Under the pieces are notes generated by a model. That model searched no databases. It saw nothing but the letters and a program-made list of their open reading frames with translations, and was not told the DNA's origin. The position numbers were made by a program, and so were the translations under genes. From an uncultured Fibrobacterota bacterium (GTDB lineage Bacteria > Fibrobacterota > Chitinivibrionia > Chitinivibrionales > FEN-1185), in the NCBI GenBank assembly GCA_963753345.1, contig CAVWBU010000032.1, positions 164,179 to 228,178 of the forward strand: a stretch of 64,000 nt of DNA. Reading direction: 5' to 3'. This document shows, one piece after another, positions 1 to 64,000 of the stretch (position 1 is the stretch's first letter; every line of letters begins with the position of its first letter).

Positions 1-12
1 AATGATTCGGCA

Positions 13-252
13 ATGTCCATGCGTGAGACCAAGAGGAAAGCCACGCCCGTGAAAAAGCAGAAGCTCGCGCCGCAGACAACGTGTCCGGTCCGGGGCGATC
101 CGATCAACAAGGACGTGTACGTCGATTACAAAGGCAAACGGGTCTATTTCTGTTGCGCCGGATGTCCGAACGTGTTCAATAAAGATCCGGAAAAATATCT
201 CAAAATCCTTGCCGACCGCGGCGAGGCGCCAATTGATATCCCAAAGAAATAA
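13..252 (+). CDS. YHS/TRASH metal-binding domain protein (frame open at the window edge, may be 5'-partial)
   Basis: TCPVRGDPINKDVYVDYKGKRVYFCCAGC...F.KDPEKY is a YHS-type motif; paralogous to the domain in 6937..7461. Confidence 0.8.
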   Translation: MSMRETKRKATPVKKQKLAPQTTCPVRGDPINKDVYVDYKGKRVYFCCAGCPNVFNKDPEKYLKILADRGEAPIDIPKK

Positions 253-288
253 CGCTAGAATGGAACGATTGGTTGATCGTGCATGTGA

Positions 289-687
289 TTGGAGGCGACC
301 GTGATCTCGTACGGATATGTCAAGGAAGTGGACCGGCCGTTCGAAGAGGTGCTCCAGCAATTGCCGAAGATCCTGGAAAAGGAAGGCTTCGGCGTGGTCA
401 GCACAATCGACATCGGGCAGAAGCTGCGGGACAAGCTGGGCGTTGACTTCCGCAAGTACGTCATTCTTGGTGCCTGCAAACCTCCGAGCGCGTACAAGGC
501 TTTGTCCGTTGAAGAGAACATCGGGCTGATGCTCCCGTGCAATGTCATTGTGTACGACAGAGACGGCACCACGGTTGTTGGGACAATTCGGCCGGAAGTA
601 GTGATGAGAACCATCGGCAATCCCGCTCTGGAGCCGGTTGCTGCCGAGGTCGAGGCGTCCCTCAAACGGGTGTTCGAAGCAATTTGA
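289..687 (+). CDS. DUF302 domain protein
   Basis: GFGVVSTIDIGQKL..KLGVDFRKYVILGACKP...IGLMLPCNVIV is the DUF302 pattern, common in metal-resistance loci. Confidence 0.85.
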   Translation: MEATVISYGYVKEVDRPFEEVLQQLPKILEKEGFGVVSTIDIGQKLRDKLGVDFRKYVILGACKPPSAYKALSVEENIGLMLPCNVIVYDRDGTTVVGTIRPEVVMRTIGNPALEPVAAEVEASLKRVFEAI

Positions 688-710
688 CAATCAGAAGGAA
701 CCTTGTTCCG

Positions 711-2081
711 ATGACAACACTACCCAAAGTTGGTTCAACGCGCTTTCGGAAATCTTTTGGTCGTGCAACGGGCGCGCTATGGTGCTGCTTATTTCTTTCA
801 ACAGCCAGCGTTTTTTCCCAGCAGGACAGCGCGCCTGTGGTGCTTGCGGCCAATTATCAGATCATGAAGTCCCAGCTCAACGGTCTCATTGACGAAGCCA
901 TCAAAAACAATCCAAGCCTCAAAGCGGCCGGGAATAAGATCGATGCGGCAAAGGCTTCGGTACGTTACGCAAAAAGCCTGGACCCGCCGCAGATCGCCGT
1001 TGAGTTTTATAATTCTCCTATAGCCTCATTTCCGAATCCGTTCAAAGATCAAATGGAATACGACTACTCTATCCAGCAGATGTTTCCGTTTCCCGGAAAG
1101 CTCGGCTCCATGGCAAGAGCAGAGCAAAAACGGGCCGGGATGTTCACGGCCGACCGGCAAACACTGCAACAGGACATTGTCCGCAATGTAAAGACACTCT
1201 ACTTTGATTTATATCTGAAAAACCGGCAAGTGGAAATCAATCATGAAACCCGAATGCTTGTCCGCGAATTCGTTGACATTGCGCGAAAGCAATATGAACT
1301 CGGCATGGGCAAACAATCCGACATACTGCGGGCACAGACCGAGCTGTCGGCGCTTGGGAACGACAGCATCGTGCTCGTTCAACAGCGAAGATCGATGGAA
1401 GGGATGTTCAATGCCGTGTGCAACAGGCCGGTAACAACCGAGATCGGCTTTATCCCGGAAATTGAGCCGGAGATGCCGGACTATGATTTGAACTCGTTGC
1501 TTGGCATGGCGGAAAAGAACCGGCCCGAGCTGAAATCCATGCAGTACGATGTTGAAATGAAGCAGGCCGAGCGACTGGCTTCCGGTAAGGAATATTTGCC
1601 GGATTTCATGGTACGCGGGATGTACAAACAAATGACATCGGCCCCAGACGACTGGAGCCTCATGGTTGGCGCCACGGTCCCGATCGCTCCTTGGTCGTTG
1701 GGGAAAAATTCAGCAGGGACTGCCCGCAGCGACGCGAATATCAAGACGGCGCAGGGTGAGCTCGATAACATGAAGAACATGATAGCTTCGGAAGTCAATG
1801 ATGCGCTCTTGAAGGTTGAAAGCAGCAAGGAACGGCTGAGACTAAGCAAGGAAACCACCATTCCGCAAGCGCAGCAGACGCTCATGAGCGCAATGGCTGC
1901 ATACAAAACGGGAAAAGAGGAATTTCTCATGCTGATTGATATTCAAAGAATGCTTGCCATGGCAAAGCTGGATTATCACATGGCCGTCATGAATCTTCTT
2001 GATAGTCATAGCCAGCTTGAACGTGCGGTTGGGCTGAGTATTGAGGAGATCGGACAATCGCCAAAAGGAGGCCGTCAATGA
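711..2081 (+). CDS. TolC-family outer-membrane efflux protein (CusC/CzcC-like)
   Basis: Signal peptide, A..NNPSL, Q.FPFPGKL, Y..G...DILRAQ repeats; first gene of an RND operon. Start placed at ATG 711 inside ORF 537..2081. Confidence 0.85.
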   Translation: MTTLPKVGSTRFRKSFGRATGALWCCLFLSTASVFSQQDSAPVVLAANYQIMKSQLNGLIDEAIKNNPSLKAAGNKIDAAKASVRYAKSLDPPQIAVEFYNSPIASFPNPFKDQMEYDYSIQQMFPFPGKLGSMARAEQKRAGMFTADRQTLQQDIVRNVKTLYFDLYLKNRQVEINHETRMLVREFVDIARKQYELGMGKQSDILRAQTELSALGNDSIVLVQQRRSMEGMFNAVCNRPVTTEIGFIPEIEPEMPDYDLNSLLGMAEKNRPELKSMQYDVEMKQAERLASGKEYLPDFMVRGMYKQMTSAPDDWSLMVGATVPIAPWSLGKNSAGTARSDANIKTAQGELDNMKNMIASEVNDALLKVESSKERLRLSKETTIPQAQQTLMSAMAAYKTGKEEFLMLIDIQRMLAMAKLDYHMAVMNLLDSHSQLERAVGLSIEEIGQSPKGGRQ

Positions 2082-3571
2082 TTCGTACCGGGAAAACCGC
2101 TGCGACAATTCTTGTCTTGGGTCTGGTTGCTATCGGTCTTTCGGGCTCGTTTATCTCGTGTCAGAAATCCCAGCACGCAGCGCAGGCATCTAGCCAGAAA
2201 GTGATTTACCATTGCCCCATGCATCCGAATTACCTTTCGGACAAACCGGGGACTTGTCCCATATGCGGAATGAAACTCGTACCTGCCGGAGGCGTCCCTG
2301 CGTCCGGCCAACCGGGAAGTGCTGCAATCACAAAGGAACGCAAGGTTCTTTATTATCGCGATGCCATGAATCCCTCGCACACCTCGGAAAAGCCGGGCAA
2401 GGCGCCTGACGGGATGGACATGGTGCCGGTATATACGGACGAGGCCGGGGGTGAAGCCGGAGAGGTGAAAATCGACCCCACAACCGTTCAGAACATGGGG
2501 GTGACGACAGAAACCGTAACGCTGCGCGACCTCAAGAAAGAGATCCGCCTTTCCGGGATCATCGACATAAACGAAACGGCGATCAGCGTCGTCAATACCA
2601 AGATCATGGGATGGGTCGAAAAGCTCTTTATCGATTACACAGGCCAGGCGGTCAGAAAGGGGCAGCCGCTCCTCACCATTTACAGCCCCGACCTTGTGAG
2701 CGCACAGGAGGAATACCTGCAGGCCATTCGTTATCTCAAGGGTCTTCCCGAAGGGATTTCTTCCGACGCGCGGCGCGGCGCAGAGCAGCTTGTCGAAAGC
2801 GGTAGGCGAAGGCTTCTAAACTGGGACATTCCGGAAAAGGCCGTTTCCGCGCTCGAGGCGCGCAACGCTCCGGAAAAGGCCATGACCATCTATTCACCGT
2901 CGGACGGCGTTGTATTGGAGAAAATGGTCGCGGCCGGACAGAATGTTATGCCCGGCATGGCGCTTTACAAGGTGGTGAACATTTCGGTGGTCTGGGGCGT
3001 TGCCAACGTGTACCAGGAGGACCTGCCTTATGTCAAGCTCGGAACCGAAGCGACGGTGGAAGTGCCGTCCATCGCCGGAAGGACATTCCGCGGGAAGGTC
3101 CAGTTTGTGTCGCCGGTTCTCGACCCGTCCACCAAAACCGCGGCGGTCCGCATCGCCCTCCGCAACACCGCTGACCTGCTGCTCAAACCGCAGATGTTTG
3201 CGAACGTAGCCATTCAGTCGCCGCTTTCGCGCAACGCGCTTTCCGTTTCGCAGCAGGCGGTCATTCACACCGGTACCCGGAACATCGTGATTGTTTCGCT
3301 GGGCAACGGCTATTTCAAGCCGCAGGAAGTAAAGCTTGGCATGAGCGCCAATGGGTTTGTGCAGGTCCTCGACGGCCTTGCGGAAGGGCAAACAATCGTC
3401 ACCTCCTCGCAATTTCTCATCGACTCCGAGAGCAACCTGAAGAAGGCGGTGAGCCAAATGGGCGGAATGGAAATGCCGATGCCTTCGCCGGAGCAGCAGC
3501 AAGACACCTCAAAACAGGAAAAGCGGCAGTCGCAGAAGGATCGTCAACAAATGAACATGCCGGGAATGTAA
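2078..3571 (+). CDS. cusB: RND periplasmic adaptor, CusB-like, with heavy-metal-binding domain
   Basis: YHCPMHP..SDKPGTCPICGMKL; YY.DAMNP...KPGKAPDGMDMVP; GWVEKL, YSPDLVSAQEEYL, SSQFLIDSES. Confidence 0.9.
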   Translation: MIRTGKTAATILVLGLVAIGLSGSFISCQKSQHAAQASSQKVIYHCPMHPNYLSDKPGTCPICGMKLVPAGGVPASGQPGSAAITKERKVLYYRDAMNPSHTSEKPGKAPDGMDMVPVYTDEAGGEAGEVKIDPTTVQNMGVTTETVTLRDLKKEIRLSGIIDINETAISVVNTKIMGWVEKLFIDYTGQAVRKGQPLLTIYSPDLVSAQEEYLQAIRYLKGLPEGISSDARRGAEQLVESGRRRLLNWDIPEKAVSALEARNAPEKAMTIYSPSDGVVLEKMVAAGQNVMPGMALYKVVNISVVWGVANVYQEDLPYVKLGTEATVEVPSIAGRTFRGKVQFVSPVLDPSTKTAAVRIALRNTADLLLKPQMFANVAIQSPLSRNALSVSQQAVIHTGTRNIVIVSLGNGYFKPQEVKLGMSANGFVQVLDGLAEGQTIVTSSQFLIDSESNLKKAVSQMGGMEMPMPSPEQQQDTSKQEKRQSQKDRQQMNMPGM

Positions 3572-3592
3572 AAACCATTAGGCGGGAAACCC

Positions 3593-6500
3593 ATGCTCGA
3601 AAAACTCATTGAATGGTCGATTAAGAACAAGTTTCTGGTGATCATGCTCACCATCTTCGCGATCGGCGCCGGCGTTTGGGCGATTGTTACAACGCCGGTT
3701 GACGCGATCCCGGACTTGAGCGACGTGCAGGTGATCGTCTATACCGAGTACGAGGGACAATCGCCGCGCATCGTTGAAGACCAGGTGACCTATCCGCTCA
3801 CCACGTCTTTGCTGTCGGTTCCCGGTGCACGAGTAGTGCGAGGGTATTCGTTTTTCGGCTATTCGCTTGTCTACGTCATCTTCAAGGACGGCACCGACAT
3901 CTACTGGGCGCGCAGCCGCGTGCTTGAGTACCTGAACTATGCCCAGAAACGTTTGCCCGCGGGAGTATTGCCCACGCTCGGGCCGGACGCCACCGGCGTG
4001 GGTTGGGTGTACGAGTATGCCTTGACCTCGCCATACACGATCGCTGCAGGAGCTGCGCTCGCTCCAGGACTGGTACCTGAAATATGGATTGTCAAGCATC
4101 GAGGGCGTCGCCGAGGTGGCGAGCATCGGCGGCTATGTCAAGCAGTACCAGGTGACCGTGGACCCGTCGAAGCTGCAGGCGTACGGCATTCCGGTCGGCG
4201 ACATCGAGATGGCGATAAAGAACGCCAACAGCGACGTGGGCGGCGAGGTGATCGAAATGGCCGAAATGGAGTTCATGATCCGCGGTCTCGGATATATAAA
4301 ATCCATCGACGACATCAAAAACATCCCGGTCAAGACCGACATGCAGCGCGGCGTCGCCGTGCGCATCGGCGACATCGCCGATGTGGCCATCGGGCCCGAG
4401 ATGCGGCGGGGGCTGGCCGATCTTGACGGAAAGGGAGAGGTCGCGGGCGGCATCGTGGTCATGCGGTTCGGCGAAAACGCCCAGAAGGTCATCAAGGCCG
4501 TGGAGAAGAAGCTCGAGGTGCTCAAAGCCGGGCATGCCGCCGGACGTGCAGATCGTGCCGACCTACAACCGCTCGGCGCTCATCGAGCGCGCCATCGCAA
4601 ATCTGCGCGACAAGCTCTTCGAGGAAATCCTCATTGTCGCGCTCGTGTGCGCATTCTTCCTCTTTCACGCGAGAAGCGCGTTCGTGGCGGTATTTACCTT
4701 GCCCACGGCGATACTCATGGCCTTTGTTGTCATGCGGATGCAGGGACTCAATGCGAACATCATGTCGCTCGGCGGCATCGCGATCGCCATCGGCGCCATG
4801 GTGGACGCGGCAATCATCATGATCGAAAACGCGCACAAGCACATCGAGGCCGAAAACGCGAAGCCGCCAGAGGAGCGGCTGCCGCATTGGCAGGTAATAC
4901 TGCAGGCATCGAAGGAGGTGGGGCCGCCGCTGTTCTGGTCGCTCCTGGTGATCACGGTCTCGTTTATCCCGATCTTTACGCTCGAGGCGCAGGAAGGCCG
5001 GCTGTTCAAGCCGCTTGCCTTTACAAAAACGTATTCCATGGCTGCGGCGGCGATACTTGCCGTCACCATCGTGCCGGTGCTCATGGGGTATTTTCGTGCG
5101 CGGAAAAATACGGCCCGAGCACGCAACCCGCTCAACCGGTTTCTCATTTCGCTCTATCATCCGGTGGTCAAATTTGTGGTGCGGTATCCGAAATGGGTCA
5201 TCGCGGCCGCAGTTGTCATCATCGCCGTAAGCGTGGTTCCCTTCCTTAAACTCGGCTCCGAATTCATGCCGCCGCTTTACGAAGGCGATCTGCTCTACAT
5301 GCCCACGACCCTTCCCGGCGTTTCCGATAACCAAGGCAAAAGAGATCCTGCAGCAGACCGACAAGATCATCGCGTCGTTTCCCGAAGTCAAACGCGTGTT
5401 CGGCAAGGCGGGCCGGGCCGAGACCGCCACCGACCCGGCGGGCCTTGACATGCTGGAAACCATCATCATGCTCAAGCCCGAAAAAGAGTGGCCCAAAGGC
5501 ATGACGCACGAAAAACTCGTGCAGCAGCTTGACGAGGCGATAAAATTTCCCGGCCTCACCAACGCCTGGACCATGCCGATCAAGACCCGCACCGACATGC
5601 TCTCCACCGGCATCAAGACCCCGGTCGGCATAAAAATCTCCGGGGCGAACCTTGACACGCTGGAAATGCTCGGCAAGGAGGTGGAGACCGCGGTGCGCGC
5701 GGTGCCGTACACGACCTCGGCGTTCGCCGAACGCGCCGTGGGCGGCAATTACCTCGATATCAAGATCGACCGGGTCAAGGCCGGACGCTACGGCCTTAAC
5801 ATTGGCGACATTCAGTCGGTCATCTCAGACCGCGCTCGGCGGCATGAGCATCACCACCACCGTGGAAGGTCTGGAGCGGTATACGGTCAACCTTCGCTAC
5901 AGCCGGGAACTGCGCGACAATATCGAGGCGCTCAAGCGAGTGCTCGTCACCGGCAAGGGCGGCGGCGGTCAGCCGCCAGGCATGGGCGGCCAGCAATCCG
6001 CAATGGGCGGTCTGCAGGTGCCGCTCGGCCAGGTGGCGGACTTCGAAATCAACAAGGGGCCCATGGTCATCCGGAGCGAAGACAGCCGGCCCAACGCCTG
6101 GGTGTTTGTTGACATGCGGGGGACCGACATGGGCAGCTACATTCGTCAAGCCCAGAAGGCGGTGGCTGCAAAGGTGAAGCTTCCCACGGGCTACAGCATC
6201 ATCTGGAGCGGCGAATACGAATTCATGCAGCGCAGCCAGAAGCGGCTTATGGTGGTCATTCCCATGACGCTGTTCATCATATTCATCATTCTATTCCTGA
6301 ATACGAAGTCGCTTGTCAAAACGGCAATCATCCTTCTGGCCGTTCCGTTTTCCCTTGTCGGCACCGTTTGGTTTTTGTATCTCCTCGGCTACAACATGAG
6401 CCTGGCCGTATGGGTGGGAATCATCGCGCTTGCGGGGCTGACGCCGAGACCGGGGTGGTCATGCTCCTGTATCTCGATCAGGCATATGAGGACGCGAAAA

Positions 6501-6760
6501 AAATGGGCGCTGTGACGATATCCCGTCTCAAGGAGGCCATCGACCACGGCGCGGTGCGACGCGTGCGGCCGAAGATCATGACGGCGTCGGTGATCATCGC
6601 CGGTTTACTTCCGATCATGTGGAGCAACGGCACCGGCTCCGACGTGATGAAGCGGATCGCGGCGCCCATGGTGGGCGGCGTCATAACGTCGGTGCTGATG
6701 GAACTGCTGGTGTATCCGGCGATTTATTTCCTGTGGAGAAAGCGGGGAATACGAAGCTAA
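3593..6760 (+). CDS. cusA: CusA/CzcA heavy-metal efflux RND permease, split by several frameshifts (about 4030, 4530, 5090-5125, 5325, 5830, 6440)
   Basis: [65 protein letters not shown] and [17 protein letters not shown] occur in order across successive frames. Confidence 0.93.
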
Positions 6761-6817
6761 GAAGAAATCATATCAATGGGGTCATCGTATGGACGACAAT
6801 TTCGATTTCGATACACT

Positions 6818-6858
6818 CCCGTTCGTGGTGAGCTTGTCGAACCATGAACGCGAACGGG
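6818..6858. repeat. REP-like palindromic element
   Basis: CCCGTTCGTGGTGAGCTTGTCGAACCATGAACGCGAACGGG, a nested intergenic hairpin resembling a widespread REP-like motif. Confidence 0.55.
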
Positions 6859-6936
6859 TGTCGCCTTTCAATGACCGGACTAAGAAACATGCACAGAAAA
6901 AGGGGTGCAATTAGACATTCACAAAGAGGAGGTTGT

Positions 6937-7461
6937 ATGCGTTTCATGAAGATGTGGTCGGCTATCATTCCGGCGGCGGGCCTTGTTGCGATGCTGGCGG
7001 CAACCGGCTCCATGGGGCAGGCAATGCAAGGCATGACGGGCGATACGGCAAAGACGGCGGCCCATGCAAAAAAGCTTAAGCCCCAGGCAACCTGCCCGGT
7101 CACCGGAGACCCGATTAACAAAAAGCTATACGTTGACCATAAGGGAAAAAGGATTTACGTCTGCTGTCCCATGTGCATCGACTCGGTGAAAAAGGACCCG
7201 GAAAAATATGTCAAAAAGCTTGAAAGCATGGGGCAAGGGGTTGAAACGATCAGCGCCAAAACGTTGAAGGAAAGCAAAAGCGCGAAAGCGGACACGTCAA
7301 CCGCCGCTGAAGCAGGCTACTGGACATGCCCCATGCACCCGGAAATCCACAAGTCCGCGCCGGGACAATGCCCGATTTGCGGAATGAACCTGGAGTATAA
7401 AAAGGTCGCCAAAGACGCACCGAAAGCAAAGAGTACGGAAATGAAAGACATGAAGATGTAA
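6937..7461 (+). CDS. Secreted YHS plus heavy-metal-binding (CPMHP) protein
   Basis: GAGGAGG RBS, signal peptide, TCPVTGDPINK..YVCCPMC, then YWTCPMHPEI...PGQCPICGMNL, Met-rich tail. Confidence 0.85.
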   Translation: MRFMKMWSAIIPAAGLVAMLAATGSMGQAMQGMTGDTAKTAAHAKKLKPQATCPVTGDPINKKLYVDHKGKRIYVCCPMCIDSVKKDPEKYVKKLESMGQGVETISAKTLKESKSAKADTSTAAEAGYWTCPMHPEIHKSAPGQCPICGMNLEYKKVAKDAPKAKSTEMKDMKM

Positions 7462-7539
7462 TCAAGGAATGACCAAATGAAATCCTTGAACACGGGATTG
7501 TATGACAACAATTTCTTTTGCCTTCGGTGACTTGCTCAT

Positions 7540-9860
7540 ATGCAAAAAGTTGTGACAACTTCGCTTCCAGCTTCTTCCGTCGACCCAGTCTGCGGAATGA
7601 CCGAGACGCCGCAATGGACGCGATCGTACGTTTACAAAGGCGTCACGTACCGATTCTGCTCAGAAGGATGCCTCGTTAAATTCAAGAATGATCCCGAGCG
7701 CTATTTGAATCCGGTCAAGCAACCTGAGCCTCCGAGCTCCGACGCGCTGGCACATTTTACCTCTGCCCTATGGACCCCGAAGTACGGTCTCCTAAACCCG
7801 GCGCTTGTCCCAAATGCGGCATGGCGCTGGAACCGGAAACGATATCGGTTACAAATGAGAAAAATCCCGAGCTTATCGACATGACCCGCAGGTTCTGGAT
7901 AAGCCTTGCCCTTTCCGCGCCGCTGGTGAGCGTAGCCATGCTGCACATGGCGCCGGGTTTCTTTCCGCATTCCTTGACAAACGCCGCGCAATGGCTGGAG
8001 CTTGCGCTGGCGACGCCGGTGGTGCTCTGGGCCGGATGGCCGTTTTTCGTGCGGGCCAAGAACTCGCTTGTCAACAGAAGCCCCAACATGTTCACGCTCA
8101 TCGGCTTCGGCGTGGCGGTTTCTTATTTGTACAGCGTCATTGCGACGCTGCTGCCCGGCCTGTTCCCAGCCGCCTTCCGGAGCAGCCACGGCGCTGTTGC
8201 CGTGTATTTCGAAGCGAGCGCCACCATTGTCACGCTTGTTCTGCTCGGTCAGGTGCTGGAGCTTCGCGCCCGGCAAAGAACCGGCGACGCGATCCGGGCG
8301 CTCCTGTCGCTCGCGCCAAAAACCGCCGTTAAGCTTTCGGCCGGCGGCGTCGAGGAGACCGTGCCCATTGACAGAATACTACCAGGCGATACTCTGCGAG
8401 TACGGCCGGGCGAGAAAATCCCGGTTGACGGCGTGGTAATCGATGGCGTTACATCCGTTGACGAGTCTATGATGACAGGAGAGCCCCTGCCCGTTCAAAA
8501 AGCCCCGGGAGACCCGGTAATCGGCGCTACGGTGAATGCAAGCGGGTCCGTGATCATGAAGGCAAAGGCCGTGGGCGGCCAAACGCTCCTCGCGCAGATC
8601 GTTGCCATGGTGGCCGCGGCGCAGCGGAGCCGTCCGCCCATCCAGAAACTGGCCGACCGGGTCGCGTCGTATTTCGTTCCCGCCGTGGCGGCCGCGTCGG
8701 TGCTGACGTTTGCCGCATGGGCGCTTTTCGGTCCGCCGCCGGCTATGGCATATGCATTGGTAAACGCAGTCGCCGTGCTCATCATCGCATGCCCCTGCGC
8801 CCTGGGGCTTGCCACGCCCATGTCGATCATGGTCGTCATGGGCAGGGCCGCCGGAGCGGGCGTGCTGTTCCGGGACGCGGCGGCCGTGGAAGTGCTGGGA
8901 AAGGTCGACACGCTTGTCATTGACAAGACGGGAACCTTGACGCGGGGGAAGCCGGAGGTAACCATGGTGCTGGCGGCGCCGGGCTTTTTCGAAAACGACG
9001 TGCTGGGGATGGCCGCCGGGCTTGAGAAGAAAAGCGAGCATCCGTGGGCCGCCGCGATCACGCAGGCCGCTGCATCGCGCGGCATGGCCCTGATCGAAGC
9101 GACAACCTTTGTTTCGACCACCGGACGCGGCGTGAGCGGAACGGTGCAGGGGCGAATTGTGACATTGGGGAATCGCGCCTTTCTGGAGGGCGCGTCCGCA
9201 TTCCCGCCGGAACTGCTTGCAAAGGCCGAGTCTGCGGCCGCGGAAGCGAAAGGCGTGACGTACGTTGCGGTCGACGGCAGGGCCGCGGGCCTGATCGTGG
9301 TGTCGGACACGATCAAGGACTCGGCGCAGCGTGCGGTGCGGGAGCTTCACAAAGAGGGATTGCGCATCGTGATGCTTACCGGAGACAGCGCCGCAAGCGC
9401 ACGGGCGGTCGCCGGCGCGCTCGGCATCGACGAGGTGATCGCCGAAGTGCTTCCCGGCCAGAAAGCCGAGGCGGTGAGGCGGCTTCAGGACGAAGGCCGG
9501 ATCGTTGCCATGGCAGGCGACGGCATCAACGACGCACCTGCTCTCGCGCAGGCGCACGTGGGCATCGCCATGGGAACCGGCACCGACACGGCCATGGAGA
9601 GCGCGGGCGTGACGCTGGTCAAAGGCGAGCTCATCGCGATTGTCCGGGCCCGGCGCCTGAGCCGCGCCGCCATGAGAAACATCAGACAGAACCTTGGGTT
9701 CGCGTTTGTCTATAATTCGCTGGGCATTCCCCTGGCCGCGGGCGCGCTGTATCCGCTGTTCGGGATTCTTCTGAGCCCCATGATTGCCGCCGCGGCCATG
9801 AGCTTTTCGTCGGTCTCGGTGATTTCAAATGCGTTACGGTTGAGGAAGGTAAAGTTGTGA
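7540..9860 (+). CDS. copA: Cu(+)-type P1B ATPase with N-terminal YHS and HMBD domains; frameshift near 7755-7770
   Basis: [60 protein letters not shown] and MSFSS motifs. Confidence 0.93.
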
Positions 9861-10025
9861 AGGGGATGTAAGAATAATAACCTGAGAGACAGGGAGGACA
9901 CGGAGAAAGAAAAGGCAGGTGGTTTACGGTTGATTGAGGAGTTGAGAAGAAAAAAGCGTTGAAAAGCAGAAAATGCAAAGAACAGGTTTGGCTGATTATT
10001 GCGGCTGCCGATTGGCGCGAAACAG

Positions 10026-10225
10026 AGTAATTGACTAAATAGAATTCTGCTGCCGCGCGTTAGGGGCGACCGGAAGTCCCGCTAGAGTGGGATGCCGCCC
10101 GGACCCGGCCGCGTACCCGCGGCATTGGGCCGTGGCGGCCCGAGGGCTTGCCCGAGACTGGAGGGAGAACCGCCCCCAGTGTAGAGACGCCACACCGTGG
10201 CGTCTCTACACTGGGGGAACGCCCA
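10026..10225. repeat. Structured intergenic repeat, copy 1 of 3, containing a GTAG-type perfect palindrome at 10173-10217
   Basis: Shares AGTAATTGACT..TCTGCTGCCGC..TTAGG..GACCG..GCTAGAG..AACGCCCA with 18236-18417; inner palindrome has 21-bp arms and a 3-nt loop. Confidence 0.75.
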
Positions 10226-10243
10226 GATCTTTTTCTTATTTCC

Positions 10244-11695
10244 TTAGAACGTCCCGTCAAGCACCTCCGGGTCCAGAAGCTTTCCAAACGAGAACGTGTA
10301 ATTGAGCTGGAAATTCGGCGCCCACGAGGCGACGTCCGATGCGCGCGGGACCAGGATGCCCATGAAATCGATTCCCAGGCATACCACGTTGTGCTGTGCA
10401 ATAAGCACGGCGATCTTGCCGGCCGGCGCCATGATGTACGATTCGTTCATCGAGTAATGGTCGCTGCCGCCCGCCTCGGTCACCTCCTCGGACTGCCGGT
10501 TCCTCTGCATTCCGGAAACGCCGATGCCGCCCTTGACAAAGCCGTTGCCGAACACGCCGAGCGCGCTGTACTCGAAGAAGGCGTTCTGCGTGGGGTCCTG
10601 GGTGCTCTGGTTGAACGGAATCGGCCACGAAATCCTTCCCCTGAACCCGGTGTTCGGCTTGCCCGCGCGTATGTTGAAGACCCAGTTGAAGCAATACAGT
10701 TCCTTGAAATGCGCGGTCGTGTTGTCGTAGATCCATATGCCTTGATTCGGGTCATAGAACGGCGCCACAACGTTGGTCTCCTGCGCTGCCTTGTTCTGCA
10801 TTATGGCAAGGCCTATGCCCGCGCTGAAATATCTAAATCCCCATTCGTGTTCGAGACTCAGGTAAAGGTCCGGAATTCCTTTTGCCGAACCGGTGAAGAC
10901 GGTGTCGTTGCCCGCAAGCGGCATACCCAGCTTTATCCTCGCCTGTGAGTGCGGCGTGGTGGGATGAACGTAGTAGATCATGGCACCCCAGCGGGACTGG
11001 TCGGTGCCGAGCACTCCCACCGCAACCCTGCCCATGATGCCGACAGCGGGGGCGGTCACCAATCCGCAGTTTGCCGGTTCCTCGGGCCGTTTTTCCGTTT
11101 CCGCCTCGCGTACGGGCGCGCCTTCAACCACGGGGCCGGGTTCGGTGACTGTTTCCTGTGCACGCCTTGGCGCGGAAGCAACGGACCTCGGTGCTTCCGA
11201 AGGCGGAAGCACGGCGCCGGCGATGTCATCGGCAACGCGGCGCGGGACGTCGGTGTAAAAGTCTTCTATGGCGCCCCGGTACTGGTAGTCGCGGAACAGG
11301 AGGCGCCGCTTCTCCTTGACATTGTAGAGCGAAAGGGTGAAGGTGAAAAGCGTGCCGATTTTTCCGAGCGAAGCCGATGCCGCAAACGCGGCCTGAGCCT
11401 TTTCGCCCGCGGGGATGACGCATTCCGCGCTCATGCATTCGCCGCCTGCGTCGGGCCGGGCTTCCTTGAATGCGGCAAGCGTTTTTGCCTTGTCGACCAC
11501 CTGCAACTGCCCGCTTGCCGCGCATTTTGCCCTCACGGCATCGGCAATCAGGGAGGCGTCGTCTTCGGTGACGCCCGTGGCCTTTATGGGCAGCAGGCAG
11601 ACCGACTGCGGGGCTGCGGGAGAAACCGGGGATTGGGCGAACAGCGGGACGCAGGCAAGAGTAGCCCCGATACAACAACGCAGAAACGGCTGCAT
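10244..11695 (-). CDS. Secreted hypothetical protein, N-terminal CsgG/HfaB-like domain and probable beta-rich C-terminal domain
   Basis: Signal peptide; EC.SAECVIPAGEK...SLGKIGTLF resembles the N-domain of 13576..15138; C-terminal Phe. Confidence 0.6.
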   Translation of the reverse strand: MQPFLRCCIGATLACVPLFAQSPVSPAAPQSVCLLPIKATGVTEDDASLIADAVRAKCAASGQLQVVDKAKTLAAFKEARPDAGGECMSAECVIPAGEKAQAAFAASASLGKIGTLFTFTLSLYNVKEKRRLLFRDYQYRGAIEDFYTDVPRRVADDIAGAVLPPSEAPRSVASAPRRAQETVTEPGPVVEGAPVREAETEKRPEEPANCGLVTAPAVGIMGRVAVGVLGTDQSRWGAMIYYVHPTTPHSQARIKLGMPLAGNDTVFTGSAKGIPDLYLSLEHEWGFRYFSAGIGLAIMQNKAAQETNVVAPFYDPNQGIWIYDNTTAHFKELYCFNWVFNIRAGKPNTGFRGRISWPIPFNQSTQDPTQNAFFEYSALGVFGNGFVKGGIGVSGMQRNRQSEEVTEAGGSDHYSMNESYIMAPAGKIAVLIAQHNVVCLGIDFMGILVPRASDVASWAPNFQLNYTFSFGKLLDPEVLDGTF

Positions 11696-11889
11696 GGATT
11701 CCTCCTGTGAAAAAAGGGTGCATCAGACAATATAAATGTTTCCGGATTGGCAAGCACACTGGTAAAGACCCGCAAGCCGCGCGGAATCGCTCATGAGAAG
11801 ATGAGGGACAAAGGTGACGGCCCTGGCCGCTATCGTATATTTTTGATAATCCACCGGGGCGTGGGCCCGGGTCAATCCCACAGCGAGCG

Positions 11890-11988
11890 GATTCCTCGGA
11901 GCTTGCTCCGGGGTTAGCGAGCGATTATGAGTATGTTTTTTTCCATAGGGATGGAAGATTCCTCGCAGCCTGCTGCGGGGTTCTTCAA
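11890..11988. mobile_element. Probable PATE / IS200-IS605-type miniature element (two related hairpins)
   Basis: GATTCCTCGGAGCTTGCTCCGGGGTT (11890) and GATTCCTCGCAGCCTGCTGCGGGGTT (11957), differing by a compensatory G-C/C-G change. Confidence 0.55.
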
Positions 11989-12015
11989 TGCCATTGCACC
12001 GCACAGGAGGAACCA

Positions 12016-12843
12016 GTGTCGTATCCGGAATTGCGGGAACTTGTCGGAGGCTATTCCACGCCCTTTCTTCTGGAACAGTATGTTCACATGCGCGAAGAGT
12101 ACACGGCAGAGGCCATAACAATAATGGAGGCCGAACTCGCGCGCCGGAATATCGGGCACGATCAGATAGAGGAGTATTCGAAGAAAGGCGTTCTCGGCGA
12201 GCTTGGGGACCAGGGCAACGTTACCATCCGCCACCTGAAGCGTGACGATTTTGTCAAGCTCGAAGGGTCCTTTTCCCGTGCCGACGCGGTGCTTGTCCGC
12301 GCCATGTTCGGCGACGAGAACGTGCCGTTCTTCCTCGACACGAGCGTGCAGCCGAATGCCGTACCCGGCGGCCAGAGCGCGCCGGTCGAGGTCGGCGTAT
12401 ACGTGCACAAGGAGGCCATCGAAAAGGCGCTCGCGCTCGTGGCCGCGCATTTCGACCTTGCCGACGGCGTGTACAAGGCGCGGCACGCGAGCACGCGGGA
12501 GCGGCTCGTTTCATTCAGCTTCGACGAGATCCAGCAGCAGGAGCTCGATTCTGCCGAGATCACCGGCGTCCATTTTTCGCTGGAGGAAAAAGGCGTTCTT
12601 GTCCGCTTCGGCAAGCGCCTCCTGGAGGAAATTGACGAAATAGAAAGCCGGGACGGCCGCATCGTGTTCCATTTTGACAATGTGGAAGGCCTGCTGTCAC
12701 AGCTCGGCGGGAAGGAACCGGCGCTCACCAAGACCCACCTGCTCACCGCACTGGAAATCCTGCAGATTTACGCCAACGACCCCGACTTCGATTCTGCCGC
12801 CGAAGGCATCGCCGAGGCGCTGCTGGGGTTTTTTCTGCAGTAG
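12016..12843 (+). CDS. Hypothetical protein
   Basis: 275 aa, AGGAGG RBS before GTG, host-like high-GC codons. Confidence 0.75.
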   Translation: MSYPELRELVGGYSTPFLLEQYVHMREEYTAEAITIMEAELARRNIGHDQIEEYSKKGVLGELGDQGNVTIRHLKRDDFVKLEGSFSRADAVLVRAMFGDENVPFFLDTSVQPNAVPGGQSAPVEVGVYVHKEAIEKALALVAAHFDLADGVYKARHASTRERLVSFSFDEIQQQELDSAEITGVHFSLEEKGVLVRFGKRLLEEIDEIESRDGRIVFHFDNVEGLLSQLGGKEPALTKTHLLTALEILQIYANDPDFDSAAEGIAEALLGFFLQ

Positions 12844-12900
12844 GGCGCTAATGGGGGCTAGAGTTAGAGAGATGGAGGAGCTACACAGGAAAGGATCGAA

Positions 12901-13542
12901 ATGGAATTTCGTTCGGCAGAAGCCATTGAACAACGAATAAGTGAATTGAGCCCGGTCTTTGACCTTGGGGATGGTCCGCTTCTGGAAGAGTACAATTTGC
13001 TGGTTTATTTCAGGTTACTCGCGTATGAGAAGATTATAACCTTTCCCTTCGACGTAAACAAATCAGAGGCTCCAGATTTTGTATGCCAAATTGGCCCAAA
13101 CACCGTTGGTATAGAAGTTACCCACAGTGTTGTTAAGAATCATTTCCAGAATCTCAAAAGACATATTCTGGAGCCTGATTCCATTATCGAGATCTGTAGA
13201 GACGGGGTCTCTTATTTCCGCTCGGAAAAGGAGGGCTATTGTTGTCCCCCTGTTTACCATGATGGAGCAGAGACTTTATGGATGGGGTTTATCAGAAAGT
13301 CCTTGGAAAAGAAAGTGTCTAAATTCCTTTCTCATTACCATCAATTCGAGCGGAATATTCTTCTGATCCGTGATTTCACCAATCTTCCGCTCAAAAACCG
13401 TCCTCTTACAGCCCAACAGCTCCTCATGGAATTCAGCGGCAACCTGTTGGACAAGTTTAATGAAGTTACGATAATTCTTGGTGACAACTGCATGATATTC
13501 GATGCATTTGACAAATCAAAATTAATTAAGGTTGACCTTTGA
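12901..13542 (+). CDS. Hypothetical protein, possible PD-(D/E)XK nuclease fold
   Basis: EAPDF...GIEVT motif; lower GC than flanks. Confidence 0.55.
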   Translation: MEFRSAEAIEQRISELSPVFDLGDGPLLEEYNLLVYFRLLAYEKIITFPFDVNKSEAPDFVCQIGPNTVGIEVTHSVVKNHFQNLKRHILEPDSIIEICRDGVSYFRSEKEGYCCPPVYHDGAETLWMGFIRKSLEKKVSKFLSHYHQFERNILLIRDFTNLPLKNRPLTAQQLLMEFSGNLLDKFNEVTIILGDNCMIFDAFDKSKLIKVDL

Positions 13543-13575
13543 TCGGAATATTAGTTTTCTATTGGAGAGCCACAC

Positions 13576-15138
13576 ATGTTTAAGAATTTAATTATCTTAT
13601 TGATCCCCACGGTATTCCTTTATTCTCAGCAAAATACTGCCCCAACGATCGCAGTTAGCGACCTTGTCGGCCAAGGTGTTAATCAGAGCGAGGCGACCGT
13701 CGTAAGTGAACAGCTTCGGACGGAATTGCAAAAGACAGGACATTTTCGCATTATAGAGCGAAACCAAATGCAGGAAATTCTTAAGGAACAGGGTTTTCAG
13801 CAAACAGGCTGCACAACTGATGCTTGCGCTGTAGAGGTGGGGCAATTGCTTGGCGTGAAAAACATCGTCGTGGGATCCCTTGGAATTGCGGGGAGCTACA
13901 CCGTCCTGACCGTAAGGATTCTTGATGTTCAGACTGGCGAGGTACTTGTTACTGAAACAGGGAACGCCAAAGGTGGTATTGATGAAATGATTGAAAAGGG
14001 AATACGCGAAGTAGCCGGAAAATTGGTCGTTGATTTGTCAAGGATCATGTGCCAAGCAATAGTCGATGCGGCAAAGAACGGGAATCTCAAAGAAAAAAGT
14101 CTCTTGCAGCGAGGCGCGGATGTGAATTCGAAGGCAAACAGTGGCTGGACTCCGCTGCATTGCGCTGCAAAATATGGGCATGAGGCCATAGTGAGTTTTC
14201 TGATTAGCAAAGGCGCAAATGTAAATGCGAAGATCAGCGGTGGCTGGACTCCGCTGCATGAGGCTGCTGAAGCTGGCTATATAGAAGCAGTCAAGATTCT
14301 TTTGAACAACGGTGCAGATGTGAATTCAGTGAGTTATCTTGTTGACGAAGGCGCGGATGTGAATTCGAAGGCAAACAGTGGCTGGACTCCGCTGCATTGT
14401 GCTTCAAAATATGGGCATGAGGCCATAGTGAGTTACCTGATTAGCAAAGGCTCGAATGTGAATGCCAAGACCAATAATGGCTGGACTCCGCTGCATGAGG
14501 CTGCTGAAGCTGGCTACACGGAAGTAGTCAAGATTCTGTTGAACAATGGTGCAGATGTGAATTCAAAAGCCAACGGGGGCGAAACTGCGTTGCATTGTGC
14601 CTCCGTTTTTAGACATGAAACCGTAGTGAATTATTTAATTAGTAAAGGCGCAAATGTGAATGTAAAAGACATTACTGGAGCAACTCCGTTGTATTATGCC
14701 GCCATAAATGGGAATGAGGTCATAGTGAATTATCTGGTCATCAAAGGCGCGGATGTGAATTCGAAGGCAAACAATGGCTGGACTCCGCTGCATTGTGCTG
14801 CCCACAACGGACAGGAGGGTGTAGTAAAGTTCCTGATCACCAACGGTGCAAATGTGAATTCGAAGGCAGACAGTGGCTGGATTCCGCTGCATTTAGCTGC
14901 TGACAGTGGCCACGCAGAAATAGTCAAAATCCTGTTGAACAAGGGTGCTGATGTGAATGCGAAGACAAGCAATGGCTTTTCCGCTTTGGACGTGGCTGCG
15001 TCTCGCGGGCATTCGGATGTGGTGGAGATACTCAAGGAATACAGGGCAAAGCATCGGCTTGTAGACATTCATCTTACTCCCGAAGAGATAAAATCGGCGG
15101 GATTTGAAAAGAAACCCGACACCACGCATGACCGATAG
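13576..15138 (+). CDS. Secreted ankyrin-repeat protein with N-terminal CsgG/HfaB-like domain
   Basis: Signal peptide; IIER.QMQEILKEQGFQQTGC..DACAVEVGQLLG; about 10 GADVN.K..GWTPLH.AA..GH repeats. Confidence 0.9.
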   Translation: MFKNLIILLIPTVFLYSQQNTAPTIAVSDLVGQGVNQSEATVVSEQLRTELQKTGHFRIIERNQMQEILKEQGFQQTGCTTDACAVEVGQLLGVKNIVVGSLGIAGSYTVLTVRILDVQTGEVLVTETGNAKGGIDEMIEKGIREVAGKLVVDLSRIMCQAIVDAAKNGNLKEKSLLQRGADVNSKANSGWTPLHCAAKYGHEAIVSFLISKGANVNAKISGGWTPLHEAAEAGYIEAVKILLNNGADVNSVSYLVDEGADVNSKANSGWTPLHCASKYGHEAIVSYLISKGSNVNAKTNNGWTPLHEAAEAGYTEVVKILLNNGADVNSKANGGETALHCASVFRHETVVNYLISKGANVNVKDITGATPLYYAAINGNEVIVNYLVIKGADVNSKANNGWTPLHCAAHNGQEGVVKFLITNGANVNSKADSGWIPLHLAADSGHAEIVKILLNKGADVNAKTSNGFSALDVAASRGHSDVVEILKEYRAKHRLVDIHLTPEEIKSAGFEKKPDTTHDR

Positions 15139-15166
15139 TTTTTTTGGATGGTATATGGAGGAAATA

Positions 15167-15496
15167 ATGATTCACAAAAGGTTAGTTGAAGAGGTTAAGG
15201 CACTTGCACAAGATTGGAAAGTGGTAGCGGCTGAAACTTCAAAGGGCGACGCATTTGATTTGAAAAAGCAAGCATTACTTGGTCGTTTGCTGTCACTACC
15301 TGAAGCCGACCTAAAAGATCTGGTGGCCCTCACGAATGTTGGTCGGGCTCAAATCATAAAGGATGAAGATACAACTTTGGCTTCTAGTTCACAAATGGTT
15401 GCCAAATGGCAAAAACCAGAGTGCGTAAAGGATCTGATGGCAAAGGCCGGGGTATTAATCGAGTACTTGGATGCAGCAAACAACTTCTTATCTTAA
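15167..15496 (+). CDS. Small hypothetical protein (DUF3775-like)
   Basis: GGAGG RBS; L.SLPEADLKDLVALTNVGR...L.EYL pattern. Confidence 0.5.
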   Translation: MIHKRLVEEVKALAQDWKVVAAETSKGDAFDLKKQALLGRLLSLPEADLKDLVALTNVGRAQIIKDEDTTLASSSQMVAKWQKPECVKDLMAKAGVLIEYLDAANNFLS

Positions 15497-15674
15497 AATC
15501 TGAGTCTTGGGTCTTTCTTGCTAAAGAAATCCCATCCGAAAGAAAAAGAAACTAAGGGCACATTACTCTCTTCTTCCCGTTCTTGACACCTTCCCCCGCG
15601 CAATTCATTTTTTATCATGACGATCCTGACCGGGTAGAGTAACAAAACGCATTTCCCGAAAGGACGATGCCAGT

Positions 15675-15776
15675 ATGTCAAGTGTCAAGAAGCACCGCAA
15701 GGCCAAGATCAACAGGCACAAGCGGAAAAAAAAGAGAAGGCTGAGCCGCCACAAAAAAAGGACATGGCAGGCGTAA
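15675..15776 (+). CDS. bS22 / AURKAIP1-COX24-like small basic ribosomal peptide (33 aa, absent from the ORF track)
   Basis: Translated by hand: MSSVKKHRKAKINRHKRKKKRRLSRHKKRTWQA; followed by a terminator. Confidence 0.85.
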   Translation: MSSVKKHRKAKINRHKRKKKRRLSRHKKRTWQA

Positions 15777-15810
15777 CGCCGCCATCGCGAAAGCGGTGCG
15801 AAAACATCAA

Positions 15811-15847
15811 GAAAAGGGTGAGAACGGTTCTCACCCTTTTCTATTTT
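15811..15847 (+). terminator. Intrinsic terminator
   Basis: GAAAAGGGTGAGAA-CGG-TTCTCACCCTTTTC then TATTTT. Confidence 0.75.
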
Positions 15848-15858
15848 ACAGACCAGGT

Positions 15859-18021
15859 ATGGAATCCATCCAGGGAATCGTCACCGACATAACATTCCGC
15901 AACGAGGAGAACGGATTCACCGTGCTCAAACTTGCGGAATCGGAATCCTCGCCCGCGGTGCTGTGCGTGGGCGCGATGCCCGCGGTGGAGCCGGGGGAGA
16001 CGCTCAAGGCAACGGGCGAGTTCCGGCTCCACGCGCGGTTCGGGAAACAATTCGCGGTCTCGGCGTTCGAGACCGTGCGGCCGCTCACCCTCGCGGGGAT
16101 CGCCGCGCTGCTCGGCAGCGGCCTCATCGAGAACATCGGCGAGGTGCGTGCCAAGAAAATCATCGACGTGTTCGGCCTCAAGACGCTTGACATACTGGAC
16201 AATGAGCCGGCCCGCCTCCTGGAGGTGCGCGGCATCGGGAAGAAGACGCTGGAGAAGATCGTTGAGGCGTGGCAACGCAAGCGGCGCATCAGGGAGCTCA
16301 TGGTGTTTCTGCAGGAATGCGCGATCACGGTCAACATGGCGTCTAAGATTTATTCCGCGTACGGAGACTCGGCGCAAGAGAAAATATCGCAGAACCCCTA
16401 CTGCCTCATCGACGACGTGTGGGGCGTGGGGTTCAAGAAGGCCGACGCCATTGCCCAGAAACTCGGGTTTGCGCACGATTCGTTCAAGCGGATACGCGCC
16501 GGTCTCACCTATGTGATGTCGGAGGCCGCCGGAAACGGCCATGTCTATCTTCCCTCAACCGGGCTTGTTTCGAGCGCCGCGGCGATCCTCGAAGTCCCTG
16601 AGGACAAGACGCTGTTTTCGCTCGACCACATGGTGAAGGAAGGCGCGCTGGCTGCCGACGAAAGCCGCATCTACCTGCCGCACCTTTACGGAGCGGAATG
16701 CGCGGTCGCCGCGCTGCTGTCGGGCCTGGCGGGGGAGCGCTGCGGGCCGCTTGCGAAATACGACGCGCGCTATGTTTCGTCGTGGCTGGAATCCTACTCG
16801 GCCAAGAACCGCTGGCACGCCGACCCGAAGCAGAAGGAGGCGGTGGCCGCCGCGCTTCTGCACGGCGCAAGCCTGCTCACGGGCGGGCCCGGCACGGGAA
16901 AGACCACCACGCTGCAGGTTATCGTCTCGTTTTTGCGAGAGCATAACATACGCGTCGCACTCGCCGCGCCCACGGGCAGGGCCGCGCAGCGCATGGGAAG
17001 CATCGCGGGCCTTCGCGCCAGCACCATCCACCGGATGCTCGAATACCGTCCGGGCGGCCAGGGGTACCGTTTTGCGCGGGACGCAAGCAACCCCGTCGAG
17101 GCCGACATGATTATCGTGGACGAAACCTCCATGATCGACATCGTGCTCATGCGGAGCCTGCTTGCGGCCGTGCGTCCCGGCACCTCGGTGCTGTTCGTGG
17201 GGGACGAGAACCAGCTTCCGTCAATAGGGCCGGGCACCGTGCTCGCCGACATGATCGCCTCGGCCGCCCTTCCGCACGTGCGGCTCACCACGGTGTTCAG
17301 GCAGGCGGCGCAGAGCGGCATCGTTACCGCGGCGCACGACATCATGGCCGGCAGGGTCCCGGTGCTTCGCAACGAGAAGGAGGGGAACATCTTCTTTGTA
17401 AACGAAGAGGACCCGGACCGCTGCTGCGCCGCGCTGGTTGACCTGGTGGTGAAACGCCTGCCGGCCCGGTACGGGTTCGATCCCGCGGCTGGCATCCAGG
17501 TGGTGTCGCCCATCCACAACGGCGTGCTGGGGACGCGGAACCTCAACGCCCTGCTCAAGGCCGCGCTCAATCCGGGCAAACGGTTCGTGCGGCGCGGCGA
17601 CGCCGAGTTTTCCGCGGGCGACAAGGTGATGCAGGTGAAGAACGACTACGACCGCGGCGTGTTCAACGGCGACATCGGGTTCGTGGCCGACATTGTTGAC
17701 GAAAGCGACATTGTTGTCGATTTCGACGGCCAGAAGGTGCGGTATGAACCGCGCCACCTCGACGAGCTGGTCCACGCATACTGCATCAGCATCCACAAGA
17801 GTCAGGGCTGCGAGTTCCCGGCCGTGGTGATCCCTATTGCGACCCAGCACTTCGTGATGCTCCAGCGAAATCTTATTTATACCGCCATCACGCGCGCGAG
17901 GAAACTGTGTGTGCTCGTGGGCATGCCCCGGGCGCTTGCCATTGCGGTGAAAAATAACGCGACCGTGGAGAGGTATTCGAGGTTGAGGGAGAGAATAGTT
18001 GACAAGATAAAAGTGTTATGA
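15859..18021 (+). CDS. recD2: RecD2 ATP-dependent RecD-like helicase
   Basis: N-terminal F.NEENGFTV, HhH motif, GGPGTGKTT, APTGRAAQR, VDETSM, GDENQLPSIGPG, SIHKSQGCEF, YTAITRAR. Confidence 0.95.
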   Translation: MESIQGIVTDITFRNEENGFTVLKLAESESSPAVLCVGAMPAVEPGETLKATGEFRLHARFGKQFAVSAFETVRPLTLAGIAALLGSGLIENIGEVRAKKIIDVFGLKTLDILDNEPARLLEVRGIGKKTLEKIVEAWQRKRRIRELMVFLQECAITVNMASKIYSAYGDSAQEKISQNPYCLIDDVWGVGFKKADAIAQKLGFAHDSFKRIRAGLTYVMSEAAGNGHVYLPSTGLVSSAAAILEVPEDKTLFSLDHMVKEGALAADESRIYLPHLYGAECAVAALLSGLAGERCGPLAKYDARYVSSWLESYSAKNRWHADPKQKEAVAAALLHGASLLTGGPGTGKTTTLQVIVSFLREHNIRVALAAPTGRAAQRMGSIAGLRASTIHRMLEYRPGGQGYRFARDASNPVEADMIIVDETSMIDIVLMRSLLAAVRPGTSVLFVGDENQLPSIGPGTVLADMIASAALPHVRLTTVFRQAAQSGIVTAAHDIMAGRVPVLRNEKEGNIFFVNEEDPDRCCAALVDLVVKRLPARYGFDPAAGIQVVSPIHNGVLGTRNLNALLKAALNPGKRFVRRGDAEFSAGDKVMQVKNDYDRGVFNGDIGFVADIVDESDIVVDFDGQKVRYEPRHLDELVHAYCISIHKSQGCEFPAVVIPIATQHFVMLQRNLIYTAITRARKLCVLVGMPRALAIAVKNNATVERYSRLRERIVDKIKVL

Positions 18022-18235
18022 AATTATTATGAAAAGGTTATGGCAGGTGGGGGAAGTATCCCCCTCGCTTCGGCCCGGCCGCGCCGCTTTACAAACCAGC
18101 ATCCCTGAGGCGCGACCGGTCCTCCGCTACCCCCTCGTGGGTAGCCGCCTTGACAAAGCAGTTGCAAGACCATGCATTGTTGTGGCGGCACCCACAAAGA
18201 GCAGTTGAAAAGTTGAATAGTTGAAACGGAGAAGA

Positions 18236-18417
18236 AGTAATTGACTTAATAGGATTCTTCTGCCGCTGCGTTAGGTGGACCGAAGGGTGAGCTAGAGCGA
18301 ATTACCGCCTGATCCCCAGCCGAAGGCGATTGGGACAGGCGGCAACGAGGCGAACAGCCGAGCCCGCAGGGAGACCGGCCCGACCCCGAGCGAAGTCGAG
18401 GGGGAGGGCAACGCCCA
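18236..18417. repeat. Structured intergenic repeat, copy 2 of 3
   Basis: Same anchors as 10026-10225 with different inner hairpins (CCCCGAGCGAAGTCGAGGGG). Confidence 0.75.
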
Positions 18418-18448
18418 AGTTTCTATATTTCTATCGGAATGGTATTTC

Positions 18449-18733
18449 ATGAAACCTCAACCCGACCCCGATATCATCCTCCTTAATAACGCTCTTGACA
18501 AGTTGGGAGTTGAGATCCGCCACGGAACATTCGACGGCGACGGCGGTCTGGTGAAAATGGAGGATCGGTATATACTATTTTTACGTACCGGCGTCCTGCA
18601 GCAACGGGAGAAGGACCTGATGCTTGACGCGATAAGAAGAATGGGGCCGCTGGCCGTGCATGTGCCCCCGCGCGTGCGCGAGCTTCTGGGCGAAGACCAA
18701 TGGGAAAGCACCACAGGAGAAAATAATGGCTAA
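18449..18733 (+). CDS. Hypothetical protein
   Basis: KLGVEIR...GGLVK.....LF...HVPPRVRELL; overlaps the next gene. Confidence 0.7.
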   Translation: MKPQPDPDIILLNNALDKLGVEIRHGTFDGDGGLVKMEDRYILFLRTGVLQQREKDLMLDAIRRMGPLAVHVPPRVRELLGEDQWESTTGENNG

Positions 18734-19673
18734 AGTAACAATCGGCGTGATCGGCGCGGGCGTGCTGGGATCGTACCATATCCAGAAGTGCCTCAAGAAC
18801 AAAGACGTGGACTTTGCGGGGTTCCACGACTCGTCGGCCAATCGCCGCGCCGAGGTTGCGAAAAAACTCGGCGCGCGGCCATGGGACGCCATGGAAGGCC
18901 TTGTTGACGTGTGCGACGCCGTCATCGTGGCGACGCCCTCGTCGACCCACGCGGCCGTGGCGCTGGCCTGCATGGGGAAGAAGAAACACGTGCTCGTGGA
19001 GAAGCCGCTCGCGCCGAGCTTTGCCGAGGGGAAGGCTCTTGTCGAGGCCGCGCGCGAGCGGGGCGTGGTGCTGCATGTGGGGCACTCGGAGGCCTTCAAT
19101 TCCTCTTTTGTGAAGCTTCTGTCGCTGGCTCCGACGCCCAAGTTCATCGAGATCCACAGGCTCGCGCAGTACTCGCCGCGCGGCACCGACGTGCCGGTAA
19201 TCCTCGACCTCATGGTGCACGACGTGCATCTCGTGCTGCGCCTGCTTTCGGAGGAGCCGCGCTACGACGCCATCGCGGCCACGGGCGTGCCGGTGGTGTC
19301 GCAGGACATCGACATCGCCAACGTGCGCATCCCGTTCCCCTCGGGCTGCGTGGTGAACTGCACCGCCAGCCGCATATCCGCCAAGAAGATGCGCAAGCTG
19401 CGGCTGTTCGCGCGCGACAACTACTATTCCGTCGATCTGGACAAAGAGGAAATCGAGCACTACTTCCTCACCGGCGCGGCGCAGGCGGGCCGGCCCCTTC
19501 CCGTTGAATTCTCCAAAGACAAGACCAGACACACGGACGCGCTCGAGGCCGAGCTCGCCGCATTCGTCGCCGCAATAGCAGGCGCGCCGGATCACAAGGG
19601 CGTGTCCGGCGAAGAGGCGCTCAAAGTGCTCAAAGTGACGGATACGATAATGGGACTACTAAAAAATCAATAA
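18726..19673 (+). CDS. Gfo/Idh/MocA-family oxidoreductase
   Basis: GVIGAG.LG..H, HVLVEKP, VGH.E.FN, R.TDVPVILDLMVHD, TASRIS. Confidence 0.92.
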   Translation: MAKVTIGVIGAGVLGSYHIQKCLKNKDVDFAGFHDSSANRRAEVAKKLGARPWDAMEGLVDVCDAVIVATPSSTHAAVALACMGKKKHVLVEKPLAPSFAEGKALVEAARERGVVLHVGHSEAFNSSFVKLLSLAPTPKFIEIHRLAQYSPRGTDVPVILDLMVHDVHLVLRLLSEEPRYDAIAATGVPVVSQDIDIANVRIPFPSGCVVNCTASRISAKKMRKLRLFARDNYYSVDLDKEEIEHYFLTGAAQAGRPLPVEFSKDKTRHTDALEAELAAFVAAIAGAPDHKGVSGEEALKVLKVTDTIMGLLKNQ

Positions 19674-19955
19674 AGATTCCTGCAATGCTTGGTGGGGACA
19701 CCACTTCGTGGTTTCCCCTGGGGTGCAGCTTCCTCCCGCCGGAAATCGGCGGGAGGTGATCTGCACCCACACCCTTTCCTGCGAAGGTGCGCGACAAGGT
19801 CACTCGCTTGACGCTCGCGAGTCGTCGCACCTTCGCAACGCAACCTCGGCGGAAGATCCCCCTCTGCCTTCGGCATCTCCCCCTTGTTAAGGGGGAGATA
19901 ATTCCATTTCAAACATCTTTTCGCCAAGCAGAAATGTGGATGCGGCACTATCCCT

Positions 19956-20145
19956 CTGCCCGCGCGCCAGGCAGGACCGGAGGGTGAGCCAGAGCGAATT
20001 GTCACTCCGTTCCCCAAGGAATAGTAATAGCGCTTCGCGCTTCATTATTATGTCACTTGCCTTGTGCCGGCCGAGGCCGGAGATTCAACCCGCCCAACAG
20101 GAAGGGCGGGTTATAGGCCGCCGCCGCAAAGCGGCGGGGCGCCCA
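19956..20145. repeat. Structured intergenic repeat, copy 3 of 3 (more diverged)
   Basis: GGACCGGAGGGTGAGCCAGAGCGAATT...CGAGG...CGCCCAA anchors. Confidence 0.6.
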
Positions 20146-20282
20146 AGACTTCATGGCTTGGAAATGAGGTTCTTATCATTCCTTATCCCAATTACTATCT
20201 CTTTTGCTTGCACCCGTGCATTTGGTATATTATAGGGCGAATTATTTATATTTAACCGGATATCGCAAACCCGGAAACCTGT

Positions 20283-20356
20283 GCGCCAGTAGCTCAGTTG
20301 GATAGAGCGTCGGCCTCCGAAGCCGAAGGTCGTGGGTTCGACTCCCTCCTGGCGTA
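20283..20356 (+). tRNA. tRNA-Arg(CCG)
   Basis: GCGCCAG acceptor stem, TAGCTCAGTTGGATAGAGC D-arm, TCGGC-CTCCGAA-GCCGA anticodon arm, GGTTCGACTCC T-arm; CCA not encoded. Confidence 0.95.
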
Positions 20357-20390
20357 TTACGCAGCTGCCCAATTTACAAAGGGGGTTCCT

Positions 20391-22259
20391 ATCAAATTCC
20401 GTAGTAGAACCAGCGGCCTTTTCGAAATCATCCAGCCGGTGATCGAAAAGGGAGAAGTGTTCGATTCCACGCTTCTCAAGAACATGATCAACTCCCTTAT
20501 CGCCGAGGGCAAGCGGAACTTCGCCATCGACCTCACGCCTCTCGACTACATCTATTCCGACGCGATCAACGTGATCCTCGCGCTTAACAGGCGGATCCTC
20601 GACGTGAGCGGCCGGCTGTCGCTGATGGGGCCCTGTGCCGAGGTGAGACAGATACTGGAGCGCACCGGCATCCAGAACATCCTCAAGATCTTCGACACCG
20701 AGACCGAGCTGCTCAAGAGTTCCGAGGACATCATCCTGCAGACCACGCGCTACAACTTGTCGGATCTCCAGACGTATCAGCAGGCGCCTCCGCCAAAGCC
20801 GAAATCGGAATTTGAAGACCTGCGTTCCGAAATAAGCACCGCAATGCCGCCGGCCGTGGGCGCTGGAGAACCGGAAGTTGACAGAGGATACCGCCAGCCT
20901 CCGCAGCAGTTTGCACCGCCGCAGCCTCCGCCGCAGCAGTTCGCGCCTCCGCCTCCGGCCTACAAGGAGGAGGAATTCGAGGCCGCCTATAAATCGTTTG
21001 AGACTGAAGCGTCGCAGGACCGGTTCGCGCCTCCTCCGCCGCCGCAGGCGCCGCAGTATGCGGAGCCGTTTACGCCGCCGCCCGTGCAGCCGCCCCGACC
21101 CGCGCAGCCGCCCAGGCGTCCCGAAAGAGATTTCGCGCCTGTCCAGGAACCCGCTCCCGCTATGCGCCGCAGGGAGCCCGAATTCGAAGCGCCCGTACTG
21201 GAACCTCTGACGCCGCCCGAAACCCGGAGCATGGAAGAAGAAATGGGGGCGAGAAAGGAACCGGCCAAGGCAAGGCCTTCGGGCGGGGAAAAGCACGTCG
21301 GCGCCTACGAAGAATTCGGCCGCGACACCGGCGAACCTGAGCCTAGGAAGCGTTCGCTTGTTCCTATTATTATAACGATACTCGTGGTAGCGATTCTTGC
21401 CGGAGGCGCATATTTCGCAATCAACTCTGGTATGCTGTCAGGAATTGGTGAGAAAGAAGCGCCCGCTCCAGCTCCAGCAGTGAGCAAGCCGGCAACGCCT
21501 CCGCCGCCTGCTGTCGCACCTGCGCCGCCTGCGCCCGCGCCTGCAGCAGCGGCACCCGCACCTGCGCCCGTTGCGGTCGAAGAACCGGCGGAAAAGCCCT
21601 CGAAGAAACCGAGCGCCAAGACGGCTGGAAAAAAACCGGCCCCCGAAGTGTCGAAAAAGGCAGCCGCGGCTGCGGAAGCAGCGCCCGCAGGCACCGCAGG
21701 GAAAATTTTCATCACCTCGACACCGCCCGGCGCCACCATCAAAGCCGACGATAGCCCGATCGGAACCACTCCGTTTACATGGAAGAATCCCAACGTAATC
21801 GGAGAGGTGACGATTGTTCTGTCGAAGCCCGGGTACAAGGACGCGGCAAAGACCATAGAATTCACCGGCGGCAGCAAGACCGAATCGTTCAGGCTGGAAA
21901 AAGAGGAAGCGCCGCCTGCTGCAAAGACAGCGGCGAAACCTGCGCCGGCTGCCGAACCCGAGGCAGAAGCAGCTCCTCCGCCTCCTCCGCCGCCCAAGCC
22001 CGCTCCTGCGCCCGAAGCAGCGGCTCCCGCGCCGGCGGCAGCCGCGGGCGGGGAGGCCGGCACGGTGTTTATCGCGTCGATACCGCCCGTGGCCGACGTC
22101 TACATGGACGGAAAACTCATCGGCAAGACGAACATCACCAAGCTCAACGTTGCCGCCGGCTCGCACAGCATGAGATTTGTCAAGGGAACTCAGGAAGTCA
22201 CCAAGGACATGACATTCAAGGGCGGCGACAACCCGTCGCAGCTGGTGAACCTGAAATAA
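20391..22259 (+). CDS. STAS domain, Pro-rich linker, TM helix and two PEGA-like domains
   Basis: IDLTPLDYIYSDAI...GRLSL..P...VRQILERTG (STAS); one TM; ITSTPPGATI..D...GTTP and IASIPPVADVYMDG (PEGA). Start codon uncertain. Confidence 0.8.
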   Translation: MKFRSRTSGLFEIIQPVIEKGEVFDSTLLKNMINSLIAEGKRNFAIDLTPLDYIYSDAINVILALNRRILDVSGRLSLMGPCAEVRQILERTGIQNILKIFDTETELLKSSEDIILQTTRYNLSDLQTYQQAPPPKPKSEFEDLRSEISTAMPPAVGAGEPEVDRGYRQPPQQFAPPQPPPQQFAPPPPAYKEEEFEAAYKSFETEASQDRFAPPPPPQAPQYAEPFTPPPVQPPRPAQPPRRPERDFAPVQEPAPAMRRREPEFEAPVLEPLTPPETRSMEEEMGARKEPAKARPSGGEKHVGAYEEFGRDTGEPEPRKRSLVPIIITILVVAILAGGAYFAINSGMLSGIGEKEAPAPAPAVSKPATPPPPAVAPAPPAPAPAAAAPAPAPVAVEEPAEKPSKKPSAKTAGKKPAPEVSKKAAAAAEAAPAGTAGKIFITSTPPGATIKADDSPIGTTPFTWKNPNVIGEVTIVLSKPGYKDAAKTIEFTGGSKTESFRLEKEEAPPAAKTAAKPAPAAEPEAEAAPPPPPPPKPAPAPEAAAPAPAAAAGGEAGTVFIASIPPVADVYMDGKLIGKTNITKLNVAAGSHSMRFVKGTQEVTKDMTFKGGDNPSQLVNLK

Positions 22260-22301
22260 GCATTATCCGGCGAATCGCACGGCGCCGGGAATCAGAAGTG
22301 C

Positions 22302-22340
22302 AAAGCAGGAAATCCTGGAGAGGGTTTCCTGCTTTTTTTT
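22302..22340 (+). terminator. Intrinsic terminator
   Basis: AAAGCAGGAAATCCT-GGAG-AGGGTTTCCTGCTTTTTTTT. Confidence 0.8.
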
Positions 22341-22431
22341 GGATACGGCCGGGGGCTCCCTGGAAACCATCGCGGCGCTTGATTTTTCCGGGAGAGTTAT
22401 ATATCTTTTGGAGTCTCTGAAAAATTGTAGT

Positions 22432-22504
<73 letters not shown>

Positions 22505-22513
22505 TTTTGTGAC

Positions 22514-22570
22514 AAGGACTTACAACGCAAGTTGTAGGTCCTTTTTTTCAAAATGCCCAAAAATGCCCAA
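22514..22570 (+). terminator. Terminator after tRNA-Phe followed by tandem AAATGCCCAA x2 (possible integrase arm sites)
   Basis: AAGGACTTACAAC-GCAA-GTTGTAGGTCCTTTTTTT; 10-bp direct repeats at 22551 and 22561. Confidence 0.65.
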
Positions 22571-22594
22571 GATTTTAAAGGGGGCATCCGATTT

Positions 22595-23773
22595 TCAGGC
22601 CGCTACTCTCCAAAGTCTGCTGATTAACGCCTGAACAGCCCCGAGAGGAATGTCTTTGCTTTTGGCAAGAATGATGAGGCGCTCAAGGTCTTCTTTGATC
22701 GCCTCGGTGTGTGCCTGCGTGAACCCGGCCATGTCCTGGATTTCGGAGACATCGACCTTGTCATACCAGTCGAACATACTGTTCGTGTGGTGGCCGGTCT
22801 GAGCCTTGATCACGCTCTTATCGTGACCTTCACGTCTTTTCCTCACTGTATAGCAATGCCGGAAATCGTGACAGATTAGGTCTGCGAACCCCGCTTTGTC
22901 CGCAAGCTTCCTGAACTTGCGTTCGAAGAAGTTCTGGTTGATTCTGCGGCCTTTGACAGATAAGAAAACGATATTATCAGGTTTGCAGTCGCCGCGCTCG
23001 GTTTGGATCTCAATCAGCACATCGTACAGCTCCTGTTCGATACCTGCTTTCTTATTATCACTCTCCTTCGTGTCAACGGCCTGAAGGTCGATAAGACGTT
23101 CCACAAGGTTTACCTTGCTCCAGGTGAGCGCAAGAATTTCGTCCTCACGCATTCCTGTACACCATGCACAAATGCAAACGCGTTTCATCCACCGTGGGAA
23201 GCTTTGCATGAGCCCCCAGAATTCCTCAACGGTGATGGTTTTCGTACGTTTATTCACGCGCTTGAATTCTTTCCGAAGCGCTTTGTTGATAAGCCCGTTC
23301 AGTGGATTTTGTGATAAGATTTCCAATTCCTCAATGGCGTAATTGAGGACCCTTGAGAAATAGACGGCGAATTTCTTAACAGTGGAGACCGCCATTGTTC
23401 CTTCTCGGACCGGTCCGTTCAAGAAGGAATAGAGCCATGTTCGCACTTGGCCATTAGTGAGCAGGCATATACGCCAATCTCCCCATCTTTCAATGATCTG
23501 GTCAATATAGGAGGTGTTTGCGTACGCTCTTGTTCCCGCCAAATAGTCCCGATAGGGAAGCGCCGCTTCCTTCACGGTCATTTTCTTGATGTTCTTTGCC
23601 TTCACACCCAGGGATGGGTGTAAGCCCGATTTTTCAAAGATCGACTGCGCACAAACCTGATCGTACAAATCCTGCGCAGCTTTTTTCGGGAGCACCCGAC
23701 GTTGCCGCACTCCGTGGCTGTCATACCACTGGACTCTGCATCGCCTGCCTCCCAGTTCCTTTATTGATGCCAT
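22595..23773 (-). CDS. Tyrosine recombinase / phage-type integrase
   Basis: TGMREDEI (Arg), HDFRH, TGH...WY catalytic motifs; N-terminal arm-binding-like region; next to tRNA. Confidence 0.92.
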   Translation of the reverse strand: MASIKELGGRRCRVQWYDSHGVRQRRVLPKKAAQDLYDQVCAQSIFEKSGLHPSLGVKAKNIKKMTVKEAALPYRDYLAGTRAYANTSYIDQIIERWGDWRICLLTNGQVRTWLYSFLNGPVREGTMAVSTVKKFAVYFSRVLNYAIEELEILSQNPLNGLINKALRKEFKRVNKRTKTITVEEFWGLMQSFPRWMKRVCICAWCTGMREDEILALTWSKVNLVERLIDLQAVDTKESDNKKAGIEQELYDVLIEIQTERGDCKPDNIVFLSVKGRRINQNFFERKFRKLADKAGFADLICHDFRHCYTVRKRREGHDKSVIKAQTGHHTNSMFDWYDKVDVSEIQDMAGFTQAHTEAIKEDLERLIILAKSKDIPLGAVQALISRLWRVAA

Positions 23774-23843
23774 ACTCTTGTTCCCTTTCCGGGTACAAGG
23801 GTATAGCTGGGTAATTCGGAAAATAATTCAGGGATGCGCCGCA

Positions 23844-24089
23844 TCAGGGGTTCCCCCCGTTGCGGACATATTCGTCGATGGTTTCGGGTTTCCAGAAAAC
23901 TGCCTTCCGGCTGATACGGAGGTCGGGCGGGGGAATGCGGCCATCGTGCCACCACTCGCGGACAGAGTCCGTTGCGGGTCGCCCATTCTCTGTATAGAGG
24001 TCGAAATACTCTGCAAGTCGGCGCAGGCTGAAGAGAGGGCGGGCTTTGGAAAGCTTGATTTCTGGCGGCTGATGCGTACCCATGTACAA
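23844..24089 (-). CDS. Excisionase-like HTH protein (AlpA/Xis-like)
   Basis: LAEYF...SVREWWHDGRIPPP....RKAVFWKPETIDEY; directly upstream of the integrase. Confidence 0.7.
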   Translation of the reverse strand: MYMGTHQPPEIKLSKARPLFSLRRLAEYFDLYTENGRPATDSVREWWHDGRIPPPDLRISRKAVFWKPETIDEYVRNGGNP

Positions 24090-24414
24090 ATATACAGAAG
24101 TTTCCGCCCCAGATTAAATAAGTTTTTTTCTAATGGCACCTTTTTCTATTAAAGCAGGGCCAAAAAAAAGAAAAGATTTTGTGGGTATCCGCGCCGGTTC
24201 TGCGCCGAACCGGAAAAGTTATCATTTTTAGGCGTTTTTAAGGGATACAAAGCTATTGGGAAGAAGAGCAACAACGGCCTCGGCTAATGAAAACAAACCA
24301 GAAACGCACTGATACTTGGGCCGGTTCGGTCAAGTTTATAAAGAAACCTCCACCTACAATCATGCTGCAGTTTCTGCAGCTGGCCGGTCTTTGTCAAACG
24401 GAGCCTGTTTTGCC

Positions 24415-25554
24415 TTAAACGCCCTCACAGTTGCAGTGGCCAAAGACGGTGCCTGAATCCGCATGGAGAGACCTGGGCTCCTTGCAAAGCCCTACTACAG
24501 GCGTGTAACCTGTCGGAGCCCACGCTCGCTTAATCATTGAGTAAACTTGCCGATAAATACTTGTTCTATCCGATATATGGTAATGCTTCCCATCCGGAGT
24601 AACCTGAGGTTTTTGCCATTCAAGAGGAGGTAGCCCCCAATTTTTTCTATGAGTGTCGAGGCTTCGGTTCATCTCACGATAAGTCCCAAGAGTTATCCGG
24701 GCAGGTTTATGACCACTTCTAGCGGCGGTCAAGAAAAACTCCTGGTAAATGTCCTCCCAATGGTCCACTTCCAAAATGGGATCTATTCTCCATCGTATTT
24801 CAAATCCCATCTCTGCACCCCACTTTGAATCGTCTAGTCGTCTTGAAATAGGAGGGGTGACGCGTACGCCATCGTCAAATTTGCCCTCCCACAGATCAGC
24901 GATTTCTTCAGGATTAAGGCTATGGGTTAGCAGGATATTCTTTGTCGGCAATCCCTTTAAGAATCGGACATTCACGCTCTTGGTAAGTAAAATCAACTTT
25001 GATCCTTGAGGGTTCCTTCCCTCATCTGCAAACAAGGGAATCAAACGACGGGCGTGTCCGGTGACCCCTTCATACAGCAAAGAGTCACTGGAGTCTATCC
25101 CGAGCCCAAGATTCCGGTACTGTTCCTTTGGTTGCAATAGCCAATTAATTACGGCCTCTTCATAGTCGTCAATGTTATCATACAGCAGATGTCGTGATGG
25201 ATCACATAATGACCGAAGTGTCAGGATAAGAAAGCAGGCCCTACAGCGCAATCCGCAAGCTCCCGATCCAATTGCCAGATCTGCCCAATGAGCCGGACAG
25301 TAGTTCTTTTGTTTTCCGTCTTTGTCCCATGGTTTTATTAGATTAGATTTCCTCGAGCATCGATACACCTCCAATGGCCGGGATAATCCGAGTATGGCAG
25401 CCTCAATGCATTCCAGCCGCCAATGATCACGTTTTGCACGATCCAGATCACATTTTGATAACATAATGCAATAAGCAACGGCTGGGGATAGTGGTAATAT
25501 CCATTCTTGCACAAGGTCTAAGGCAAAGGAAAAGAACAAATATGCACCAGCCAT
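24415..25554 (-). CDS. Radical SAM protein, spore photoproduct lyase (SplB)-like; true start probably downstream of the ORF start
   Basis: CxxxCxxC (CGLRCRAC), SDSLL.E, LLTKS.NV, SLNPE, RIDPI, ITLGT.R, LCKE, terminal CNC. Confidence 0.75.
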   Translation of the reverse strand: MAGAYLFFSFALDLVQEWILPLSPAVAYCIMLSKCDLDRAKRDHWRLECIEAAILGLSRPLEVYRCSRKSNLIKPWDKDGKQKNYCPAHWADLAIGSGACGLRCRACFLILTLRSLCDPSRHLLYDNIDDYEEAVINWLLQPKEQYRNLGLGIDSSDSLLYEGVTGHARRLIPLFADEGRNPQGSKLILLTKSVNVRFLKGLPTKNILLTHSLNPEEIADLWEGKFDDGVRVTPPISRRLDDSKWGAEMGFEIRWRIDPILEVDHWEDIYQEFFLTAARSGHKPARITLGTYREMNRSLDTHRKNWGLPPLEWQKPQVTPDGKHYHISDRTSIYRQVYSMIKRAWAPTGYTPVVGLCKEPRSLHADSGTVFGHCNCEGV

Positions 25555-25673
25555 CCCTCGTCTTCACCAGCCCACCTCCAGCCACACCTGACCACTACCA
25601 GATAAAATAAACCATAGCCCAACTGTCCAAGGAAGTCACCAGACAACCGTCTAGACCCCCACCCTGCCGATCT

Positions 25674-25859
25674 GAGTACACAAAGAGTACACAGCCACAG
25701 CGTACTTCAGCGTATTTTAGCGTACTTGGGCGTATGAAGCTTCAAAGGCCAGAAAATAAGAAAGCCCCAAAACTGCTGAAATTTTGCAGAATTTGAGGCT
25801 TTTAGTGGTACGGCCAGAGGGACTTGAACCCCCAACCTTCTGATCCGTAGTCAGAAGGT
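25674..25859 (-). other. att-site remnant: 3' half of tRNA-Arg(ACG) at 25806-25855 with arm-type and phased repeats
   Basis: Minus strand TCTGACTACGGATCAGAAGGTTGGGGGTTCAAGTCCCTCTGGCCGTACCA, no D-arm; GAGTACACA x2; RGCGTAY x4 at 10-bp period. Confidence 0.85.
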
Positions 25860-25874
25860 GAGCATTTTCACCAT

Positions 25875-25900
25875 TTCTCCTCCTGCTGACCGGAAAGGCC
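25875..25900. repeat. Island repeat family A (copies at 25875, 28888, about 30497, 48601)
   Basis: TTCTCCTCCTGCTGACCGGAAAGGCC identical at 25875 and 28888; longer copies extend to ACGGCTCAAT..GGG.GTCA.GGG. Confidence 0.85.
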
Positions 25901-25934
25901 ACTCTAGCTAAGCCGGGGTTCGATCTTGGTCGCT

Positions 25935-28694
25935 CTATTTCCGCGGTACTATAAATCTGTTCAGCATCTCCGAAAGCTCTGCGATGGTGAATGGTTTTGA
26001 AATGCCTGCTGTAAAGCCATGCTCGATAGGGTTCTTGATCACCGGATCATCCGCATAGCCGCTTGCCACAAAGATTGGGATGTCCTTGTTCAATTTTCTT
26101 ATCTCTCTAACAGCTTCTATTCCACCCATGCCGCCGGGAACGGTAAGGTCAAGAATCATTGCACTCAATTGATTATTGACTCTGGTTTCGTTGATGTAGG
26201 AGTCAATGGCGTCCTTGCCGTCATTCTTGCATACCACGGAGTATCCCAGTGATCCAAGCATTTGCCGAAGCGCGGCTCTTATAACTTCTTCGTCATCCAT
26301 GACAATGACAGTGCCGCTGCCTTTGTGCCTGCTAACAGTGCCTGCATTCGCCGCAACCGCTTCTAGCGAAGCAGGCAGGTAAACATGAAACGTGCTGCCC
26401 TTACCTGGTTCGGATTCGACGTCAATGCTTCCGCCATGACGGGTGATGATTGAATAGCAGGTAGCAAGACCAAGGCCGTGGCCCTTCATTTTTGTCGTGT
26501 AGAAAGGGTCGAAAATGCGGGGCATGATATCCTTTGGTATGCCGATGCCGAAGTCTTTGATTGATACCTTGACATAATCGCCCTTGTCCAGTGGAGGATG
26601 TTCTTTTTTTTCAAGAGAAATATTCTCTGCCACTATTTCTATGGTACCCCCGTTTGGCATTGCCTGCTGGGCATTGATGACAATGTTGTCGATAACTTGG
26701 GCGATTTGGTTCTTATCGATATTGCACGACCATAGGTTTTCCGCCAGAAAAAATTTGCACGAAGTGTTTGACCCGCTTAGCGCGAATTGCGCTGCTTCCT
26801 GAATAAATGGAACTAATGGTGTTGTTTTCTGGATCGGTGCTCCGCCCTTGGCAAAGGTCAGAAGCTGCATGGTGAGCGAACGTGCGCGGTTTATTGTGGC
26901 CATGGTTGCTTCTAGGTATTCTTTGGTCTGAGCTTCCTTCGAGACGGAACGGGCGAGGTCGATATAAGCGAAAATCCCAGTAAGAAGGTTGTTGAAATCA
27001 TGAGCTATGCCTCCGGCGAGAACGCCTAGGGATTCTAGTTTCTGCGCTCTTTGGAGCGTCTCTTGCATGCGCTTGCGCTCCGTGATGTCTGTAAGTAAGT
27101 CCAGAGTAGCAGGCCTTCCTTTCCAAACAATAGGAACTGGGTTTATTTCAACCCAATATACTCTGCCATCAGCAGCCATTACCCTGAACTCATATCTTTG
27201 TTGTATCAAATCGCCCTTAATCAGCCTCGCATGGTTTTCTGTTAACAGGTGACGATCATCCGGATAGATGAATTCCAGAAAAGGTCTTTTTGTGGCTTCC
27301 TGTTCAGTATAACCCCAAAGTTCCATACCTCTTCGATTGACAAATTTTAACATGCCATCCTGCGCAACTACTATTATTTGGTTGGCATTATCCACAAGGC
27401 ATCGATATTTCTCCTCGCTCTCCCGCAGCGCTTCCTCGGCCCTTTTGCGTTCGGTAATATCGCGCACAATGCCCTGGAATCTGCCATCGCCTAGCCTCTT
27501 GCCACTGATTTCAGTGCAGATAACCGATCCATTCTTACAGCGCATTCGCCTTTCAGCCACGATTGTTTCACCTGATGACATTTCTTTGAATCTAATAGGG
27601 GTGGCCGCGATTTCTTCGGGAAGAAGCAAGTCCTTCATTCCAAGGTGCAAAATCTCTTCCCGTGAATAGCCGAAAATAGCGCATCCTTGTAAATTCACAT
27701 CGGTGTAGTTTCCTTCCTTGTCAGCAATAAAGATTCCGTCGGATGCTTGTTCCATGAGAGTGCGATAGTTACTTTCACTGTCTCGCAGCGCCTCTTCTGC
27801 TTGTTTGCGTTCGGTGATATTCTCGATGATAGTATGTACCAGATTCACCTGATTGTGATCATCAAGAATGGGGACAAATCGCAATAACATTTGAAGGGAT
27901 TTTCCCCACTTGGTGGTATATGGATACTCTCCAGAGACGACTTGACCCTTTTCAACACACCGCTGAAAGGCAGCTGAGATCCCGGCCTGGATAAGCAGTG
28001 GAAATGTCAGAAGGTTTATCGCCTTTGTCGCATCAGGAGATGGTGATCCAAGAATCTGAACGGTCGCGGAATTCAGCTCAATAATTTGTCCAGACCGATT
28101 TACCAACAGGATTCCGACCGGTGCATATTCGTGCAGCAATCTGTAGCGTTCCTGGCTTTGGCTGAGTGCTTCCGCAACTTGTTTACGCTCGGTAATATCA
28201 TCAAACATCACGAATATCTTGCCGGCAACAGGGGCCCCGGAAATGAACATCGTCTTGATGGTGCCATTCTTGCAGGTCACTCGATACTCGTTGCCGATAA
28301 TCTCACTACCCTCTGTCAACGCCTTCTGAACGCGCCCGGTCCAGTCGGCGACCACTTCCTTACGGTAAACCTCATCAGGGTATGCCTGCACCCACCACCG
28401 GTCCATCGTCGGGATGTCCTCATGCAGGTATCCAAAGACTTTGACTGCCTTACGGTTGATAAACTCGATCATGCCATCTATACTGACGACCGCCATCGCG
28501 ATTGGGGCCTGTTCGACAATCTTTCGAAAGCGATATTCGCTTTCGCGAAGCGCTTCCTTAAGCCCCTTTCGTTCGGTTTTGTGGGGCGCATCTTTGACGC
28601 CCTTGTTCCTGATCCTTGTTTGCCTTCTTCTCGATTTCTGCGTAATATTCCTCCTGTTCTTATTCTGCCCAGGGACGGGCTGCATTCTTAGCAC
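25935..28694 (-). CDS. Hybrid sensor histidine kinase / response regulator with four PAS domains
   Basis: DITERK PAC motifs x4, AGGIAHDFNNLL, DFGIGI, FDPFYTTK, GHGLGL, receiver MDDE...LDLTVP...KPF. Confidence 0.95.
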   Translation of the reverse strand: MLRMQPVPGQNKNRRNITQKSRRRQTRIRNKGVKDAPHKTERKGLKEALRESEYRFRKIVEQAPIAMAVVSIDGMIEFINRKAVKVFGYLHEDIPTMDRWWVQAYPDEVYRKEVVADWTGRVQKALTEGSEIIGNEYRVTCKNGTIKTMFISGAPVAGKIFVMFDDITERKQVAEALSQSQERYRLLHEYAPVGILLVNRSGQIIELNSATVQILGSPSPDATKAINLLTFPLLIQAGISAAFQRCVEKGQVVSGEYPYTTKWGKSLQMLLRFVPILDDHNQVNLVHTIIENITERKQAEEALRDSESNYRTLMEQASDGIFIADKEGNYTDVNLQGCAIFGYSREEILHLGMKDLLLPEEIAATPIRFKEMSSGETIVAERRMRCKNGSVICTEISGKRLGDGRFQGIVRDITERKRAEEALRESEEKYRCLVDNANQIIVVAQDGMLKFVNRRGMELWGYTEQEATKRPFLEFIYPDDRHLLTENHARLIKGDLIQQRYEFRVMAADGRVYWVEINPVPIVWKGRPATLDLLTDITERKRMQETLQRAQKLESLGVLAGGIAHDFNNLLTGIFAYIDLARSVSKEAQTKEYLEATMATINRARSLTMQLLTFAKGGAPIQKTTPLVPFIQEAAQFALSGSNTSCKFFLAENLWSCNIDKNQIAQVIDNIVINAQQAMPNGGTIEIVAENISLEKKEHPPLDKGDYVKVSIKDFGIGIPKDIMPRIFDPFYTTKMKGHGLGLATCYSIITRHGGSIDVESEPGKGSTFHVYLPASLEAVAANAGTVSRHKGSGTVIVMDDEEVIRAALRQMLGSLGYSVVCKNDGKDAIDSYINETRVNNQLSAMILDLTVPGGMGGIEAVREIRKLNKDIPIFVASGYADDPVIKNPIEHGFTAGISKPFTIAELSEMLNRFIVPRK

Positions 28695-29270
28695 CGGAAA
28701 TCCTGTAATATGATGCCTTGTTCTGATGAATTTGGATTTCTATTCAACGTTATTATTCCCATCCACACGGACGAAACAATTTGACATAAACTTAAGCAAA
28801 TGTCTTCCCATCAATACCTGCCCTTTTTCATTGCAAGCCAACACCCTCAAAATCGCATTTGTCTGCCTCCATAAGCAAATCCACTGGTTCTCCTCCTGCT
28901 GACCGGAAAGGCCCGTCCAGCCAATTCCAAACTCGGCCAAGTAGGTAATCCATGGGAAAATGGCACGGCTCAATTGGGCGTCACGGGGCTATGGTCTGGA
29001 CGAAGGCCAGCAGAAGTCTTTTGCGGGAGGTATAAGCCATCTTGGATAAATGCGCATTGGCAAGGCGGAAAACCTGCAAGATACAGCGAGAGGTTTTTGA
29101 AAAGAAGTTTTGAAATCTATACAAACAGGAGCATATTATGCAATTGAGTTGCATTCCATCTTACTTGGGGTAAGAAAATATTCATTGTGACTCACATAAG
29201 AAGTTCATAAATTCTTTTATGATGATGTTTTCAAAACAACGGATATCTTGCTCAAAGAAAGGATTCTTCC

Positions 29271-30425
29271 ATGCGCTCTTTCATCCGCTCAATAAGGATT
29301 TCACTCGTGTTGTCGCTGCTGGCAATTGTTTCAGTTACAAGTTATTCGCAAAGCGCCGGCCTTACGCTTGGCGGGCACTTTGTTCCCCGAGAAAGCCTGA
29401 TGGTATTCATTGACATGGGAAACTCGGCCATGTCGGGTCGCGACAAACAAGCCGACCTAGTGACAGATCCCCATTTGTGGAAATTTGAAATGGATCCGGC
29501 GAATTACGATTGGCTGCTTGCCAAAGAACCAATCTGTGTGGACGCGTATCAGTCAATCACCTATCCCCTGGGCGGTCCCGTCATGCCCTTTCTCAAGCGG
29601 CTCCATGTCGATTACCCGAACTACTACTTTGGTGTCATGCAATTGTCTAATTCGGGATGGGAACTAATGGGAAATTTCAACGCCGGGTCAGGCGCGGTTA
29701 ACGCCCTCCTGACACAAGCGAATATTCTCAAAGCAAACGTGACCATCGCCGGTATTGTCAGCATGCTCAATAACGTCGAAGTTCAAAACAGCGATACCCT
29801 CAACTATTTGCAGCATGTTGCGGACATGGTCAGTAACATCCGGACCAAACTTGGAACCTTGCAATACAATGGCGTTGCCTATACCGTGCCGTACATCCAC
29901 GCCGGGTACCCGGTTGATGCGAAAGACGGCGGTCTCAATGGCCCCTTTTACGATACGTCGCATATCCAGACCAAGAGCATCATGAGGCAAATTGCGCAGA
30001 TTCCCACACTCGTCTCTGACTGCGTCATAATTCCCACGAATGGATTGACCGTCTGCATGAACTGCACTCCATCTGGCTACTACGACCATTACGACTCAGC
30101 CGGCAACGCGGGATGGGGAAGCCGTGCCGCTGACACAGTGCTGGGCCGGTGCTGGATACCTCCTGTCAATACTTGTTCCACCTTAGCTACCGCGCCGCAA
30201 CATCAGATTGCTGTGTTTCATCTTTCCACTTTGCAGAGAATCATGTTCGACGGGACCAACTGGTCTGCATTCGATAAGGCCGGAAAATCATTCACTATCT
30301 ATTCGCTCAACGGCAGGACTATTGTCGGAATGTCTGCACCCTTATTGAGAAGCCAGAAATTGTTGCCGGGTGTATATTTTGTCCGGTCGGAAGTAAAAAA
30401 TCAGTCTTTTGAGACGCGTCAGTAA
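29271..30425 (+). CDS. Secreted SGNH / sialate O-acetylesterase-like protein with T9SS-like tail
   Basis: Signal peptide, MGNSAMSGR, LAKEP, DHYD..G..GWG.R; tail IYSLNGR...LLPGVYFV. Confidence 0.65.
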   Translation: MRSFIRSIRISLVLSLLAIVSVTSYSQSAGLTLGGHFVPRESLMVFIDMGNSAMSGRDKQADLVTDPHLWKFEMDPANYDWLLAKEPICVDAYQSITYPLGGPVMPFLKRLHVDYPNYYFGVMQLSNSGWELMGNFNAGSGAVNALLTQANILKANVTIAGIVSMLNNVEVQNSDTLNYLQHVADMVSNIRTKLGTLQYNGVAYTVPYIHAGYPVDAKDGGLNGPFYDTSHIQTKSIMRQIAQIPTLVSDCVIIPTNGLTVCMNCTPSGYYDHYDSAGNAGWGSRAADTVLGRCWIPPVNTCSTLATAPQHQIAVFHLSTLQRIMFDGTNWSAFDKAGKSFTIYSLNGRTIVGMSAPLLRSQKLLPGVYFVRSEVKNQSFETRQ

Positions 30426-31373
30426 GACCTTGATACCTCGCTATACTGGACTGATTCCCAGTAGATATTCCCTGACGTCAAAAGCAAATCTTACGCCCTG
30501 CTGGCCAGTAAGGCCTGTCTAGCCAAGCCAGAGGATGACCCAGTAGATAATCCATGGATTAGGGATACGGCTCAATCGGGCGTCACGGGACGTTGGTGTA
30601 GGCAAAGACGATTTCGAGAATCTTTGCACTATAGGTTCTTCTTTTTCGTAGATTGAGAACAATCTTTAACGCTCTTCGCAGTTCCACGAATTTCTTTCTG
30701 AGTTTCAGGGATTTCGCCTTTTCAAATAAACCAATAGCATGGCATGAGATTTGAGGGTTATTCATGGGGTGACGAAGAAAAAGATTTTGGCTAACCTCAG
30801 GCTTTTGATAGACAAGAGTGAATATTCGGGAAGGAGGAACCCCAAAATGAACAAACTACATGCAACTTCTGTTTTCCTTTTTGCGGTAAGGTGCGCCGCA
30901 AAAAGCTGAATTACTGATTGAACAGAGTATGAGATACCGGCAGCACCAGGGCAAAGAACCGGCGTGACAAGGTGCGGGGTTATTTGAACATTGACGTGGA
31001 ACCCCCGGAAAGACTGCATGGCATCATTACAATGCGGCAACGGAGTACGTTGATCATGAGCGGACAAGTGATCCAGAGAAAGCGCTGGATTCTGCGATGT
31101 TTGGTAGCGGAGCTTTGCTCAAAGAAAAAGCCTTTACGACTGCGCTGAAGCTTTAACAGGCCCAACTGCGAAATGCGTCTGTAAAGGCCAGGGTGACAGG
31201 TTATTCATGCTATTCCGGCCTTCTTTTTCGGTGATTGCTCCCTAAGCCTTTAGCCATTTGCTAAAAGGTGAAATAATGTGTTACCATATCTGTACTTTCA
31301 TTTGGGTTCTTCGATAACAGGATATATTGTTTTGACATCAATTAGGTTATCACTATCCCTGGGAGGTAGGATT

Positions 31374-32216
31374 ATGTCGATATTCTTTTGCAAGTCGTTA
31401 CCAACCGTTTCTATTGTGATTTTCTTTTTGTCTTTCTGGGGTTGCGGTAAGAATCCAGCTGCACCAATGAATGTGGTGCAAACAATAGTGATGAAGGACA
31501 TTCCAGCCGGGACGTTTACCATGGGATCATCGGATACTGTGGATGGTCCTGTCGCTTCTCCGCCTCATCAGGTTACGTTGAGTGCGTTTAAGATGTCGGA
31601 GACCGATGTAACGCAGGAGCAGTATCTGGCGGTGATGGAAACGAACCCATCGTATTTTGATACGGGAACAGGCGCATCACTGAGGCCGGTTGAGAAAGTG
31701 AGTTGGCACGACGCTGTGAAATACTGCAACGCTTTAAGCCTGCTTTCCGGCCTTACCGCAGTGTATGATACATCAGCGTGGACAGCGGACTTTTCGAAAA
31801 CCGGATACCGATTGCCAACGGAGGCGCAGTGGGAATACGCCTGCCGTGCAGGGTCAACTACAGAATTCTGGTGGGGGCCTGATACAAATGGCATGGGGGC
31901 GCGTACATGGTCGTATTATAACAGCGGCGGCACAACTCACCCTGTCGCAACAAAGCTGGCGAATGCTTATGGACTGTACGATATGACGGGGAATGTGTGG
32001 CAGTGGTGTAACGACTGGTATGGGGATTATACGGCGGGAGCGGCAACTGATCCGACTGGTGCTTCAACTGGGACGTACCGCGTTCTGCGTGGGGGCTCGT
32101 GGTTCAGCGACGACGGCGGAGGCGGCGTCGGCTTCCGTTCTGCGTTTCGTTACGTCAGCAACCCGGCGGCCTACGGGCACGAAGACCAGGGGTTTCGTGT
32201 TGTGCTTCCCCGGTAG
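31374..32216 (+). CDS. Formylglycine-generating enzyme (FGE/CLec fold) lipoprotein, candidate DGR target
   Basis: Lipobox-like WGC; IPAGTFTMGS, YRLPTEAQWEYACRAG, NAYGLYDMTGNVWQWC.DWY, RVLRGGSW...GFRVV. Confidence 0.92.
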   Translation: MSIFFCKSLPTVSIVIFFLSFWGCGKNPAAPMNVVQTIVMKDIPAGTFTMGSSDTVDGPVASPPHQVTLSAFKMSETDVTQEQYLAVMETNPSYFDTGTGASLRPVEKVSWHDAVKYCNALSLLSGLTAVYDTSAWTADFSKTGYRLPTEAQWEYACRAGSTTEFWWGPDTNGMGARTWSYYNSGGTTHPVATKLANAYGLYDMTGNVWQWCNDWYGDYTAGAATDPTGASTGTYRVLRGGSWFSDDGGGGVGFRSAFRYVSNPAAYGHEDQGFRVVLPR

Positions 32217-32339
32217 AATTTATCTGACACTCCCGTCTTTTTCGATCCGGGGTGCGAAAGCGCCTCGGATCGTTTTACGAAATGGACTCCTGTGAGGGAT
32301 GTGTCCCATGAAGGAAAGACCGTTTCGACCTAAAATCCG

Positions 32340-32613
32340 AGTGTACACTTAGTGTACACTTTTTCGTAGTACTTGGTAGTATTTGGTAGTACTTGGAGTT
32401 GAAGGCAGAAAACAAAAAAGCCCCCAAACTGCTTAAATCTTGCAAATTTGGGGACTTTTTTGGTACACCATTCAGGATTCGAACCTGAGACCTACTGATT
32501 AAGAGTCAAAAGTTCCGAAAAGTAAAATAAGCTATAAGTGTTTGATGCAGCAAAATATCGCAGGGTCGGAACAAGATGGTCGCAGTGGTCAAATGTACAC
32601 TTAATGTACACTT
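32340..32613 (-). other. attP-like site: 3' half of tRNA-Lys(CTT) at 32461-32508 with paired arm repeats on both sides
   Basis: Minus strand TGACTCTTAATCAGTAGGTCTCAGGTTCGAATCCTGAATGGTGTACCA; AGTGTACACT x2 at 32340, GTAGTAYTTG x3, AATGTACACTT x2 at 32592. Confidence 0.85.
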
Positions 32614-32674
32614 TTTAAGAAGAATTGTGCCTATTGTTTCGAGAACACCACATGGGGCGCGAAACAGCCCTTTC

Positions 32675-34120
32675 CTACCGCGGCGGATTTATCGCCAGTT
32701 TTTCTATCCCGCTCTTCACCACTTTCTGGTTAAGCTTGTCAACAGCGATCACCTGGTACAGGTACACACCTGGCGAAAGTCTGTTGCCGAAATTGTCCCT
32801 TCCGTCAAACAACTCGCCACGCCTGGCGTCTTTGAACACCCGCACCAGGCGGCCGGACAGCGTGAACAGTCGTATGGAGACCACGACCTGGTCCTGATCA
32901 TTCACCGTCACGGTTTTCGACAGGTCGTAGTAGAAGGAGCTCGACTGCCCCATCGCCATCGGGTTCGGGTAGGTAAACACGTGGTACAGCGCCAGGTCTT
33001 CCTGCGCGATAACGTCAAAAGCGACGCTTCGCTTCGCCACATTGCCGAGAAGGTCCTGCGCGGTGATGTTCATGGAATAGGAACCCGGCGTCATTGTCCC
33101 GGCGTCAAAGGTCCAGCTTGCAGTGCCGCGCCGGTAGTCCCCCTGTCCGAATTGAAACTTGTGATCGATGTTGGTGCGGGCGACAATGCCGGGAACCTCA
33201 AACGTTATTCCCTCGTCCGGCCCGGTGGAAACCGCGTCGATGCCGCTGGAATCGAACAGCATTATTTCGATTGTCAAGGGGAGCGGCGCCGTTATCTTGT
33301 CGGTGAACGAAGCGCCCGTGCTCGACGCGGCGGCCGAGGTCGCGGTCCCGCCCTGATACACCGGCCGGACCGATATCGCCGGGCCCACGGTATCCGAGAT
33401 CTTGGTGGAAGAAAACCCGTGGAAAATGAATCCGCTGTTGCTGCCGAGCGCAACGCTGTCGCCGAGCCAGCCGTACCCGGTGAGCCGGATGCCGGGGGTG
33501 TTGAAGGTGACGTTCTTGGGCAGGAGAATATGCTGATTGAGCGTGCCACTCACAATCTGCGTCTGGCCCGCGAAGATCGGGGCGCCGGGCGTCCGGGTCC
33601 AGATACACAAAAAAATCCTCAATACACCTGTCGCTGATTTCCGCTACCGGGAGAAAGCTTGTGTCCTGGGTCGCGATATTCCGGTAATCGTAATGACCAT
33701 GGCCCATCAGCACCACGTAGTCGAACGCCGTGTGCCATTGGGAAGCCATGTTGGCGCGCACATACTCAAGGCAGTTGCGCAATGCCGAGGGATCGGTGTT
33801 GCCGCCCGAGAACTGGTTGTAAATGTCGGTAATCGATATGGCCATGGGATTGCCGAATCGTCCGATGTTTTTCTTGTGCCGCGCAAGTGTCTGCGCCTGA
33901 ACCATGAAATTGGGATGCGTTACAATGAGATAGTCAATCGAATCGGGGTAAGGGAACGTGCGCAGGTCCCTTACGGTAAAATTCGACCCGCTCGCGGAAG
34001 GCACCGGCGTCATCACCGGGGCATTGCCCACCGCCTGCTGCGTGCACACGTAGTACCGCACGCCGAGGCCGGCGGTGTCGGTCCACTCGTACGCGGCGCC
34101 GCCCCGACTCCTGTCGGTGG
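32675..34120 (-). pseudogene. PorU / peptidase C25 (T9SS sortase-like) remnant, 5'-truncated and internally deleted
   Basis: DYLIVTHPNF...DIYNQFSGGNTDPSALR...VVLMGHGHYDYR (C25 entry) joined out of frame near 33595 to DTVGPAI...DSSGI...AQDLLGN...YPNPM...IFTLSGRLV...SPGVYLY. Confidence 0.75.
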
Positions 34121-34178
34121 AGGTTCACTTTTGAGTGAAAAGTTGGCATGTCTTAGAACAAATTGAGGGAGGTATGAT

Positions 34179-34763
34179 ATGTTGAAAGGTAAAAATGCAG
34201 TACTTCTCGGGCTGTTTCTACTTTCTACTTGTGGAATGACCAACGCAGCAGATTCTCTCATTGTCCAGTATGTGACATGGTCGACTCAGGCACTAAACTA
34301 TTTTGATTCTTTAAATGTATATCAAAGTGGCAAAGCCGAACTGATAACCGGCAGAGGCACCACGTCAGTAATGAAAACGTACCAGATGACCCAGGCGGAA
34401 ATGAACAATCTTATCGCGCTTTTCACAAATAACAACTATTCTTCATTTGATTCGGCCTATCAGAGCGGGTGCCTGGCCTGCCAGGCCTTTGCCATCGAGT
34501 ATGGCAACAAAAGGGTGTATGGTAATACTACGGGCGGAAGTACCCAACTTGCAAATATCAAAGCCGGGCTGGACTCTCTTGTCAACAAGATCAAAAACGC
34601 TTCGTCCGTTATCTGTGTAAATAACAATTCGGTTGCTGCTCGACCACATCAGGCCCGGCTGCAACTTGTCAATAAGGCCGGATGTTTCCACATTATTGCA
34701 AGGGACGGAAAAACGCAAGGCATGTATTCCGTTCTTGGTCATTTGGTCGCAGGGAGCAATTAG
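34179..34763 (+). CDS. Secreted hypothetical protein
   Basis: GGGAGG RBS, signal peptide, CxxC, short YSVLG tail. Confidence 0.7.
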   Translation: MLKGKNAVLLGLFLLSTCGMTNAADSLIVQYVTWSTQALNYFDSLNVYQSGKAELITGRGTTSVMKTYQMTQAEMNNLIALFTNNNYSSFDSAYQSGCLACQAFAIEYGNKRVYGNTTGGSTQLANIKAGLDSLVNKIKNASSVICVNNNSVAARPHQARLQLVNKAGCFHIIARDGKTQGMYSVLGHLVAGSN

Positions 34764-35039
34764 CCTTGCGGGTTTCTGGAAACCAGAGAAAAGGAGCAGA
34801 TAAGATCACGCCAAGGCTTGTCTGGTCCAGCGGCCTTCCGGCGGGGATAAACCAACGATACGGTTCACCATCCCTCTCCGGCTCTTCGGAGGTTCAATAA
34901 ACTACCGGAGTTTGCCAGACAAGATTCTGGAAAACCCCCGACAGCCGACCTCTGTGTGGATCTAGAATTTTCAGGGTGGCATCCTTCGGAGTAAGAATCT
35001 CACTTTTCAAGCCTGATCGTAGGTGGGACACGAATAGGA

Positions 35040-35280
35040 TCCCGTCCTCCCAACTTGCAAGAAGCCTCGAAATATCGGTACGTACATTAAAGAACTGAGA
35101 GAAAAGTGGATTTTATCCTGCCCCTTACAGGGATCCGCATAGCCACTATCGGTATTATTCGCCGGAGGAGGTGGAGGCGCTGAAGAGAATAAATAGGGTG
35201 TCTTGAAGATGCCTGTTCTTTCTGATTTATATCATCGTAATTTCAGGAAGGCGGCATAACGGATGGTATTTTTCCGTAGG
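35040..35280 (+). pseudogene. MerR-type HTH remnant and island repeat family B (second copy 59769-59892)
   Basis: SSQLARSLEISVRTLKN*EKSGFYPAPYRDPHSHYRYYSPEEVEALKRI with an in-frame stop; 35153-35280 recurs at 59769. Confidence 0.7.
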
Positions 35281-35375
35281 ACGGAGGAAAGGTGGTTCGC
35301 TATCCGATTATGTCCGGGGATTGAGCGAAAAGGATTTGCTGAACGCAAAATAAGGACCACGGGAAAGGGAAAATT

Positions 35376-35810
35376 ATGTTGCCAAAAGAAGAGAAATTGT
35401 ATCCAAGGAAACCGAACCCTGAAAGCTTTGAGGGCAAGCTTGGATTGAGGGAGGGCTCATCGCTTCCGGTCTTTGTAGAGAAGGAAGGCAATGAATTTTT
35501 ATTTGAGTTTTGGACAACTGGCCCGAATGATAAATTTATTGAGGATGAATTCGGCGGGAGCCCAATTTTGAAGAACCAGGAATTATTTGTCGATCTATCG
35601 CGTCTTTGCCTTGCTTTCGGTTGCATCGCACTTAAGATTAGAATTGACGAACACTCCAGAACCCAGCTAACAACACATTTCGATAGCAAAGGTGTTGCTG
35701 TAGACGAAAGAAACGAAAGCATTATTCCTGAAATATGTGAGATTCTTGATAAGCATTCAAATATCCGGGCACTTCTAATGCACAATGTGACTTACCATAA
35801 GACACCATAG
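35376..35810 (+). CDS. Hypothetical protein
   Basis: 144-aa low-GC ORF with purine-rich RBS. Confidence 0.55.
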   Translation: MLPKEEKLYPRKPNPESFEGKLGLREGSSLPVFVEKEGNEFLFEFWTTGPNDKFIEDEFGGSPILKNQELFVDLSRLCLAFGCIALKIRIDEHSRTQLTTHFDSKGVAVDERNESIIPEICEILDKHSNIRALLMHNVTYHKTP

Positions 35811-35879
35811 AAACTGCCTTGCCAGAGGTAATCCGAGTCTGACGTCACCTAAGAAACCACCAAAGCAATTAACCAGCAC

Positions 35880-36347
35880 TTATGGCTTCACCAGCCTTAT
35901 CCTTGTTGCCGTTCCCCTGTCTCCGCCAACGGCGACCAGAAAGAGACCGGCTCCGGGAATTTCCCTCATATCAACGATAATCAAACTGTTGTCGACTTTG
36001 GCGAACGACATGTTTTTAACGAGCTGCCCGGCCACGTTAAAGAAACGGACCCAGACTCTTCCTCCGGTTGGTTCCCCAAGATGCAGCTCAACCTTGCCCG
36101 AGTGGATGTCTACCCGAAGAACTGGATTCGCATTCCCAACCGAGGGCTTTTCAATCACTGAAGACCCGTATGCAGCGCCGTTGCAGAATTTTGACAGAGC
36201 ACGCACATAGGCGGCTTGATAGTAAATTCCATTCTCGGTCACTTCCCACGAATCCTGCGGCCAGCCCGTGTTCCAGTCCCTATAGGATTTCTGGATCGGC
36301 TGCCCCTGCGGCGGTGAAAGCGTGACGCAAAGCGGGTTACTTTTCAT
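35880..36347 (-). pseudogene. C-terminal fragment of a GH9 glycoside hydrolase with T9SS-like tail
   Basis: PP.GQPIQKSYRDWNTGWPQDSWEVTENGIYYQAAYVRALSKF resembles the GH9 C-terminus; tail FNVAGQLV...GAGLFLV. Confidence 0.7.
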
Positions 36348-36370
36348 CTATTCCCCCCTTTGTACGTGCT

Positions 36371-36583
36371 ATGGGAAAAATATATCCTCGTCTTAACAAA
36401 CAGCTATATCAGTGCAATCGACGGGGTCTCATCACGGTTGGCGAGCTTTGTAAACGGCTCGGGATCGGGCAGACGACTTGCTATCGATATGAGGGCGTGC
36501 CTTATCGGACCTGCAAAGCGAAAAGGCAAGATACGATCAGGGAAACGGGAAGCTCGGTCGGGGAAGGTAATGGTTGGCTATAA
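36371..36583 (+). pseudogene. MerR/Xis-type HTH remnant, island repeat family D (second copy 48538-48598)
   Basis: LITVGELCKRLGIGQTTCYRYEG; about 60 bp repeated at 48538. Confidence 0.65.
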
Positions 36584-36827
36584 TCCTTTGCGGCTTATTA
36601 TCTCGATTTCTTGCAAAAGGAATTTACGTTGGGTTGAAGAAACGAAACAAAAAGCCATGTCTTAACTTAGCTGACACAAAACATAAATAATTACTAAATG
36701 AAGATACTAATATTTATGTAAGATGCTGATTAATAAGGTTAAAAGTAACAAATATGCTGACAATAAAATGGCAATTTAACAAAAAATCGTCACATTTTTG
36801 ATAAATATATGGTAAATTATCAGTAGC

Positions 36828-37661
36828 ATGAAAAGCCTTTTCAGTTATACCGACTACCGCGAATTTCTCAAGGACTACTATGAGTCCCGAAAAAAGGACG
36901 ATCCTCACTTTTCACACCGTTTCATTGCCGCCAAGGTGGGGTTCGACTCAGGGTATTTCACGAAGATCCTGCAGGGCACGCGCAACATCTCATCCGTGTT
37001 CATTTCCAAATTTGCCGAATTTCTTGGGCTCAAGGTCAAAGAAACTGAATACTTCGAGGCGCTCGTGCTTTTCAATCAGGCAAGAAGCTTTGCCGAAAAG
37101 AAACGGAACCTCGAAAAGCTCCTCTCGTTTAGGAAAACCGACTCCCGGTTACTCAGCAAGCATCAATACGAGTTGTTTGATAAATGGTATTATATGGCCG
37201 TGCGGGAAATCCTGGCGTTTTATCCGTTTGATGGCGACCATGAAGCATTAGCGAAGCTCACGGTCCCTGTGATATTGCCCAAAGAGGCGAAAAAAGCGAT
37301 TTCCGTGCTTGAAAAGGCAGGGCTGGTCCGCAAGAGCGAATCCGGCGTGTACGAGCGCGTTGAACCGGTGTGGACAACCGGTCCCGAGGTGCAATCTGTT
37401 GCTCTTGTCAATTTACACCGAGCTATGGCCGACCTGGGGAAAGACGCGTTCGACCGGTTCGAGCGGAAAACACGCAGCATGTCCACGCTTACCCTCAGTA
37501 TTTCGGAGCGAGAATACAAGTTAATCGAGGCCGAGATTGCGGCGCTGCGGCACAAATTGCTCGCAATGGCGCAATCGTGTGAAAAGCCGGACAGGGTGTA
37601 CCAGTGCAATTTCAATGTGTTCCCTCTGTCAAAGCTGCCCGACGTCAAGGAGAAGTCGTGA
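36828..37661 (+). CDS. TIGR02147-family protein (Fibrobacter paralogous family, HTH plus DUF4423)
   Basis: F.YTDYREFLKDYYE..K...FSHRFIA..G...G.RN, EYFEALV.FNQA, KWYYMAVRE, R.MSTLT.SIS, DRVYQCNFNVFPLS. Confidence 0.92.
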   Translation: MKSLFSYTDYREFLKDYYESRKKDDPHFSHRFIAAKVGFDSGYFTKILQGTRNISSVFISKFAEFLGLKVKETEYFEALVLFNQARSFAEKKRNLEKLLSFRKTDSRLLSKHQYELFDKWYYMAVREILAFYPFDGDHEALAKLTVPVILPKEAKKAISVLEKAGLVRKSESGVYERVEPVWTTGPEVQSVALVNLHRAMADLGKDAFDRFERKTRSMSTLTLSISEREYKLIEAEIAALRHKLLAMAQSCEKPDRVYQCNFNVFPLSKLPDVKEKS

Positions 37662-39295
37662 TTGCTGTGAGACGGATACTCTGCACCGCCGTGGCGCTGT
37701 GCCTGTCGGCGACGATGCGATGCACAACGCATTCCACTGCGTCCGGCGGGGGCGGCATCGAAACCGTTGCGCTTGTTGGGCACGCACGGCTTGTCGACAA
37801 CTCCATCCCGGCAAACGCGGCAGTCTTCATACGGCCTGCCGGTTTTCTGGCCGGTGCGGACCTTCAGGCGGTGATGGCGAATGCTTCGGTTGACCAACGC
37901 GGCGATTTCCGCCTGGATTCAGTTGCTCCCGGCCCATATGTTGTAGAAGTCAACGATATGTCGCGCAACAGTGGGATACTCGCCTTCAGCGTGGTTGTGT
38001 CTGGCGGCGGAACCCTTGACATCGGCACGGATACGATTCGTCCTTATGCGACCATTTCCGGGGTTGTTCTGCTTCCATCCGGATTCGGAGCGAAAACTTT
38101 TGTGCAGGTGTTCAGCTTACAGCGCCTCGTGCAAACTGATTCCAACGGTGCATATGTTCTATCCAACATGCCCGCGGGCGTCTTTAGACTGAGGATTGTC
38201 GGGCCGGGTGGGGACGTCGGCTACCGCGATACCTCGGATATCGAGGCGAGAAGCGGTCTGGTCACCGCCATTGCCCCGGTTTCGATGTTCACGTTCGCAT
38301 CTGAAGACTATTCGAGCTGGAAGTATTCGAGGCGCATTGCGCTCAACACCACTGCTGGCGGCGCAAACGTGGTTGCAAACGTGGCGAATTTTCCACTGCT
38401 GGTTAAATTGACAAGTGCAAATTTCGATTTCTCTCAGGCAAACGCGGACGACGCCGATGTTCGGTTTGCAGATGCACAGGGCGGTCACCTGCACTACGAG
38501 ATTGCGCGATTCGACAAGAACCTATTGGCCGCAGAAATTTGGGTTCTGCTCGACACGGTTATGGGTAGCTCAAACACTCAAGCTATAACAATCTTTTGGG
38601 GTAGGCCCGACCTCACTAACTGGTCCAGCGGCGCTGCGGTGTTTTCCCCGTCGCTCGGATACGCCGCGGTCTGGCACCTTGATTCGCTCGTCGACGCCAC
38701 CGGCGACGGCAACTCGCTTGTCAATGAAGGTGCAACAGCGGGGGCCGGGATATCCGGATCCGGATTTGCGCTCAACGGCGCAGACCAGTATCTCACCTGC
38801 GGTCCGTCCGCAAGCCTCAACATGGCGGCAAGCAACCTCACCATTGTTGTATGGGAGCGGTCTACCGACCACTGGTCAACCGAGCGCATGCTGTTTGAGC
38901 ATGATGTCTGGCCAAACTCCGGAACTTATGGATTCAGCACACGCAACGACAGCATCCTGTCCTTCGATTTTCCCAGCGCCCAGGCCGAAGTTCGAGGATG
39001 GCAGGGCTCCAACAGCGACGGCGCGTGGCATTGCCTTGCTGCAACCCTCAACGATGGCATTGACACAGGAAGAATATACCGCGACGGGGCGCTCATTCAC
39101 GCCGACACGGTGCGAAGCTCTATTGGGTCAAGCGTGGCGTCATCGTACATAGGCTGCAGGGGCGGCGTTGAACGGTTTTTCAAGGGTGACATCGACGAGG
39201 TGTGGGTAATGAACCGGGAAATGCCCGCAGCCTGGTTCAAGTTGCTCTATGAGAATATTCGGGAGAATCAGAGCCTTTATACCGTATCGCCCTAA
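37658..39295 (+). CDS. Lipoprotein with DUF2341 and LamG/ConA-like domains
   Basis: C...GGGGIET motif, W.YSRRI.LNTT.GGANV...NFPLLV.L...NFDFSQA..D..DVRF, AVWHL, FKGDIDEV; GTGA overlap with the upstream stop. Confidence 0.85.
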   Translation: MIAVRRILCTAVALCLSATMRCTTHSTASGGGGIETVALVGHARLVDNSIPANAAVFIRPAGFLAGADLQAVMANASVDQRGDFRLDSVAPGPYVVEVNDMSRNSGILAFSVVVSGGGTLDIGTDTIRPYATISGVVLLPSGFGAKTFVQVFSLQRLVQTDSNGAYVLSNMPAGVFRLRIVGPGGDVGYRDTSDIEARSGLVTAIAPVSMFTFASEDYSSWKYSRRIALNTTAGGANVVANVANFPLLVKLTSANFDFSQANADDADVRFADAQGGHLHYEIARFDKNLLAAEIWVLLDTVMGSSNTQAITIFWGRPDLTNWSSGAAVFSPSLGYAAVWHLDSLVDATGDGNSLVNEGATAGAGISGSGFALNGADQYLTCGPSASLNMAASNLTIVVWERSTDHWSTERMLFEHDVWPNSGTYGFSTRNDSILSFDFPSAQAEVRGWQGSNSDGAWHCLAATLNDGIDTGRIYRDGALIHADTVRSSIGSSVASSYIGCRGGVERFFKGDIDEVWVMNREMPAAWFKLLYENIRENQSLYTVSP

Positions 39296-39356
39296 GTCCC
39301 CTTCGGGGGATTTGGCGAGCGCACTGAGCCGAACGATTCCAGGGAAAGGACCAGTC

Positions 39357-41438
39357 ATGATCATCAAACAGAGCGCATGCCTCTCCATTGTTTTCTATCT
39401 TGCCGCCGCACTCTCGTCTCCAGCTTTTTCCCAATCCTTCACCCGCGTCAAGTGCCCTGCCTCGGGCATGACGTTTACGCAGGGGTTGCCTGTTCGCGTT
39501 CTTGCAGATGGCGTGGACATCAACGGTTACCAGTGGAACGACGGCCAGAACGAAGCCGCGGAAGCACGGTTCTTTGCAGACGGGGTGCAGTTTGCGACGG
39601 ATGGTCATTCGCGCGGCTACAATCATTTCGAAGCGATCGACACCACACTCACCCTTGGAACTCACTTTCTCACAACGCAAAGCCTGAATTACGGGAACGT
39701 CATTCTGAACAGCGCCGAATCGGTCTCTATTGTTATCGCGCCCATGCCGGTCAAGGCAAAAAGCGTTTCGCTTACCGCGGACATCCAGCTTTCCGGGAAC
39801 CAGAATCTCGACTGGGAAGATGCTATCGTGCAGGGAAATGGTTTCAAGGTGACAAGCGCGGACAATTGGACCGGCAGCATCACCATCAAGAATTGCTTTG
39901 TCACCGGCCTAGCCGTGCCCGCAAAAGAAATTCCCGACACGGCAGTTGTCAAAGCGCTTGGCATCGACGTGTCGACCCGGGACGGTTCGGTTGATCTTGA
40001 GAACACGGTATTCGAATGGACGGGCGGCCAGCGTTATGCGGTGAGCGGCAGCGGCAGCATTTTGGTGCGGGGCTGCGAATTCCGGGCCAACGCGTTTATC
40101 GCGTACGATTCCAGCAATCCGGAACGGTCGCCGTTCCTGGAGTTTTCCGGAAACGCGACAGGGACAAAAGTGTTTGCGGCCAACAACGTTGGCGCCGGGT
40201 ACCTATACGTCCACAATATGACGGGCTGGCTCATCGGCGGGAATTCCGATGCGGAAAGCAATGTGTTTATCGGCCCGCGCATGGGGCCGCGCGTCGAATT
40301 CTGCACCGATGTCCAGATCCGCGGCAATTACAGCCATCACGACTACAAGGGCGGATGGAGCCAGGGATATAACTTCTGGTTCTACGACAATACAGGTGTT
40401 GTGATAACCGAGCACAACGTCATATCAGAGGGTTCGTGGCCCGTGCAGACCGTGAGCGGAGAGTTCCGTTACAACCTCGTTGTTCATTGCGGCCACGAAT
40501 GGCTGCGTACTGCACTTACGGGCACGTCCGTTCATCACAACGTTTTTATCGAACCCTCTTCCCCGGGCGATCCGGCTGCCGGGATCTGGATGTATGAGAG
40601 CCAGACCGGTGTGAGTATTTACAACAACACCTTCGACGCGGGCGGCTCACCCGACTGGCTCCCTGCACCGGCGATTGCCGTGTCGAATGGCTCCATGATT
40701 TCCAAGCTTACCAACAACGTGTTTACGGGCTTTGCGAACGACAGCACGGTTGGTATCGTGGACCGGTACGTCGTGGGCGGAGAGAAGGACTCTGTCGGCC
40801 GCATTCTCAGGGCCGACTATAACTGTTTCTATAACCCCAAAGGCCGGAAAGCCAACAATTACGGCGACTTTCTCGTGCAGGGCGTCTCCGAAGGCGCAGT
40901 TGGATACGGCGGCCATGACCTTGGCGGCATTAATGGTCAGGTGGCGCCGAAATTCAAGCTGGGCATGGACACATCCTTTGGCATGAACGAGGCCAATGTG
41001 TGGAACCGCGTCAAAACCGTGTCGCAGGTGCTCGCCGAGTATCGCAACCGGTACATGCCGGACGCGTCAGCAAACAGCCCGCTTATCGACGCCGGCGATC
41101 CGGCCGATGGCCCTGGTGTTGACATCGGTGCAGTGGGCGCGGGCAAGAACGACACTGCGGATCTGTTCGGGAAATTTGGAACAACGGCCGTGCTCTATCG
41201 CAACCTCAGGCCCGAGAATCGATATGGTTCTGCTGTAGTGTTGAATACTGCCAGCCTCAGTGAAATGATGATTTACAGAATAGATGGCAGGGAGATCGGG
41301 GCTGCACGAATGCAGCGGACCGGGTCCGGCATCAAACTCCTTTCGAAAAACGGGGTGCCTCTCGGACCAGGAGTATACCTGATCAGATTGGAAAATGCCC
41401 GATCTTTATCACTCCTGCGAATTGTTTCAACGCGCTAA
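39357..41438 (+). CDS. Secreted beta-helix (pectin-lyase-like) protein with T9SS-like tail
   Basis: Signal peptide, HHNVF/YNNTF/NNVF repeats, SPLIDAGDP...DIGAVG, IYRIDGR...GPGVYLI. Confidence 0.75.
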   Translation: MIIKQSACLSIVFYLAAALSSPAFSQSFTRVKCPASGMTFTQGLPVRVLADGVDINGYQWNDGQNEAAEARFFADGVQFATDGHSRGYNHFEAIDTTLTLGTHFLTTQSLNYGNVILNSAESVSIVIAPMPVKAKSVSLTADIQLSGNQNLDWEDAIVQGNGFKVTSADNWTGSITIKNCFVTGLAVPAKEIPDTAVVKALGIDVSTRDGSVDLENTVFEWTGGQRYAVSGSGSILVRGCEFRANAFIAYDSSNPERSPFLEFSGNATGTKVFAANNVGAGYLYVHNMTGWLIGGNSDAESNVFIGPRMGPRVEFCTDVQIRGNYSHHDYKGGWSQGYNFWFYDNTGVVITEHNVISEGSWPVQTVSGEFRYNLVVHCGHEWLRTALTGTSVHHNVFIEPSSPGDPAAGIWMYESQTGVSIYNNTFDAGGSPDWLPAPAIAVSNGSMISKLTNNVFTGFANDSTVGIVDRYVVGGEKDSVGRILRADYNCFYNPKGRKANNYGDFLVQGVSEGAVGYGGHDLGGINGQVAPKFKLGMDTSFGMNEANVWNRVKTVSQVLAEYRNRYMPDASANSPLIDAGDPADGPGVDIGAVGAGKNDTADLFGKFGTTAVLYRNLRPENRYGSAVVLNTASLSEMMIYRIDGREIGAARMQRTGSGIKLLSKNGVPLGPGVYLIRLENARSLSLLRIVSTR

Positions 41439-41459
41439 CATTTGGATTCCGGAGGAAGT

Positions 41460-44267
41460 ATGTCCAATCGAAACGGCATGCTGCGTATGGCCTTGATTTC
41501 CATTCTCGCATTCGTCATGCACGTGGTTCCTGCAACGCACCCGGCCTTGCTCACTCCCGACCGGCTCGCATCGCTTTCCGCGGGTGGCAGCGAGTGGAAC
41601 GCAATCAAGCATTATTGCGATGACAGCCTCAACCTGGTGATCGGCCCTGATTATGCCGGCTGGGGATGGCGCACGGCGGTGGAGAATTTCAGCGAGGCCT
41701 ATCTGGTGACGCTGCCGATAGACCCGGCGCTTGCCGCGAAATACGGAAAGAAAGCGCTTGGCATGATGAAGGTTCTTGCGCGTGACAACAACTACGGCGG
41801 CCCTGACTGCGGCCAGCTTATCGGATTGGGGGATGGCGCCACGAAGACGTTTCCCCTGCCCATGACACCATTGACAGGAACGACGGTCACCGTGTTCTAT
41901 GCGCCGGTGTCGGACACGGCTCTCATCTACAACGGTACTTCCGCCCAGGTGAGCCACTTTGACCCTATTGTCAAGATAAGCAACACCGCGGGCGGTCCGG
42001 CCGACTACACGCCGTCCGCATACAAACTGTTGTACCGCGACAGCACAAACATCTTCGTACTCAAGTGGCTCAGCAGCAGCCACCCGTCAATCGGCGCAAC
42101 GTATCACGTTTTCATGACAAGCGGCAGCGGGACCGCAGTGGATGCGGGTCAGTTTGCCGTTGCGAACAACAGCATCGTTTTCACAACTGCTCCTGCCGTG
42201 AACCAGGCCGTGTTTGCGCGGTACATCGCCGATACCTATGATCAGACCGGCAACCTTTTGGGAGGGTATTCGTCTGTCACGCCCGACGGCCCTGGTTACC
42301 AGATGCGAACGTTTTGCCCGGGCCTGGCCTATGGGTTTGACCTGATGTTCGATTGTCCCGATTTCACAAACGCGCTCAAGGCGGAATTCGACACCGTGCT
42401 CAACCAGGAAATCGACTGGTACTCCTCGTACGGGTATGAACACAACGGTGATTTGGGCAACTATTTCATTGAAGGGTATCTGACGGGAGTCATTTTCACG
42501 GCCTATGGTACAGACGGCGCCAACAGCCGCAGCGCCGAATTCAAAGTTCTTGCAGATACCTGCATCGGCCGCACGTTCGGGAGGCTCGACCAGATGCTGC
42601 CGGGCGGATACGGTCCGCAGGGCGAATATACCAACGGGACTGCAGGCGACGTGCTCCAGACATTCACCATTTACAAAAGCCTGACTGGCGCGGACCTCCT
42701 GTCGAAACTGGAATGGACGTCGAATATTATCCCGGCAACAATCCACGGGACAAAGCCCGACCGAAAGACCTTCTATGACGGTGGCGACTGGTCCGACCTT
42801 CCCGCAACGCCGCTTACCGGACTCGTTGATGCCTTTCTCACCTATCTTCCCAATCACGCAATGGCGCCATACGCAAGACAATTCCTGAATGATGTCGGGT
42901 TCGCCGACAGCTTTCCGGGCCCAACAAAGGATTACAAGACCGATTTTCAGCCCGCCTATCTGGCAAAGGTGTCCGGCCCTATGTATGCGAGGTCAGACTG
43001 GAGCACCGGCGCCGTATGGGTAAGCCTTGCGGCAGGGGAAATTTTCGAGGACCACCAGCATTACGACCAGGGTCACATCACCATCCAGCGCGGCGCGGAC
43101 TATCTGCTGGTTGACGGAGGAGGATACGGCGAATACACCACCGACAAGCACAATACGCTGCTGTTCGACGATAGGGGAGCCGGGGACATTTCCACGTACC
43201 CGCCTGGACAGGGCGCATGGGGATTCAATAGTGTCGCCATCAAGCGCTTCGAATCCGCGTCCGGGTACGTATATGGCCAGGCCGACTTTACGCGATCCTA
43301 TGCCCAGGCGCACGAGGGCATCGCGAACTCGGTAAAGGCAGCTGTGAGGTCGGTTGTGTTTGTGCGGCCCGGCATGTACGTGGTGCACGACAGGGCGCAG
43401 ACGTTCAACGCCAATGTGAAGAAGATTTTCAACTGCAATTTTGGTAATACTCCAGCGCAGGGCAACGGCGTGTGGAAAACAACGGTCGGCGCGAGCACCC
43501 TGTATATGAAATCGCTGATGCCGGGAACGCCGTCGCCCACAATCACGGCTATTGCAAACGAACCGCTTGCCAAAAGCAACTACCAGGAACTGCTCACGGG
43601 CCAGGTAAACAACGATTTTCTGCATGTGTTCGAGGCTGCGGCGTCAACGCAGGTCGCAATGACGCCATGCTCGTACATAGACGCCGGGTTGTGCGAAGGT
43701 GTAGAAATAAAACTCACGGATTCAGCATGGACAACGCTTTTCGCAAAGACCGACAGTGTGGTAACCGGGCAGATTTCGTATTGGTATCATTTCACAGGCC
43801 CACAGCGTCATCTGGTTTCAGATATGGTGCCGTATGCAGGCTATAGCGTGAAGGTGACCTGCAATGGGCAATCCGTGCTGGTTGACAGTTCGCACACGGC
43901 ATCGGCAAATGGGGTGGCGTCGTTCGCATTTTCTTCAGCAGACTCGGGCGTGGTAACGCTCGTTCCGGGCAAAGTGCCGGTTTTGCGAAGGATTGTTTCC
44001 GCTGTCGCCAAAGACGGTGAACCGGTAGTGCGGATGCAGGGAAGGGTTCTTTGGGTTTCCGTGGGGCTGGCCATGGAGTCAAACGTGAATGTTTCGTTGT
44101 TCGATTGCGCAGGAAGGAAATTAGTCACCATTGTCAATACACCACTTGGTGCTGGAACCCACACGATCCGGCAGGATTTATCAAAAGTGCTTTGCGCGGG
44201 AAGCTATGTGGTACGGTTCACCGCGGGCAATCGTGAGAAAGCATTCAGAGTGGTTGCGGGAATGTAA
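41460..44267 (+). CDS. Secreted heparinase II/III-like lyase with T9SS-like tail
   Basis: HP.LL, G..PQGEY, YARSDW...AVW, HQHYDQGH..I.R..DYLLVDGG, HNTLL; tail FDCAGRKL...AGSYVV. Confidence 0.8.
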   Translation: MSNRNGMLRMALISILAFVMHVVPATHPALLTPDRLASLSAGGSEWNAIKHYCDDSLNLVIGPDYAGWGWRTAVENFSEAYLVTLPIDPALAAKYGKKALGMMKVLARDNNYGGPDCGQLIGLGDGATKTFPLPMTPLTGTTVTVFYAPVSDTALIYNGTSAQVSHFDPIVKISNTAGGPADYTPSAYKLLYRDSTNIFVLKWLSSSHPSIGATYHVFMTSGSGTAVDAGQFAVANNSIVFTTAPAVNQAVFARYIADTYDQTGNLLGGYSSVTPDGPGYQMRTFCPGLAYGFDLMFDCPDFTNALKAEFDTVLNQEIDWYSSYGYEHNGDLGNYFIEGYLTGVIFTAYGTDGANSRSAEFKVLADTCIGRTFGRLDQMLPGGYGPQGEYTNGTAGDVLQTFTIYKSLTGADLLSKLEWTSNIIPATIHGTKPDRKTFYDGGDWSDLPATPLTGLVDAFLTYLPNHAMAPYARQFLNDVGFADSFPGPTKDYKTDFQPAYLAKVSGPMYARSDWSTGAVWVSLAAGEIFEDHQHYDQGHITIQRGADYLLVDGGGYGEYTTDKHNTLLFDDRGAGDISTYPPGQGAWGFNSVAIKRFESASGYVYGQADFTRSYAQAHEGIANSVKAAVRSVVFVRPGMYVVHDRAQTFNANVKKIFNCNFGNTPAQGNGVWKTTVGASTLYMKSLMPGTPSPTITAIANEPLAKSNYQELLTGQVNNDFLHVFEAAASTQVAMTPCSYIDAGLCEGVEIKLTDSAWTTLFAKTDSVVTGQISYWYHFTGPQRHLVSDMVPYAGYSVKVTCNGQSVLVDSSHTASANGVASFAFSSADSGVVTLVPGKVPVLRRIVSAVAKDGEPVVRMQGRVLWVSVGLAMESNVNVSLFDCAGRKLVTIVNTPLGAGTHTIRQDLSKVLCAGSYVVRFTAGNREKAFRVVAGM

Positions 44268-44324
44268 TTGTTAGTTGCTGAGAGTGGGGTCGGGAGCAGA
44301 ATGTTATACATGGGAGGCATGAGC

Positions 44325-45570
44325 ATGCGCAACGCCACACGTGTTTCAAGGTTGGTTCTCCTTGCCTTCATCGTTTCGTGTGCCGGCTCCACGGTCGCGG
44401 CTGCGGGACAGAAATTCTTCGGGTGCTGCTACACGCCCCAAAGCAATCCGGTGTACGAGGCAAAATTCAAGGATCTTTTCACCATGGTTGTGCCCGAGAA
44501 CGCCGGCAAATGGGACGATGTTGAGGATACACGAGGTGTATTTACCTGGAGTGACTTTGACGAAATGGCTGCCATGGCCGCGAGTGGCAACAAAGGAACA
44601 TACGTTTGTATGGGGTTCCGGGCAGGGACAGCCGCCCTGGCTTGGCGGTATTACAAATTCCGATTCTGTAAAGGCGATAGTCCGCGATTGGATGAGTCAT
44701 TTGCTCACCCGCTATCCCCTGGTCCAACTGGTTGACGTGGTGAACGAATTTCTCCACGCCCCTGCACAATTCCGGGATTACCTAGGCGGGTACGGTACCA
44801 CGGGATTCGATTGGATAATCTGGTGTTATCAAACGGCGCGAGATCTCTCCCCGAATGGCAAGCTAATACTGAACGAATACAATCTCTTGCGGAACGAGTA
44901 TGGGGATATTAACACAGTGCTCACTGTCGGTCGCCTGCTCAAAGCACACGGCCTCATCGACGGCATCGGCGAACAGGGCCACAACATAGATACCCTGCCC
45001 GCCTCGTTGATCAAACAAAGCTTGGATTCTTTGTCCACTCTCGGTGTACCGGTTTATATTACGGAATTAGACATGGGTTCCCCGGATTTTGTTGTCAACG
45101 ACAGTGCTCAGCTAAAGACATACCAACGTGTTTTCCCTCTCTTGTGGGAGCATCCCGCTGTGGCAGGGATCAGCCTGTGGGGTTTTTTCGAGGGCAACAT
45201 TTACCGCAGTGATGCCTACTTGGTTCACGCTGATGGCAGCGAACGGCCCGCCCTCACTTGGCTGAGGGGATATCTTTCTACCCATTTCACATCGCTTAAC
45301 CGGGATTGCAATGCCGCGGTGTCAACCGGCGGTAATCGGCTTTGCGTTTTTCCCAACCCCAGTCATGGGCATGTTACGGTTTCACTTCCGGGGCGGGATT
45401 TATCGCAGGTGATTATCTATAATCTAATTGGGCAAAGAATGTATTCTCAATACGTCGTGGGAAAAAACGATTTTGAAATGAACATGGCTGGGTTTCCCAA
45501 TGGACAGTACATCATAAAGGCCATAGCCGGCGGCAGGGTGGAGCCATGCACTGTAAACCTTGCCCGATAA
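44325..45570 (+). CDS. GH10 endo-1,4-beta-xylanase with T9SS-like tail; frameshift near 44580
   Basis: VVPENAGKW, HTFVWG, DVVNE, NEYN, IDGIGEQGH, VYITELD, WEHPAV.GI.LWG; VFPNPS...IYNLIGQ...GQYII. Confidence 0.9.
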
Positions 45571-45589
45571 AAAGGGCATGCCGCCAGTG

Positions 45590-45800
45590 TGAGCCGTCAG
45601 CGGAAAGTGGACCAGTCAATAGAATAAATTAAGAGATGGTTTTGGGTATATTTGATTACCAAAGGGCGGTAATGAATGGAACCCAAGACCAAACAAGCAC
45701 CGGAAGTCATTGTTAGAGAGATCCGTCGCCAGACCCGCCGCAAGCTTTCCTCAAGGACAAGATTCGGATCATTCTGGAAGGCCTCAAAGGGGAAGAACAA
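45590..45800 (+). mobile_element. IS3-family remnant (left end and start of orfA)
   Basis: TGAGCCGTCAGCGGAAAGTGGACCA end; VREIRRQTRRK then, shifted, DKIRIILEGLKGE. Confidence 0.7.
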
Positions 45801-45972
45801 GCAAGGAATAATATTTCATACTGGAGTTAAGAAAGATGTTTTCAACCAGGTACAGAATAACTCGAAATTGAATCCGCGAACGTCACCAGGTCTCGGCAAG
45901 CTGCACCAGAGGAACCCAACACAATGCCGCGTCCGGCTGGCCCCGGAGGCTCCATCACCCCGGCTATCAATA

Positions 45973-48219
<2,247 letters not shown>

Positions 48220-48815
48220 TTATGCACCGTGCAGCTATGAATAACAAGACTTTTATATCCATGTAGCGAACAAGTGTTTTACTTGAACAAGATAGATTGA
48301 AGACGGCTTGAAATGCAAGACCCAAGCTGCTGCGGGAAGCGAATATAGATTTGCTAACCGTTTGACAGGACGGCAAGGCACCGCATATCGACAGGTGGCT
48401 CCTGGAAAATCAGGGCAAACATACCTGCAAGTGTGGATGTGGCCGGGTAATTCTAATCCACCGCAGACACCACTGGATTGGGATTCCCAAGTTCATCTGG
48501 AAGCAACGTACCGCCAAGCAAGCCCACTACGTTCACCAGTACAATCAACAGGGCCTCATCACGGTTGGCGAGCTTTGCAAACGTCTCGGGATCGGGCATG
48601 AAAGGCCTGTCCACCAAGCTGGGGTTCGCCCAGTAGATATTCCATGGATAGGGTACGGCTCAATTGGGTGTCAAGGGGCGGGGGCTTCATGGAAGCAAAG
48701 CAAGCCCAGTCGATCTAAATGCTAAAAAAAACGCTGCGAACGGCCGGCCATGGTGGTAATATTTATATAATGACTTGCTTTGTGCTTTCCGTCACCCGTT
48801 TCGGAGAGGTGCATC

Positions 48816-50510
48816 ATGACAAGATCTGCGCATCTTTGTGTGGTTATGGTGGTCCTGAGCTGCGTTTCCGCACAAGCCGCAATAACCGTTTCGCACGACA
48901 CCGCCTGGGGGCCGGACTCGGTAAAGTTGGCAGACTCTGTACGGATAAATGATGGAGTTACATTGACAATACAGCCGGCCACCGTAGTTTGTTTCTCAGG
49001 CACCGGCACCTATGCGATATGGGTTAATGGCCGGATACTGGCGGGGGGCACAAAGCAGGATTCCATTACATTTACTTCAAATTCTTCATCATATAAATGG
49101 CATGGCATTCGATTTATAAAGACTCCCTGGACCAATGATACTTCTCGATTGGCTTACTGCCGATTGGAGAACGCGCAGCAGGACTATTTCAACCCAGGCG
49201 GTGCGGTCGCCATCGACAGTTTCCCAAAGGTCAATATTTCCAATTGCACAATCGCCAACAACGGTGCCTCCGGAGGGAATTTTTACGGTGGCGGGATCTA
49301 TGTCCGCAAGGCCGCTCCCCGCATAATCAATTGCAGCATTGTTAACAACCACGCCGATGGCTCGGCGAGCGACGGCGGAGCAGTGTATTGTCAGGAGGCA
49401 AGCCCGGTCATCATCGGAACTCTCTTCTACCGCAATACCTCGTACGGCGCGGCTGACGCAGGGGGCGCGGTCTATTGCAACCATTCCAGTCCTCTATTTG
49501 TCAATTGCACGTTTGTCCAGAACAAATGCAATGGCGCTGCGGGTTTTGGGGCCGCCATTGCATGCTATTACCAATCAAGCCCGGTTATAATCAACTCAAT
49601 TCTCTGGGGCAATCTCGATGATCAAATCTGGGTAACGGACTCGACGAGCAGACCGGTAGTCCGCAATTGTGATATCGGCGGCGGCACGCGGGGTTTGAGC
49701 GCATTTTTTGGATTCAAGGGTGTGTGGGGACAAATCATGAGCCTGGATCCGCGGTTCGTCAAACCGGATTCCGGCGATTTGACGCTGCTTTCGGCTTCCC
49801 CTTGTATCAACAAGGGCATTATGGACACCTTTTCTACTATGCTTCCGGCCTATGACCTGGCCGGAAATCCCAGGATTTCCGGCGGCATTGTGGATTTGGG
49901 CGCATATGAATTTCAGGGTACGCCAGTGGCGCCGCAGGTGACCATAGTTTCCCCCACAGGAGGTGAAGTGTGGGACACGCAGCATCCGCACGACATAACG
50001 TGGACCGCGACTGACAATAGCACCATTGTTGCGCGGTCGATTCTTGCAAGTTTGGACAATGGAGTAACCTGGACGCGCATCGATAGTCAGGCCACTCAAA
50101 GCACATCGTGGTCATGGACCATTCCGTCCGCCGACACATCACACAATTGCCTGATTGCGGTAATAGTCTATGACAACGACGGCAGCCAGGGATGGGGAAT
50201 GTCGCCGACAAGCTTTTCCATAATTTCCTCCAACGCGGGAACAATCCTAGCGCACCCCCGCGCACCCCTGCATGCTTTGCAGCCGGTAATCATGCTCCGA
50301 AGACTCGGGGGCACGGGCGCTATCGGCGAAGTATATCTGCCGTTGCCGGGCCTCTATTCGGTGAGTCTGACTGATGCGCGCGGCAAAAGACTATTTTCGC
50401 AGACAGTAAGGGCTGCGCGCGCCGGCAATTTTCGAATTGACCTTTGCCAATTGGCGCCTGCTTCAGCGCAGGGCATTATCCTCGCCGATATTAAACTTGC
50501 AATAAAATAA
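48816..50510 (+). CDS. Secreted parallel beta-helix protein (choice-of-anchor Q-like) with Ig-like domain
   Basis: GGAIY/GGAVYC...SP..INCT repeats, SPCINKG...DLAGNPRI....VDLGAYEFQ, SPTGGEVW. Confidence 0.8.
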   Translation: MTRSAHLCVVMVVLSCVSAQAAITVSHDTAWGPDSVKLADSVRINDGVTLTIQPATVVCFSGTGTYAIWVNGRILAGGTKQDSITFTSNSSSYKWHGIRFIKTPWTNDTSRLAYCRLENAQQDYFNPGGAVAIDSFPKVNISNCTIANNGASGGNFYGGGIYVRKAAPRIINCSIVNNHADGSASDGGAVYCQEASPVIIGTLFYRNTSYGAADAGGAVYCNHSSPLFVNCTFVQNKCNGAAGFGAAIACYYQSSPVIINSILWGNLDDQIWVTDSTSRPVVRNCDIGGGTRGLSAFFGFKGVWGQIMSLDPRFVKPDSGDLTLLSASPCINKGIMDTFSTMLPAYDLAGNPRISGGIVDLGAYEFQGTPVAPQVTIVSPTGGEVWDTQHPHDITWTATDNSTIVARSILASLDNGVTWTRIDSQATQSTSWSWTIPSADTSHNCLIAVIVYDNDGSQGWGMSPTSFSIISSNAGTILAHPRAPLHALQPVIMLRRLGGTGAIGEVYLPLPGLYSVSLTDARGKRLFSQTVRAARAGNFRIDLCQLAPASAQGIILADIKLAIK

Positions 50511-50698
50511 GACTACGAAAAGTACTCAGGACTTTTCCAAAAGAACCACAGCCACCGCGAGATGCAAAGCACTCGAAGCGTGGCTGCTGAAAACCTACAT
50601 CATCAGGATAACCTTGAACGGAAAAAGTGTCACCTAATTTTCGGGCTAAAAAGGGCCACTATCTTGTTGCCGGCACACGCACGATAGAAATTAACAAA

Positions 50699-51016
50699 AT
50701 GAAAAAATTAAAGCCGCTTCTCATTTTCTGTCTTTTGGGTTCTTGTTGCATTCCTCAAACTACGAGTGTGAAAAGCAATTCGAAACGGATTTATGTCCGT
50801 GGCGCTTCAAAAAGAGGAGATAGGACAAAAGAAAATATCACTGAAACTGTGGTTAAGAACAGCAACATTCTAAGGCAATACTATTTTGACAGAGGCAAAA
50901 TTAATCCAGAATTGAGGGGAAAAATAACAATTCATTTTCATGTCGTTTCAACGGGCAAAGTGTTGTCCGCTGAAATTGCAGCAAATACGACCCAAGACAC
51001 CGTATTTGCAAACTTA
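50699..51016 (+). pseudogene. AgmX/PglI (TonB C-terminal-like) protein truncated by IS5
   Basis: LRQYY....INPELRGKITIHFHV..TGKV.SAEI..NT, running into the IS end. Confidence 0.65.
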
Positions 51017-51938
51017 GAGCTTATCCATAAATAAGAATTGTGGTTAATGTCGGCATATATGATATTATTTCCATGGAAGAACCAAAAAAACGCAGGCTCT
51101 ATTCATGGGAGATATCGGACGAGTTCTGGGCGAAAGTTGAACCGTTAATACCGAAAAAGAAGCGTGATCGCCGTCAGAAGTTCGTTCGTGAATCAGGAGG
51201 TGGACGGAAACCCATATCACCTCGTCTTGTTTTGGCTGGGATAGTTTTTGTTCTTCGGACGGGAATTCAATGGAAAGCGCTTCCGAAGACTCAATTTGGC
51301 AGTCCAAGTGCAATCCATCGCTATTTTCTTGAGTGGCAAAAGGCCAGATTCTTCGAGAAATTGTGGAAAGCAGGGATTGCCGAATACGACGATATGGAAG
51401 GCATAGCCTGGCAATGGCAAAGTATTGATGGTGGGATGAACAAAGCCCCACTTGCACTTGAAAATGTCGGCCACAACCCAACTGATCGGGGAAAAAAATG
51501 GCAGCAAGCGAAGCATACTCGTCGACGGTCGTGGCATCCCGCTGTCGCTCGTCGTGAGCGGAGCACAGAAGCACGACGTGAAGTTGCTGCCTGATACACT
51601 TGACAACATTATGATAGAACGTCCAACAACAAAAGCTCGTCGGAGACAGCATTTGTGTGCTGATAAAGGGTATACAGGAGAGCCCGCGTTCAACCAGTGT
51701 GTCGAGCGGCGATATATCCCTTGCATTCGGCAACGAGGAGAAGAAATTGAAATGAAGCGCAGGAACCCAAGGTTCAAGGCGCAAAGATGGGTTGTGGAGC
51801 GATGCTTGTCGTGGCTCAACCGCTTCAGAAAATTGCTGGTTCGTTTTGAAAAACTTGCTCGTAGTCATACAGGTTTACTACAGTTGGCTTGTGCAATAAT
51901 ATGTTTCAGACAATCAACTTTTATTTATGGATAAGCTC
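51017..51938 (+). mobile_element. IS5-family insertion sequence (922 bp)
   Basis: Terminal inverted repeats GAGCTTATCCATAAATAA / TTATTTATGGATAAGCTC, TA on each flank. Confidence 0.93.
51073..51934 (+). CDS. IS5 transposase, two ORFs joined by a -1 frameshift at GGGGAAAAAAA (51488-51498)
   Basis: W....PLIP, GI.FVLRTGIQWKALP, SIDG, NPTDRGK/NGSKRSILVDGRGIPL, HD, ADKGY, RWVVER..SWL.RFRKL. Confidence 0.92.
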
Positions 51939-52437
51939 TAAGCCGGACAGAGAAGAAGCGGGCTACTTTGACGCCTCCGTCTGGGAAAACGCACGTCGCC
52001 AGGGTGAAACTGCTCTAAAGCGACTTATAAACGGCGGCCTTGAGAATACTACAAACACGTGTGTGCTTATCGGGTCCCAAACGCATGCGCGTCCCTGGGT
52101 TCGATACGAACTTCTGAAAAGCTTCCGGAGGGGAAACCATCTTTTTGGCATTCACATAAATGGTATCAAGTCGAAAGACGGAAATGTCAAGTTGCCAGGT
52201 CCTAATCCGCTTGAGTATGTTGGCGTTACATTTTCCACCGATGGGTCAACAGCTACGCTCTGGGAAAAGAATAGTAGCGAGTGGGTTAGATACGATAAAA
52301 TAGACGGGACGGCTGACTATACATTCCAAGTCGAGCAGCAATTCCGGGGCAAAGGATTCAATTTGGGAAATTGGTATCCGGTTTACGATTGGAACGTTGA
52401 CGATGGGTACAACAACTTCTCAACATGGGTGAAATGA
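51939..52437 (+). pseudogene. TIR-like (DUF1863 / ThsB-like) protein lacking its N-terminus
   Basis: AGYFDASVWE, LKRLINGGLENT..TCVLIGSQT..RPWVRYEL.KS..RGN, GPNP, YDW..DDGYNNF..WV. Confidence 0.85.
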
Positions 52438-52886
52438 TGCCTACCCAACAAAACGAGTTTCAGCTTTCTGAGACCTCTCCCTCCGTTCAGGCTCACTTAG
52501 GCATCCTGCAGTCGGTTATTCAACGAATGTCTACCAACAGTACCTCGTGCAAAGCTTGGTGCATTACTGTTGTGTCGGCAGTTCTTGTTATAATTGCGGA
52601 CAAGGGCAAACCGAATTTTGCATTTATTGCTTTTATTCCAACCATCCTTTTTCTGGCTCTCGACGCATACTACCTTGCATTGGAGAAAGCATTTCGTGCC
52701 TCATACGCCGAGTTTGTCAAGAAGCTTCACACCGGCATGGCAAAGGCAGAGGATCTTTACGATATCGTGCCAGAGGGAAGCCAGTTTAGACATCAGATTG
52801 CTGCGCTTAGGTCGTTTTCAGTTTGGGGTTTCTATGTCACGCTGCTTGTCCTCATCGAGTTGACTCGTTCGATTGTATTCAAGTAG
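52434..52886 (+). CDS. Membrane protein translationally coupled to the TIR gene
   Basis: HL..LQSVIQRM..NS...KAW, three hydrophobic segments, LDAYYL..E..FR..Y; ATGA overlap. Confidence 0.8.
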   Translation: MMPTQQNEFQLSETSPSVQAHLGILQSVIQRMSTNSTSCKAWCITVVSAVLVIIADKGKPNFAFIAFIPTILFLALDAYYLALEKAFRASYAEFVKKLHTGMAKAEDLYDIVPEGSQFRHQIAALRSFSVWGFYVTLLVLIELTRSIVFK

Positions 52887-53011
52887 AGACCCAAAATACT
52901 ACTAAGAGTCACTTGTCAATATTCTTCCCTGAGGATCTTCGTTAAAAGGATATATTTTACCTTTGGGAAAAGTCCTAATGAAAACATGATCAAAACAAAG
53001 AGCAACGGTTT

Positions 53012-54544
53012 ATGAATATCGTATTTCTGATTATCGGATTATTGATAGGGACTGCTTCAATCTGGCTCTTGAATCGAACGCGAATTCGAGCGTCGTATGA
53101 TCGAGGCAAGCTGGAAGGTGAGGCGGAGAGAAGCGTACTGAACGAGCGTCTTTCAAACTATGACAAGCAGTCTCAAGACGCGAAAGCCACCCTCGAAAGT
53201 CTGCGCGCCGAAAGGGAGAAGCTGACCGATCAAATTACTACCCTTTCAGCAAGTAACTCTGCCCTCCTTGAGAAAAGCTCTCGTATTCCTGAACTTGAAA
53301 AGACGGTGAGAGACAAAGAAGGCGTTGTCGACAAACTGAATGCTGATATTGCTCACTTGAGGGAGTTGATTTCTGAGGCCCAGACGCAGCTTGATGAAGA
53401 GCGCAAATCAGCTCGCGAGAAACTTGCCTTGCTTGACGATGCACAAAATAAGCTAATGGATGCATTCAAGGCTCTATCGTCAGATGCGCTAAAGAACAAC
53501 AATCAATCGTTTCTTGAACTGGCAAAAACGCATCTCGATACTTATCAGCAGACGGCCAGAGCGGATTTGGAAGCTAGGCAGACTGCGATTTCGAACCTTG
53601 TTGACCCTTTAAAACAATCGCTTGAAAAATTTGATGCAACCGTACAGACAATAGAAAAATCCCGGAACACCGCTTATGGGAGTTTGACAGAACAACTACA
53701 ATCCCTTTCAAAAACCCAAATGCAGCTACAAAGCGAGACCGCAAATCTTGTCAAGGCTCTCCGGACGCCGAATGTTCGTGGTCGTTGGGGTGAAATACAG
53801 CTCAAACGCGTCGTAGAGATTGCCGGCATGCTGGAATATTGCGATTTCAACACTCAGGAAAGTGCCGCAACGGAAGATGGAACTCTAAGACCGGACATGA
53901 TTGTCCGCCTTCCCAATTCTCGAAATATTATCGTTGATGCAAAGGTCCCACTTCAGGCTTACCTGGACGCACTGGAAGCGGTAGACGAAGGGACAAAGCT
54001 TTCAAAACTCAAGGATCATGCGAGACAGCTTTCCGATCATGTTAGCAAGTTGAGCAAGAAATCGTATTGGCAACAGTTTCAACCTGCACCCGAATTTGTT
54101 GTACTCTTTTTGCCCGGCGAGAACTTTTTTAGTGCAGCCTTAGAGCAGAATCCGCGGTTGATTGAAACAGGGGTTGAACAAAGGATAATTCTTTCAACGC
54201 CTACTACCTTAATCGCGTTGTTGAAAGCTGTCGCATATGGTTGGAGGCAAGAACAGGTTGCTCAAAATGCTCAAGTGATCAGCAATTTAGGGAAAGAATT
54301 GTACGAGCGAATTCAAACGATGGCTGAACATTTTGAGGCAGTACGTAATGGTTTGGAAAAGGCCGTTGCCGCGTACAATAGAGCAGTCGGCTCACTTGAA
54401 GGCCGTGTTCTTATTTCTGCAAGGAAGTTCAAGGAGTTGAGTGCGTCGACCGTTACCGAGATCGAGCCACTGAAAATGATCGAGACTTCGACGCGAAGTT
54501 TGCAGATAGGACCAAACGAAGAACCAGACGCGACCCAAGACTGA
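53012..54544 (+). CDS. rmuC: DNA recombination protein RmuC
   Basis: N-terminal TM, coiled coil, [18 protein letters not shown]...[30 protein letters not shown]. Confidence 0.95.
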
Positions 54545-54580
54545 TTGTGCCGAGCATATTCTCTTGGTATGAGAAGTGAC

Positions 54581-55246
54581 TCAGGCAATCAAATCGCAGA
54601 AGTGAAACTGATTATCCCGCAAAACAATACCACCCTTGGTGAAAGAAATTTCATCTTTGAAAATAGGACCTCCATAGACGAAAGAATGGAATTCACCATT
54701 TTCTCCGCAAGGGTCGACATTTTTGGGCAAATCGGACAGTAGGGAATTGTCATAAGTTCGGCCGCAGAATTTTCCATCGAGTTGTTTGCCGTCAACACAC
54801 GTGATAATCGCCTTGAACCCCAGATCGATGAATTTCTTTGCCAGGATATAGCTACTCTGTTTCCAGAGCGGAAAGATTCCTTTCATGTCGATCTTTGATA
54901 GATTTTCTTCCCTGTGCTTTTTCAGGTCTTCAAGAAAGATATCTCCGAACGCGACTGAAACCACTCCTTCATTTTTGTATTTGAGAAGGGCAGCCTCCAT
55001 CTTTTCCTCGTATTCTTCGTTTGAGGATTTCTTCGAAATCATGACTTTCTCAAGAGGCAGTCCAATTGATTCCGCCTGTTTCTCAAGAAGTCGAAGTCTC
55101 ACCCCGTGCATGCTTATCCGCTCGTAATCAGAAGTGACGGTTGTCAGCAAGGCGACAATCTCAAACTCCTTGTTGTTCTTCAGGCTGTGCAGAGCAAGGG
55201 CGCTGTCTTTCCCGCCACTCCATGAGAATAGAATTTTATCAGGCAT
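54581..55246 (-). CDS. Diphthine-ammonia ligase-like PP-loop ATPase (MJ0570/Dph6 family)
   Basis: SWSGGKDSALA, RISMHGVR, FGDIFLEDL, FPLW, DPCGENGEFHSFV. Confidence 0.9.
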   Translation of the reverse strand: MPDKILFSWSGGKDSALALHSLKNNKEFEIVALLTTVTSDYERISMHGVRLRLLEKQAESIGLPLEKVMISKKSSNEEYEEKMEAALLKYKNEGVVSVAFGDIFLEDLKKHREENLSKIDMKGIFPLWKQSSYILAKKFIDLGFKAIITCVDGKQLDGKFCGRTYDNSLLSDLPKNVDPCGENGEFHSFVYGGPIFKDEISFTKGGIVLRDNQFHFCDLIA

Positions 55247-55248
55247 CT

Positions 55249-56475
55249 TTACCTTTTCTGAGAATCATCCGAAACCCTTTGAATGAACTTCTCCGCTATG
55301 CGTTCCGCAGATTCAAGGTCATCAATTCCTGCTTTCTTGGCCAATTCTTCGATGTTGTAGTCCTTACCCGCGTTTAGACGCTTCGCTAATTCCCGCAGGA
55401 AACCATTAATCTTGTCGAGTTGTTTTTGATCCTTCTGAAAAACCGGTTTTGCAAAATGCTTTTCATATGGATTCATTTCTACGGTGGCGTTCAAAACCTG
55501 CTTTGCCATATGAAGCATCGTCGGAGTCGCAAGAATTTCGGGATTCAAGGGAAACTCGTTGCCTTGTTTGTTGAGAGTTGAGACCAGTGTGTCGTATCCG
55601 CGTTTCGTCATTGAGGTTAGAACCAACAGATTTTTCTTAGCGTGAAAGAAGCATTTTGCAAAGTGCGGAAAAGAATGCCATCGCTTGAGCGACAGCATGT
55701 ATAGCGGATGTTTCTTCTCGATAATGAAATCAGGTTCATATCTTTCGAGAGATATTTCCTTTACATGAAACTCTGATTTGTGGAATACTGTCATGTCTTT
55801 TCTGCAATAGGTGACAGGGATTTCTGCCCATCGAAAGAGCATGGAGAACGGAATGGGATTTGATTCGATCACTTGTTGTACTTCGTTTTGGAAAAGAATC
55901 TCAGGTTTGATAAGTCTTGCAAAGAAGAATAAATCAAACGGCTGAATGCCTCTGAAATACGCCAGCGGACCATATGACTGATAACATTCACCGTTGAACT
56001 CAAGCAGCAAGAACCATAATGGAAGCTGGACGCCCGCTTCAGTATTCGTTTCGGAAATCCCTGGAGAATAAAGAAGGAACTTCTCCTCTGTAATCACGTC
56101 TTTCATTTCATACATGTCATGAAGCAAGTAATTCTCTATCGAACAAAAACAGAATCGCCATGGATGTTCAATTTGAAACCTCAAGTATTCGTGTTCTTCA
56201 ATGTTTCGTTTCTGTACATCGGAATGGTTGATTATCTGGTTGATTCGTCCGTTTTCCTTGAACAGGTCGTGAGCTAGAAGCTGCGACATGAGCATTCGGA
56301 ACCAACTTTCGGGCATCTGACTGGTAACATGTCGAAACTCTGATAGATTCTGAGCAATTCGTTTAGCCTGGCCCTCCCTTTCACCGACGAAGTAAAGAAG
56401 AAACTGATCCACAAGCGGGTTTGAAATTCGGCTATTCTTATCACATGAGGCTTTTATTCTTTGGAAATCAAGCAT
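55249..56475 (-). CDS. Hypothetical protein
   Basis: About 408-aa uninterrupted ORF; GGAG upstream of ATG 56475. Confidence 0.7.
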   Translation of the reverse strand: MLDFQRIKASCDKNSRISNPLVDQFLLYFVGEREGQAKRIAQNLSEFRHVTSQMPESWFRMLMSQLLAHDLFKENGRINQIINHSDVQKRNIEEHEYLRFQIEHPWRFCFCSIENYLLHDMYEMKDVITEEKFLLYSPGISETNTEAGVQLPLWFLLLEFNGECYQSYGPLAYFRGIQPFDLFFFARLIKPEILFQNEVQQVIESNPIPFSMLFRWAEIPVTYCRKDMTVFHKSEFHVKEISLERYEPDFIIEKKHPLYMLSLKRWHSFPHFAKCFFHAKKNLLVLTSMTKRGYDTLVSTLNKQGNEFPLNPEILATPTMLHMAKQVLNATVEMNPYEKHFAKPVFQKDQKQLDKINGFLRELAKRLNAGKDYNIEELAKKAGIDDLESAERIAEKFIQRVSDDSQKR

Positions 56476-56752
56476 GAGGATGTACTCCGTTTTGATTTTG
56501 AAAGTAGGCGACGGCTTCAAAGATTCGATGTCGAAAACGCGCCTTTAACCGGAGGTTGAGCGTAGCGCCGAGAAAAAATGGTTAGGGATAAAATAACTAT
56601 TACCATCAATCCAATTGAAATGTCGATCTTGTTTCTATGGCTAATTCTTCCAAGGACTTCATTGTTATTTTCAATCGTCACCAAGACTCCCTTGACAGGC
56701 TTAATCTGCCCCTGTCCTTAATAACCTTTTACCTATCCTAAACGCTATTGGT

Positions 56753-56786
56753 ACACACTACGGCTCTTGGTTGTACAAAGGCCGGA
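56753..56786. repeat. Island repeat family C, identical 34-bp copy at 59663-59696
   Basis: ACACACTACGGCTCTTGGTTGTACAAAGGCCGGA at both positions. Confidence 0.9.
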
Positions 56787-56907
56787 TAGACGTAGATGTA
56801 TCCAAGTCTCGGCTGAAAATGTTGACATGGGTTATGATCGAACGATATTTTTAGACGCTTACTGCCAATTACGAAAAGTTACAATAATACAGAAAAATGA
56901 GGTCACC

Positions 56908-57957
56908 ATGAAATCCACTAAACATGGAAAAGAAAAGAAAGCCGGGGTCTGCTATGCACTAACGGTTGAAGGCGTCGAATTGCCAGTTATTGATATCACG
57001 CACCCGGCATTTACGGTTATCGAACCAAATGAGGCGGAAATAGCCGTTATGACTAAAAAGGCGACCGAAGATCAGGCAAATTTCGAAAGTATGCCTGCGC
57101 CGCTTCGTAAAATGTTTTTATGGTTTTTATCCCGGAAATCGCTTTTGATGCGCGGACTTCTCGGTGCATCAGGAACCTATTTGAGCGGGATGAATACTTA
57201 TTTACTGAAATTAGGGCCGGATAATTTGGGAAAGGAATATAGTAAACCGCTGGATATGGTTATTGCTTCTTCGCTCCCGACTTTGTCCACGAGATTGCGA
57301 TTGCAGGACATGGCTTACATGACTGCGAATGAGATTGCACCCATGCTCGGAGCCGCCCGGTTGGATCAGCCTTTTCATATAATCAATATCGCAGGCGGGC
57401 CATGTGCAGACAGTCTCAATCTCCTGATCTTGTTGTACAAAGAAAAACGCAAGTTGCTTGACGGCCGCACGATAAAAATCCATGTCTTAGATCTTGAAAA
57501 GGCTGCGCCAATATTTGCTGGCCGGGCGTTGGAGGCTTTACAGTCACCGGGTTCACCCTTGCATGGGTTGAAAGTCAACTTAGAATATATTCCATATGAT
57601 TGGCGAGAAACGCAGAGGCTGAATGATTATTTGACGGCCTTAAATCTGGCCCAAAGTATTGTTGCCGTCATGGTGGAAGGCGGTCTTTTCGATTATGGGA
57701 CCTCGGAAGAAATCTCTGCGAATTTGAAGGTTTTGCATGCTTTAACGCCGGCGGAAACCGTATTGGCAGGCACTATCACCCCCGTCCAAAGACCAGGAGA
57801 AGGGTTTGCTCAGGTTGGCGGAGCCCGGACCATTGCACGCAGCCTTGAGGAATTTAGAGACCTCACCAATGAGTCCGGTTGGGCAATAATGGAGAGCCGG
57901 GATCGGATGATAAATTATGTTATCCAACTATGCAAACTGTCTGGCAGAAAAGTTTGA
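56908..57957 (+). CDS. Hypothetical protein, probable class I SAM-methyltransferase-like fold
   Basis: INIAGGP, VLDLE, YDW, EGGLFDYG motifs. Confidence 0.6.
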   Translation: MKSTKHGKEKKAGVCYALTVEGVELPVIDITHPAFTVIEPNEAEIAVMTKKATEDQANFESMPAPLRKMFLWFLSRKSLLMRGLLGASGTYLSGMNTYLLKLGPDNLGKEYSKPLDMVIASSLPTLSTRLRLQDMAYMTANEIAPMLGAARLDQPFHIINIAGGPCADSLNLLILLYKEKRKLLDGRTIKIHVLDLEKAAPIFAGRALEALQSPGSPLHGLKVNLEYIPYDWRETQRLNDYLTALNLAQSIVAVMVEGGLFDYGTSEEISANLKVLHALTPAETVLAGTITPVQRPGEGFAQVGGARTIARSLEEFRDLTNESGWAIMESRDRMINYVIQLCKLSGRKV

Positions 57958-58032
57958 ACATTTTAGTGCCACCTACCCATCGGTAGAAAATGTTTTCGTA
58001 TCAATAAGAAACATGTGTAAGAAGGGATACTT

Positions 58033-58701
58033 ATGAAATTAGAAAGACAAATGCTTGAAGTGAATTCAATTCAAATTCCAGCATTATCCATCACAAATGA
58101 CAGCGATTTGTTAGCGATCGTTATTCACGGGTATGGAGGAAACAAAGAGGAAATTTTTGGATTAAGTTCATATTTATCCTTTAACAAAATAGACACGATT
58201 ACCATAGATTTAAGAGGACATGGCGAAAATGATATCTACTATACAATTGATGTAATGGATGACATCAATTCGATCATCCATAAGTTTAGAGATAGAAAAA
58301 GAATAGTCACGGTTGGGCATTCGATTGGCGGAAGATTGGCCTTGCTTTCCGAAGCTGATATGAAAGTCGGCATTTCACCGGCATTGTGCAAGACTTATTC
58401 TGATCAAACAAAATCGGTAATTACTAATTTGCGAAAATACAGAGTTAAAGAAGAACGCGGTGACAACAATTTTAAAATTGCGGCCGAACTGCCTTTAACA
58501 AATAGTTTATCGGATAAATCTCTTGTCATATATGGCTCTCGCGACGTACCGGAAATCAAAGAAGCCTGTGAAACATTAAGAAATCAGGGCATGAATGTTG
58601 TAAAAATAGAACACGCGTTACATAATGATATTTACAACTTGAATGAAACATTTTTAATAATAAGTACGTTTCTAAATAAACACAACAGCGCTTCTGCCTG
58701 A
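58033..58701 (+). CDS. Alpha/beta hydrolase
   Basis: HGYGG, DLRGHG, GHSIGG nucleophile elbow, G..D, H. Confidence 0.85.
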   Translation: MKLERQMLEVNSIQIPALSITNDSDLLAIVIHGYGGNKEEIFGLSSYLSFNKIDTITIDLRGHGENDIYYTIDVMDDINSIIHKFRDRKRIVTVGHSIGGRLALLSEADMKVGISPALCKTYSDQTKSVITNLRKYRVKEERGDNNFKIAAELPLTNSLSDKSLVIYGSRDVPEIKEACETLRNQGMNVVKIEHALHNDIYNLNETFLIISTFLNKHNSASA

Positions 58702-58785
58702 AAGGGAGTTTCAAACTGTGAATGTTAAAAATAGAAAAGGTAACTGACTGAGCAACGTCCAATATGGAATTGTTGGAGATTACAA

Positions 58786-59637
58786 ATGAGAATGTTATTG
58801 TGTTTCGTTGTAGCGTTGTTTTGTCTGCCTTTGCAAAATTGTTCATACTCGAAACATCTGGCCCAGCGTGAGGCACAATCGGCATTGGATCGCATGCGCC
58901 GTCCGGCCGTACCGGATACAATTCGTCTTTCGGACCTTGACAGACTGCCCGCACCAGTTCGCTTGTATTTGATCAGAACCGGGGTTGTCGGCCGCGAACA
59001 AGTGCGAACCTTCCGTGCCAGATTCGAGGGAAAGATGCGGATGAAAGAGGGTGGAAGCTGGCTGCCTGTTCGGGTAATTCAGTATTCATTTCTGGATTCA
59101 AATTTCACAAGGATTTTTTATATCGAGGGCGCCATGTGGCATATCTTTCCGGTCAAGGGCCGGGACAAGTATATGAATGGAAAGGGGAATATGCTCATCC
59201 GACCACTGGAACTCTTTACCGCTGTCAATCAAACAGGCGAAACCATGGACCGCACCGCCCTGGTTACATTTCTCAATGACATGCTCATGTTTCCGATGGC
59301 CATGCTCAACCCCAAGGTGACCTGGGAGGCAATCACGGACAGCTCTTCGCGTGCTGTTTTAAATGACTGCGGCCACGCCGTTAGCGGAATCTTTTATTTC
59401 AATAAGGACCATGACTTGGTTGATTTTGAAACTAGCGACCGAACTTATGATGACGGTCGCGGTGACGTCCGTAAGGCAAAGTGGTGGACTCCCCTAAAGA
59501 ATCACCATCAAATAAACGGTCTCTGGCTCCCCGGAGAAGGACAGGCGGTATGGGACTTCGGCGACCGTCGGTTTCCTTACGCTTCATTTAAGATTCTGGA
59601 CGTTGGCTACAATCTTTACCAGCTTTATGACGAATAA
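58786..59637 (+). CDS. DUF6544-like lipoprotein
   Basis: DL..LP.PV..YL...GV.G, GRDKY..GKG.M, F.SDR, W.TP, P.EG.AVW. Confidence 0.7.
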   Translation: MRMLLCFVVALFCLPLQNCSYSKHLAQREAQSALDRMRRPAVPDTIRLSDLDRLPAPVRLYLIRTGVVGREQVRTFRARFEGKMRMKEGGSWLPVRVIQYSFLDSNFTRIFYIEGAMWHIFPVKGRDKYMNGKGNMLIRPLELFTAVNQTGETMDRTALVTFLNDMLMFPMAMLNPKVTWEAITDSSSRAVLNDCGHAVSGIFYFNKDHDLVDFETSDRTYDDGRGDVRKAKWWTPLKNHHQINGLWLPGEGQAVWDFGDRRFPYASFKILDVGYNLYQLYDE

Positions 59638-60036
59638 TTTTCCATTGCCAAGTAGACGATGAACACACTACGGCTCTTGGTTGTACAAAGGCCGGAAGAG
59701 GCGGTTTCTTCGATATAAAAAAGGTATGAACAATGACCTGTTCCAACTTTCCCTGAAAGATTTGAACCTATTATTCGCCGGAAGAGGTGGAGGCGCTGAA
59801 GAGAACAAATAGGGTATCTTGAAGATGTCCTTTCCGGTTTACACCATCATTATTTCAGGAAGGCGGCATAACGGATGGTATTTTTCCATAGGTCGAGGTC
59901 GACCTGTGTGTGCTCCTGGCAGGATTTATGCAACGCCGGGTAGAGATAATTTCATTCGCCCAATCTTTACATTCATTATGATCGGTATTCACATTCTTTG
60001 TGCATGAAATGCAAAAGCGTTCGTTTTGGGATTCAC

Positions 60037-60993
60037 CTATTGTCTGTATCCGATGACGAACCCCTGCTGTTCCAACCCGTAAATCTCGCTTGCGGCCCCG
60101 ATGGAATAGTCGCCTGCGCTCCTGTCTGCAAACATCGGATCCCAAATCCAGTATAAAGGCGAAACCGCGGGCGACAGGGACAAGGCGGTCCGGTTGGAAT
60201 CAATGTCGAGTGAATCGAAGGAAAGCTGCGAAACGGTTGAGTCCCACAGGCCGGAAATGCCGTCGCCTGCGTTAAAGGAAATGATTGATGTTGCCACGGT
60301 CACCGCGCCCGCGGGCGTGGTGACGGTGATGCCGTTTCCGCCGTTGTCGGAAATTGTCGAATGCGAAATAGCCGCCGGTGCTGCGATCACGTCCACGCCA
60401 TCCTGAACATTATGGGCCATCAATGCGTTTTCCATAATTACCGTGTGCGAGCCTGACGCATCGCCGTTTATCACAATTCCGGCTTTCTCGTTTCGCACGA
60501 AGGTGCAGTGGGACGCCTTTACGTCGCTATCCGTTATTTCCAATCCGTCAAACGCGTTATCTTGAAATGCGCAGTCAGAAAAGACGATGTCGGATGATCC
60601 GTTTTCGATTTTGGCGCCAGAGGCGTTGCTCGAGTCGAAGGTCATGTACTGGAACCTGAGGGAATGTTGCGCGCTTATGTAAAGAATGCCGAGCGTGGGT
60701 TGGGCGCGCAACACCGAGCCGGTGTCGCTGCCGAGTACCACAATCGGTTTATCCGCTGTGCCGCTATTGTTGAATCTGAGGGAAACGTGATAAATCCCGG
60801 GAGCAACAACGATTGTGTCGCCTGCCGATGCGGAGAAAATCTTTGCTGCGAGAGTGTCTGCGTTGGATACGAGGGTTCTTACGCCGGGGAAGAGCGCCGG
60901 GCTGTTGATGGGATCAAAGGGATTATTCCTGGTGATGCACGAAAGCGAAACAAATATGACAAGTGCACACACCGTAAAGCATTTTCTCAACAT
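60037..60993 (-). CDS. Right-handed beta-helix lipoprotein
   Basis: LSC...NPFDP, A.AGDTI.V.PG.Y, SGTADKPIV, N..DG repeats; start placed at ATG 60993. Confidence 0.75.
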   Translation of the reverse strand: MLRKCFTVCALVIFVSLSCITRNNPFDPINSPALFPGVRTLVSNADTLAAKIFSASAGDTIVVAPGIYHVSLRFNNSGTADKPIVVLGSDTGSVLRAQPTLGILYISAQHSLRFQYMTFDSSNASGAKIENGSSDIVFSDCAFQDNAFDGLEITDSDVKASHCTFVRNEKAGIVINGDASGSHTVIMENALMAHNVQDGVDVIAAPAAISHSTISDNGGNGITVTTPAGAVTVATSIISFNAGDGISGLWDSTVSQLSFDSLDIDSNRTALSLSPAVSPLYWIWDPMFADRSAGDYSIGAASEIYGLEQQGFVIGYRQ

Positions 60994-61078
60994 GGCATTG
61001 TCCGTGATGTTCCGAAGGTTCCTGACGGATTGTTTTGTTGCAGGACAGCTGCGCCCGCCTCGATGCCGTTGTGCCGCA

Positions 61079-61966
61079 ATGCTGCCGGTGGTTTTCCTCT
61101 CCGTACGGGTGCTGTGCGAACCTGAGCCGGCAGTATCGCATGAATCAAAAAATACTATCATCGTCATGGCCGACACCACGCTTGATTCCATGATTTTTCC
61201 CGGGTTTTCCACCGCGCTCGTTTCCCAGCTGGAAAACGACCTTGCCTCTTCGGAATGGACCGTGCTGTTGGATCGCCGTTTCATCAATAAATTGCGGACG
61301 GCCGATTCCGGGGCCTCGGTCCTGATGATAAGAGCACTGCCGATGCAGTCCGGCCCGCCATCGATTTATGCGCTGATCGAACCGCTTTCCTCATGGAAGG
61401 CCTCGTTGCCCGACACCCAGTATCAGCCGCTTGTCAACTTTGTGTATTCCCGGGCCGATACTGCGGCGGCCGCTCTGCTTGTGGCGAAAAAAATCGTGGA
61501 AAACCTGCGCGGCCGCTATGCGTGCCGGCTCCTGATAACCAGCGCACCGCCGCAGGCGGCAGTACGCAGCGCCACAGGCATGACCGGCACATGTCCCGTT
61601 CAATGGGACGTGGCTTTCGGCATCATCGATGTTGAGGCTCGCAAACAGGGCTACCTGCCGAAAACCGTGCGCCTGAACCTTTCGGACTTCCGGAAGGCGG
61701 ACACCGCGGTGATCGTACTCACCAAACGGAGGCTCTATCACTCACCGGCATTCTATCCCGCAATCACGCTCGGGTTGGTTTCGGCCGCGCTCTATGGCGG
61801 TGAGTATTACTATTATCAGAAATATAGACGTCTTGACGGAAGCGATCTTGCCAATAATCCGGGCGCCTTCGGGAGCACCTTCGGCATTGCACAGAACTGC
61901 GAATACGGTGCGGATATATCGCTTGGACTTGCAATCGCTTTGTTCTGTGTGACCTTTTTCTGGTGA
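61079..61966 (+). CDS. Membrane protein with PEGA-like domain (start uncertain)
   Basis: LLITSAPPQA.V...G.CP...V.ARKQGY; two C-terminal hydrophobic segments. Confidence 0.6.
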   Translation: MLPVVFLSVRVLCEPEPAVSHESKNTIIVMADTTLDSMIFPGFSTALVSQLENDLASSEWTVLLDRRFINKLRTADSGASVLMIRALPMQSGPPSIYALIEPLSSWKASLPDTQYQPLVNFVYSRADTAAAALLVAKKIVENLRGRYACRLLITSAPPQAAVRSATGMTGTCPVQWDVAFGIIDVEARKQGYLPKTVRLNLSDFRKADTAVIVLTKRRLYHSPAFYPAITLGLVSAALYGGEYYYYQKYRRLDGSDLANNPGAFGSTFGIAQNCEYGADISLGLAIALFCVTFFW

Positions 61967-62014
61967 ACCGCGGCTTGCGTTTTTCCCACTAAGTAAGCGG
62001 GAAGAAGGACTGAG

Positions 62015-62577
62015 ATGAAAACGATCGTGGAACCCTCGCGGGAAACGATTGCCGCGTGCCGGGCCGGCGACCAGACCGCGTTCAAAACGGTCTTTACTAT
62101 GTATAAGACATATGCATACAACCTTATTTACAAAATCACCGGCCCTTATTCGGACCATGAGGACCTTGTCCAGGAGACGTTTTTCCAGATCTACCTGTCT
62201 CTTCGCACGTTCGAGGGCACCTCGTCGTTCACCACGTGGTTCCACCGCGTGGTGGTGCAGGTGTGCAGCGGCAACCTCAGGTATAAATTGGCCGGGAAAC
62301 GAAAACCTGACGGCGCCGTGATAAACTATGACGACATGCAGGATTCGGTTGCGGACAAGGGGCCTCGCAGGAGCATGAGTTCGAAATGAAAAACCTTGTC
62401 GAAAAAGCGCTTGCTGGCCTCAGTGACACGCTTCGGATTCCGCTCGTATTCAGCGTGTACAGGAAATGGACATTGGCGAAATCGCCGCGGCCTTGGAAAA
62501 TCCCGGAAGGCACAGTGAAGTCGCGGCTGTTTACGGCCCGAAAGCAGATGAAAGAATTTATTCAGAACGCAGGGTAA
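62015..62577 (+). CDS. ECF RNA polymerase sigma factor (frameshifts near 62375 and 62465)
   Basis: GDQTAF, EDLVQETF, SSFTTWFHR, IPEGTVKSRLF.AR. Confidence 0.9.
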
Positions 62578-62592
62578 CCGGGAATTATCACC

Positions 62593-64000
62593 ATGGACAT
62601 GTTGCCTAATAACGACGATTCACTTAACGATCTTTCAAAAACAGGTTGTTCCGCCTGACGGTCTTCTCGTGCGTGCAGAGTCGAGGCTGTTTGAGCGGAT
62701 CGGGAGATTCGAGCGGGAACACAGTTCCGATGCAGCCCGCACAGCATTAGACGCCGCGCTTTTTCTGGAGCGCTGCGCGCCGGCTGGGCTGTGGAGCGGG
62801 TTGAGGAAAAGCTGTTTGTTCGCATTTCGCAGACAGACGGAATTGAGCCATGGGAACTGTATCTCAAAAGAGACAAAGACAGCGGCCAACCTTGACAAAA
62901 TGGAGGATCACGCTCTGCTGCTGCGCAGTCGCAGAAAGCGACGGCGGTTTCATTCCCGCTTCTGTTTGCCTCAACCGCTCTGGCTCTTGTGAAGCACCGA
63001 ACGGCCTCCTTCACTGCCCTCGCAGCGCTCCTTCTTGCCGCCGGCACGGCAAGCTGGCAATACTGGAGTGGGCATTACGCCCCTGTCACGACCGTTGTTT
63101 ACGTTTCATAATTGCGGCCCGCACATCAACGGTGCGGGAATCTCAAACGGTGAGTACGATTCCCGGCCGGGCGGGTGCTCCTCAGCAATACTGGGGGTAC
63201 GGTCATCGTGGAAAATGGTGCCTCGATAACGGTCACAAAAGCCAGGCAGAACCGCATGGAATATACTGTTGATTTTACGGAACAACCGGCCGGACCTGCG
63301 GCACGGGCGGTTTTTTCTGTCACCAAGAAAAGAGACGGCCAAACGTTTTCCGTTGCCACAAAAGATTATGCGATCAAGGTAGTGGGCACCGTGTTCAGGG
63401 TCAGCCCGGCGGCTTCGGGCCATATCACCACCGACGTTCTTGAAGGAACGGTTGCCATTGATGGGAATGGCATTGCAGTGACCCGGGTGTTCGCGCCCGG
63501 AAGATTCGTCTTTGTCCAGAAAGAGGCCAAGTATGCCTCAGCAGATTTTGATACGGCGCAAGAATCCGGGGACCATCCAACTTCGCCTGCGATACAGGAG
63601 CCGCGCAAAGCGGCTATCGCGCCGCGGCCCGCGAAAATTGCGGCTTTGCCACAGCCGGGGCCGCGCGATTCGCTTCTCGAAGCGGCGGTCCGTCTCGAAT
63701 CATCAGATTGGAAAAAAGCGGCGGAGTGCTATATCGCGGCACTTGCCCGCCCGGGCGCCTCCCGCTACGAGCGCGAGATTCGCGCTGTTTTCAATTGCAC
63801 GGCTCCGCGCGGATCACGACGCCTTCCCAGAATTAGTGCGATCCTCGTTCGACACGTACCTCAAGGAATTCCCGAACGGCAGCTTCGCCGGCGAATCGTA
63901 TTTGCGGCTGGCCGATCTCGAATACAGAACCGATCCCAAGCGCGCACTTGTCTGGTACGAAAAGTACCTTGGCGAATTTCCATCCACGCAAAACACGGCA
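62593..64000 (+). CDS. FecR-like anti-sigma factor with TPR-like C-terminus, frameshifted and 3'-partial
   Basis: Read by hand: FSVTKKRDGQTFSVAT..Y.IKVVGTVFRV, DVLEGTV, YLKEFPNGSF..E.YLRLA, YEKYL.EFP; directly after the ECF sigma gene. Confidence 0.7.

What the first reader, a model, noticed from the sequence alone, without database searches (positions are those of the whole stretch)
32076..32272. FGE/CLec lipoprotein with a DGR variable-region signature and downstream hairpin, but no TR or RT nearby
Seen: between GGSW and GFRVV the codons read TTC AGC GAC GAC GGC GGA GGC GGC GTC GGC TTC cgt tct gcg TTT cgt TAC GTC AGC AAC ccg gcg GCC TAC ggg CAC gaa GAC. Most non-scaffold codons are NNC, and the peptide (FSDDGGGGVGF) is odd. 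A 13-bp hairpin with a GAAA loop (32243-32272, two G-T pairs) starts 27 bp after the stop. Known: DGRs mutate adenines in AAC-rich template repeats, giving NNC codons in this part of CLec/FGE targets, and a hairpin after the variable region aids target recognition. Inference: this is a remote DGR target diversified in trans, or the relic of one, sitting about 70 bp from an attP-like site and so possibly mobile.
Basis: partly seen in the sequence, partly recalled or inferred. Interest (0 to 1): 0.78.

Follow-up and report, generated by a model that had tools for sequence, protein, structure and literature searches.

The report
Orphaned, frozen DGR target gene
This lipoprotein gene carries the marks of a diversity-generating retroelement that once rewrote its tip, but the retroelement is not in the assembly and the tip has stayed fixed for a long time, a state already described in other bacteria.

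Summary
Between GGSW and GFRVV, 18 of 29 codons end in C, against 42 of 243 upstream (p 8e-7). A 13-bp GAAA hairpin follows the stop.

The gene (31374-32216) belongs to a large FGE/C-type-lectin family whose scaffold is invariant and whose C-terminal stretches are hypervariable. Its best solved relative is the Treponema DGR variable protein TvpA.

In metagenome contig L140 a close relative is followed by the same hairpin, then bAvd, a DGR-type reverse transcriptase and the start of a template repeat. That start is 27/27 identical to window 32076-32102.

The window's own 94%-complete assembly has no DGR reverse transcriptase, Avd or template repeat. None of 7 other genomes of its taxonomic family has one.

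Orthologues 88-97% identical keep the same variable region. Against G004 its dS (0.42) equals the rest of the gene (0.46) and omega is 0.24, so it has not been rewritten since that split.

Verdict: an orphaned, frozen DGR target. Orphan targets are already reported in Treponema denticola. An unassembled DGR acting in trans is not excluded.

The parts
31374..32216 (+). 280-aa probable lipoprotein. A hydrophobic signal ends in FWGC, followed by an FGE-sulfatase/C-type-lectin-fold domain. This is the former DGR target gene.
   Evidence: ORF (the ORF opens at GTG 31278; the ATG at 31374 gives the signal peptide). Pfam FGE-sulfatase E 1.9e-50, residues 42-277. Best solved relative is 2Y3C, Treponema denticola variable protein 1, E 7.4e-38, against about 1e-17 for true FGEs. 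The lipoprotein call is read from the sequence; no predictor was run.
32076..32102 (+). 5' scaffold of the variable region (YRVLRGGSW).
   Evidence: The 27 nt are identical to the start of the template repeat found after the reverse-transcriptase gene at the end of metagenome contig L140 (3341-3374). They are also identical to the same scaffold in L141.
32103..32189 (+). Variable stretch of 29 codons (FSDDGGGGVGFRSAFRYVSNPAAYGHEDQ), now frozen.
   Evidence: 18/29 NNC against 42/243 upstream. The same peptide with few changes occurs in P0001 (97% identical protein), P0002/G004/L138 (88-89%) and P0022. Against G004: dS 0.415, dN 0.098, omega 0.24. The G002 homologue that shares the downstream flank is only 51.6% identical here, against 85.8% just upstream.
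32190..32216 (+). 3' scaffold GFRVVLPR plus stop. This is where the template repeat/variable region homology ends in relatives (the IMH-equivalent position).
   Evidence: It differs at 1 base of the 24 before the stop codon from L139/L140. It is 88.9% identical to G002. In the related DGR L229 the homology between the two repeats ends at the stop codon. IMH function is not testable without the cognate template repeat.
32243..32272 (+). DGR-type target hairpin: 13-bp stem with two G-T pairs and a GAAA loop.
   Evidence: Fold. The 24-nt core occurs once in the 4.5-Mb assembly (up to 3 mismatches allowed). It recurs after the variable region of L139 and L140 (then bAvd and reverse transcriptase) and of L141. 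It is found in 3 of 81 genomes of the order, all in this genus. It fits the published pattern of a GC-rich stem and a 4-nt GRNA loop within 4-34 bp of the variable region (PMC3240598, passages).
32273..32338 (.). Short stub between the hairpin and the tRNA scar. Its first ~25 nt resemble the start of the avd gene region of L139-L141. No avd, reverse transcriptase or template repeat follows.
   Evidence: Alignment A1. In L140 this position opens the bAvd gene. G002 has a stub of similar length (71 vs 66 nt, 50% identity). The similarity is weak, so reading it as an avd remnant is inference.
32340..32508 (-). Context and boundary: a copy of the 3' 45 nt of tRNA-Lys(CTT), its terminator and a GTACAC-TTA-GTACAC repeat. 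This is an integration scar.
   Evidence: 94% identical to C40:88002-88170, where the intact tRNA-Lys(CTT) lies at 87974-88049. ARAGORN calls no tRNA here. G002 has the same block followed by a tyrosine-integrase-like ORF (named from its sequence, no family search). G004:C23 has an intact tRNA-Lys 2 kb after a paralogue.

Best explanation
The gene encodes a probably surface-exposed lipoprotein of the C-type-lectin/FGE fold. Its C-terminal ligand-binding stretch was once rewritten by a diversity-generating retroelement (DGR).

In such a system a reverse transcriptase, with Avd, copies a template repeat rich in AAC codons. Adenines are misread during copying. The cDNA then replaces the variable region, guided by the shared scaffold and a downstream GRNA-loop hairpin. 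This leaves NNC codons in the target.

Here only the target half survives: the scaffold, the NNC-rich variable region, the hairpin and a short stub where avd begins in relatives. The avd-RT-TR half is absent from the locus and from the assembly. The variable region has since evolved like any other coding sequence, under purifying selection, so the protein now has one fixed specificity.

Shown: the codon signature, the family link to complete DGRs, the absence of the cassette from the assembly, and the conservation of the variable region among orthologues. Inferred: that a cassette once acted on this very copy, that it was lost rather than left unassembled, and the binding role of the protein.
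For: 1. Codon signature: 18/29 NNC against 42/243 upstream, p 8e-7. The paralogue control supports it.

2. Family: the best 120 of 7939 homologues (E<=1e-10) were listed, and their tails were read. Most share the scaffold ...YRVLRGGSW-x-FRSAxR-x-P-x-GFRVVLPR, with unrelated, length-variable, Y/D/N/G/F-rich inserts.

3. A complete DGR beside a close relative: in L140 the target is followed by the same hairpin, bAvd (PF22296, E 7.8e-14), a reverse transcriptase (RVT_1, E 4.8e-17, IGNMTSQ motif), and a template-repeat start 27/27 identical to window 32076-32102 and followed by AAC. The frame-shifted tail of P0121 (99% identical to that reverse transcriptase) reads as W-NNNN-x-N-FRSANR-NNNN-P-xNKxNNN-GFRVVLPR (my back-reading).

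4. DGRs with adenine-specific mismatches exist in the same order: G040, G019, G021 and G041, G045.

5. Hairpin: it is unique in the genome and conserved after the variable regions of L139, L140, L141 and G002.

6. No cassette in the own assembly. RVT_1 gave 0 matches. tblastn with three DGR reverse transcriptases gave a best E of 0.016. The L140 reverse transcriptase gave nothing at E<=1. The only bAvd-like hit scores 36.6 bits, below the cut-off of 40, with no reverse transcriptase beside it. Word-7 blastn found no copy of the variable region. No AAY-rich template-like window was found, while 9 of 9 control loci show one.

7. The L140 reverse transcriptase finds 0 of 7 other genomes of the taxonomic family, against 21 of 81 genomes of the order.

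8. Frozen: the same variable region occurs in proteins 97%, 88-89% and 89% identical. Against G004, dS in the variable region is 0.415 and in the rest 0.462, with omega 0.24. Several third positions have drifted away from C (GGA, TTT, GAA, CAG), and there is a one-codon indel.

9. Best PDB relative is the DGR variable protein TvpA.
Against: The assembly is a 94.26%-complete draft with 4.79% contamination. DGR repeats assemble and bin badly, so absence of the cassette is not proven.

The hairpin is intact with a consensus GAAA loop, and the scaffold is nearly unchanged. That is what a still-competent target would look like.

G002, which shares the cassette-less downstream junction, has a wholly different variable region (51.6% identity). 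This means at least one rewriting after that junction arose, unless the two junctions arose separately or the 3' ends were exchanged by recombination.

No full cognate template repeat of matching length was found. The first variable stretch has 10 codons here and 6 in the P0121-type template, so the decisive adenine-only comparison could be made for only one variable codon (TTC vs AAC).

No reads were available to test variation within the population.
Confidence: 0.74

Rival explanations
1. The gene is an active remote target. A DGR cassette of the same organism, or of a phage or plasmid it carries, lies on DNA that was not assembled or binned. That cassette still rewrites this variable region in trans, using the intact scaffold and hairpin.
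For: The hairpin is intact with a GAAA loop. The 5' scaffold is 27/27 identical to a real template-repeat start. The assembly is only 94% complete. G000 and G002 share the cassette-less junction but have unrelated variable regions, both with 10 codons in the first variable stretch. Of 5 GFRVVLP-type loci in the metagenome set, 3 (L138, L141, L142) have no reverse transcriptase within the 1.6, 5.5 and 10 kb of sequence available downstream, so targets without an adjacent cassette are common in this family.
Against: The variable region is the same in four distinct lineages. Its synonymous divergence from G004 equals that of the rest of the gene, with omega 0.24. One homing event would have re-drawn about 20 codons. 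None of the 8 genomes of the taxonomic family has a DGR reverse transcriptase. Third positions have drifted away from C. The scaffold pattern and the hairpin pattern are absent from the viral contig collection.
Confidence: 0.13
2. The locus is not DGR-related. The C-terminal stretch is an ordinary fast-evolving loop of a paralogous FGE-domain family, its NNC bias reflects local composition (a Gly/Asp-rich peptide), and the hairpin is simply the gene's transcription terminator.
For: GGC, GAC and GTC are common GC-rich codons, and the stretch has 66.7% GC against 52.3% upstream. The stem is followed by TTTT. The family varies in length, which plain homing from one template does not produce.
Against: The same hairpin and scaffold DNA sit next to bAvd, a reverse transcriptase and a template repeat in L139 and L140. 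Two-fold codons switch from 23 C: 30 T upstream to 9 C: 1 T inside. The terminator scan does not call this hairpin, and the hairpin is unique in the genome. Length change between template and variable region is seen in a bona fide DGR: L229 has 12 codons where its template repeat has 6.
Confidence: 0.03
3. The variable 3' end, with its hairpin, is passed between paralogues and genomes by recombination or on the tRNA-Lys-integrating element. On this reading the differences between species reflect swapping of ready-made ends, not local DGR action.
For: Flanking genes differ between G000, G002 and G004, and only the gene plus about 170 nt upstream and the tRNA scar are shared. G004:C30 holds an orphan hairpin plus stub with no target gene. 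A tyrosine-integrase-like ORF follows the scar in G002. An IS element splits the G002 copy.
Against: This does not explain the origin of the NNC codons, which still needs a DGR somewhere. The pre-VR coding sequence and the GFRVVLPR scaffold are equally similar between G000 and G002 (85.8% and 88.9%), with the drop confined to the variable stretches. That is the pattern of DGR rewriting, not of a recombination block.
Confidence: 0.08

Closest known systems
[quoted passage not shown]
   Same: TvpA is the best solved relative (E 7.4e-38). It is an FGE-type C-type-lectin-fold protein, often a lipoprotein, with a C-terminal variable region. Nimkulrat et al. 2016 (PMC4891356, passages read) report isolates with neither reverse transcriptase nor template repeat whose target genes still differ from the species' template repeats mostly at adenine positions. 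They read these as remnants of repeated DGR gain and loss.
   Different: A different phylum (homologues are named Chitinispirillaceae). Here no genome of the taxonomic family has the cassette (0 of 8), so the cognate template is known only from a metagenome fragment. Freezing is shown by dS and omega across species. The hairpin is retained.
Bordetella phage BPP-1 DGR target site (mtd VR, IMH, hairpin/cruciform)
   Same: A variable region at the 3' end of a C-type-lectin-fold gene, followed by a GC-rich inverted repeat with a 4-nt GAAA loop on the sense strand. Guo et al. 2011 (PMC3240598, passages read) give 7-10 bp GC-rich stems, a GRNA loop, and a distance of 4-34 bp from the variable region, and show the hairpin is needed for efficient homing.
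   Different: The stem here is 13 bp with two G-T pairs, 26 nt after the stop. Relatives L141, G002 and G004 have GTAA or GCAA loops, which do not fit GRNA. No reverse transcriptase, Avd or template repeat is present. The (GC)14 plus 21-bp IMH could not be assessed.
Remote (trans) DGR targets, as in Treponema, Legionella and cyanobacteria
   Same: A target gene with scaffold and hairpin but no adjacent cassette. Roux et al. 2021 (PMC8144416, passage read) note that RT-anchored surveys miss such targets.
   Different: Remote targets have a cassette elsewhere in the same genome. None was found here. (That Legionella and cyanobacteria have remote targets is recalled, not checked.)
Formylglycine-generating enzyme (FGE/SUMF1) family, Pfam PF03781
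   Same: The domain matches at E 1.9e-50.
   Different: True FGEs score far lower than TvpA (about 1e-17). The stretch after GGSW, where canonical relatives in my loci carry a C-x4-C motif (for example L188 and L189), has no cysteine here. That those cysteines are the catalytic pair is recalled, not tested.

Membership tests
Diversity-generating retroelement (complete system) | DGR-clade reverse transcriptase in the locus or genome | tested here: not met
   RVT_1 gave 0 matches in the own assembly. tblastn with 3 DGR reverse transcriptases gave a best E of 0.016, and that hit is a template-encoded tail against an FGE paralogue. The L140 reverse transcriptase gave no match at E<=1. The assembly is 94.26% complete.
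Diversity-generating retroelement (complete system) | Template repeat paired with the variable region, mismatches at template adenines | tested here: not met
   Word-7 blastn of 31950-32300 against the assembly found no second copy of the variable region. No AAY-rich template-like window was found, while controls scored 9 of 9. Only a 34-nt template-repeat start from another organism (L140) could be compared: 27/27 scaffold bases identical, then AAC against TTC.
Diversity-generating retroelement (complete system) | Accessory gene (Avd-type) next to the reverse transcriptase | tested here: not met
   The only bAvd-like match is C31:77828-78124, at 36.6 bits (cut-off 40), with no reverse transcriptase beside it.
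DGR target (variable protein) of the C-type-lectin/FGE type | C-terminal variable region in a CLec/FGE-fold domain, with an NNC codon signature on an invariant scaffold | tested here: met
   Pfam, TvpA as best PDB relative, 18/29 NNC, and an invariant scaffold with hypervariable inserts across the family.
DGR target (variable protein) of the C-type-lectin/FGE type | GC-rich hairpin with a 4-nt GRNA loop shortly after the variable region | tested here: met
   32243-32272, GAAA loop, 26 nt after the stop. The same element lies between target and avd in L139 and L140. Criteria are from PMC3240598.
DGR target (variable protein) of the C-type-lectin/FGE type | Ongoing diversification (variable regions differ between close relatives or within populations) | tested here: not met
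   The same variable region occurs in proteins 97%, 88-89% and 89% identical. dS in the variable region is 0.415, against 0.462 for the rest, with omega 0.24. Variation within the population is not testable here because no reads were available.
DGR target (variable protein) of the C-type-lectin/FGE type | IMH at the 3' end of the variable region that differs from the IMH* of the template repeat | not testable with these tools
   No cognate template-repeat 3' end is available as DNA.
Catalytic formylglycine-generating enzyme | Cysteine pair after the GGS[WY] motif (recalled as catalytic) | tested here: not met
   There is no cysteine in residues 225-280 (translation). Canonical tails with C-x4-C are seen in L188 and L189.
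Intrinsic terminator | GC-rich stem followed directly by a T-run | tested here: inconclusive
   The stem is followed by GTTTTACG (4 T). The scan's rule of at least 5 T in 8 bases is not met, so the hairpin is not listed. A weak terminator role cannot be excluded.

The most novel reading that the evidence does not exclude
The locus is a latent landing pad, not a dead relic. In this genus the target, hairpin and stub persist without any resident cassette. The hairpin core differs from G002 at only 3 of 24 bases, while the spacer and stub on either side have decayed to about 50% identity. G000 and G002 share the same cassette-less junction yet carry unrelated variable regions on the same 10-codon first stretch. 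That pattern would fit episodic rewriting in trans by DGR cassettes that pass through on mobile DNA, with selection keeping the target competent between visits.
Probability: 0.12. Interest if true: 0.7.

Novelty: new member of a known kind. Interest (0 to 1): 0.4.

Why it matters
It shows that a DGR footprint can be recognised from sequence alone in a genome with no retroelement. The footprint here is NNC codons on a conserved scaffold plus a GRNA hairpin.

RT-anchored surveys cannot see such loci (PMC8144416, passage), so lost or trans-acting DGR activity is probably under-counted.

For this family the set of relatives gives a natural series. It runs from a complete cassette (L140), to target plus hairpin only (window, G002, L141), to target only (G004:C1, C19), to hairpin only (G004:C30). 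That series could be used to date DGR loss, and to ask whether a once-hypervariable binding site is kept under purifying selection after freezing; omega is 0.24 here.

It is not a new mechanism.

Tried and rejected
1. The genome-contig scan with the whole protein returned only distant FGE proteins (50% identity or less) from other phyla.

2. Three viral-contig scans, for the template-repeat start, the scaffold and the hairpin, found nothing. There is therefore no evidence of a phage-borne cognate DGR in that collection.

3. The RVT_1 hits in the same genus were checked and rejected as DGRs. The G002:C32 reverse transcriptase (and the G033:C1 one, in another family of the order) has YVDD and a QGxxxS-type motif and sits beside an HTH gene. 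The G004:C29 locus (L053) gave no tblastn hit at E<=1e-5 with the DGR reverse transcriptases and has no repeat pair. G004:C38 was not examined further; the DGR reverse transcriptase of L140 finds nothing in G004.

4. The 82-nt repeat in L052 has mismatches of all kinds. It is not a template/variable pair.

5. The bAvd-like ORF on C31 was rejected.

6. The template repeats of genus g22 have a different scaffold (LCAAYR...GFRCVRR), so they are not cognate to this variable region.

7. A full cognate template repeat as DNA was not obtained. L140 ends 34 nt into it, so I could only read it from the frame-shifted tail of reverse-transcriptase homologues.

8. No compensatory changes were seen among the five hairpin variants. 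The 3' arm is invariant, and the 5' arm changes give a wobble pair or a mismatch, so covariation gives no support for the structure.

9. Earlier notes of this scan hold nothing on this locus or on a DGR in this genome.
Full report
**What is at the coordinates**

Window 31374-32216 (+) encodes a 280-aa protein. A hydrophobic N-terminus ends in FWGC, and an FGE-sulfatase domain follows (Pfam E 1.9e-50, residues 42-277). The window is G000:C32:164179-228178, in a 4.5-Mb, 55-contig assembly that is 94.26% complete.

Between GGSW and GFRVV (32103-32189), 18 of 29 codons end in C, against 42 of 243 upstream (Fisher p 8.1e-7). C/T two-fold codons switch from 23 C: 30 T upstream to 9 C: 1 T inside. 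The richest 11-codon window of the gene (10 of 11 NNC) starts at the first codon after GGSW.

Seven of the genome's FGE paralogues could be parsed (8 of the 11 Pfam hits were given; C31 failed to parse). Among them only this gene (p 4.5e-6) and its nearest paralogue on C19 (p 1.5e-3) show the bias. C15 is marginal (p 0.02) and four others are flat.

The hairpin at 32243-32272 has 13 pairs, two of them G-T, and a GAAA loop. Its DNA fold energy is -13.5 kcal/mol, and it begins 26 nt after the stop.

**The family**

The protein search gave 7939 homologues at E<=1e-10 among 8000 scored candidates. I read the tails of the best 120. Most share an almost invariant scaffold, GNVWQWCNDWYG..TDPTG..YRVLRGGSW - x - FRSAxR - x - P - x - GFRVVLPR. 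The 'x' stretches are unrelated between members, differ in length, and are rich in Y, D, N, G, F, S, I and V. That is the residue set NNC codons give.

The best solved relative is Treponema denticola variable protein 1 (2Y3C, E 7.4e-38). True formylglycine-generating enzymes score about 1e-17. Residues 225-280 contain no cysteine.

**Link to real DGRs**

Complete DGRs with FGE-type targets exist in the same order. G040:C58, G019:C19 and G021:C3 have reverse transcriptases with the IGNL[TV]SQ motif. They also have repeat pairs whose mismatches fall at adenines of one copy.

A metagenome scan with the last 80 residues gave five loci of the GFRVVLP type. Two of them, L139 and L140, have a DGR reverse transcriptase starting about 385 nt after the stop.

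L140 reads, in order:
- target (395-1858);
- a hairpin;
- bAvd (PF22296, E 7.8e-14);
- a reverse transcriptase (RVT_1, E 4.8e-17; IGNMTSQ, YVRYVDD);
- the first 34 nt of a template repeat, at the contig end.

That template-repeat start is 27/27 identical to window 32076-32102. It then continues AAC where the window has TTC.

A protein 99% identical to this reverse transcriptase (P0121) runs on through the template repeat in another frame. Read back into the target frame, its tail gives W-NNNN-x-N-FRSANR-NNNN-P-x-N-K-x-NNN-GFRVVLPR (my reading). L139's variable region fits that template codon for codon.

The window's second variable stretch (TAC GTC AGC AAC) fits adenine-only change. Most of the third stretch does too, including GGG for AAG. 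Departures are GAA, CAG, TTT, GGA and an extra GCG codon, and the first stretch has 10 codons against the template's 6.

Length change is not an argument against DGR origin. In the complete DGR of G041:C111 (L229) the variable region carries 12 codons where its own template repeat has 6, as two independently mutated copies of the same 18 nt.

**The hairpin is part of the target, not a generic repeat**

- The 24-nt core occurs once in the assembly, even with 3 mismatches allowed. It therefore does not belong to the high-copy structured repeats that earlier notes report for this genome.
- It recurs after the variable regions of L139, L140 and L141.
- It is not in the viral contig collection.
- In 81 genomes of the order it is found only in this genus: G000, G002:C28 and G004:C30.
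- The terminator scan does not list it.

It fits the description of Guo et al. 2011 (PMC3240598, passages): GC-rich stems, 4-nt GRNA loops on the sense strand, 4-34 bp after the variable region, and a requirement for efficient homing. The loops of L141, G002 and G004 (GTAA, GCAA) do not fit GRNA. I saw no compensatory changes among the five variants.

**No cassette here**

- RVT_1 finds nothing in the assembly.
- tblastn with three DGR reverse transcriptases, and a motif scan, find nothing. The best E is 0.016, a template-encoded tail against an FGE paralogue.
- The L140 reverse transcriptase finds nothing at E<=1.
- The only bAvd-like ORF (C31, 36.6 bits, cut-off 40) has no reverse transcriptase beside it.
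- Word-7 blastn finds no second copy of the variable region. The only hit is the C19 paralogue, whose similarity (75.6% over 160 nt) stops where the variable stretch starts.
- A composition scan for AAY-rich frames finds no template-like window, while 9 of 9 control loci score 12-15 of 40. The one own-genome window at 14 of 40 is a Q/N/K low-complexity stretch.
- Across the order, the L140 reverse transcriptase matches 21 of 81 genomes at E<=1e-10. The weaker matches are probably other reverse-transcriptase classes. It matches 0 of 7 other genomes of this taxonomic family and 0 of 5 of the genus.

**Frozen, not active**

The same variable region, with few changes, is found in:
- P0001 (97% identical protein; one V/I change in the variable region);
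- P0002, G004:C1 and L138 (88-89% identical);
- P0022 (89% identical).

Against G004 the variable region has dS 0.415 and dN 0.098 (omega 0.24). The rest of the mature domain has dS 0.462 and omega 0.09. Six of the 12 substitutions in the variable region are synonymous, and there is a one-codon indel.

A single homing event would have re-drawn about 20 codons, so none has happened since these lineages split. G004's copy has also lost the hairpin.

**A complication**

G002:C28 carries a homologue that is split by an IS element. It shares the window's downstream arrangement: hairpin, a stub of similar length, then a 170-nt block. Identity to the window, block by block, is:

| Block | Identity |
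|---|---|
| Before the variable region | 85.8% |
| Variable region | 51.6% |
| GFRVVLPR scaffold | 88.9% |
| Spacer | 47% |
| Hairpin (core differs at 3 of 24) | 73% |
| Stub | 50% |
| 170-nt block | 89.8% |

Both copies have 10 mostly-NNC codons in the first stretch. If the junction is ancestral, at least one variable region was rewritten when no cassette lay beside the gene, that is, in trans. This keeps the trans reading alive for the past, though not for the present.

**The 'attP-like site'**

Window 32340-32508 (minus strand) is 94% identical to C40:88002-88170. That region holds the 3' 45 nt of an intact tRNA-Lys(CTT) gene (C40:87974-88049), its terminator and a GTACAC-TTA-GTACAC repeat.

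G002 has the same scar followed by a tyrosine-integrase-like ORF. G004:C23 has an intact tRNA-Lys 2 kb after a paralogue.

This is a tRNA integration scar. By the usual geometry of tRNA integration, the lipoprotein gene is on the chromosomal side of it (inference).

**Comparison with what is known**

Orphan targets in genomes without a cassette are described for T. denticola. There, isolates with neither reverse transcriptase nor template repeat keep target genes whose variable regions differ from the species' template repeats mostly at adenine positions. These are read as remnants of DGR gain and loss (PMC4891356, passages). RT-anchored surveys state that they miss remote targets (PMC8144416, passage). 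I saw only passages of these papers, not their supplements.

**Verdict**

This is a true DGR footprint, best read as an orphaned and frozen target: a new member of a known kind. Confidence is 0.74. An unassembled DGR acting in trans stands at 0.13.

Noticed in passing
L229 (G041:C111:28000-44000) 6442-6580 vs 8068-8200: In a complete DGR of the same order, the variable region has 12 codons (YDDFGYGYGLDL) where its own template repeat has 6 (NNNNDN). The 12 codons look like two independently mutated tandem copies of the same 18 nt. This suggests template slippage or re-copying during homing as a source of length variation in variable regions.
   Followed up: partly
G000:C19:160934-161665 (-): The closest paralogue in the same genome (61% identical) has the same scaffold with another variable stretch (GNAFVLLRSATRFLLDPGYCCDS). 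Of its 23 codons, 14 are NNC (p 1.5e-3) and most of the rest are NNT. It has no hairpin. It looks like an older, more decayed DGR fossil.
   Followed up: partly
L235 (G004:C30:29000-39000), hairpin at G004:C30:34937-34960 (-): An orphan copy of the hairpin plus the ~25-nt stub (ATGAGTTTTTGTG...) with no FGE target gene upstream. It is the converse fossil: the recognition element survives without the target.
   Followed up: no
L236 (G002:C28:243000-252000) 1016-3850: The homologue that shares the window's downstream flank is split after about residue 180 by a 1.8-kb insertion encoding a 515-aa transposase-like ORF. A tyrosine-integrase-like ORF (4200-5264, minus strand) follows the tRNA-Lys scar.
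   Followed up: partly
window 32340-32508 and 32590-32616; G000:C40:87974-88172: A 170-nt duplicate (94% identical) of the tRNA-Lys(CTT) 3' end, terminator and a GTACAC-TTA-GTACAC repeat. A second copy of the repeat lies 250 nt further on. The intact tRNA is on another contig, so an integrated element probably spans the contig break.
   Followed up: partly
L052 (G002:C32) 6496-7813 and L057 (G033:C1) 5301-6534: Two relatives carry the same two-gene unit: a small HTH (XRE-like) protein overlapping a 320-350-aa reverse transcriptase with YVDD. It is not of the DGR type and is possibly a retron- or Abi-like defence reverse transcriptase.
   Followed up: no
L153 (metagenome contig) 6739-7118, 10001-10231, 11704-11825, 13460-13729: One DGR locus with a template repeat and at least two, perhaps three, FGE-type targets that share an identical 3' flank after the stop codon. 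It is a multi-target cassette.
   Followed up: no
L052 (G002:C32) 2023-6366: A 1447-aa repeat-rich surface protein whose C-terminus looks like the Fibrobacter 'major paralogous domain', another lectin-like module. The name is recalled; no family search was run.
   Followed up: no
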